32,000 nucleotides of DNA. It comes from Dubosiella newyorkensis. Its GTDB lineage: Bacteria > Bacillota_I > Bacilli_A > Erysipelotrichales > Erysipelotrichaceae. Shown here piece by piece: positions 1 to 32,000 of the stretch. The notes below the pieces were generated by a model that was not told the origin of the DNA, made no database searches, and was given only the letters and a program-made list of their open reading frames with translations. Position numbers and translations under genes: made by a program. The DNA lies in the NCBI RefSeq assembly GCF_001945605.1, contig NZ_MPKA01000053.1, positions 1 through 32,000 of the forward strand. The letters are read 5' to 3'. Position 1 is the stretch's first letter, and every line of letters begins with the position of its first letter.

Positions 1-99
1 AGAGCTTCTTGGACTTTTTTTTACGGGATCGAAAAAAGAATTATAGATCTGGAGATAGATTCCTCTGGAGCGGGAGCTTTTTCTAAGATAGTAAGCCAT
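1..99 (-). CDS. Partial CDS (5' end only, continues past the window start). Hypothetical; the N-terminus resembles IS1634-type transposase or integrase arm-binding N-termini.
   Basis: ATG at 99-97 (minus) follows GGAGG (rc of 106-110) with a 6-nt spacer. The frame is open for 33 codons to position 1 (MAYYLRKSSRSRGIYLQIYNSFFDPVKKSPRSS). It is missing from the ORF track because it runs off the window. The family assignment is from memory of the G-x-YLxI-x-S-x-YDP-x-KK pattern only. Confidence 0.3.
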   Translation of the reverse strand, partial: MAYYLRKSSRSRGIYLQIYNSFFDPVKKSPRSS

Positions 100-468
100 G
101 AGAAGCCTCCTTTTTGAACACTATTAGGTACTATTATTATATCATAAACAAAAAAGAATTTAAAGAAACAAAAAATAAAAAAGCCCTTAAAATAAAGGGA
201 ATTTAATGATATAACTAGGGACAAACAAGTGAAAATGTCTTCAACTTATAAACAAGTTAGTACTCAACTTGAAAAGACGGGTTTCTTGAATCAAGAGTAC
301 TTGCGAGATGATCTACCAAAAGATGCATCTCCTCAATCAATCTCTCTTCCCATAATTCCATTGTATAACTCCTATAATATATTTTTACAATATCATACAA
401 TTCGGAAAAATGTAAACGTTTTCCAATATTATTTATAAAGCGACCAAGAAAGACATCGAACTTTCCGG

Positions 469-498
469 TTGCGCCTATAAAAAGGAGTTTGTTATAAT
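469..498 (+). promoter_or_regulatory. Sigma-A type promoter with an extended -10 (TTGCGC-N18-TGtTATAAT), upstream of the 576..1265 gene.
   Basis: TTGCGC at 469-474, TG at 490-491 and a perfect TATAAT at 493-498, about 78 nt upstream of the ATG at 576. Confidence 0.45.
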
Positions 499-575
499 AT
501 GAAACGTAGATTTAGAACAAACGACTATCGATAGGTAGCCGTTTTTCTGTTTTAAGAAAAGAAGGAAAAGAAATT

Positions 576-1265
576 ATGGAAGATATGAATGGGATCCTGA
601 TTCCACATTGGTTCGATCGTCTAAGCATGATCGCTTACCAAATTGCCGAAGAGCTCTCTAAGATCACAGAACAGCTCGAAGACTCTCAACACGAGATCGA
701 TGTATTATATGAAAAACTTGAAGAAAGCGGAGAACAGCTCGAACAAGCCTTATTCGCCTATCGAAAAGCAATAAATACCAAAGAGCTGCTCGATAAAAAG
801 TGCCAGAAAGCATGTAAAGACTTTCACCATGGTCAAGCGATCCAACAAGCGCTCTATACCCGTGATCCACAAAAGATCCAAGCCGCGCTCTCTTATATTT
901 ATACGGACCGAGAAGGGGCACGCTATGAGCTTGCGCGAGCCGCGTTAGGCGCCGACCATGAAATCAAACAAAACATTTTTGACTATTACGATGTCCTCTA
1001 TCAACGAGCGTTGCTGATCGACCAAGAAGACATCCAAAAAGCGTATAAAGTTTGGATGGAAGCGAAAAAAGCGCTATTCAAGCATTCCTTTGAAACGCTT
1101 ATTGAAGCGAAAAGCAAAGTTCAACATATGAGCCTAGAGCACAAACGCATCATGAAAGCGTATGAAGAAGCAAGCCTGCAAAACGCGCAGAACTCGGTCC
1201 GCCAAAGCGAATTGAAAAAGAATTCGCTCCATATCGAGCATCTACAGCTCGCTTTTCAATACTAA
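576..1265 (+). CDS. Hypothetical protein, predicted alpha-helical/coiled-coil, 229 aa.
   Basis: Long ORF with RBS GAAGGA upstream of the ATG, followed by a strong terminator. Heptad-like E/K/Q/L-rich sequence. I recognise no family. Confidence 0.6.
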   Translation: MEDMNGILIPHWFDRLSMIAYQIAEELSKITEQLEDSQHEIDVLYEKLEESGEQLEQALFAYRKAINTKELLDKKCQKACKDFHHGQAIQQALYTRDPQKIQAALSYIYTDREGARYELARAALGADHEIKQNIFDYYDVLYQRALLIDQEDIQKAYKVWMEAKKALFKHSFETLIEAKSKVQHMSLEHKRIMKAYEEASLQNAQNSVRQSELKKNSLHIEHLQLAFQY

Positions 1266-1273
1266 GCACCCAC

Positions 1274-1325
1274 AAAAAAACCCGATTCGCCAAATGAGCT
1301 CCATTTACGCCAATCGGGTTTTTTT
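1274..1325. terminator. Bidirectional intrinsic terminator between convergent genes.
   Basis: ACCCGATT (1280-1287) pairs with AATCGGGT (1312-1319), with an inner AAATG/CATTT stem. An A-run lies upstream and a T-run (1319-1325) downstream. Confidence 0.7.
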
Positions 1326-1654
1326 CATGACTGCACTTTCGTCTTGTTGAGCACTTGCACGATATCGACTAGCGCATTCGTTAGATGGGACGATAAGATC
1401 TCGCCGATTTCTTGCCGATCTTCTTCATTGAATTCATCAAACAAATAATCTCCCTCGTCAAATTCAAAAGAAATTTCCCCTGAACTCACGAAGATCTCGA
1501 TCTCGGCAACGACTTCGCTCATCGCCAGTTTGTACATCGTTTTCCCTTCTTCTGTATTCAAATAGGCATAGAACGCTTCTTGATCTTTGGCCAATAAACG
1601 GCTCATCGAAATGAGCGCATCTTCTTTCGCTTCCTTATGTTCTTTTAAGCTCAT
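1325..1654 (-). CDS. Hypothetical small acidic protein, 109 aa.
   Basis: ORF whose start overlaps the 3' end of the AraC-type gene by 20 nt, which suggests co-transcription. It ends at the bidirectional terminator. No recognisable motifs. Confidence 0.5.
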   Translation of the reverse strand: MSLKEHKEAKEDALISMSRLLAKDQEAFYAYLNTEEGKTMYKLAMSEVVAEIEIFVSSGEISFEFDEGDYLFDEFNEEDRQEIGEILSSHLTNALVDIVQVLNKTKVQS

Positions 1655-2500
1655 CTGTATCCTCTCTTTCTTTTTTTAAATTTCGATATTGCTTGGGAGA
1701 CATTCCTAGCTTCTTTGTGAATGTCTTGGTAAAATGCAAAGAATCCTCGAACCCTACCGAACAGGCGATCACGTGGATCGGCTGCTTTGTCTGGATTAAA
1801 AGATGACACGCCTTCTCTTCTTTCGTCTTCCAAATATATTCCTTCAACGAATATCCGGTTTCTTTTTTAAACAAGCGAGATAAATAGGAACGATTCAACC
1901 CCGTATATTGTGCGATCTCTTGCACATAGATCGGTTCATCGATCCGTCTTAGACAATACGACATGATCTCTTCGATGTAGTCTTTTGTTTTTCTAGCATC
2001 TGAATGCGACGAATTGGGAAAATGAACGACAAGAAAAGCCAAAAGCTTATAAAGAACATGATTCAACGCCAGATCCCGGATCTCGAAAGAAGACACGTAC
2101 GCTCTTTGCATCTCGATAAACAACAAAGACAAATCGTCATTCTTATCATAATGCGCCACAGGATGATCAAAAAACGAAGTTCGCTGCAAGTAAGGCTCGA
2201 TATGCGCGCCCGTCATTCCGATCCATCCATACCCCCACGGATCCTCTTGATCGGCTTCATAATAGATCCTTGTCCTAGCGCAATAAAAAACAGATCCCCT
2301 CTTTGAAGAGAATACGTTTTCCCCTCCACTTTGAAGATCCCTTTTCCTTGTGTGACATAATGGATCATATAGCTTTTTCGCAAACCAGGACCGTACGAGT
2401 GCCCCGGTTCGCACTCTTCATACCCTTGGGTATACACCATCGCATCCGCATTGAAATAAAAATCGGTCGAGTTTGTCGTGATCCGCATCCTACCCTCCAT
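1635..2500 (-). pseudogene. AraC/XylS-family transcriptional regulator (cupin sensor plus HTH), disrupted by a 1-nt frameshift.
   Basis: The N-terminal cupin part sits in ORF 2213..2500 (...KVEGKTYSLQRGDLFF). The remainder sits in ORF 1635..2414 in another frame (...YCARTRIYYEADQEDPWGYGWIGMTGAH... and the C-terminal HTH IAQYTGLNRSYLSRLFKKETG...SPKQYR). The frames switch at the A6/T6 run at 2285-2290, and adding one T restores GDLFFYCARTRIYYEAD. Confidence 0.8.
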
Positions 2501-2545
2501 CTAAAGTAACAATTTTCCATAATTATATCACAACCACCTATAGGA

Positions 2546-2559
2546 TGATGGCGCTTACA
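2546..2559 (-). promoter_or_regulatory. cre-like (CcpA) operator candidate next to a perfect -10 (TATAAT, 2564-2569) of the sugar locus promoter.
   Basis: The minus-strand reading TGTAAGCGCCATCA has one mismatch to TGWAANCGNTNWCA. It lies in the divergent AraC / EIIC intergenic region. Confidence 0.4.
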
Positions 2560-2613
2560 AATCTATAATGTGTTCGTCGACACCAATCAATAAAAAAAAA
2601 GGAGAAACACACA

Positions 2614-3288
2614 ATGAATCATTTAACCGACAAATTGATGGAAAAGATCGGCCCGTTCGCCGAAGTCGTTTCCACCAACAAGTATCTATGCTCTTTACGT
2701 GACGGATTCATGGTCGCCTTCCCGGCGACGATGTTCGCTTCGATCGCCATCATCAGTCAATATTTACCCGCAACATTTGGTCTTGAAGGAATCACTCCAC
2801 AATGGCTTCTTGATTTTCTCAACAATTTCTTTGGCCCGATCGGAAACGCGATCTTTGGAATCCTAGGCTTAGAGCTCGATCTAAGAGAGTGCTCAAATAA
2901 AGAAAAAGAACAATTGAAGGAAGCGATTGCCCACTATAAAAAAATGCAGCCTTTCCTCTTAAGCGTGACTTTATTTACCCATCCATATCATGAAGGTTAT
3001 CAAGCATGGACAGCCATTTCCGAATTCAATTCGATTTATTTAACTGGTTTTTATACGACTTTCGCCAAACTGAGAGCTTCGAGAAACGAGCGCGTCCAGC
3101 TTCCAAATATCGATCCAGCTTGCATGTATCAAATCGATGAGCAAACGATTTCGGGCGCCGTGATCGAGAAAACCGGAATCCGCGTTCCGCTTCGTTTCAA
3201 TGGGGCCAATGGCGAAATGGCTCGCTTAAAAGGAGACTATAGTTCAGCTTTGTGTTGGATGAAAAAGTTGGAGAACAGTAAGCGATGA
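2614..3288 (+). pseudogene. Chimeric remnant ORF: the first ~85 aa of a PTS lactose/cellobiose-family EIIC fused in frame to the last ~140 aa of a GH36 alpha-galactosidase.
   Basis: The N-terminus MNHLTDKLMEKIGPFAEVVSTNKYLCSLRDGFMVAFP...FFGPIGNAIFGILG matches the CelB/LicC-type EIIC start. From ~aa 86 the sequence (LELDL..EKEQLKEAIAHYKK...AWTAIS...LPNIDPACMYQI...SGAVIEKTGI...GDYSSALCWMKK) matches the C-terminal beta-domain pattern of AgaA/MelA-type GH36 enzymes. The junction is near 2865-2880. Confidence 0.65.
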
Positions 3289-4694
3289 GTGCCTTTTTAA
3301 AATTTCCTCCAAACTTTTTATGGGGAGCGGCGATGAGCGGTCCCCAAAGCGAAGGATGGCTTGGGAAACGGCATGAAAATATCATGGATACGTGGTATCG
3401 AATCTGTCGCAATGATTTTTATGAAGGCGTCGGTCCCGATGTGGCTAGTGATTTCCTGCACCATTTCGAGAATGATTTCCGTTTGATGAAAGAAATCGGA
3501 TTGAACTCGTTTCGAACGAGCATTCAATGAACTCGTTTGATCGCCAATCTTGAAACAGGCGAGCTCGATCCTGATGGAATCGCTTTCTATCAAGCGATGA
3601 TCCGAGCCGCTAAAGCGAATGAAATCAAGCTGATCTTCAATTTGCACCATTTTGATCTACCTACTGATCTTTTAGATCGATATGCTGGCTGGGAAAGCCG
3701 ACATGTGGTGGATTTGTTTGTAAAATACACCAAAACGGCTTTCCAGCTTTTTAAAGACGAGATCCACGAATGGACGACCTTCAATGAGCCAATGGTCATG
3801 ATCGATGATGGATATTTATATGGGTATCACTATCCGCACTATAAAAACGAAGGAAAAAGAGCTGTTCAAGTTTTATATCATATCGTGCTCGCCAACGCTT
3901 TAGTCACGCAAACTTATCATCAACTCGATCCTGAAGGAAAGATCGGGATTATCGTCAATGTGACACCCACCTACCCTCGCTCTGATCGAAAAGAAGATCA
4001 AGAAGCAGCCCGCTTCTTTGACTTGTTTCATTGGCGATCTTTTCTCGACGCGAGTATCCATGGCCATTTCCCCGATGAACTCGTAGAAATTTTAAGAAAA
4101 GATGGAGTCCTTTGGAAAGCGGAAGCCAAAGACGAATCGCTCTTATCTCTCAATCGTAGTGATTTTATAGGCATCAATTATTATCATCCAACAAGAGTCC
4201 AAGCCACAGAAGGCCAAATTTTTGAGAATTGGCTTCCCGACCAATATTATGCCCATTACGACTGGCCAGAGAAACGAGTCGATCCATATAAAGATTGGGA
4301 GATCTTTCCAAAAGCGCTCTACGACATCGCCAAAGAGATGACGAAGCGTTACCCTAAAACGCCATGGTTTGTTTCCGAAACAGGCATGGGAGTCCACGAT
4401 GAAGGTCGGTTTCGGAACAAAGACGGCGTGATCGAGGATCTATATCGAATCAACTTTTACAAAGAGCATCTATTTTGGCTGCACAAAGCGATCAAAGAAG
4501 GCGCCTCTTGTTTTGGATTCCACACATGGGCGGCTTTAGATTGCTGGAGCTGGAATAATGCGTATAAAAATCGATATGGTTTTATTGAAGTCGATCTGAA
4601 CGATCAAACGCGTACGATCAAGAAATCCGGTCGATGGTATCGCCAAGTCTCCTTGGAAAACGGTTTTGAAATAGAAGAAGATCCATTTGTGTAA
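3285..4694 (+). pseudogene. GH1 family (6-phospho-)beta-glucosidase interrupted by an in-frame TGA at a conserved Trp codon.
   Basis: ORF 3285..3530 (FPPNFLWGAAMSGPQSEG...FRTSIQ*) and ORF 3537..4694 (..TRLIANLETGELD...TFNEP...VSETG...) are in the same frame. The GH1 consensus here is SI.W.R, so the TGA at 3528-3530 sits where TGG is expected. The start overlaps the upstream stop (ATGA at 3285-3288). Confidence 0.8.
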
Positions 4695-4738
4695 TCTTCT
4701 TTTTTTTATTAAATTCTGTATTATGACATAATTAAAGT

Positions 4739-4757
4739 CAGAATTTTTGATATTCTG
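4739..4757. promoter_or_regulatory. Inverted repeat CAGAAT-N7-ATTCTG just upstream of the dinB RBS; candidate operator.
   Basis: CAGAAT at 4739-4744 and ATTCTG at 4752-4757, with a third ATTCTG copy at 4713-4718 next to a TATTAT -10-like hexamer (4719-4724). Confidence 0.3.
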
Positions 4758-4772
4758 TGCTTGGTGATCAAA

Positions 4773-6017
4773 ATGAAAAAAGTGATAGTACATTCGGATC
4801 TCAATCATTGCTATGCGCAGATCGAGGAAATGAAGAACCCAAGCTTACGCTCGATCCCTATGGCGGTAGGAGGTAGCGAAGAAAAGCGCAATGGGATCAT
4901 TTTAGCGAAAAACGATCTCGCCAAAGCGTGCGGGATCAAAACGGGAGAATCTTTGCGGGAGGCTTTTCGAAAATGCCCTTCCCTTCTCATCATCCATCCA
5001 AATTACGATGACTATATCTACTACATGGAGAAAGTCAAAGACATTTATCGAAAATATACAGACGAAGTAGAATCGTTCGGCCTAGATGAAGCGTGGTTCG
5101 ATCTATCGCATAGCCAAACCTTGTATGGCGACGGGATCGAGCTCGCCCGTAAGATCCAGCAGGAAGTGTATCGAACCTATGGCCTGAAAGTATCGATGGG
5201 TGTCTCTTTCAATAAGATCTTTGCCAAGCTAGGAAGCGATCTCGATAAAAATATGGGCTTTTCTATCATAGATGAAAGCAACTTTAAAGAAGTCGTCTGG
5301 CCTTTGCCTGTAAGCGATCTATTGATGGTCGGAAGGCATACCGCGCTGAAATTAGAAGCGATGGGAATTTATACGATTAAGGATCTAGCGACGTATGATG
5401 GTTTCAAGCTGACAAAACGGTTTGGCAAGATCGGTGGCGAGCTATGGCGCTTTGCCAATGGGCTGGATGAAAGCCCGGTCAAGCGCGTCGGTCATGCTCG
5501 AGAGATCAAATCGGTAGGCAACTCGAAGACCCTTCTTCACGATATCGACTCCTTTATCCAGCTCTATGAAGTGTTTCGCGTGCTCAGCGAGTGTATCGCC
5601 GCTCGTCTGCGCGAGATCCATAAGCAAGGGTATGTTGTTTCGATCTATCTGCGTGGGAACGATCTGAGCGGGATGACGCGTCAAATCAAGATGAACCGGC
5701 CTACGAATCTAGCTAGCGACATTTTAAAATGCGCCTATCGCTTAGCGCGGCGGCACTTTGATTTCGATCGTCCTCTTCGCAGTGTAGGGATCCAGTTGAG
5801 TCAATTGGTCGGCGAAGTTTACGATCCGATCTCTTTGTTTGAAAACGAAGAAAGCCGGCCTAAGCAAAAAGCGTTGGAAGAGACGATCGAAGAGGTGCGC
5901 GAAATGTATGGCCCCCAAGCGTGTCAAATGGCTTCGGTGCTGCTTCATAGAGAATTGACCGACTTCGATCCTAAACATACGCATACTGTCCATCCAATCG
6001 GATTCTATTGTGGATAA
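4773..6017 (+). CDS. dinB: Y-family DNA polymerase IV (DinB/ImpB type).
   Basis: VIVHSDLNHCYAQIE...MAVGG...RNGIILAKN...FGLDEAWFDLS...SMGVSFNKIFAKLGSD is the typical Y-family palm/fingers pattern. The ATG at 4773 is preferred over the TTG at 4761 (GGTGA SD at 4763-4767). Confidence 0.9.
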   Translation: MKKVIVHSDLNHCYAQIEEMKNPSLRSIPMAVGGSEEKRNGIILAKNDLAKACGIKTGESLREAFRKCPSLLIIHPNYDDYIYYMEKVKDIYRKYTDEVESFGLDEAWFDLSHSQTLYGDGIELARKIQQEVYRTYGLKVSMGVSFNKIFAKLGSDLDKNMGFSIIDESNFKEVVWPLPVSDLLMVGRHTALKLEAMGIYTIKDLATYDGFKLTKRFGKIGGELWRFANGLDESPVKRVGHAREIKSVGNSKTLLHDIDSFIQLYEVFRVLSECIAARLREIHKQGYVVSIYLRGNDLSGMTRQIKMNRPTNLASDILKCAYRLARRHFDFDRPLRSVGIQLSQLVGEVYDPISLFENEESRPKQKALEETIEEVREMYGPQACQMASVLLHRELTDFDPKHTHTVHPIGFYCG

Positions 6018-6071
6018 AAATGGAAATATGCAAGCGTTCTAGGCATAATAGAGCCATGAGAGGGGACTTTT

Positions 6072-7670
6072 ATGACAACGACTTTATTTCTTGGAGCGAT
6101 CGTGATCTTAGCGTCGATCATGATCCAGAAAATCGCAAGCCGGCTCAAGGTCCCAATGCTTTTAGGATTTATTGGCTTAGGGATGATTTTTGGAAGCGAA
6201 GGTCTATTTTCGATCCCATTTGACGATTTCGCGTTCGCAGAGCAGATCTGCACGGTGGGCCTTGTGGTGATCATGTTCTATGGAGGATTTGGCACGAGTT
6301 GGAAGCGCGCCAAAAAGGTCGCGTTCCCTAGCGCGCTATTAGCCAGCATCGGGGTCGTCTCGACCGCTTTGTTGACCGCGCTTTTTTGCCACTATGCGCT
6401 CCATATTTTGTGGATCGAAAGTTTGCTCATTGGCGCTTTATTGTCTTCTACGGATGCGGCGAGCGTATTCAATATTTTGCGGAGTCAAAATCTCGCGCTT
6501 AAAAATCACACCGATTCTTTGTTAGAGATCGAATCGGGCTCCAACGATCCATTTGCCTATATGCTCGTTCTAATTTGCTTGACGCTTTCCAAGCAGCCAT
6601 TCGAGATCGGTTCGATCCTTCTTCTTTTGATCCAGCAAATTGGAGTTGGTTTTATAGTTGGTGTCGCGATCTATATCATTGCACGAACTTTTATCAAATT
6701 GTGGCATTTTGACATTGCTGGATTCAACGCGGTGTATGTGCTGGCTGTTGGCTTTTTGAGCTATTCGATCGCGATGCTTTTGGAAGGAAATGGTTTTTTA
6801 GCTTGCTATATTACAGGATTGATGCTTGGAAATTCGAATTTGCGGGCCAAGAAAGAACTTGTTCACTTCTTTGATGGTTTGACGACGCTTATGCAAATGC
6901 TGATCTTCTTTCTGCTTGGACTTCTTTCTTTTCCAAGTCAGCTTTGGATCAATTTGCCTTTGGCTGGTTTTGTCTTTTTGTTCTTAACGCTGCTCGCGCG
7001 TCCGATCAGCGTGTTTACGATCTTATCCTGTTTTAAAAACTATTCATTCGCGCAAAAGACATTGATCAGCTTTGCGGGGCTTAGGGGTGTGGCATCGATC
7101 GTCTTCGCGATCATGGCGACCCTTCATGAAACCGTATTTCATTATGATCTTTACCATATCGTGTTTGGTGTCGTTTTGTTTTCGATCGCGATCCAAGGAA
7201 CGCTTCTTCCGTATGTCGCTAAGCTCTTAAAAATGAGCGACCCGGAGCATACGATCTTACAAACATTTTCGGATTATAGCGAACAGACGGATTTAAGGTT
7301 CATCCAAGTACGACTCCATAAAGATTCCCATTGGATCAATAGGACATTGGAAAGCTTCGCTTTGCCGCAAAACTTGATCATTGCGCTCGTCATCCGGAAT
7401 GGCCGCTCTTTTATCCCCAATAAAGATACGCTGCTCGTTAAAAACGATATCTTGATTCTAGCAGGAGAAGCCTATGAGCCAAGCGAGAGTAGCTTGGAGG
7501 AAGAAACGATCGGAAAGCGGGATCCTCGGCTCAACAAGCGGCTCGAAGAGTTGTATGGACAAATTCCTTCGATTTTATGCATCAAGCGCAAGGATGATTT
7601 CTTCATTCCAACAAAAGATACGCTCTTATTAGAAAACGACACATTCGTCTACTACAAGGCAAAGAAATGA
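6072..7670 (+). CDS. CPA1-family K+/H+ (NhaP2/CvrA-type) antiporter with C-terminal TrkA-C/RCK_C domain(s).
   Basis: About 12 predicted TM segments with GSEGL and SSTDAASVF motifs typical of NhaP2. The soluble C-terminal region has RCK_C-like repeats (...LIIALVIRNGRSFIPNKDTLLVKNDILILAG). RBS is GAGAGGGGA. Confidence 0.85.
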   Translation: MTTTLFLGAIVILASIMIQKIASRLKVPMLLGFIGLGMIFGSEGLFSIPFDDFAFAEQICTVGLVVIMFYGGFGTSWKRAKKVAFPSALLASIGVVSTALLTALFCHYALHILWIESLLIGALLSSTDAASVFNILRSQNLALKNHTDSLLEIESGSNDPFAYMLVLICLTLSKQPFEIGSILLLLIQQIGVGFIVGVAIYIIARTFIKLWHFDIAGFNAVYVLAVGFLSYSIAMLLEGNGFLACYITGLMLGNSNLRAKKELVHFFDGLTTLMQMLIFFLLGLLSFPSQLWINLPLAGFVFLFLTLLARPISVFTILSCFKNYSFAQKTLISFAGLRGVASIVFAIMATLHETVFHYDLYHIVFGVVLFSIAIQGTLLPYVAKLLKMSDPEHTILQTFSDYSEQTDLRFIQVRLHKDSHWINRTLESFALPQNLIIALVIRNGRSFIPNKDTLLVKNDILILAGEAYEPSESSLEEETIGKRDPRLNKRLEELYGQIPSILCIKRKDDFFIPTKDTLLLENDTFVYYKAKK

Positions 7671-7715
7671 TACTTTCGAACGCCTTATGGTATGGTGGTG
7701 GAAGAGGTGATACTA

Positions 7716-8513
7716 ATGGAAAACCAAAAGAAAACAGTCATTATTACAGGTGGAGGCCAAGTCCTCTTAGACAATGGACGTCCTGGCGCGATCGGATACG
7801 GGATCGCCTGCGCTTTTGCGAAAGCCGGATGGAACATCGTGATCACAGGCCGAAACAAACAAAAGCTCTATGACGCCAAAGCAAGCCTAGAAAAAGAATA
7901 CGATGCTTCGGTGTTGTGTGTTCCTGCGGATATCGAATATGGCCAAGACAACGAGAAAGTCGTTCAAACTGTGATCGATCAAACGATCGATCAATTCAAA
8001 GAGATCCATGGATTAGTGAATTGCGCGCAAGCTTCCGCTTCGGGCGTTCCTTTTGAACAGCAAACTTTAGAACAATTCAATTTAGCGATCTATTCTGGAT
8101 TGTATGCGACCTTCTTTTATATGAAAGCTGCTTATCCTTACTTAAAGAAAACAAAAGGCTCGATCGTCAACTTTGGCTCTGGCGCCGCTTTATTTGGCAA
8201 TGCGGGGCAATCGAGCTATGCGGCCGCCAAAGAAGGGATCCGCGGACTTTCGCGTGTCGCGGCGACCGAATGGGCGAAAGACGGAATCAATGTCAATATT
8301 ATTTGTCCGCTCGCTTGGACCAAGCAGCTAGAACAATTTAAAACGAATTATCCAGAAGCGTATGAGAAAAATGTCCATATGCCTCCTTGCGGTTATTATG
8401 GCGATCCAATGAACGATATTGGGGAAGCGTGTGTGACTTTAATGTCGGATTCTCTCAAATACATGACAGGAGAAACGATCACTTTGGAAGGCGGTCTTGG
8501 TCAACGACCATAA
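7716..8513 (+). CDS. SDR-family oxidoreductase (short-chain dehydrogenase/reductase).
   Basis: Rossmann N-terminus KKTVIITGGG...GIGYGIA, catalytic S...YAAAK and NVNIICP. The glycine-rich loop carries an unusual insertion (QVLLDNGRPGA). The ATG at 7716 follows GGAAGAGGTG and is preferred over 7692. Confidence 0.85.
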   Translation: MENQKKTVIITGGGQVLLDNGRPGAIGYGIACAFAKAGWNIVITGRNKQKLYDAKASLEKEYDASVLCVPADIEYGQDNEKVVQTVIDQTIDQFKEIHGLVNCAQASASGVPFEQQTLEQFNLAIYSGLYATFFYMKAAYPYLKKTKGSIVNFGSGAALFGNAGQSSYAAAKEGIRGLSRVAATEWAKDGINVNIICPLAWTKQLEQFKTNYPEAYEKNVHMPPCGYYGDPMNDIGEACVTLMSDSLKYMTGETITLEGGLGQRP

Positions 8514-8526
8514 ATTTGAAAAATCG

Positions 8527-8570
8527 AAAAAGAAGAGGATCCTACATTCAGGCGATCCTCTTCTTTTTAT
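8527..8570. terminator. Bidirectional intrinsic terminator (SDR gene and sbcC converge).
   Basis: GAAGAGGATC (8532-8541) pairs with GATCCTCTTC (8554-8563), flanked by an A-run and a T-run. Confidence 0.8.
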
Positions 8571-8590
8571 CTTTTTTATTATAGTGATTT

Positions 8591-11221
8591 CTAATCCACG
8601 ATCTGGATCGAAGAGCCTTGTTCTCCATTTTTTTGGACCCGGATCTGCTGGTCGATCCGCTCTTTAAAAGCGTTTGTGTGTGAAATCACTCCAACAAGTC
8701 GATGATCCGAAAGATCGATCAGCAAGTCGATCGCTTGATTCAGCTTTTCTTCATCCAGAGTGCCGAAGCCTTCATCGATAAACATCGTCTCGATCGAAAT
8801 ACCTCCGCTTTGTTCTTGAACCATATCCGATAAACCAAGCGCCAGCGATAAAGAAGCTTCAAACGATTCTCCACCCGAAAGCGTATTCACGCTCCGCTTC
8901 GTATCATTATAGTGATCGATGATCCCTAAATCTAGACCGCTTTGCGAACGTTTATTGATCGCAGGAAGCAGGATCAGCTCATATTGTCCATCGCTGATCG
9001 CCATGAGCCGAATATTGGCTTTATGCAAGATTTCCTGAAAATAAGCGCTCTGTACATACGTTTCCAACTGGATCTTATTTTTGTCTTTAAGCTTTCCGCT
9101 GAATGTATCCGCCAATGATTTAAAGAGTTGATACTCTTTTTCGATCGCCTGTTTTTGCTGGATCTGTTTTCTGATTTGTTCAAGGACATATCGCTCATTT
9201 TGTTCAAACCTCTCAAGCTGAAGGATCTCTTGATCATATTTATTTTTAGCCTCTTGAAAACTTTGAAGCTCCTCTTCGTTTTTTTGAAGCGCCTTCTCCA
9301 GTTCGATCTCCGATTCTTCTTGTTCTTTTCCGATCGTTCCTTCGAGTTCTGCCTTTTTTTGACTGATCGTTTGATACTTTTTATCTTGTTCTTCCCGTTC
9401 TTTTCGATCATCCTCGATCATTTTGTTCAACGCTTTGAGCCGATGATCGATTTCATCTTTCGCTTTACATTCTCCAAGCTGCCGGATGGATGCTTGGACC
9501 GACGCGTTTTGACGGTCCCATTCAGCGACCTCCGCTTGAATTTGAGCAAACTTGCTTTCCAAATTGGTTTTTTGTTTTTGAAGCTGGACTTTTCGAATCT
9601 TCGCTTGTTCTTTTTTCGCGATTTCTCTTCGGATCTCGATGAGCTTTTGCACGATTTGTGCTTTTGGTTTGCACGCGGCATACTCCTCTAATTCTTCTTG
9701 AATATAGGATAACGAAGCATTGGAATGCGCCAACGCTTCGCTCTGAGTCGATAGAACGCTCCTTTTTTGCTCGACATTCTCTTTTTGTCGATCAATATTT
9801 GCTTGATCGATCGAAACATCCACTAGACGGGCTGGTAAAGGATGCGAAAGCGAACCACACACAGGACAAGGCTTGCCTTCCTCCAAATGGCTTGCCAAAA
9901 AACCAGCCTGTTGGTCAAAAAACGCCAATTCCAGCGACGAAAGCTGATCCATTTCGTTTTTCAAAGCGACCTTCGCTTTTTGATAGGCAAAACGGATCTG
10001 TTCTTGTTTTTTAGACTCGATCTCTTCTTCCTTGAGCAACGCTTCTTTTTTTTGGGCTTGCTGAAGATAGGAAAGCCAGATCTGTTCTTGCGCTTTTTCA
10101 TCCCCATCTTCCAAAAGCTTGTCCAAAAGAGCCATTTCTTCTTCGATTTCATGTTTTCTTTGTTCTTGCTCTTTGAGCAAACGGGATCCGCTTTCAAGCT
10201 TCTTTTTGATCGTCTCCCAATCCTTTAAATACTTTTCTTTGGCATCCGCTTTCATCATTTCATCTTGGAGTTCTTTTTTCTGTTCAATCCAACCTTCGAC
10301 CATTGCTTTGCTTTTGGCTAGACGCTCTCGATCAAGACACGCTTGTTTATAAAAAGGCATGAGTCTCTCGAGTTCTTGTTTAGCCGCTTCTTTGAGTGCC
10401 CGCTGCTTTTTCATTTGAAGCAAAACTCCATTTTCTTGACTTTTTATTTGGATCCTCTGTTGGATCGTGTCTTGCGCTTGCTGATGCTGCATTTTTCGTT
10501 GATGCGCTTCTCCGATTCCCTTCTCCAACCGATGGAGCAATTCACTCTCTTCATATTCTTGATCTTTCGAAAGGATATTCGAAAGCTGACGCGTCTGATC
10601 GAATATTTGTTCGATCTTTCCATAATCCGATTTGATTTGATTCGCTTTCAGATTGATCTTCTCTTGAAAGCGGGCATACGCCTCGGTGTGGAAAAGCTCT
10701 TGAAGGATCTTCGAGCGCTCTTCCGTCTTGGCTAAAAGCAGCTTCAAGAAATCATTTTGAGCGATCATGCCGATCTGCTTGAACTGAGCTCGATCCATTC
10801 CTAAAATCGACTCGATCTTCGCGTTGACTTCCCCCGCCTTTACGAGCGGAAGTGTATGATCTTCAAAATACAGTTCCGTTTGCGCTTTTTGTTTCGTAAA
10901 GCCCTCCCCTCGCGCCTTAGGCCGTTCATATTCTGGCGAACGATAAACCGTATAAATTCGATCCTTTACGCAAAATCGAAGCACGACAAACGTTTTCGTG
11001 GTTGGCTTGGCGTATTGAGAACGGATCATATTCGTTTCCTTTTGGTCCCCGCTCACGCTTCCAAAAAGGGCGTATACGATCGCATCAAAGATCGTCGTCT
11101 TGCCTGCTCCTGTCGTTCCGCTCACTAAATACAATCCATTTTTTCCAAATCGTTCAAAGTCGATCGACTCTTCGTTCGCATACGGTCCAAAGGCGCTCAT
11201 TTTTAATTGCAGTGGTCTCAT
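8591..11221 (-). CDS. sbcC: SbcC/Rad50-type ATPase subunit of the SbcCD nuclease.
   Basis: Walker A GTTGAGKTT, long coiled coil with a CPVCG zinc hook, signature LSGGE and Walker B MFIDEGFGTLD. The start at 11221 (MRPLQLKMSAFGPY) forms an ATGA overlap with the sbcD stop. Confidence 0.92.
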   Translation of the reverse strand: MRPLQLKMSAFGPYANEESIDFERFGKNGLYLVSGTTGAGKTTIFDAIVYALFGSVSGDQKETNMIRSQYAKPTTKTFVVLRFCVKDRIYTVYRSPEYERPKARGEGFTKQKAQTELYFEDHTLPLVKAGEVNAKIESILGMDRAQFKQIGMIAQNDFLKLLLAKTEERSKILQELFHTEAYARFQEKINLKANQIKSDYGKIEQIFDQTRQLSNILSKDQEYEESELLHRLEKGIGEAHQRKMQHQQAQDTIQQRIQIKSQENGVLLQMKKQRALKEAAKQELERLMPFYKQACLDRERLAKSKAMVEGWIEQKKELQDEMMKADAKEKYLKDWETIKKKLESGSRLLKEQEQRKHEIEEEMALLDKLLEDGDEKAQEQIWLSYLQQAQKKEALLKEEEIESKKQEQIRFAYQKAKVALKNEMDQLSSLELAFFDQQAGFLASHLEEGKPCPVCGSLSHPLPARLVDVSIDQANIDRQKENVEQKRSVLSTQSEALAHSNASLSYIQEELEEYAACKPKAQIVQKLIEIRREIAKKEQAKIRKVQLQKQKTNLESKFAQIQAEVAEWDRQNASVQASIRQLGECKAKDEIDHRLKALNKMIEDDRKEREEQDKKYQTISQKKAELEGTIGKEQEESEIELEKALQKNEEELQSFQEAKNKYDQEILQLERFEQNERYVLEQIRKQIQQKQAIEKEYQLFKSLADTFSGKLKDKNKIQLETYVQSAYFQEILHKANIRLMAISDGQYELILLPAINKRSQSGLDLGIIDHYNDTKRSVNTLSGGESFEASLSLALGLSDMVQEQSGGISIETMFIDEGFGTLDEEKLNQAIDLLIDLSDHRLVGVISHTNAFKERIDQQIRVQKNGEQGSSIQIVD

Positions 11222-12327
11222 ATCGTTTCTTCCCAAAGATCCTTGATGATCTTTTTTTGTTCCTCGCTGATCGCGTTTCCATTTTGTTCTTGATAAAAAG
11301 AAGCGATCAAAGCGAGAGGATCGATCGCTTCCATTTCTTGCACCGATCGCGTTTCCAGCTTTCCTTGTCGGCGATTTTTGTAGGTGATCTTTAAGATCTT
11401 TGGATAAATTGTCTCCAACTTTTTGCGGACATAAGGAATATCGTGTTCATCCAACAAAACGATCGAATAGTAATCTTCTTTATTGAGATCTTGGTAGAAT
11501 GTTTTAGAACTCAATGTCATATAATCGCCTTCGATCTCTACAAAATCGTGAAGGGCAGGCACTTCGATCTCATGCACTTCGATTTTTTTATCACAAATAT
11601 CGAGAAGGAGCGCTCTTTTCTTTTGATGGATCTCATCGACCGAATACTTTAAAAGCGTCCCCGCATAACGGATCTTTTCCGTTACGCTTTGTGGAGAATG
11701 CAAGTGACCAAGAGCGACATAATCGAAAGGCTCGAACACCGAAGCTTGGATCCCATCGCTACCGCCCACGCTCTTTTGTTCGGAATCACAGCGCTGCGAG
11801 CCTTCGACAAATTGATGGGCCATTAAAATATTGAACGCTTCCGGATCCAGATCGATCGTCCCCAACGCGTAACACACCGCTTCTTCATCGCTGCTACATG
11901 CTGGATCTAGTTTTCGAACATAGGCTTTTTTTAAAAAGGGAAGCATATAAATATGGATCTTCTGTCCATTTTTTTCTAATTGTAATCGATCCACATGACC
12001 ATCGAATCGCGCAGCAATATGGATCTTATGTTTTTGAAAAAGCCAATCTCCATATTTGAGCCGATTGGCGGAATCATGATTACCGGCAATGATACACGTT
12101 TCGATACCACGCTCGCTCAACTTCGCAAGAAAGCGGTCGAACAGCTGCATCGCCCATTCGCTAGGCATGCTGCGATCATAAATATCACCTGCGATCAGCA
12201 GTCCATCGACCTTTTGGGAGTCGATCAAATCGAGCACGCGATCGAGCATCGCCTCCTGTTCTTCCTGCATCGAATATCCGTGGACCTGTTTTCCTAAATG
12301 GAGATCTGAAAGATGTAATAGTCGCAT
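11218..12327 (-). CDS. sbcD: SbcD/Mre11-type nuclease subunit.
   Basis: Calcineurin-like phosphoesterase motifs LHLSDLHLG, GDIYD, GNHD and GHLH. It lies immediately upstream of, and overlapping, sbcC. Confidence 0.92.
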   Translation of the reverse strand: MRLLHLSDLHLGKQVHGYSMQEEQEAMLDRVLDLIDSQKVDGLLIAGDIYDRSMPSEWAMQLFDRFLAKLSERGIETCIIAGNHDSANRLKYGDWLFQKHKIHIAARFDGHVDRLQLEKNGQKIHIYMLPFLKKAYVRKLDPACSSDEEAVCYALGTIDLDPEAFNILMAHQFVEGSQRCDSEQKSVGGSDGIQASVFEPFDYVALGHLHSPQSVTEKIRYAGTLLKYSVDEIHQKKRALLLDICDKKIEVHEIEVPALHDFVEIEGDYMTLSSKTFYQDLNKEDYYSIVLLDEHDIPYVRKKLETIYPKILKITYKNRRQGKLETRSVQEMEAIDPLALIASFYQEQNGNAISEEQKKIIKDLWEETI

Positions 12328-12375
12328 AAAGAGCCCCCTAACATACAGTTATAATACCACTTAACCCTAAAAAAG

Positions 12376-12403
12376 CACAGAAAAAGGGCGATCTTATCGC
12401 CCT
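12376..12403 (-). terminator. Intrinsic terminator of the 4-gene operon, overlapping the CPBP stop codon.
   Basis: AGGGCGAT (12385-12392) pairs with ATCGCCCT (12396-12403) around a 3-nt loop, followed on the minus strand by TTTTTCTGTGCTTTTTT. Confidence 0.7.
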
Positions 12404-13317
12404 AACCACATCCATAAGGAACTAAGAATAAATACGAATCCAAAAACAAGGATCCAAACGTTTTTGAAAGCCAATTGATAGACTTCTTTAGGAGAAGACC
12501 ATCGCCTTCTTTCTAGCGTAAATTCCTTTCGTTTAAGGATCAAATAAACGATTCCATAGAGGCACGCTAGCAAAATAACAAAAGGAGCGATCCACATGAA
12601 CCACGTGCTCATCGTCAAAAAAGAAATTGCGTTATTGAGCATATGAATCAAGATCACTAGCGTTAGCGAACGCGTCTTGACATAAAAGTAGCCGAGAACG
12701 CAGCCCATAAAGAAGGCAGGCAGTCCTTGGGCGAAATTCAAATGCATCATTCCAAAGCAAAGCGCGCTGAATACGATCGAAAACGTCTTTCCATACGCTT
12801 CAAAGCTCTTTAACAAAACGCCCCGGAAAAACAATTCTTCTATGGCTGGTCCTATAAGAACGATAGCCACAAATAAAATAAGATCTGAAAACAAGCTCCT
12901 CGAAACCCCAAAATCCGGCTGTTGGATCGGAGCGTTCAACCATTGATTGACCAAAGAAAAAATCAAAGAAAACGCAAATGAAGCAAGCGATAGGAGCGCG
13001 TATCCATTCCATACATCGCTCGCTTTGAATGGACGCTTAAGATCCTCTTTCCAAAAAAGCGGGTAGCGGCTTTTAAAAAACAAGATCGCGCAAAGGCCTG
13101 AAAGAATTGAAGAAAGCAAAAGGATCACGGCACTCAAAACAGGTTCGATAGAAAGCTGAAGATGCATCGGGAGCCAGGCGAGCAAAAATCCAAGACCCAA
13201 TGAACCAATCAAAGAGGCGCACAGCTGAACGAGCAAATAGATCCATAACGATTGCCCGGCTCGATCGATCTTTGAGCACAAACTTGTATAAGCAGTAAAA
13301 ACAGGTGGCTTATTCAT
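12394..13317 (-). CDS. CPBP-family (CAAX/Abi) intramembrane metalloprotease.
   Basis: Multi-TM protein with the motifs EELFFRG, FGMMH and HMLNN. The start at 13317 (MNKPPVF) makes an ATGA overlap with the upstream stop. Confidence 0.85.
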   Translation of the reverse strand: MNKPPVFTAYTSLCSKIDRAGQSLWIYLLVQLCASLIGSLGLGFLLAWLPMHLQLSIEPVLSAVILLLSSILSGLCAILFFKSRYPLFWKEDLKRPFKASDVWNGYALLSLASFAFSLIFSLVNQWLNAPIQQPDFGVSRSLFSDLILFVAIVLIGPAIEELFFRGVLLKSFEAYGKTFSIVFSALCFGMMHLNFAQGLPAFFMGCVLGYFYVKTRSLTLVILIHMLNNAISFLTMSTWFMWIAPFVILLACLYGIVYLILKRKEFTLERRRWSSPKEVYQLAFKNVWILVFGFVFILSSLWMWLGR

Positions 13318-13916
13318 GAGGCATTCTCCTTCTTTGTGTCCCCCAAGCACGCTTGGATCTTTTCTCGCAAAACAGGAACCACGTTTTCTTCAAACCATGG
13401 ATTCTTTTTTCTCCACCCCTGGTTAAGAGGACTAGGATGGACGATTGGGAAATACTTTGGCAAATAGCAAGCGTAATTCTTGACCGTTTCCGTAAGAGTT
13501 GGATACGCTTCTTCTTTTAAATACGCATCGATCGCGTACTTTCCGACTAAAACGATCAGTTCAATATTGGGCATTTGCTCAAGAAGAGCCGTATGATATT
13601 GTTTCATAAACGCTCTTGGTGGCAGATCTCCTGATTTCGCTTTACCTGGATAGTAAAAATCCATCGGCATGATCGCGATCTTGTCAGAATAAAACGTGTT
13701 ATCATCCAATCCCATCCATTCTCTTAGTTTCTTTCCTGAAAGATCGTTGAATGGGATCCCTGTCTCTTCGACTTTTTTTCCTGGCGCTTGTGAAATGATC
13801 AAGATCTTAGCTTGCTTAGAAAGCTGAACGATCGGCTTGATCCCTCTTTGCGTATATTCTGCGTTTCGAGGATCTTGTTCGACCTCGTTGAACACTTGCT
13901 CAAACTCTTTTTTCAT
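13314..13916 (-). CDS. Uracil-DNA glycosylase superfamily protein (SMUG-like motifs).
   Basis: Motif A-like ILIISQAPG and motif B-like HPSPLN. ATGA overlaps at both ends (13913-13916 and 13314-13317). Confidence 0.75.
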   Translation of the reverse strand: MKKEFEQVFNEVEQDPRNAEYTQRGIKPIVQLSKQAKILIISQAPGKKVEETGIPFNDLSGKKLREWMGLDDNTFYSDKIAIMPMDFYYPGKAKSGDLPPRAFMKQYHTALLEQMPNIELIVLVGKYAIDAYLKEEAYPTLTETVKNYACYLPKYFPIVHPSPLNQGWRKKNPWFEENVVPVLREKIQACLGDTKKENAS

Positions 13917-14362
13917 AAAAGGTTCCTTTCATAAACAGTTTCTATCGTGCTTGGATCCCAAGGAGCGCGAAAAGAATCGATCGGATGGAATCCATATTTT
14001 TCATATAGACCGACATGATCGCTCGTTAAATAGATCCGCTCAAATCCGAGATCGGCGGCGTATTTTTCCGCGGAATCGATCAAGCGCTTCCCATAACGAT
14101 TTCCTCGTTTCCGCTCGTCAATAAACAAATAGCGGACATAGGGAGAATATTTTAAAGAGGGGAGGCAGTCTTTTTTAGCGAAATATAAAAACCCATAAAG
14201 GTATCCCTCTTCATAAGCGACGAAAACACGTTCCCATCCTTTGATTTCATGATGCTTCATTTTTTCTCCAAGATGTCTGCCCGCCTTCCATGGGCAGTCA
14301 AGCGCGTATTCCATCGCGTCTTCCCATAAAATATCCCCTTCCATCAATATTTTGACTTCCAT
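13913..14362 (-). CDS. GNAT-family N-acetyltransferase.
   Basis: Acetyl-CoA binding motif RKRGNRYGKRL..A...G...IYL. The ATG at 14362 is preceded by GAGGTGA, which spans the upstream stop codon. Confidence 0.8.
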   Translation of the reverse strand: MEVKILMEGDILWEDAMEYALDCPWKAGRHLGEKMKHHEIKGWERVFVAYEEGYLYGFLYFAKKDCLPSLKYSPYVRYLFIDERKRGNRYGKRLIDSAEKYAADLGFERIYLTSDHVGLYEKYGFHPIDSFRAPWDPSTIETVYERNLL

Positions 14363-14366
14363 ATTT

Positions 14367-15347
14367 TCACCTCGTATCCAATTTTCCAAATTCCCCTTCG
14401 TTAAATCCTGGACGATTAACTTGGTTTTTAAAAGGCTTGTGTTCCACGAGATTTTTCAAGTTGGTTTCCACGAGCTTAGCGAAGAGATCTTTTGTATAGC
14501 GAGAAGCGTATCCTCCCGAAATATGAGGGGTGATGTATACAGATTTTTCGTTCCATAAGCTAGAATGAGGAGGTAGCGGCTCTTCCTCAAAAACATCCAG
14601 AACCATCGCCCGGATCTTTTGCTTGCGCATCACTTCCTCTAATAAACTCGTTTTTACAAATTTTCCACGTCCAACATTGACAAAGATCGCATGGCTTGGC
14701 ATGAGATCAAACATTTCCGCTTGAAAAAAATCGTCAGTATCGGTATTGCTCGGCAAACAATTGATCACAAGATCGGCTTCTGGCAAATATGTTCGAATAT
14801 TGACTAGCTGATCAATCCGATCAAACCCTTCTTTTTCCACTTTCTTTTTTCTAAGACCAATCGTCCTGCAGCCAAAGGCTTTTAAGCGGCTGGCCAATGT
14901 AGAGCCTACATCCCCGACACCTAATATGAGCGCGTTTTTATAGCGCAAGGTTTCTATAGGAATGCGTGTCGTGTTCCACTGGTTTTGGGCTTGAAAGCTC
15001 TTATATTGGTCCGCTTCCCGATATATCGATAAGATCGCTTGGATCACATATTCTGCGATCGTGAATCCAAATGTTCCTGATGAATTGCATAAAACGGCTT
15101 TATGGATCCAACGATTCCAGCCTTCATAACCGGCACTCGGTAATTGAACAAGTTCCAATGATTCGATCGAATCGATTTGTTCTCGCAAAGATTCAGGAAT
15201 GATCCCAATGATCGCGCTGGCCTTTGAAAAATAGGGCATCACATCCTCCTCGGTATCAAAATGCAATTCCAATGTATCCGAGACTTCTCGGAGTTTTTGT
15301 TTTTGGGATTCGTTGAAGGTCGTAAAACAAACCACATGTTTCTTCAC
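14367..15347 (-). CDS. D-isomer-specific 2-hydroxyacid dehydrogenase family protein (NAD-binding).
   Basis: GVGDVGSTLASRL (GxGxxG), NVGRG and the catalytic-His region ITPHISG. GTG start with a GAAGGAA RBS. Confidence 0.85.
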   Translation of the reverse strand: MKKHVVCFTTFNESQKQKLREVSDTLELHFDTEEDVMPYFSKASAIIGIIPESLREQIDSIESLELVQLPSAGYEGWNRWIHKAVLCNSSGTFGFTIAEYVIQAILSIYREADQYKSFQAQNQWNTTRIPIETLRYKNALILGVGDVGSTLASRLKAFGCRTIGLRKKKVEKEGFDRIDQLVNIRTYLPEADLVINCLPSNTDTDDFFQAEMFDLMPSHAIFVNVGRGKFVKTSLLEEVMRKQKIRAMVLDVFEEEPLPPHSSLWNEKSVYITPHISGGYASRYTKDLFAKLVETNLKNLVEHKPFKNQVNRPGFNEGEFGKLDTR

Positions 15348-15458
15348 AATGAATTCCTTCTTTCTATTCTTCCATTGTATCGCTTTTTTGTATTTTGTTT
15401 TGGTAAAGATTACAGAAGTGTTAGGAATTTCTTAATAAATACCCTTTATACTGAGGAT

Positions 15459-15758
15459 ATGACAGATTCAAATTGGACTCTTTTACCTTTTGACTTTCGG
15501 TATGATCTAAAAAACCATCACTTATATCAGCTTGATCAGCGGATCTTTCTTACCCCTACAGAACAGAGGCTGTTCGATATGCTTATAAAAAATCGTGGCC
15601 GCATCGTTCGTCGAGAAGAGCTGACTCTCCATTTATGGAATACAGAACAATTTATCGGAGAAGGCACTTTGACAACATCGATGTCTCGGCTGCGTAAGAA
15701 GATCGGAAATCCCCATTTAATCAAAACGATAAAAGGGATCGGCTATTGGATCCCATGA
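15459..15758 (+). CDS. Stand-alone OmpR/PhoB-type winged-helix DNA-binding protein (Trans_reg_C only, no receiver domain), ~99 aa.
   Basis: LTPTEQRLFDMLIKNRGRIVRREELTLHLW...TLTTSMSRLRKKIG...IKTIKGIGYWI is the effector-domain pattern. The ATG at 15459 follows GAGGA (15453-15457). The longer track ORF from 15261 runs antisense through the dehydrogenase gene. Confidence 0.7.
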   Translation: MTDSNWTLLPFDFRYDLKNHHLYQLDQRIFLTPTEQRLFDMLIKNRGRIVRREELTLHLWNTEQFIGEGTLTTSMSRLRKKIGNPHLIKTIKGIGYWIP

Positions 15759-15785
15759 AAAAGGTCCGGAAATTCCGGACCTTTG
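15757..15785. terminator. Bidirectional intrinsic terminator.
   Basis: GGTCCGG (15763-15769) pairs with CCGGACC (15775-15781), flanked by AAAA and TTT, between convergent genes. Confidence 0.8.
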
Positions 15786-15802
15786 ATCTATCATGCTTTT
15801 TA

Positions 15803-16063
15803 TTAAAGAGCTTTTTTCATTGCTTCTAGAACAGCGATCTTGTCTTGTTCTACAGCTGCGTCTAAAGTTTTTCCTTCTTTTTCGTCTTTTTCAGCCCAAC
15901 CTTTGATTACACCGATACGATCATCGATACGATCTGCTAAAGTTTGACCATATTTTTTTGCATCATCATCGAAATGTGCTTCGAATTCATCAACAACGGC
16001 TTTTCCGTAGTTGCTATCTCCTGCTGCTGCTCTTAATTTAGCGATTGTTTCTTCTTTAGTCAT
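15803..16063 (-). CDS. Small acidic helical protein of unknown function, 86 aa (paralog 1 of a tandem pair).
   Basis: ORF MTKEETIAKL...DRIDDRIGVIKGW...KIAVLEAMKKAL, roughly 40% identical by eye to the neighbouring ORF. There is no SD within 20 nt of the ATG. Confidence 0.7.
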   Translation of the reverse strand: MTKEETIAKLRAAAGDSNYGKAVVDEFEAHFDDDAKKYGQTLADRIDDRIGVIKGWAEKDEKEGKTLDAAVEQDKIAVLEAMKKAL

Positions 16064-16150
16064 AGTGTTTTTTTGTTTACCATTTTTAGGGTTCTTTCTT
16101 CGGCAATTTGGTAAACATCCTTCTTTCTTTTTTCAGTTGTTATGCCGAAA
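16064..16150 (-). promoter_or_regulatory. Structured 5' leader 1: interleaved helices S1 and S2 (pseudoknot topology) plus a displaced SD-like block.
   Basis: Minus-strand order is S1-5' TTCGGCA (16149-16143), AGAAAGAAGG (16128-16119), S2-5' TGTTTACCA (16117-16109), S1-3' TGCCGAA (16105-16099) and S2-3' TGGTAAACA (16082-16074), then 10 nt to the ATG. Confidence 0.55.
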
Positions 16151-16157
16151 CCCGATT

Positions 16158-16185
16158 TTTATATTGTGTTATTGTGTTCGATCAA
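16158..16185 (-). promoter_or_regulatory. Candidate promoter of paralog 1 (TTGATC-N16-TATAAA).
   Basis: -35 at 16185-16180 and -10 at 16163-16158 (minus strand). The position is homologous to the paralog-2 promoter. Confidence 0.4.
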
Positions 16186-16186
16186 C

Positions 16187-16447
16187 TTATGCGATTGCTT
16201 TCAAAGCTTTTTCTACGATCGCAATCTTAGCGGCTTCTTCATCAGCTTTTGCTGCGTCGCCTTCTTCACGATGTTTCTTTTCCCAACCTTTAAGTGTTCC
16301 AAGACGATCATCTAGACGATCTTTTGCATTTTGCGCATATTTTCCTTCTTCACCGAAGTTAGCTACTAAATCAGCGATTACTTCATCACCATATGCAGAT
16401 CCACCGATCGCGTCAGTCAATACTTTTTTGAATTCATCTTTTGTCAT
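16187..16447 (-). CDS. Small acidic helical protein of unknown function, 86 aa (paralog 2).
   Basis: The start is set at the second ATG (16447, MTKDEFKKVL...), which gives exactly the same length (261 nt) and N-terminus MTK(D/E)E as paralog 1. The track ORF begins 12 nt upstream at 16459. Confidence 0.7.
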   Translation of the reverse strand: MTKDEFKKVLTDAIGGSAYGDEVIADLVANFGEEGKYAQNAKDRLDDRLGTLKGWEKKHREEGDAAKADEEAAKIAIVEKALKAIA

Positions 16448-16531
16448 AATTTGTTGCATGCTTTAATGAGGGGAATTACTGGGGGCATCCATAAAAGCAT
16501 ACTGCCTTCTTTCTATCTTCTTTATATGCCC
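16448..16531 (-). promoter_or_regulatory. Structured 5' leader 2: the same S1/S2 architecture as leader 1 built from different sequences.
   Basis: Minus-strand order is S1-5' GGGCAT (16531-16526), AGAAAGAAGG (16514-16505), S2-5' ATGCTTT (16500-16494), S1-3' ATGCCC (16488-16483) and S2-3' AAAGCAT (16464-16458), then 10 nt to the ATG at 16447. Confidence 0.55.
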
Positions 16532-16551
16532 TATCCTTTATTTACAGTATC

Positions 16552-16580
16552 AATATACCCTTTCGCATAGAGATCATCAA
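16552..16580 (-). promoter_or_regulatory. Candidate promoter of paralog 2 (TTGATG-N17-TATATT).
   Basis: -35 at 16580-16575 and -10 at 16557-16552 on the minus strand. Confidence 0.45.
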
Positions 16581-16785
16581 CTTTGATGCCCGTAAATGTA
16601 TTCTTTTTATTGTACATTTCAAAAAAAAAAGAAATCTGCTTATTTTCCTTTATATAAAGACTATTTCTTAGATTTCACAAGGAGATTCAAATCTTGATTG
16701 TTATAAAACGTGCACATTCTCTACTTGTTTTCTAAAAAAAATGCGTTATTATAATTGGCTTTTTTCAATACTCCTGCCTTGAGGA

Positions 16786-16826
16786 TAAAAAAAGAACTAG
16801 CACAGGATCGCTCCTATGTTAGTTCT
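16786..16826 (-). terminator. Intrinsic terminator downstream of the bile-salt hydrolase gene.
   Basis: AGAACTA (16793-16799) pairs with TAGTTCT (16820-16826), with an inner AGGA/TCCT stem, followed on the minus strand by T7 (plus-strand A-run 16786-16792). Confidence 0.6.
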
Positions 16827-16839
16827 ATCTCGTTTTTAC

Positions 16840-17823
16840 TTAGTTTTGGATATTGACGTTTAAATCACGAAGAACTGGATAAGAGATCAAAGAAGAACCT
16901 TCCAGGTTTTCTTTTTTCATATCCACCGCGTTGATGTTTTGGTTGTAATACGTCGTGTAATAGAAGATTCCCGAATCCGTATCTCCAACACTTGTATATT
17001 GAGTGATCTCGTATTCGCCTGGATGTATTTCGGCTTCCCCATTGACCTGCTGCACATTCGTAAGGATATGGAAATATTCACCTACATTTTTTTCAATACT
17101 GTTTGGATCACAGAATGAATTCAGACGTGTAAAGGCGGCACGAACAAACCGGCTTACTGAATCGACTCCGCCAGGAAGACCGGTCGATCCCATGCCTCTG
17201 GAATAAAGATCGATGTCTTTGGCATCTTTCGCGAAGCGTGGGGTAATGATCTGTCCTGTCAATTGAGAATAGATCGAGATGTTTTTGCATTGCCAATCAA
17301 AATCTGGGCAGTTTGTCAAAACATCGTATGGATCATCATAAACACGGAAACCTTTTTCTTTGGTTTGTTCAACAACGATACTTTCGTTTTTATCGCCAAT
17401 CAGAAAATGAAGCGGTGAATTCGGTTGTTCTGCCGAGAAATGAACATCGCAAAGATTGACATTTTCTAGAAGCTTCCGAGCTTCTTCCACTGTAGAAGCT
17501 TGTCCTAAAATATATGGGATGAACTCGAAAGGCGCGATATTTTTCTTTCCTTCTTGAACAGGCGCATAATAGGCCAATCCCGCAAAGGCAGTACCAGCCA
17601 TTCCTAAACCGGCGTCGTTGATCGCTTCAAAATACAATGGATAATCGTTTTGGATCAATCCCATCCCGATCAAGGCATGATGATTTTTGATCTCGCTTCC
17701 ATCCTTCATTTTGAATACATAATTATGGGGTGTGATGACCACATCAACTGGATAATTGATTTCTAAATCAAGGTTCCGGCCAAATAAATGGCAGCCATTT
17801 GTATAGTTAACAGCAGTACACAT
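16840..17823 (-). CDS. bsh: Choloylglycine (bile-salt) hydrolase, Ntn-hydrolase, linear amide C-N hydrolase family.
   Basis: The N-terminal MCTAV places the nucleophile Cys at position 2. FGRNLDLE and the overall length (327 aa) are typical of BSH/penicillin V acylase family enzymes. Confidence 0.85.
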   Translation of the reverse strand: MCTAVNYTNGCHLFGRNLDLEINYPVDVVITPHNYVFKMKDGSEIKNHHALIGMGLIQNDYPLYFEAINDAGLGMAGTAFAGLAYYAPVQEGKKNIAPFEFIPYILGQASTVEEARKLLENVNLCDVHFSAEQPNSPLHFLIGDKNESIVVEQTKEKGFRVYDDPYDVLTNCPDFDWQCKNISIYSQLTGQIITPRFAKDAKDIDLYSRGMGSTGLPGGVDSVSRFVRAAFTRLNSFCDPNSIEKNVGEYFHILTNVQQVNGEAEIHPGEYEITQYTSVGDTDSGIFYYTTYYNQNINAVDMKKENLEGSSLISYPVLRDLNVNIQN

Positions 17824-17868
17824 ATTGATTCCTCTTTTCTATAGCTTTATCATACAAAGTTGGCCCAA

Positions 17869-17904
17869 TAAAAAACATTGATATGCTTGAGATATATCAA
17901 TGTT
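17869..17904 (-). terminator. Intrinsic terminator overlapping the MerR stop codon.
   Basis: AACATTGATAT (17874-17884) pairs with ATATCAATGTT (17894-17904), followed on the minus strand by TTTTTTATT. Confidence 0.7.
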
Positions 17905-18262
17905 CGTTTTTCTGTAACTTTTTCTTGTAGTAGTCGATCTTATGATCCAAACGACCTAGCATTTGATCCATTTGAATTCTCTCTTGGATCAAGATCTCCC
18001 TTTGCTCCTGCAATAGATCCAATCTTTTGGCTAACGTAGTGTCTCCTTCTTTGGACAAGTTGACAAATTCCACGATCGCCTGGATCGGAAGTCCCGTTTT
18101 ACGCATGCACAAGACAAGCTCGACCCAACCCAGATCCGTTTCATTATAATCTCGGATCCCGCTAGATGTCCTATGAACAGGAGGAATCATTCCTACTTTT
18201 TCATAATAACGAAGGGTATCCTCTTTGATGTTGAACTTTTCGCTAACTTCTTTGATTTGCAC
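17897..18262 (-). CDS. MerR-family transcriptional regulator (121 aa).
   Basis: N-terminal HTH IKEVSEKFNIKEDTLRYYEKVGMI..R..SGIRDY followed by a coiled-coil dimerisation helix. GTG start with an AGGAG RBS. Confidence 0.88.
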   Translation of the reverse strand: MQIKEVSEKFNIKEDTLRYYEKVGMIPPVHRTSSGIRDYNETDLGWVELVLCMRKTGLPIQAIVEFVNLSKEGDTTLAKRLDLLQEQREILIQERIQMDQMLGRLDHKIDYYKKKLQKNEH

Positions 18263-18282
18263 TTTTTTCTCCTTTAATAAAA

Positions 18283-18313
18283 AGTATACGTCTTAGAGTT
18301 AAGTCAAAGTCAA
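18283..18313 (-). promoter_or_regulatory. MerR-type promoter with a 19-bp spacer (TTGACT-N19-TATACT).
   Basis: -35 at 18313-18308 and -10 at 18288-18283 (minus strand). The spacer contains a second TTGACT and an imperfect dyad (CTTA-ACTC-TAAG). Confidence 0.5.
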
Positions 18314-18319
18314 CAAGAA

Positions 18320-19207
18320 TTACGGTAGCGGACGACAAGTTTTTTCAACGAACTCTTTGCTTAGAACTTTTGGGCCCGAAACCTTGAAGTAGATCGTATA
18401 CGATTTTGAATCTTTTTTCACGACCTCGCCTTTGCCGATCGTAGGATGAACGATCCATTCGCCGATCGCGAACGCTTTTTTCTTTTCCGTTTTTGGGAGC
18501 ACAAGCGAAAGCGAAGTATCTTCTACTTTCGTTTGTTTTTGATCTTCTACCTTCAAGATCGGCGAATAATACATCGCATCGACTAGATCAGAAAATGAAT
18601 GAATATTTTTCAATACGCCCGCCTGGGCCATCGATACATATATACAGCAGGCAAGAGCTTGATTTCCTCCTTTGGGTTCTTCCGCACATTCGATATCCGT
18701 AAACGCGTTGAACTCCAGCAGCTTTTGTGCCAATAAAGGATGTTCTTTGATCGCTCTAAAATAAAGCCATGTGTAGAAGGCGGTATCCGGATTGGCTGGG
18801 TATTGCTTGTTTTCAAGGTTAAAATGGACGACTTTTCCGACTTTTTGTTTTCGAGGATCCCGCTTGGCTTCTAAAGCCGATGCGCCGAGCAAATCATAAA
18901 AGGGGCCTCCATGTTCATAAACTTTGGATGCTTGGTAAATATTCTCGATGGAAAAGGCCTTCTGCAAAAAAGGAAGGCGAAGCGTTAAATTGAATGGCGA
19001 AAGCGCGATCCCGACTTCTTGATCGGATTTGGTCGAGATTTCCAGAACTTTCATCGTGGGGTATCGTTTTAAAAACGCGGCATGGAGCGCTTCCACATTC
19101 TTTTTCTTTTGACTGGCGGATTGGCCAGGAAAAAACTCAAATTCGATTTTTGCTTTTTTATAATAAGGTCTTTGAGGCGTGACCATAAATACGATTCTTG
19201 TTGTCAT
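18320..19207 (-). CDS. Uncharacterised protein: unrecognised ~215-aa N-terminal domain plus a C-terminal PcrA/UvrD-like Tudor-type motif.
   Basis: 295-aa ORF. The C-terminus FAIGEWIVHPTIGKGEVVKKDSKSYTIYFKVSGPKVLSKEF fits the G-x-V-x-H-x-x-fG-x-G-x-V ... F ... G-x-K-x-L pattern of helicase C-terminal Tudor domains. I cannot assign the N-terminal region to a family. Confidence 0.6.
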   Translation of the reverse strand: MTTRIVFMVTPQRPYYKKAKIEFEFFPGQSASQKKKNVEALHAAFLKRYPTMKVLEISTKSDQEVGIALSPFNLTLRLPFLQKAFSIENIYQASKVYEHGGPFYDLLGASALEAKRDPRKQKVGKVVHFNLENKQYPANPDTAFYTWLYFRAIKEHPLLAQKLLEFNAFTDIECAEEPKGGNQALACCIYVSMAQAGVLKNIHSFSDLVDAMYYSPILKVEDQKQTKVEDTSLSLVLPKTEKKKAFAIGEWIVHPTIGKGEVVKKDSKSYTIYFKVSGPKVLSKEFVEKTCRPLP

Positions 19208-19306
19208 ACCTTTATTTTAGAAGAATTCTTAATAAAAGAGCGTTGAATTGCTTCTTTCCAAAGAAAAAAAACTTTCGTACAATAATAGCGTTTATGGAGG
19301 GATACT

Positions 19307-20683
19307 ATGAGTGAAAATCAAAATACGATGGATATGACATCGGGTCCATGTGCCAAACAGATCTTACTTTTTGGAACTCCGCTTTTAGCTGGAAACCTTT
19401 TACAACAGCTTTACAATTTTGTAGATACGATCGTCGTCGGAAGAGGGATCGGCGTCGATGCTTTAGCCGCTGTCGGTTTGACGGGTTCTTTGAATTTCTT
19501 AGTGCTTGGATTCGTGATCGGTCTTTCTCAAGGCGTATCGATTCTCGTTTCGCAATACTTTGGAGCGCGAGATCCACAATCGATCCGTCGATCGATCACA
19601 ATGTCTTTTTTTCTTTGTTTTGGATTTTCGATCATAATTACTTTTTTAGCTTTTTTCGGGACCGAATGGCTGTTGCGCTGGATCCAGACGCCGGAAGATC
19701 TAATGGCCAACGCCAAGCTTTACATCCAGATCATCTTCGCTTGTATGAGTGTTTCGATGTGTTATAACTTTTATTCTGGCATCTTGCGCGCTTTTGGCGA
19801 TTCTAAAAATCCATTGATCGCGATGATCCTCTCCTTTTTCTTGAACACGATCCTCGATATCGTGCTTGTCATCCCTTGTAAAATGGGAGTCGCTGGCGCG
19901 GCGATCGCGACCGTGGTCGCCCAGTTATTTTCTGCGATCTATTGTTTTACGTTCGTTCAAAGAATCCAAGAAGCCAAAATCAAAAAAGAAGATTGGAAAT
20001 GGAATCCTTACTTATTTTTTCGTTCATTAAAGTTGTCCATTCCTGTTGCAATCATGAATTCGATCACTGCTGTAGGGGTCATGGTGCTTCAAAGCGCGAT
20101 CAATCAATTTGGTTCGATCTATATTGCGGGCTACACGGCTGCAAGCAAAGTGATCATCCTTCTTGAGCAGATCCCGAGCACGTATGGGTTTGCGACAGGC
20201 ACATTTGTTGGACAAAATCTAGGGGCCAACCATTTAGGTCGGATCAAAAAAGGGGTCAAATCGATGAATATCGCGATGGCGTTGATGTGTCTTGCCTGTT
20301 GTGTCTTGATCTTCTTATTTGGAGAGTTCTTAATGAAAGTCATGATTGGGGGAAACGAGCATGAAACGATGCTCATTGGTTTTCATTGCTTGAAGATCTT
20401 ATCCCTATTCCTAGTAGGTCTAGGGTGGCTATGGATCTTCCGTTGCGCGCTGCAAAGTATGGGCGATACGTTTTGGCCTATGATTTCGGGAATCGTGGAA
20501 TTGGTTGCCCGGATCGGCATGGTCGCCCTACTTCCTGTGTTTCTTTCCTTTGATGGGATCTTGTTGGCGGAAGTTTCGGCTTGGGTAGCGGCCGCCTGTA
20601 TGTTGGCGATCGTCTATTGGATCACGATCCGCAAGCTCGATCAATCGCATTTGCTCATGGAGCGCCTGCCTTTGGAAGTCTAA
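19307..20683 (+). CDS. MATE-family efflux transporter.
   Basis: About 12 TM segments. The N-terminus ...ILLFGTPLLAGNLLQQLYNFVDTIVVGRGIG..ALAAVG is typical of MATE (NorM/DinF-like). RBS is GGAGGG. Confidence 0.88.
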   Translation: MSENQNTMDMTSGPCAKQILLFGTPLLAGNLLQQLYNFVDTIVVGRGIGVDALAAVGLTGSLNFLVLGFVIGLSQGVSILVSQYFGARDPQSIRRSITMSFFLCFGFSIIITFLAFFGTEWLLRWIQTPEDLMANAKLYIQIIFACMSVSMCYNFYSGILRAFGDSKNPLIAMILSFFLNTILDIVLVIPCKMGVAGAAIATVVAQLFSAIYCFTFVQRIQEAKIKKEDWKWNPYLFFRSLKLSIPVAIMNSITAVGVMVLQSAINQFGSIYIAGYTAASKVIILLEQIPSTYGFATGTFVGQNLGANHLGRIKKGVKSMNIAMALMCLACCVLIFLFGEFLMKVMIGGNEHETMLIGFHCLKILSLFLVGLGWLWIFRCALQSMGDTFWPMISGIVELVARIGMVALLPVFLSFDGILLAEVSAWVAAACMLAIVYWITIRKLDQSHLLMERLPLEV

Positions 20684-20711
20684 CAAAAAAAGAGAAAACC
20701 AAAGTCTTCTC

Positions 20712-20786
20712 TTATTTCCATAATTTTGAAAAGATCGAAACGAAGGATTCGATCTTTTCTTTTCGCTTGACGATCGTTTTTCGCAT
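20712..20786 (-). CDS. Possible small ORF, 24 aa (MRKTIVKRKEKIESFVSIFSKLWK).
   Basis: AAGGAG (rc of 20793-20798), a 6-nt spacer and ATG at 20786. It overlaps the bidirectional terminator hairpin and I have no homology evidence. Confidence 0.2.
   Translation of the reverse strand: MRKTIVKRKEKIESFVSIFSKLWK
20728..20763. terminator. Bidirectional intrinsic terminator (MATE gene and pfk converge).
   Basis: AAGATCGAA (20731-20739) pairs with TTCGATCTT (20748-20756) around an 8-nt loop, with A/T runs on both sides. Confidence 0.75.
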
Positions 20787-20850
20787 AGTCTTCTCCTTCG
20801 GTTAGATATAACTAACTTAAGTATATCGAATCAAAACGATCTGTCAAGTT

Positions 20851-21939
20851 CTATTCTTGTTCATCTCCAAAGCTGATTCCAAGCATACGCGCTTGTTCGA
20901 TGATCGAAGCGTCTGGTTGGACGAGTTTTAATTTACCAGCGACTTCTTTCAAAGGAACTTTGATGATTTCTCGATTTTTATATGCCACCATATAGCCATA
21001 TTTTCCATCACAGATCAATTTTCCGGCTTCGCTGCCCAATCGGCTTGCAAAGACACGGTCATATGCATCAGGCGCTCCTCCACGTTGAGTATGGCCAGGA
21101 ACCGTCACGCGGACTTCGCGGCCTGTCAGTTCTTCGATCTCTGCTGCTAATTTATACGACACGGATGGATACATATATTGGCTCAATCGTTCTTTATATT
21201 CTTTTTTGCTTAATTTCCGATCTTCTTTCGACATCGCTCCTTCTGCGACGACAATGATCATAAAATGGCCATCGTTGCTCGTCTTTTTGTTTTCAACCAC
21301 TTTAACGACTTGATTAAGATCATAAGGAATCTCCGGAAGCAAGATAATATCGGCTCCTCCCGCGATCCCTGCATTCAGTGGAAGCCATCCTGTTTTGTGC
21401 CCCATCAATTCGACGATGAACACGCGACCATGGCTTGAAGCGGTAGTATGAATTTCATCGATGCAGCGTGTCGCGATGTCCACAGCCGATTGAAATCCAA
21501 AAGTCATATCGGTTCCCCATAAATCATTGTCGATCGTTTTTGGCATCGCGATCACATTCAATCCTTCTTCCGAAAGACGATTGGCTGTCTTGATCGAGCC
21601 ATTTCCTCCAAGTACGACGAGGCAATCGAGCTCTAAAACTTTATAGGTTTTTTTCATGAGCTTGACTTTATCATTACCTTTCTCGTCTGGTTTGTCTAGG
21701 TCCTTAAACGGAGTGCGGCTTGTTCCTAAGATCGTTCCACCGACCGTTAAAATGCTCGCGAAATCATCGCCTCGAAGCATTTTAAAATTGTTGTACATCA
21801 ATCCTTTGTAGCCATCGATAAAGCCATAGATCTCTACAGGTTCTTTGGCGTTGTGTTTTACGGATTTATAGATCGCGCGCATCGTTGCGTTCAGTGCTTG
21901 GCAATCCCCTCCGCTTGTTAACATTCCTACTCTAAGCAT
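20851..21939 (-). CDS. pfkA: 6-phosphofructokinase (PFK-A family); phosphoryl-donor specificity uncertain.
   Basis: MLTSGGDCQALNA, VVLGGNGS, MPKTIDNDL, ELMGH and GHTQRGG align to the E. coli PfkA motifs. Confidence 0.88.
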   Translation of the reverse strand: MLRVGMLTSGGDCQALNATMRAIYKSVKHNAKEPVEIYGFIDGYKGLMYNNFKMLRGDDFASILTVGGTILGTSRTPFKDLDKPDEKGNDKVKLMKKTYKVLELDCLVVLGGNGSIKTANRLSEEGLNVIAMPKTIDNDLWGTDMTFGFQSAVDIATRCIDEIHTTASSHGRVFIVELMGHKTGWLPLNAGIAGGADIILLPEIPYDLNQVVKVVENKKTSNDGHFMIIVVAEGAMSKEDRKLSKKEYKERLSQYMYPSVSYKLAAEIEELTGREVRVTVPGHTQRGGAPDAYDRVFASRLGSEAGKLICDGKYGYMVAYKNREIIKVPLKEVAGKLKLVQPDASIIEQARMLGISFGDEQE

Positions 21940-21981
21940 ATTATTTCTCCTATCATTTGATTTTAATTATACGCTTTCCTT

Positions 21982-22356
21982 CTATAAAGCGTATTTAGAA
22001 ATGCATTGTCCGATCTGCAGGATCTCGTTATCGCCTAAAAACTCAAACTTGACTTTTCCCGCTCCGCTAAAATACATTTCAAGTTCACAGTCGAGATCGA
22101 ACGTTCCAGAAGTCTCGATTGAAAAGACGGAAATCTTTTTATAGGGCATCGATGTATAGTCTTGCTTTTTTCCGGTAATTCCTTGTACATTACAGGCAAT
22201 TACTCTTCGATCTGTAAAGACGACAAAATCCCGAACGCTTTTATAGGCGCCGATGATTTGTTCTCCTTCGATCAAAAGAAGGCGCAGATTTTTTCCGATC
22301 GCGCTTTCATCACATTTTCTGAGCTTCCATAAAGCTCCATTTTCAAAATCGATCAT
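21982..22356 (-). CDS. Bacterial PH-domain (YokE-like) protein.
   Basis: GEQIIGAYKSVRDFVVFTDRRVIACNVQGITGKKQDYTSMPYKKISVFSIET matches the bPH-type pattern. It lies 42 nt upstream of pfk on the same strand. Confidence 0.6.
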   Translation of the reverse strand: MIDFENGALWKLRKCDESAIGKNLRLLLIEGEQIIGAYKSVRDFVVFTDRRVIACNVQGITGKKQDYTSMPYKKISVFSIETSGTFDLDCELEMYFSGAGKVKFEFLGDNEILQIGQCISKYAL

Positions 22357-22384
22357 ATATTTTCCTTTCCTTCTTGTATCTAAT

Positions 22385-22413
22385 TTGACATATTTTCTTT
22401 AGGTTATTTATAT
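22385..22413 (+). promoter_or_regulatory. Promoter of the SemiSWEET gene (TTGACA-N17-TTATAT).
   Basis: A perfect -35 at 22385-22390 and a -10-like hexamer at 22408-22413, about 20 nt before the GAGGTGA RBS. Confidence 0.55.
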
Positions 22414-22433
22414 TTTAAATACGAGGTGAAACT

Positions 22434-22694
22434 ATGAATAAAAATAAACTCTATCATTATGTAGGGACTACCGCTTCTATCATGTCTGTTTTAATGTATG
22501 TATCCTATATCGCGCAGATCCATGCCAACTTGAATGGTCAAAAGGGCAATGTCATACAGCCAGCCGTAGCGTTTGTGAACTGTATCCTTTGGACAATCTA
22601 TGGCTTATGGAGCAAGCCAAAAGATTGGCCGATCATCATCGCGAACGTTCCAGGCATCTTTCTTGCTGCGTTGACTGTAGCGACCGGTCTATGA
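22434..22694 (+). CDS. SemiSWEET (PQ-loop/MtN3-type) small sugar transporter, 3 TM.
   Basis: 86 aa with three hydrophobic helices. SYIAQI sits in the position of the PQ motif. Confidence 0.7.
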   Translation: MNKNKLYHYVGTTASIMSVLMYVSYIAQIHANLNGQKGNVIQPAVAFVNCILWTIYGLWSKPKDWPIIIANVPGIFLAALTVATGL

Positions 22695-23378
22695 TCTAAA
22701 TTGGATCATAGACCCTTCTTGCAAAGAGGGATCTTCCAATAGTGTTTCTATTTGTTGTTTTGTTGTTTGCGAAGGCGCTTTATTGGCTTCAAGTTGGGTT
22801 TCGATCTTTTCTCCAGTTGGACGTTTTGTTTGAATGGTTTCAGATTTCGTGTCAATTTGATACGTCCAAGTCTGTGTGTCTTCGGATTGTATCGTATAAC
22901 GATCGTCTTGTTTTTGAATAGAATACGAAGGATCGAGTGTATATTTTTGTCCATCGTTGATCAGAGCGGGTGCAAATAAGGAAGCGATCGTCTGGGTAAA
23001 CAGTTCTTCTGGCGCTTGTTCGTTTTCGATCAAATCGACCACATACCCATCCTCTACTTGAGTAAAGAGGATCGTTTTTCTTTTTCCATTTTCTTCTTTT
23101 GCGATTTGAAGCGTTGGCGCCGTATATTTGCTGGTATCATTTGTTCCTGAATTTTTCCAGGCTCCATAACTTTTTCCCTCTTTTTTCCATAAATTGATCG
23201 TGGTTTCTTCTTGGTTGGTCGAGTCTGTTATACCGATCTCGATTGAGTTTGTATTGGCTTGCGTATGGATCCAATCCATCAGAGCATTTGCATCCACTTT
23301 TTTAGGGGCAGTGCAGCCGATAAGGCATAAGCCAAGAAGAAGACTTATATATCGTGTTTTTTTTAATAATCGTTTCAT
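22689..23378 (-). CDS. Hypothetical lipoprotein.
   Basis: Signal peptide with lipobox (MKRLLKKTRYISLLLGLCLIGC). The mature part is T/Q/E-rich with no recognisable family. Confidence 0.65.
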   Translation of the reverse strand: MKRLLKKTRYISLLLGLCLIGCTAPKKVDANALMDWIHTQANTNSIEIGITDSTNQEETTINLWKKEGKSYGAWKNSGTNDTSKYTAPTLQIAKEENGKRKTILFTQVEDGYVVDLIENEQAPEELFTQTIASLFAPALINDGQKYTLDPSYSIQKQDDRYTIQSEDTQTWTYQIDTKSETIQTKRPTGEKIETQLEANKAPSQTTKQQIETLLEDPSLQEGSMIQFRS

Positions 23379-23496
23379 GTTCTTCTGATTTTATTTCGAA
23401 TTTCTTATGATTTCTTCGATAGACTAAAGCTATGAAAAAGAAACCGATCCATTTAGAATCCAGTGCGTATTTGAGAGAACTTCTCTCTAAAAAATC

Positions 23497-23527
23497 GGGA
23501 AAAAAACCGACTCACAGAAAGTCGGTT
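23497..23527 (-). terminator. Intrinsic terminator downstream of the ThiD-like gene.
   Basis: AACCGACT (23505-23512) pairs with AGTCGGTT (23520-23527), followed by a T-run on the minus strand. Confidence 0.75.
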
Positions 23528-23534
23528 CCTTCCA

Positions 23535-24032
23535 CTATGCTACGATCTCAGTGAGTGGCTTATTTTCTGTCAATCCTTTCGTGATCTCTTCGCTTGTTAA
23601 ATCTTTATCGAACCAAATGGCTTGATTGCTTGTATAGAGAAGATTTTTAGCGGCAAAGATTCCTTTGGCAAATAAGATGACAGAAGCTCCCGAATGGTCC
23701 GCGATATTCTTGGCTGCCATTTCCATGTCTTGGTCGCTTGTGACCGACATACGGTCTAGCACTTCGGCTTCTGGAATACTTGGGATCACAACTTCGGCCA
23801 TTGGCAAAAGCAAGCCTGTTACGGCTTCGATCAAATGAGAGGAATTCGTAATGCTTTTAAGGTCTACAACAATGTGTTTTACAGAATAGTCGCGAAGAAG
23901 TGTGGCGACTCTTTCTATAAAATCAGCGTCTGGAAATTCTTCGACGATCACGCCTTCGACTGTTCCGCTTTCCAAAGCTTCTTTCACCACACCTTCTGGG
24001 ATCGTATCTGTGATTCGTAAAATGTTACTCAT
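23535..24032 (-). CDS. Truncated or divergent ribokinase-superfamily (ThiD/PdxK-like) protein, 165 aa.
   Basis: LLLPMAEVVIPSIPEAEVLDRMSVTSDQDMEMAAKNIADHSGASVILFAKG resembles the central ThiD segment (LLPLA.vITPNlpEAe.L.g..i.t.eDm..AA..l...GA..VL.KGG). The N-terminal substrate-binding strands and the C-terminal GTGC anion-hole motif are absent. Confidence 0.5.
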   Translation of the reverse strand: MSNILRITDTIPEGVVKEALESGTVEGVIVEEFPDADFIERVATLLRDYSVKHIVVDLKSITNSSHLIEAVTGLLLPMAEVVIPSIPEAEVLDRMSVTSDQDMEMAAKNIADHSGASVILFAKGIFAAKNLLYTSNQAIWFDKDLTSEEITKGLTENKPLTEIVA

Positions 24033-24108
24033 ATTTACTACCTGCTTTCTTTTCTCTTCTAGAATAATTCTTTATTTTATTTTTTTGCGCTCAAATGCCC
24101 GGATAGAT

Positions 24109-24146
24109 AAAAACCATCGAGCTTTGAGTCGATGGTTTCATTTTTT
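24109..24146. terminator. Intrinsic terminator downstream of the MFS gene.
   Basis: AAACCATCGA (24111-24120) pairs with TCGATGGTTT (24129-24138), with A/T runs on both sides. Confidence 0.75.
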
Positions 24147-25591
24147 TAGGCTTTTGCTTGTTTTTTTGCGCGGTTTTCAGCCATCTTACGATAAATGAAC
24201 GTGGATAAAATAAAGGTGAGCAAGCCGGTGATTGCCGAAATCAAGAAGACTGTATCGACTCCCATCGTGATTCCATGAACGCCTTGTTCTGAAAGGCGTA
24301 ATGTATCATAAGCAATTCCATCCAAGCTCGAAGAGATCACGCTAGAGAGCGAGATGAAGAATCCGATCAATGAGGTTCCGATCCCCATATCTTTTGGAGT
24401 AAGGACGGCTTGGGCTGCTGGTGTGATCACGACAGACCGGAACGAATCCGCGATTCCTGTCAAAGAGACCATAACGATCACGAACCATAATGGCATGTGC
24501 GGACCAATAAAGACGAGTCCGGCAAAGGCGATCGCGATACAGATTCCTGCGATTGAAAGAGAGATCCAAGAGTTTCTGGTTTGGTTTTTTGCGACCCAAC
24601 CACCTACAAGTCCTGGAAGAATGATCGAGATGATCGTACGTGGGATCGTGACAGAGCCGCTTGCGGTCGTGCTTTGTCCCATGATGTCTTGGATTGCATT
24701 TGGAATATAGGTCGTTAATCCTGTAACATAGAACATACTCAAAAAGGCGATCAGCAGTAATAAACTGTACTCTTTGTTTTTGAAGATATGGAGCGGGATC
24801 AATGGACTTTCCGCCTTGCTTTCCACAAAGAACAATAAGATCAACGCTACGATTCCTACTCCCATGCATCCAAGAACGACTGGATTGCTCCATCCGGAAG
24901 TCGGTCCAAAATTGAGGGCGAGCAAGATTCCGCCTAAGCTTAGAACGAGCAAAATCGTTCCTTTGACATCAAGATGCACCCCACTCGCGCCCTTTTCTTG
25001 ATCTGGATAATTCATCACGATCAATGGAACGCCTACTAAAAGTCCAATGATCGGGAACAAGATCGCAAGGACCATCATATTCATATCGGTAAATACTCCC
25101 GCTAAATAGGAGCCAAGGAATGACCCGATTCCTAGAACGATCGCGATCAAGCCCATCGCTTTAGGAACATCTTGTCGTTTATTAATGATACCTGCCAAGA
25201 TATAGGGTGTGGTCACAAAGCTTCCCATCGCAAGGAATAAAAAGAATCGGCATAGGATGAACAATGGTAAATTGTTTGCGAAAACGAAACCGATCCCGGA
25301 AATCATGCTAATGATCCCGCCAACTAAAATGACTTTACGCATTCCATAGATGTCGCAAAGACGACCTCCAATTGGGGTCATGATACACATGGCCATCGAA
25401 CCGATCAGCGTTACTAAAGAAAAAGCAGATTCTGCTCCTATGTTCTTTAACATTGGTCCTTGGATCGTGGCGAGCGACAATCCATAGGCGGCTGTCGCGA
25501 ACACTAAACCTAACGAGCCAATCGTAAGGAGCATTCTTTGCTTCGAATTGAATGATTCATAAGATATACTCGAATTTGTAGTACTGCTCAT
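24146..25591 (-). CDS. MFS transporter (DHA2-like, ~14 TM drug:H+ antiporter type).
   Basis: Highly hydrophobic ~480-aa ORF with the MFS motif G..CD.YGMRKV. The ATG at 25591 has proper spacing from AGGAG (the first ATG at 25597 abuts it). Confidence 0.85.
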   Translation of the reverse strand: MSSTTNSSISYESFNSKQRMLLTIGSLGLVFATAAYGLSLATIQGPMLKNIGAESAFSLVTLIGSMAMCIMTPIGGRLCDIYGMRKVILVGGIISMISGIGFVFANNLPLFILCRFFLFLAMGSFVTTPYILAGIINKRQDVPKAMGLIAIVLGIGSFLGSYLAGVFTDMNMMVLAILFPIIGLLVGVPLIVMNYPDQEKGASGVHLDVKGTILLVLSLGGILLALNFGPTSGWSNPVVLGCMGVGIVALILLFFVESKAESPLIPLHIFKNKEYSLLLLIAFLSMFYVTGLTTYIPNAIQDIMGQSTTASGSVTIPRTIISIILPGLVGGWVAKNQTRNSWISLSIAGICIAIAFAGLVFIGPHMPLWFVIVMVSLTGIADSFRSVVITPAAQAVLTPKDMGIGTSLIGFFISLSSVISSSLDGIAYDTLRLSEQGVHGITMGVDTVFLISAITGLLTFILSTFIYRKMAENRAKKQAKA

Positions 25592-25632
25592 AAGCATCTC
25601 CTAACTTTTATCAAGAAAATGTTATCAATTTT

Positions 25633-27006
25633 TTAGAACTTTTCATATTCATTTGCTTGATTAAGTTCCGGGAATACGGTAACGAGCATCGTGATAAAAC
25701 AAATCGAACCTCCGACAAAATTACTGATCGGCTCAGCCGCAAAGACACCAATCGCTCCCATATTGAAAAGGTTTGGAAGCCAAAGCGTTAGCGGTATGAC
25801 GATGATCACTTTGCGAAACAAAGAGAAGAAGATCGCTTGGTTGCGTTTATTGAGCGCCTTGAATGTCGTTTGTCCAGCATATTGGAGAGCTTGAAAGAAA
25901 AACGCGAAAAAGTAAAGACGCAATGCAGGAATACACAATTCGATCAGCTGGGGTTCTTGATTGAACAATTGAATGAATAAAGCGGGGAATGCTAAGACCA
26001 GGATCCACACGACACTTGTATAAAGGCAGGCGATCGCGGTCAAGGCCCAGATCGTCTTTTTGACGCGTTTATAATAGCGAGCACCATAATTGTAGGATAA
26101 AATAGGGCTTGTTCCATCTGCCAAGCCAAAAATGATCGTATCAAGGATCTGCCGCACAGAATTGACGATCGTCATGATCGAGATGTAAAGGTCTCCGCCG
26201 TATTGGTTGAGAACATTGTTGGAAATGATTTGAACGAGTGAATTGGTGCACTGCATCACAAAGCCTGCCATTCCTAAAGATACGATGTTTTTGGTGCAAT
26301 CCCAAAATTCAGCCACGCCGAGTGAAAAGAAACGAAGCCGATATTCCGCTTTTTTGGAAGTCAAAAAGCGAAGGACAAAAATGGCCGATACGATTTGAGC
26401 AAGCACGCTTGCGATCGCGGCTCCTTGAATGCCTAGATGAAAGCTAAAAATAAAAATTGGATCTAGAACGATATTGAGGATCGCTCCGATCAAGATCGTC
26501 ACCATGCCGATGGTAGGATAGCCTTGCGCGTTGATGAATGGATTCAAGCCTAAAGAAATCATCGAAAAAAGAGTGCCAATGATATAGATCTGCATATATG
26601 GCAGGGCGTAAAGGATCGTCGTTTGACTTGCGCCAAATGCATATAGTATTTTTTCGCAGAACACAAAGCCAAAAACACTCAGCAGGATTGCGGTGATCAC
26701 AATCAGCGCAAACGATGTATTGATATAGTTTTCGGCTTTTTGATGGTTTTTCCTGCCGCTTTCAATAGCGCAAAGCGATGCGCCACCAGAAGCGTAAAGA
26801 TTAGCGAACGCATTGATCAAGGAGATCAAAGGAAAACAAAGTCCTACTCCAGCGAGCGCTTGCATTCCTACTCCTTCGATCCTGCCAATATACATGCGAT
26901 CCACGACGTTGTAAAGCAAAGATAAGACTTGAGCGGCAATCATAGGACCAGCCGCGCGCATGATATTTTTTGAAATGCTTCCTGTTCCGTAATCGATCTG
27001 CTTCAT
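25633..27006 (-). CDS. MATE-family efflux transporter.
   Basis: 12-TM ORF. ...MIAAQVLSLLYNVVDRMYIGRIEGVG.QALAGVG is a typical MATE N-terminus. ATGA overlap with the upstream gene at 27003-27006. Confidence 0.88.
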   Translation of the reverse strand: MKQIDYGTGSISKNIMRAAGPMIAAQVLSLLYNVVDRMYIGRIEGVGMQALAGVGLCFPLISLINAFANLYASGGASLCAIESGRKNHQKAENYINTSFALIVITAILLSVFGFVFCEKILYAFGASQTTILYALPYMQIYIIGTLFSMISLGLNPFINAQGYPTIGMVTILIGAILNIVLDPIFIFSFHLGIQGAAIASVLAQIVSAIFVLRFLTSKKAEYRLRFFSLGVAEFWDCTKNIVSLGMAGFVMQCTNSLVQIISNNVLNQYGGDLYISIMTIVNSVRQILDTIIFGLADGTSPILSYNYGARYYKRVKKTIWALTAIACLYTSVVWILVLAFPALFIQLFNQEPQLIELCIPALRLYFFAFFFQALQYAGQTTFKALNKRNQAIFFSLFRKVIIVIPLTLWLPNLFNMGAIGVFAAEPISNFVGGSICFITMLVTVFPELNQANEYEKF

Positions 27007-27356
27007 TCCGTTTCTTTCCTCTTTTTTGAATATTTCCGAAAATTTTGTTCTGGTGTATTCTTAGCGTCTTTTAAGAATAAAAATAGCCAGGTCAAAAAAG
27101 CTAGGATCCCTATATAAGTAGAAATGAAGTAGGAAGCGATCGCTCCGATTCCTAGCAGAAAAGTCCATACATAGAAAGTTTTAGCTTGGGTTTTTGATAT
27201 TTGTTCTTTGTTATATTTTTTTTGTTCTTCTTTACTTAATGAATTGAATTGACTGAGTAAAGTGACCGCTTTTCCTTTCAATGTTGAAAAGACGAGGCCC
27301 ATCGACAAAAAAAATAAAGAAAATGGAAGACATGTCATAAATCCAAGATTATCCAT
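27003..27356 (-). CDS. Small membrane protein (DUF3784-like).
   Basis: Two N-terminal and two C-terminal TM helices flank FNSLSKEEQKKYNKEQISK. The family recall is from memory only. Confidence 0.55.
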   Translation of the reverse strand: MDNLGFMTCLPFSLFFLSMGLVFSTLKGKAVTLLSQFNSLSKEEQKKYNKEQISKTQAKTFYVWTFLLGIGAIASYFISTYIGILAFLTWLFLFLKDAKNTPEQNFRKYSKKRKETE

Positions 27357-27433
27357 ACACTCACCTCCGTTTCAGTATAACATGTCTATCTTCTACTTCT
27401 GCTATAGATCCATGCTTTTTCTAGTTCTCTTGA

Positions 27434-27910
27434 TCATAAAGCCATTAAGGCCTTTTCATAATCTTTGACATAATAACGAAGATTCTTTCTTCCTTTTTGA
27501 AGAATCGTAAATCCTTCTGCTTCGAGCTTTTCTTTTTGCGCTTGAATTCCGCCTGGATATTTCGCATTCAGTTCTCCATGAGCTTTTAGGGTTCTCCAAT
27601 AGGGAGTGGGGTTTTCATTTCGTTGATGACTAGCCCAAGCAGCTATGGAAACAAAGATTCCTGCTGTGATCGGATAGGTAAAATCGGCTCCGTTTTCTTT
27701 AGCGAAATATTTTCTGATCATTTGGATCGTGAGCAATTTCCCTTTGGGGACTTTTTTCATCATTTTGTCGTATTCGATCGGTGGCGCAAAATACATTCGT
27801 GCCCCTCCATATTTTGCGATGCTTTTCTCATCCGTGATCGTCTTGATTTTTGGCATATCTTTTGGATCGTTGAGCATTGCGTTAAAATCTTTTTTGTCTT
27901 CGTTTGCCAT
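27434..27910 (-). CDS. MGMT-family DNA-binding domain protein (alkyltransferase-like, no acceptor Cys).
   Basis: ...VPKGKLLTIQMIRKYFAKENG...NPTPYWRTLKAHGELN has PYWR where catalytic MGMTs have PCHR. The ATG at 27910 follows GGAGGAAAAACG. Confidence 0.65.
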   Translation of the reverse strand: MANEDKKDFNAMLNDPKDMPKIKTITDEKSIAKYGGARMYFAPPIEYDKMMKKVPKGKLLTIQMIRKYFAKENGADFTYPITAGIFVSIAAWASHQRNENPTPYWRTLKAHGELNAKYPGGIQAQKEKLEAEGFTILQKGRKNLRYYVKDYEKALMAL

Positions 27911-27981
27911 CGTTTTTCCTCCTATCTTCAAATATAGAAGAAAGAACGAGGATTGCAATGAGGCAGTTAGTAAAAAAATAA

Positions 27982-28004
27982 AAAGCGTTTGATAGGAACG
28001 CTTT
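27982..28004 (-). terminator. Orphan minus-strand intrinsic terminator in the divergent intergenic region.
   Basis: AAAGCGTT (27982-27989) pairs with AACGCTTT (27997-28004), followed on the minus strand by TTTTATTTTTTT. No minus-strand gene ends here. Confidence 0.5.
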
Positions 28005-28046
28005 AAGACTAGTGGTAAAGTTTTGTGATAAATTCAAAATCAAGGA

Positions 28047-28077
28047 TTGACCTATACGCAACGTACACGCTTATGGT
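28047..28077 (+). promoter_or_regulatory. MerR-type promoter with a 19-bp spacer (TTGACC-N19-TATGGT).
   Basis: -35 at 28047-28052 and -10 at 28072-28077. The spacer contains TACG-CAA-CGTA. It lies 25 nt upstream of the MerR-family ATG, and RBS AAGGAGG is at 28087-28093. Confidence 0.5.
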
Positions 28078-28101
28078 TTAAGTGTAAGGAGGTGTTTTGG
28101 C

Positions 28102-28977
28102 ATGTTATTAAATGAGATCGTTCAGGAAGTAGGGATGACCAAACGCGCAATCAAATATTACGAAGAAAAAGGATTATTATCTGTAAAGAAAGATGAGAAT
28201 GGGTATCGTAATTACACAAAAGAAAACGTGGAAATATTAAAAAAGATTTCTATATACAGAAAATTAGGTATTGGCATTGATGATGTTAAAAAGCTTTTAG
28301 AAACAAATGACAAGAAAATTCTTCTAAACATATACCATCAAAAGTTACAAGAAATGCAAACGGAAAAGTCTGAACTTGAAGCATTAAAAGAGTTTATCGA
28401 TGATGGCGATCCCGATAAAGCAAATGAGCTGCTCGATTATGAGACCATTGAAAACGCGATCGAATCCATGCTTCCAGAAGAAAAATGGGCTGATTATTTA
28501 ATCAGTCACTTCAAACCGTTTCTCAATGTGAGAATTAAAACTTCTGAGCAAAAACAAGCTTTAAAGAATCTCTTAGAATACTGTGATGAGACCACTTTAA
28601 AAATACCATTTATGATGCGATTAGGAACTAAGCTAGCAGGCGGTATTATTAATGAAACAAGAACAGCGGATGAAATGATTGCTTTTTATCGAGATATGAG
28701 CGAAGAAGAATATGAAAGATTAAAAGATGGCGTTTTAAAAGGTGCTAAATTAAAATCAGGAATATTGAAATATTATCCAGCTTACATAGCCCAAAGAAAA
28801 ATGATGAAAGAATTTCAAAACAAAGGATACAATGATATATTTATTCCTAACCTTATGATACTATCACCAAAATATGGAGAATATAAAAGAGCTTTAGATC
28901 GCGTTAACGATAGGATCTGTAGAGAACTTGGACTCCATTATGACTCAAATTTTAACTTTATCATCAGAAAGCCATAA
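28102..28977 (+). CDS. MerR-family transcriptional regulator with a long (~220 aa) uncharacterised C-terminal domain.
   Basis: N-terminal HTH LNEIVQEVGMTKRAIKYYEEKGLL...ENGYRNY. The AT-rich composition is unlike its neighbours. Confidence 0.85.
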   Translation: MLLNEIVQEVGMTKRAIKYYEEKGLLSVKKDENGYRNYTKENVEILKKISIYRKLGIGIDDVKKLLETNDKKILLNIYHQKLQEMQTEKSELEALKEFIDDGDPDKANELLDYETIENAIESMLPEEKWADYLISHFKPFLNVRIKTSEQKQALKNLLEYCDETTLKIPFMMRLGTKLAGGIINETRTADEMIAFYRDMSEEEYERLKDGVLKGAKLKSGILKYYPAYIAQRKMMKEFQNKGYNDIFIPNLMILSPKYGEYKRALDRVNDRICRELGLHYDSNFNFIIRKP

Positions 28978-28980
28978 AAA

Positions 28981-29026
28981 AACGCCCTTAGCCATGCGTT
29001 TATTCCCACAGCTAAGGGCGTTTCTA
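28981..29026 (+). terminator. Intrinsic terminator of the long MerR gene.
   Basis: AACGCCCTTAGC (28981-28992) pairs with GCTAAGGGCGTT (29011-29022), a 12-bp stem followed by TTTCT. Confidence 0.7.
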
Positions 29027-29094
29027 ATATGGATTTCAACCTCTTGTTTGACAGCAAGAATAATCACATACAAACAACTGTGATCGATTATCAA

Positions 29095-29117
29095 AAGTCC
29101 ACATCAACACTGGACTT
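29095..29117 (-). terminator. Hairpin downstream of guaA (weak T-run).
   Basis: AAGTCCA (29095-29101) pairs with TGGACTT (29111-29117). On the minus strand it is followed by TTTGAT. Confidence 0.45.
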
Positions 29118-29132
29118 CTTCAAACTCACAAT

Positions 29133-30674
29133 TTATTCGAACTCGATCGTCCCAGGAGGCTTCGAGGTGATATCATAGAGCACACGGTTGACATGATCGA
29201 CTTCATTGACGATCCGGTTTGCCACTTTGTCTAGGACATCAAATGGGATCCTTGCCCAATCGGCTGTCATACCATCAATGCTTGTGACTGCTCGTATCGC
29301 GACAGCGTAATCATACGTTCTTTGATCGCCCATCACCCCTACACTGCGCATATTGGTCAAGGCTGTAAAGTATTGCCATATATCGCGTTCTAATCCTGCT
29401 TTCGCGATTTCTTCCCGTAAGATCGCATCAGAATCTTGAACGATCTTGAGCTTTTCTTCTGTAACATCGCCTAAAATGCGGATCCCAAGTCCTGGTCCTG
29501 GGAATGGCTGGCGCCAAACCATCTCATCTGGCAAACCGAGCTCGCTTCCAAGTTCGCGGACTTCATCTTTGAATAAGGTGTTCAGCGGTTCGATCAATTG
29601 GAACTGCATATCTTTAGGCAGACCGCCCACATTGTGATGTGATTTGATAGTCTGCGCCGTCTTTGTTCCGGATTCGATCACATCCGTATACAGAGTTCCT
29701 TGCGCGAGCCACTTGATATTTTCTCCTTCTGTCAATTTCTTGACTTCTTCATCAAAGGTGTAGACAAACTCGTTTCCAATGATCTTGCGCTTTTTTTCTG
29801 GATCGCTTACTCCTGCAAGTTTTGAGAGAAAGCGATCTTTCGCGTCGATCTTCACGAGATTGACATTCATGTTTTTGCCAAAAGTTTCCATGACCGATTC
29901 AGCTTCGCCTTTTCGAAGCAGCCCATGATCGATGAACATACAAATCAGCTGATCGCCGATCGCTTCATGCAAGAGAGCGGCTACGACACTCGAATCCACG
30001 CCACCACTCAATCCTAGAAGGACTTTGTCGTCTTTCACTTTATCTTTGATCGCTTTTTTCTGTGTTTCAATAAAATCATGCATTGACCAATTGGCTTTCG
30101 CTTGGCAAATCTTGAACACAAAGTTTTTTAGCAACGTATTTCCATATTCTGTATGCCGAACTTCGGGATGGAATTGGAGAGTGTACATTTTTCGTTCCGT
30201 GTCTTGCGCTGCCGCAAATGGGCAATTGTCTGAACAAGCGATCGTTTCAAATCCAGGCGCTAGCTCTGTTACTTTATTTCCGTGAGACATCCAAACGGTT
30301 TGGGTGCGTGGGGTTCCTTCAAACAAAAGGTTTTCCTTTGTCACTTCGATCGTCGTACGCCCATACTCACTAGATTCTCCAGGTTCAACTTTACCACCAA
30401 GTTCTTGCTGGATGAGCTGCATTCCATAGCAGATTCCAAGAACAGGGATACCGCTTGTCAAAATGGCAGGATCACATTTTGGAGCATCGGCTTCAAATAC
30501 ATCTTCTGGTCCGCCTGAAAAAACGATTCCTTTTACATCTTCCAACTTTTTGATTTCTTCCAAAGTCATTTCGTTCGAATGGAGTTCAGAATACACTCCA
30601 AATTCCCGGATCCGTCGTGCAATCAGCTGATTGTACTGACTTCCAAAATCCAATACTACGATCTTATCTGGCAT
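29133..30674 (-). CDS. guaA: GMP synthase (glutamine-hydrolysing).
   Basis: GATase domain (GICYGMQ, HPE) followed by the ATP-PPase motif SGGVDSS and the conserved C-terminus ...KPPGTIEFE. 513 aa. Confidence 0.95.
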
Positions 30675-30710
30675 ATTTTCTCCTCACTCTTTCCATCTCT
30701 GTATATCTTA

Positions 30711-31091
30711 TCATAACGTCTTGCTCGGAACCAATTTTTCTAAAAGCCATTCCTTCAAAACGACAGCTTGATTGTCTTGCGTATCCTTCGCTCCATATAA
30801 TAAAGTTACATTTTGGGTTTCTAACTGTTTTCGCACAATTTCCACCAAACGTTGAGCTTCTCCATTTTGTTCCAGCTCTTCCCGATATTTTGTTTTAAAT
30901 ATTTCAAATCTTTGTGGATCGTGATGAAACCACTTTCTCAATTCGTTGGAAGGCGCAATCTTTTTTTCCCAAGAATCTAAATGCGCATCCACCTTTTTGA
31001 TCCCTCTAGGCCAGATACGATCCACTAAAACCCGATATCCATCTGTAGAAGCAAATGGTAAATAGACCTGTTTTATATACAGTTCATGCAT
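30711..31091 (-). CDS. DUF488-family protein.
   Basis: YRVLVDRIWPRGIKK....D.W.K.IAPSNELRKWFHHDP..F..F...Y..EL is the DUF488 pattern. The ATG at 31091 has 7-nt spacing from AGGAG, whereas the track start at 31097 abuts it. Confidence 0.75.
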   Translation of the reverse strand: MHELYIKQVYLPFASTDGYRVLVDRIWPRGIKKVDAHLDSWEKKIAPSNELRKWFHHDPQRFEIFKTKYREELEQNGEAQRLVEIVRKQLETQNVTLLYGAKDTQDNQAVVLKEWLLEKLVPSKTL

Positions 31092-31749
31092 GTTCATTCT
31101 CCTGTTCTAGAAAGTCGATGACTTCGCTCAGATCCTTTTTTTCATATTGAATCGCTTCTTTCATTTCTTGGTCAGGAACGATTTGATCGGGGATAAAGAT
31201 CGATATCATGTTCGCGTTCTTAGCCGCCAAGATTCCGTTTTTACTATCTTCCAATACAAGACAAGAGGATGGATCGACACCAAGCTTATTGGCAGCTCCT
31301 AAAAAGATCGCAGGATCAGGTTTTGAAGCATATCCTTCTTTTCCCGAAACGATAAGAGCGGGTTCGATAGGAAAACCTGCATACTCTAAAAATGTTTCGA
31401 TATGTTCACGATAAGAGCTGGAAGCGATCGCAAAAGGTATGTTTTTATTTTTTAAATATTGTACAAGTTCTTTTAAACCCTGCTTGTTTGCCGAGCCTGG
31501 AACGGAAAAAAATCGAAAAAAGTAATCCATTCGCTCCTGTTGGCATTCTTCCATCGCCTTAGAAATTGTCGGATATTGATTCTCATACATTGCGATTCGT
31601 CTAGAATCACAGCCAATCATGCTTTGGATCACTGTATCTGGCACTGCATTCAAGCCATAGGCATTGAGCTTTTCGCGAAATTGTTGTTTGAACATTTGTT
31701 CTGTATCGAACATCAAACCATCCATATCAAAAATAACTGCTTTGATCAT
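31084..31749 (-). CDS. HAD-superfamily hydrolase (beta-phosphoglucomutase/phosphatase-like subfamily IA).
   Basis: Motif I VIFDMDGLMFDTE, motif II ASSS and motif III/IV K....EDS.NG. RBS is AAGAGG. Confidence 0.85.
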   Translation of the reverse strand: MIKAVIFDMDGLMFDTEQMFKQQFREKLNAYGLNAVPDTVIQSMIGCDSRRIAMYENQYPTISKAMEECQQERMDYFFRFFSVPGSANKQGLKELVQYLKNKNIPFAIASSSYREHIETFLEYAGFPIEPALIVSGKEGYASKPDPAIFLGAANKLGVDPSSCLVLEDSKNGILAAKNANMISIFIPDQIVPDQEMKEAIQYEKKDLSEVIDFLEQENEHA

Positions 31750-31808
31750 ACGTTACCTCTTTTATTTCTTAGCCAAATTGTCATCGAATTGAACGGACAT
31801 GTCAATGG

Positions 31809-31841
31809 AAAAAGCATCCGGCTGCAATCGGATGCTTTTAT
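31809..31841. terminator. Bidirectional intrinsic terminator upstream of the HAD gene promoter.
   Basis: AAAGCATCCG (31811-31820) pairs with CGGATGCTTT (31829-31838) around an 8-nt loop, flanked by A and T runs. Confidence 0.65.
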
Positions 31842-32000
31842 TATAGGACAGAAAAAGATGAGTCATAGAGTTAAGGATGTTCAAACACAGTTCGCTTTTT
31901 CTCCAGTGATGTTTGTTCAACCTATTTTTTGTTTCTCATCTATTCAAGCTTTCGTCTTGGTTTACACTTATATTATGGCTTGATATATTCTCGTTTTCTA

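Follow-up and report, generated by a model that had tools for sequence, protein, structure and literature searches.

Tandem FRAT-87 genes of Dubosiella newyorkensis carry leaders with a distant Shine-Dalgarno block and a covarying helix: candidate hairpin-split ribosome binding sites

The FRAT-87 locus

The window, the whole stretch of 32,000 nt of DNA that was analysed, comes from the mouse-gut bacterium Dubosiella newyorkensis and encodes two 86-residue proteins in tandem on its minus strand, genes A and B (Table 1). Both are members of the FRAT-87 family (NCBIfam NF045479), with scores of 134.6 and 111.1 bits against a curated cut-off of 50 and with positions 1-85 of the 86 in the model covered. 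The product of gene A is 100% identical to 'FRAT-87 protein [Dubosiella newyorkensis]' and its AF2 model consists of four helices with a pLDDT of 96.9, whereas the product of gene B shares 42% identity with that of gene A and 88% with its ortholog P0054, encoded in L050. No Pfam domain was found in FRAT-87, a comparison with PDB folds gave no significant match (lowest E-value 1.3) and a literature search on 'FRAT-87' returned no paper. The genes form a tandemly amplified, uncharacterised family of mouse-gut Erysipelotrichaceae, and the copies in the window adjoin a bile-salt hydrolase gene.

A promoter scan placed a promoter-like site before leader 2, the leader of gene A, with an equivalent in L050 (TTGAAA-17-TATAGT), and the transcription start predicted from it would lie about 14 nt upstream of the 5' arm of helix S1; promoter-like sites are, however, no more frequent in this region than in its shuffles. 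The site before leader 1, the leader of gene B, is weaker and was read from the sequence, since its second hexamer lacks the final T and it was therefore absent from the scan list. No terminator was found between genes A and B, so that read-through from gene A into leader 1 is also possible, and the perfect palindrome 3' of gene B is likely to be a bidirectional terminator of the A-B transcript. A search for bacterial transcriptome or transcription start data from D. newyorkensis found none.

The two leaders are homologous duplicates, as had been proposed in a first-pass annotation, and every position given there was reproduced on the minus strand. Each leader contains, from 5' to 3', the 5' arm of S1, a Shine-Dalgarno (SD) block, the 5' arm of S2, the 3' arm of S1 and the 3' arm of S2, followed by the start codon.

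Table 1. Positions of the leader elements, genes and putative transcription signals at the FRAT-87 locus of the window.
Feature	Sequence or product	Position	Strand	Remarks
Leader 1 S1 5' arm	TTCGGCA	16149-16143	-	From sequence
Leader 1 S1 3' arm	TGCCGAA	16105-16099	-	From sequence; S1-closed loop 37 nt
Leader 1 SD block	AGAAAGAAGG	16128-16119	-	Displaced, 55 nt before gene B AUG
Leader 1 S2 5' arm	TGTTTACCA (UGUUUACCA)	16117-16109	-	Loop position 26; 1 nt past SD block
Leader 1 S2 3' arm	TGGTAAACA (UGGUAAACA)	16082-16074	-	16 nt past S1 3' arm; then 10 unpaired nt, ATG at 16063
Leader 2 S1 5' arm	GGGCAT	16531-16526	-	Same sequence in L050 and L188
Leader 2 S1 3' arm	ATGCCC	16488-16483	-	Within S2 loop; S1-closed loop 37 nt
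Leader 2 SD block	AGAAAGAAGG	16514-16505	-	Displaced, 57 nt before gene A AUG
Leader 2 S2 5' arm	ATGCTTT	16500-16494	-	Loop position 26
Leader 2 S2 3' arm	AAAGCAT	16464-16458	-	18 nt past S1 3' arm; then 10 nt, ATG at 16447
Leader 2 extended S2 5' arm	GUAUGCUUU	16494..16502	-	ATGCTTT plus a U.G and a G-C pair
Leader 2 extended S2 3' arm	AAAGCAUGC	16456..16464	-	Then 8 unpaired nt, AUG
Leader 2 upstream ORF	MLLWMPPVIPLIKACNKL*	16444..16500	-	18 codons; ATG 4 nt past SD block; TGA overlaps gene A ATGA
Leader 2 promoter-like site	TTGATG-17 nt-TATATT	16552..16580	-	Promoter scan
Leader 1 weak promoter-like site	TTGATC-16 nt-TATAAA	16158..16185	-	Read from sequence; overlaps gene A end
Gene A	FRAT-87 protein, 86 aa, N-terminus ATGACAAAAGAT	16187..16447	-	NF045479, E 1.2e-39
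Gene B	FRAT-87 paralog, 86 aa	15803..16063	-	NF045479, E 2.5e-32
Palindrome, perfect, 12 bp, then T-run	AAAGGTCCGGAA/TTCCGGACCTTT	15760..15784		3' of gene B; repeat search

A distant Shine-Dalgarno block

The pairing of each leader with the anti-SD tail GAUCACCUCCUUUCU of the 16S rRNA was evaluated over the 20 nt that precede the start codon. The best duplexes reach only -2.9 and -0.5 kcal/mol, compared with about -9 to -15 kcal/mol where other genes of the window plausibly start, in agreement with the earlier observation that neither ATG has an SD nearby. The upstream block AGAAAGAAGG, which had been described as SD-like, does resemble one: it binds the anti-SD with -8.5 kcal/mol, matches AGAAAGGAGG at 9 of 10 positions and ends 55-57 nt before the AUG in the window leaders. 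The same block recurs about 1 kb away (15356-15365), 8 nt before the GTG start of a 2-hydroxyacid dehydrogenase gene, where it is an ordinary SD. It is unchanged in all four leaders compared, namely the two of the window and the orthologous leaders L050 and L188, amid flanks that diverge, and it is mostly unpaired in nested ensembles, with a probability of pairing of 0.09-0.30. AGAAAGAAGG is the only usable SD of each leader, so that in both of them a distant SD is found without a proximal one. AGAAACUUCC is the substitute for AGAAAGAAGG in an envisaged mutant design.

About 120 FRAT-87 gene copies from other genomes and assemblies, with many duplicates among the assemblies, were inspected by eye. 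In most of them a GGAG-type SD precedes the ATG by 7-12 nt, as in aaagaaaagGGAGGtcatgcaatcATG. The family is normally SD-dependent.

Helix S2 and its covariation

Helix S2 starts 1-2 nt past the SD block, and 8-10 nt separate its end from the AUG; it is 7-9 bp long and can extend to 12 bp in leader 2. A repeat search recovered S2 of both window leaders independently, the arms of leader 1 being 9 nt long and 100% complementary. Shuffled leaders were scanned for a perfect stem with its start 0-5 nt past the SD block and with 6-12 nt left between its end and the AUG; a stem at least as long as the observed one arose in none of 20000 shuffles for leader 1, in 86 of 20000 for leader 2 and in 50 of 20000 for L050.

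Comparison of the four leaders, which amount to only three independent versions from two closely related lineages, revealed that all seven shared pairs of S2 hold in every leader; the pairing is thus kept in the second lineage, that of L050 and L188, as the proposal required. Relative to the other leaders, three pairs of leader 2 show double compensatory changes (U-A to A-U, A-U to G-C and C-G to U-A) and one U-A has become U.G; no pair is broken, whereas in slid controls only 28-43% of cells pair. The leader of L050 differs from those of L188 and L189 by three substitutions, all of them outside S1, S2 and the SD block. The shuffle test and these comparisons argue that S2 is a real helix that is beyond chance at its position and covaries.

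The stability calculated for S2 alone is -6.5 to -8.8 kcal/mol. Its loop varies from 26 to 35 nt, yet the geometry is conserved in that the unpaired spacers sum to 11, 10, 12 and 12 nt in the four leaders, close to the 11-14 nt that had been estimated for the distance between SD and AUG once S2 forms. A stable helix that runs from right after the SD to just before the AUG, as in a split ribosome binding site (RBS), is found here in S2, and among relatives the helix is conserved and covarying over the three independent versions.

Helix S1 and a possible pseudoknot

The first-pass annotation had held that the helices of the two leaders differ in sequence but stay complementary; this is true of S2 and overstated for S1, which has a shared core, GGCA/TGCC, that is invariant, and a single truly compensatory pair (C-G to G-C). 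Beyond the core, S1 is extended on one side in one leader type and on the opposite side in the other. A crossing stem of the length of S1 was found in 184 of 5000 shuffles of leader 1 and in 1352 of 5000 of leader 2, and taken alone S1 is weak and within the level of chance. The S1 pair counts are from a table anchored on the core, and the helix 1 counts from a MAFFT alignment of the leaders were discarded because S1 of leader 1 was aligned in the wrong register. The calculated energy of S1 alone is -6.8 to -8.3 kcal/mol, and the loop that it closes has 37 nt in all versions despite indels within it. Nested minimum free energy (MFE) folds select S1 in both window leaders and S2 in L050; in leader 1, GGGTT (16153-16149) can also pair with AACCC (16093-16089), and the nested MFE fold uses this pairing together with S1. 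The z-scores of the nested folds, -1.8 and +0.4, are unremarkable, thus folding energy alone lends no support.

The arms follow each other in the order S1-5', S2-5', S1-3', S2-3' and share no bases, which is the H-type order, and L050 and L188 have the same arrangement. With stems of 6-9 bp, the three loops would measure about 25 nt, 1-8 nt and 14-20 nt, lengths that by general pseudoknot geometry are ample for both helices to exist together, and an H-type pseudoknot of S1 and S2 is sterically possible. Of the H-type pseudoknot that had been proposed, the arm order stands, whereas S1 has an invariant 4-bp core and one covarying pair in its favour, at a frequency not beyond chance, and the pseudoknot itself is tentative.

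Searches for known families and further instances

Screening of the whole window with the 4227 models of Rfam 15 gave no match at the gathering score, and between 15700 and 16900 only noise matches, all far under the cut-offs, appeared at E-values up to 10, in keeping with the earlier remark that no known riboswitch consensus is recognisable. The only match of an S15-leader model in the window falls within the coding sequence of gene A (E 0.41) and was rejected as noise.

The metagenome pattern AAAGAAGGN{45,72}ATGACWAARGA proved too unspecific, FRAT-87 being present in 0 of the 120 loci returned. The peptide patterns of the genome scan were unfit for proteins of the gene B type, and gene B orthologs were collected by protein searches and by the adjoining bile-salt hydrolase gene. 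In other Dubosiella species (L190-L194) no FRAT gene was found at the locus, which therefore adds no leaders. A leader shared by a third D. newyorkensis copy and D. muris ('L3') was considered as a further instance and rejected: in the D. newyorkensis copy the prediction places the distal GAAAGG in a helix, its spacers total 16 nt and a weak proximal AGGU is present. S2 was also rejected as an intrinsic terminator on either strand, having loops of 26-35 nt, A/U-rich stems and no U-run in the minus-strand RNA; the pyrimidine run on the plus strand is simply the complement of the SD block. A repeated mobile element was rejected as the origin of the insert, whose sequence a repeat search of 15700-16700 detected nowhere else.

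A hairpin-split ribosome binding site as the favoured reading

We propose that each leader is a hairpin-split RBS of the type found in T4 genes 25 and 38, a reading to which the sequence data lend about an even chance. The only usable SD lying 55-57 nt before the AUG, closure of S2 from 1-2 nt past the SD to 8-10 nt before the AUG would loop out 44-49 nt. The start codon would then be separated from the SD-anti-SD duplex by only 10-12 single-stranded nt and be within reach of a 30S subunit docked on the distal SD. Tentatively, S1 would join RNA close to the mRNA 5' end to part of the S2 loop; an H-type pseudoknot created in this way might make the looped-out RNA more compact, lend stability to S2 or shield the 5' end. 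We infer the use of the distal SD by ribosomes, the formation of S2 in vivo and any role of S1.

Several observations count against the hairpin-split RBS. The spacing after folding, 10-12 nt plus a helix junction, compares with 5-11 nt in T4 and with 8 nt for the same SD elsewhere in the window, and together with the width of the helix it falls at the upper end of the range compatible with SD-dependent initiation. The looped-out RNA is about three times the size of that in T4 and must fit the 30S platform, the promoter-like site of leader 1 is weak, and an in-frame upstream ORF ending at AUGA could account for the lack of a proximal SD without S2.

Split, or 'accommodated', translation initiation regions of T4 genes 38 and 25 were reportedly described by Nivinskas et al. 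in 1999 and by Malys and Nivinskas in 2009. The comparison with gene 38 that had been made for the D. newyorkensis leaders is apt, since a hairpin there shortens the distance between SD and AUG from 22 to 5 nt, and from 27 to 11 nt in gene 25 (PMC3014915). As in these genes, the SD is too distant and a hairpin would restore the spacing, here from 55-61 to 10-12 nt; the arrangement is likewise restricted to a small clade, outside which relatives use an ordinary RBS, and the hairpin is kept inside the clade. Unlike the phage genes, the present leaders belong to a bacterial chromosome (Erysipelotrichaceae) and precede two paralogous genes in tandem; the RNA looped out would be about three times larger (44-49 nt, of which the loop takes 26-35 nt), and a segment of the loop can pair upstream of the SD to give a possible pseudoknot. 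Sequence homology with the T4 sites is absent, and the likeness is one of mechanistic class, to which the present leaders may belong.

The leaders also resemble the preQ1-II, SAM-II, SAM-V, fluoride and guanidine-III riboswitches, small elements with crossing helices directly upstream of a start that control the access of the ribosome. These H-type riboswitches, however, sequester the SD in a helix, whereas here the SD is an unpaired part of the first loop, and folding would activate translation instead of blocking it; the leaders differ further in having no Rfam match and no evident ligand pocket. The leader of E. coli rpsO (S15) is similar in that a pseudoknot spans the translation initiation region; in rpsO the pseudoknot leaves the RBS accessible, is bound by the gene's own product and has a normal SD-AUG spacing.

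Alternative explanations

The distal SD could instead drive a short leader ORF whose UGA overlaps the AUG of the gene (AUGA), where terminating ribosomes reinitiate and a proximal SD is therefore unnecessary; S2 would be incidental, or a modulator melted by the translating ribosome. As in leader-peptide coupling through AUGA, the upstream ORFs of leader 2, L050 and L188 end in the UGA of AUGA. L050 and L188 keep MPPVFPLDYGKQ[VL]IL* in the same frame as leader 2 and end at the same TGA, retaining MPPVFPL... with a difference in length of exactly 3 nt, and after MPPV[IF]P the three versions encode Leu by CTC, TTA and CTA, all changes there being synonymous. The spacing between SD and start fits such coupling in leader 2 (4 nt), but 17 nt, itself too far, lie between the SD and the first in-frame start of L050 and L188, and the arrangement is not conserved in leader 1, where the ATG of the ORF MFTKLPKKEP abuts the SD (0 nt), its stop precedes the AUG by 22 nt and only a second mini-ORF, the SD-less MVNKKTL, reaches AUGA. 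Moreover, every gene that starts with ATGAC carries a TGA, thus the overlap of stop and start comes free, and the conserved part of the peptide is encoded where the S1 3' arm and its flank lie; conservation at the RNA level therefore explains it equally well. AUGA coupling needs no covarying helix and leaves the three double compensatory changes in S2 unexplained, and we consider this explanation unlikely. The upstream ORF of leader 2 had been absent from the first-pass annotation.

It is similarly improbable that the leaders are regulatory switches (a riboswitch, a thermosensor or an autoregulatory pseudoknot) in which S1, S2 and a conserved CCC(C)U tract toggle the split RBS through alternative folds or folds stabilised by a ligand, a protein or temperature. 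The crossing helices are placed to coexist without shared bases and the constant 37-nt loop closed by S1 would suit such an element, as would the segment ATGCCCCCAGTA(A/T)TTCCC, which is identical at 19 of 20 positions between leader 2 and L050 and exceeds the needs of S1. A CCCU tract lies between S1-3' and S2-3' in every leader, and by inspection the AGG/AAGG of the SD block could pair with it; this pairing, however, comprises just 3-4 bp and is altered between L050 and L188. S1 is statistically weak, no Rfam family was found even at E-values up to 10, there is no candidate ligand and the sequences are too few to reveal conserved unpaired positions lining a binding pocket. The more specific proposal that S1 and S2 form a true pseudoknot acting as a conditional switch, with a signal (temperature, a metabolite or FRAT-87 itself) governing the closure of S2 and the assembly of the split RBS, we regard as rather doubtful; if true, folding would activate translation, the reverse of the pseudoknot riboswitches that sequester the SD, and the RNA class would be undescribed.

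Initiation could also be independent of an SD, on an A/U-rich, weakly structured region before the AUG, with AGAAAGAAGG unused and S2 serving mRNA stability or processing. The 10 nt before the AUGs are A-rich (AAAAAACACU and AACAAAUU), S1 is at or near the predicted 5' end, 5'-terminal stem-loops stabilise Firmicutes mRNAs, and many relatives have small hairpins just upstream of the SD. The FRAT-87 family and the D. newyorkensis genome, however, otherwise rely on SDs, AGAAAGAAGG is invariant in the four leaders despite their diverging flanks, and the register of S2 is fixed with respect to both the SD block and the AUG, which a stability hairpin does not need; SD-independent initiation is therefore not a probable account.

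Finally, functionless chance complementarity in an A/T-rich duplicated intergenic region, although S1-type stems are common in shuffles, the MFE z-scores are unremarkable and the equal spacings could be inherited from the duplication, is highly improbable in view of the position-specific shuffle test of S2 (0, 86 and 50 of 20000) and its three double compensatory changes with no pair broken.

Significance

If confirmed, the hairpin-split RBS of the FRAT-87 leaders would be a chromosomal bacterial RBS assembled by RNA folding, with an insert bigger than both T4 inserts and maybe pseudoknotted. We know of no characterised hairpin-split RBS outside phage T4, and a narrow literature search for other split RBSs returned nothing. 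Such a site is relevant to the question of how large an RNA segment fits on the 30S platform between SD duplex and P site. It is also a caution for gene callers and RBS predictors that score just the 20 nt before a start, and it would offer a compact design for folding-dependent control of translation. For D. newyorkensis, an unusual translation signal on the FRAT-87 copies beside the bile-salt hydrolase gene may hint that these copies are regulated in a special way.

The FRAT-87 gene pair and its surroundings

The products of the tandem genes A and B, which share 42% identity, clearly exceed the cut-off of the FRAT-87 family model, and a Pfam search with both found no domain. The gene A product is a 100% match to the NCBI-named FRAT-87 protein of Dubosiella newyorkensis, a mouse-gut member of the Erysipelotrichaceae, and the AF2 model of FRAT-87 is a confident four-helix protein for which a PDB fold search gave no significant match. 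Along the minus strand, the pair is flanked on one side by genes for a DarT1-associated NADAR antitoxin, a MerR regulator and a choloylglycine (bile-salt) hydrolase, and on the other by those for a short winged-helix regulator, a 2-hydroxyacid dehydrogenase and a GNAT acetyltransferase. The regulator ORF carries an OmpR-type C-terminal winged-helix domain only, without a receiver domain, and its position beside the hydrolase is conserved across every Dubosiella locus examined; other assemblies annotate it as 59-109 aa.

Features of the FRAT-87 region
Feature	Position	Strand	Basis
Sigma-70-like site TTGATG-17-TATATT, just upstream of leader 2	16580-16552	minus	promoter scan
Gene A, 86 codons	16187-16447	minus	NCBIfam NF045479 'FRAT-87 protein'
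Gene B, 86 codons, in tandem with gene A	15803-16063	minus	NCBIfam NF045479 'FRAT-87 protein'
DarT1-associated NADAR antitoxin gene, two genes from the hydrolase	18320-19207	minus	PF22397, E 9e-75
Regulator ORF adjoining gene B	15261-15758	plus	Trans_reg_C at residues 93-162

A displaced Shine-Dalgarno block in both leaders

The first-pass annotation had described one layout of two crossing helices, S1 and S2, in the leaders of gene B (leader 1) and gene A (leader 2); all its positions were reproduced on the minus strand, with arms, loops and spacings as stated. In both leaders the S1 loop is 37 nt long and contains the SD block AGAAAGAAGG, the S2 5' arm starts at loop position 26, and the S2 3' arm, 16 or 18 nt past the S1 3' arm, is followed by 10 nt and ATGAC(T/A)AAAGA. 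Against the 16S tail GAUCACCUCCUUUCU, the last 20 nt before the ATG bind with only -2.9 and -0.5 kcal/mol in the two leaders, compared with -8.5 kcal/mol for the 10-mer and about -9 to -15 kcal/mol at plausible start sites of the window's other genes. The dehydrogenase gene has an exact copy of the 10-mer at 15356-15365 (minus), 8 nt from its GTG start, which makes the sequence an ordinary, functional SD in this genome. Another copy with one mismatch, ACAAAGAAGG, stands 10 nt upstream of the ATG at 13317.

Conservation of helix S2

Leaders 1 and 2 were compared with two orthologous leaders, L050 and L188, from a second, closely related lineage. Anchored on the outer G-C pair, S2 has seven shared pairs, all held in 4/4 leaders and none broken. 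Relative to the other three, leader 2 carries three double changes (U-A to A-U, A-U to G-C and C-G to U-A) and one U-A to U.G change, and sliding the partner columns lowered pairing from 100% to 28-43%. When a perfect stem was required to start 0-5 nt past the SD block and end 6-12 nt before the AUG, stems of at least the observed length arose in 0, 86 and 50 of 20000 dinucleotide shuffles of leader 1, leader 2 and L050, respectively. The unpaired nucleotides between SD block and AUG sum to 11, 10, 12 and 12 in the four leaders, and the S2 loop varies from 26 to 35 nt. An unprompted repeat search recovered S2 in both window leaders, lengthening that of leader 2 to AUGCUUUUAUG/CAUUAAAGCAU with one U.U mismatch. 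Because its pairs are kept or covary, shuffles seldom match it and the spacers are nearly constant, the comparison argues that S2 is a selected RNA helix, its register tied to the SD block and the start codon.

In order, the L050-type leader consists of GGGCAT, a 37-nt loop containing AGAAAGAAGG-CA-GTTTACC, ATGCCC, 21 nt, GGTAAAC, 10 nt and ATG. It shares S1 with leader 2 and S2 with leader 1; the remaining sequence follows leader 2, and the first codons, ATGACA, are as in gene A. We infer that it is the leader 2 ortholog, fused to gene B through loss of gene A and leader 1, in which case both S2 arms have since been replaced in leader 2.

Helix S1 and a possible pseudoknot

Anchored on its core, S1 retains GGCA/TGCC unchanged in all leaders, and the next outer pair shows one compensatory change, C-G in leader 1 and G-C in the others; the stem extends outward by two or three pairs in leader 1 and inward by one pair elsewhere. 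Stems of S1 length between the two segments occurred in 4% (leader 1), 27% (leader 2) and 23% (L050) of shuffles, and support for S1 is, on sequence comparison, weaker than for S2. Each helix is stable alone (S1, -6.8 to -8.3 kcal/mol; S2, -6.5 to -8.8 kcal/mol), they have no bases in common, and the loops that connect them leave room for an H-type pseudoknot; nested folding favours S1 for leaders 1 and 2 and S2 for L050, with z-scores that are unremarkable. The first-pass interpretation is partly supported: the compensatory changes it described in S2 are borne out and a split ribosome binding site is the best-supported reading, but the pseudoknot it proposed is tentative, S1 not exceeding chance on its own.

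Transcription of the leaders

L050 has a promoter-like site at the place matching that before leader 2, but the region holds 3 such sites against 3.2 expected from shuffles, so the leader 2 site counts as weak evidence of a promoter. For leader 1 the sole candidate is a weak one, TTGATC-16-TATAAA, overlapping the end of gene A, and no terminator was found between genes A and B, making read-through from gene A into leader 1 likely. The repeat search also found a perfect 12-bp palindrome with a T-run downstream of gene B.

Distribution among relatives

We collected about 120 FRAT-87 copies from 31 genome loci plus about 30 more assemblies; many are duplicated between assemblies, and the usual arrangement is a tandem array of two to four genes. 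By eye, most carry an SD of the GGAG type 7-12 nt before the ATG; L180-L183, with a weaker AGAAGAG, are among the exceptions. Among these copies the displaced-SD layout is found only in the two window leaders and one lineage known from Logan assemblies only (L050, L188, L189), in which the interval between the same two neighbours, hydrolase and regulator, contains just one FRAT-87 gene, an ortholog of gene B (88% identity). At the same locus in more distant Dubosiella species there is no FRAT gene and the regulator directly follows the hydrolase. In L051 (Logan ERR14688386), whose leader 1 is identical to that of the window, gene B is broken into 47-aa and 55-aa ORFs (158-301 and 252-419), as the result of a frameshift or of misassembly.

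A third FRAT-87 gene lies elsewhere in the D. newyorkensis genome (1501-1761 in L032-L038), in the order DeoR, NanE, 71-aa ORF, FRAT, DtxR-like, U32 peptidase. It encodes the same protein as gene A, with 9 DNA differences, all synonymous; the similarity runs exactly from the ATG to the stop codon, so copying or conversion took in the coding sequence but not its leader. This copy and those of D. muris have a different long leader, L3 (L032, about 1395-1500; L004, about 2895-3000 and 3610-3715; L177, about 1395-1500). Its hairpin GCATTCC/GGAATGT is the same in both species, whereas about 9 positions of the 34-nt loop differ; for the D. newyorkensis copy, folding predicts that a distal GAAAGG is paired, and the proximal signal is a weak AGGT only. 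In L037 (ENA ERZ17752214 contig) the third copy's upstream context (NanE, 71-aa ORF, L3) is joined to leader 1, gene B and the regulator, the window's downstream context, likely through assembly collapse across near-identical coding sequences or as a real recombinant.

FRAT-87 arrays usually lie immediately 3' of a gene for a MiaB-like radical-SAM methylthiotransferase with UPF0004, Radical_SAM and TRAM domains (L013, L015-L017, L019, L020, L026, L040, L180-L187). Ileibacterium-like relatives have a small hairpin immediately 5' of the real SD (L020, about 2960-3000; L180, about 1460-1500; L184, about 1250-1285 and 1655-1691), its 5' arm SD-like and its 3' arm anti-SD-like, as in AAGAAGG-ctagt-CCTTC-c-AGGAG; it may be a decoy or stabiliser, and the window's SD block might descend from a 5' arm of this kind. 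Many A-type FRAT genes of Allobaculum and relatives (L001-L003, L006-L012, L044-L049) share, about 55-95 nt upstream, a conserved motif consisting of ATTCCG-N(about 22)-(C)GGAAGGA and then GTATGAT. It resembles a regulator site common to them or an unusual promoter, and neither window leader has it.

A proposed split ribosome binding site

The best-supported reading for both leaders, to which we give roughly an even chance, is a split ribosome binding site. The distal SD would dock the 30S subunit and S2 would loop out 44-49 nt, leaving the AUG 10-12 nt and one helix junction away; that this residual spacing is long and the insert bulky are caveats.

We consider it unlikely that the distal SD instead drives a leader ORF ending in the TGA of the gene's ATGA. 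Leader 2 has an ATG 4 nt past the SD block and 18 codons to that TGA, and MPPVFPL... is in frame in L050 and L188 with only synonymous Leu codon changes; however, the ORF is not conserved in leader 1, the start spacings of 0, 4 and 17 nt from the SD are poor, the TGA is automatic in every gene starting ATGAC, and the S2 covariation is left unexplained. A conditional switch that would use S1, S2 and a conserved CCC(C)U tract is similarly improbable, and initiation independent of the SD, with S2 serving mRNA stability, has an equally small probability. Chance complementarity is disfavoured by the S2 tests and very improbable.

In phage T4, genes 38 and 25 are translated through split ribosome binding sites that shorten the SD-AUG spacing (22 to 5 nt and 27 to 11 nt, respectively), an arrangement likewise limited to a narrow clade (PMC3014915); the element here is much larger and possibly pseudoknotted. 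It matched no family in the Rfam scan that the first-pass annotation had suggested. Judged from sequence, the leader element would best be filed as a new variant of the T4-type hairpin-split ribosome binding site, duplicated in a narrow bacterial lineage.
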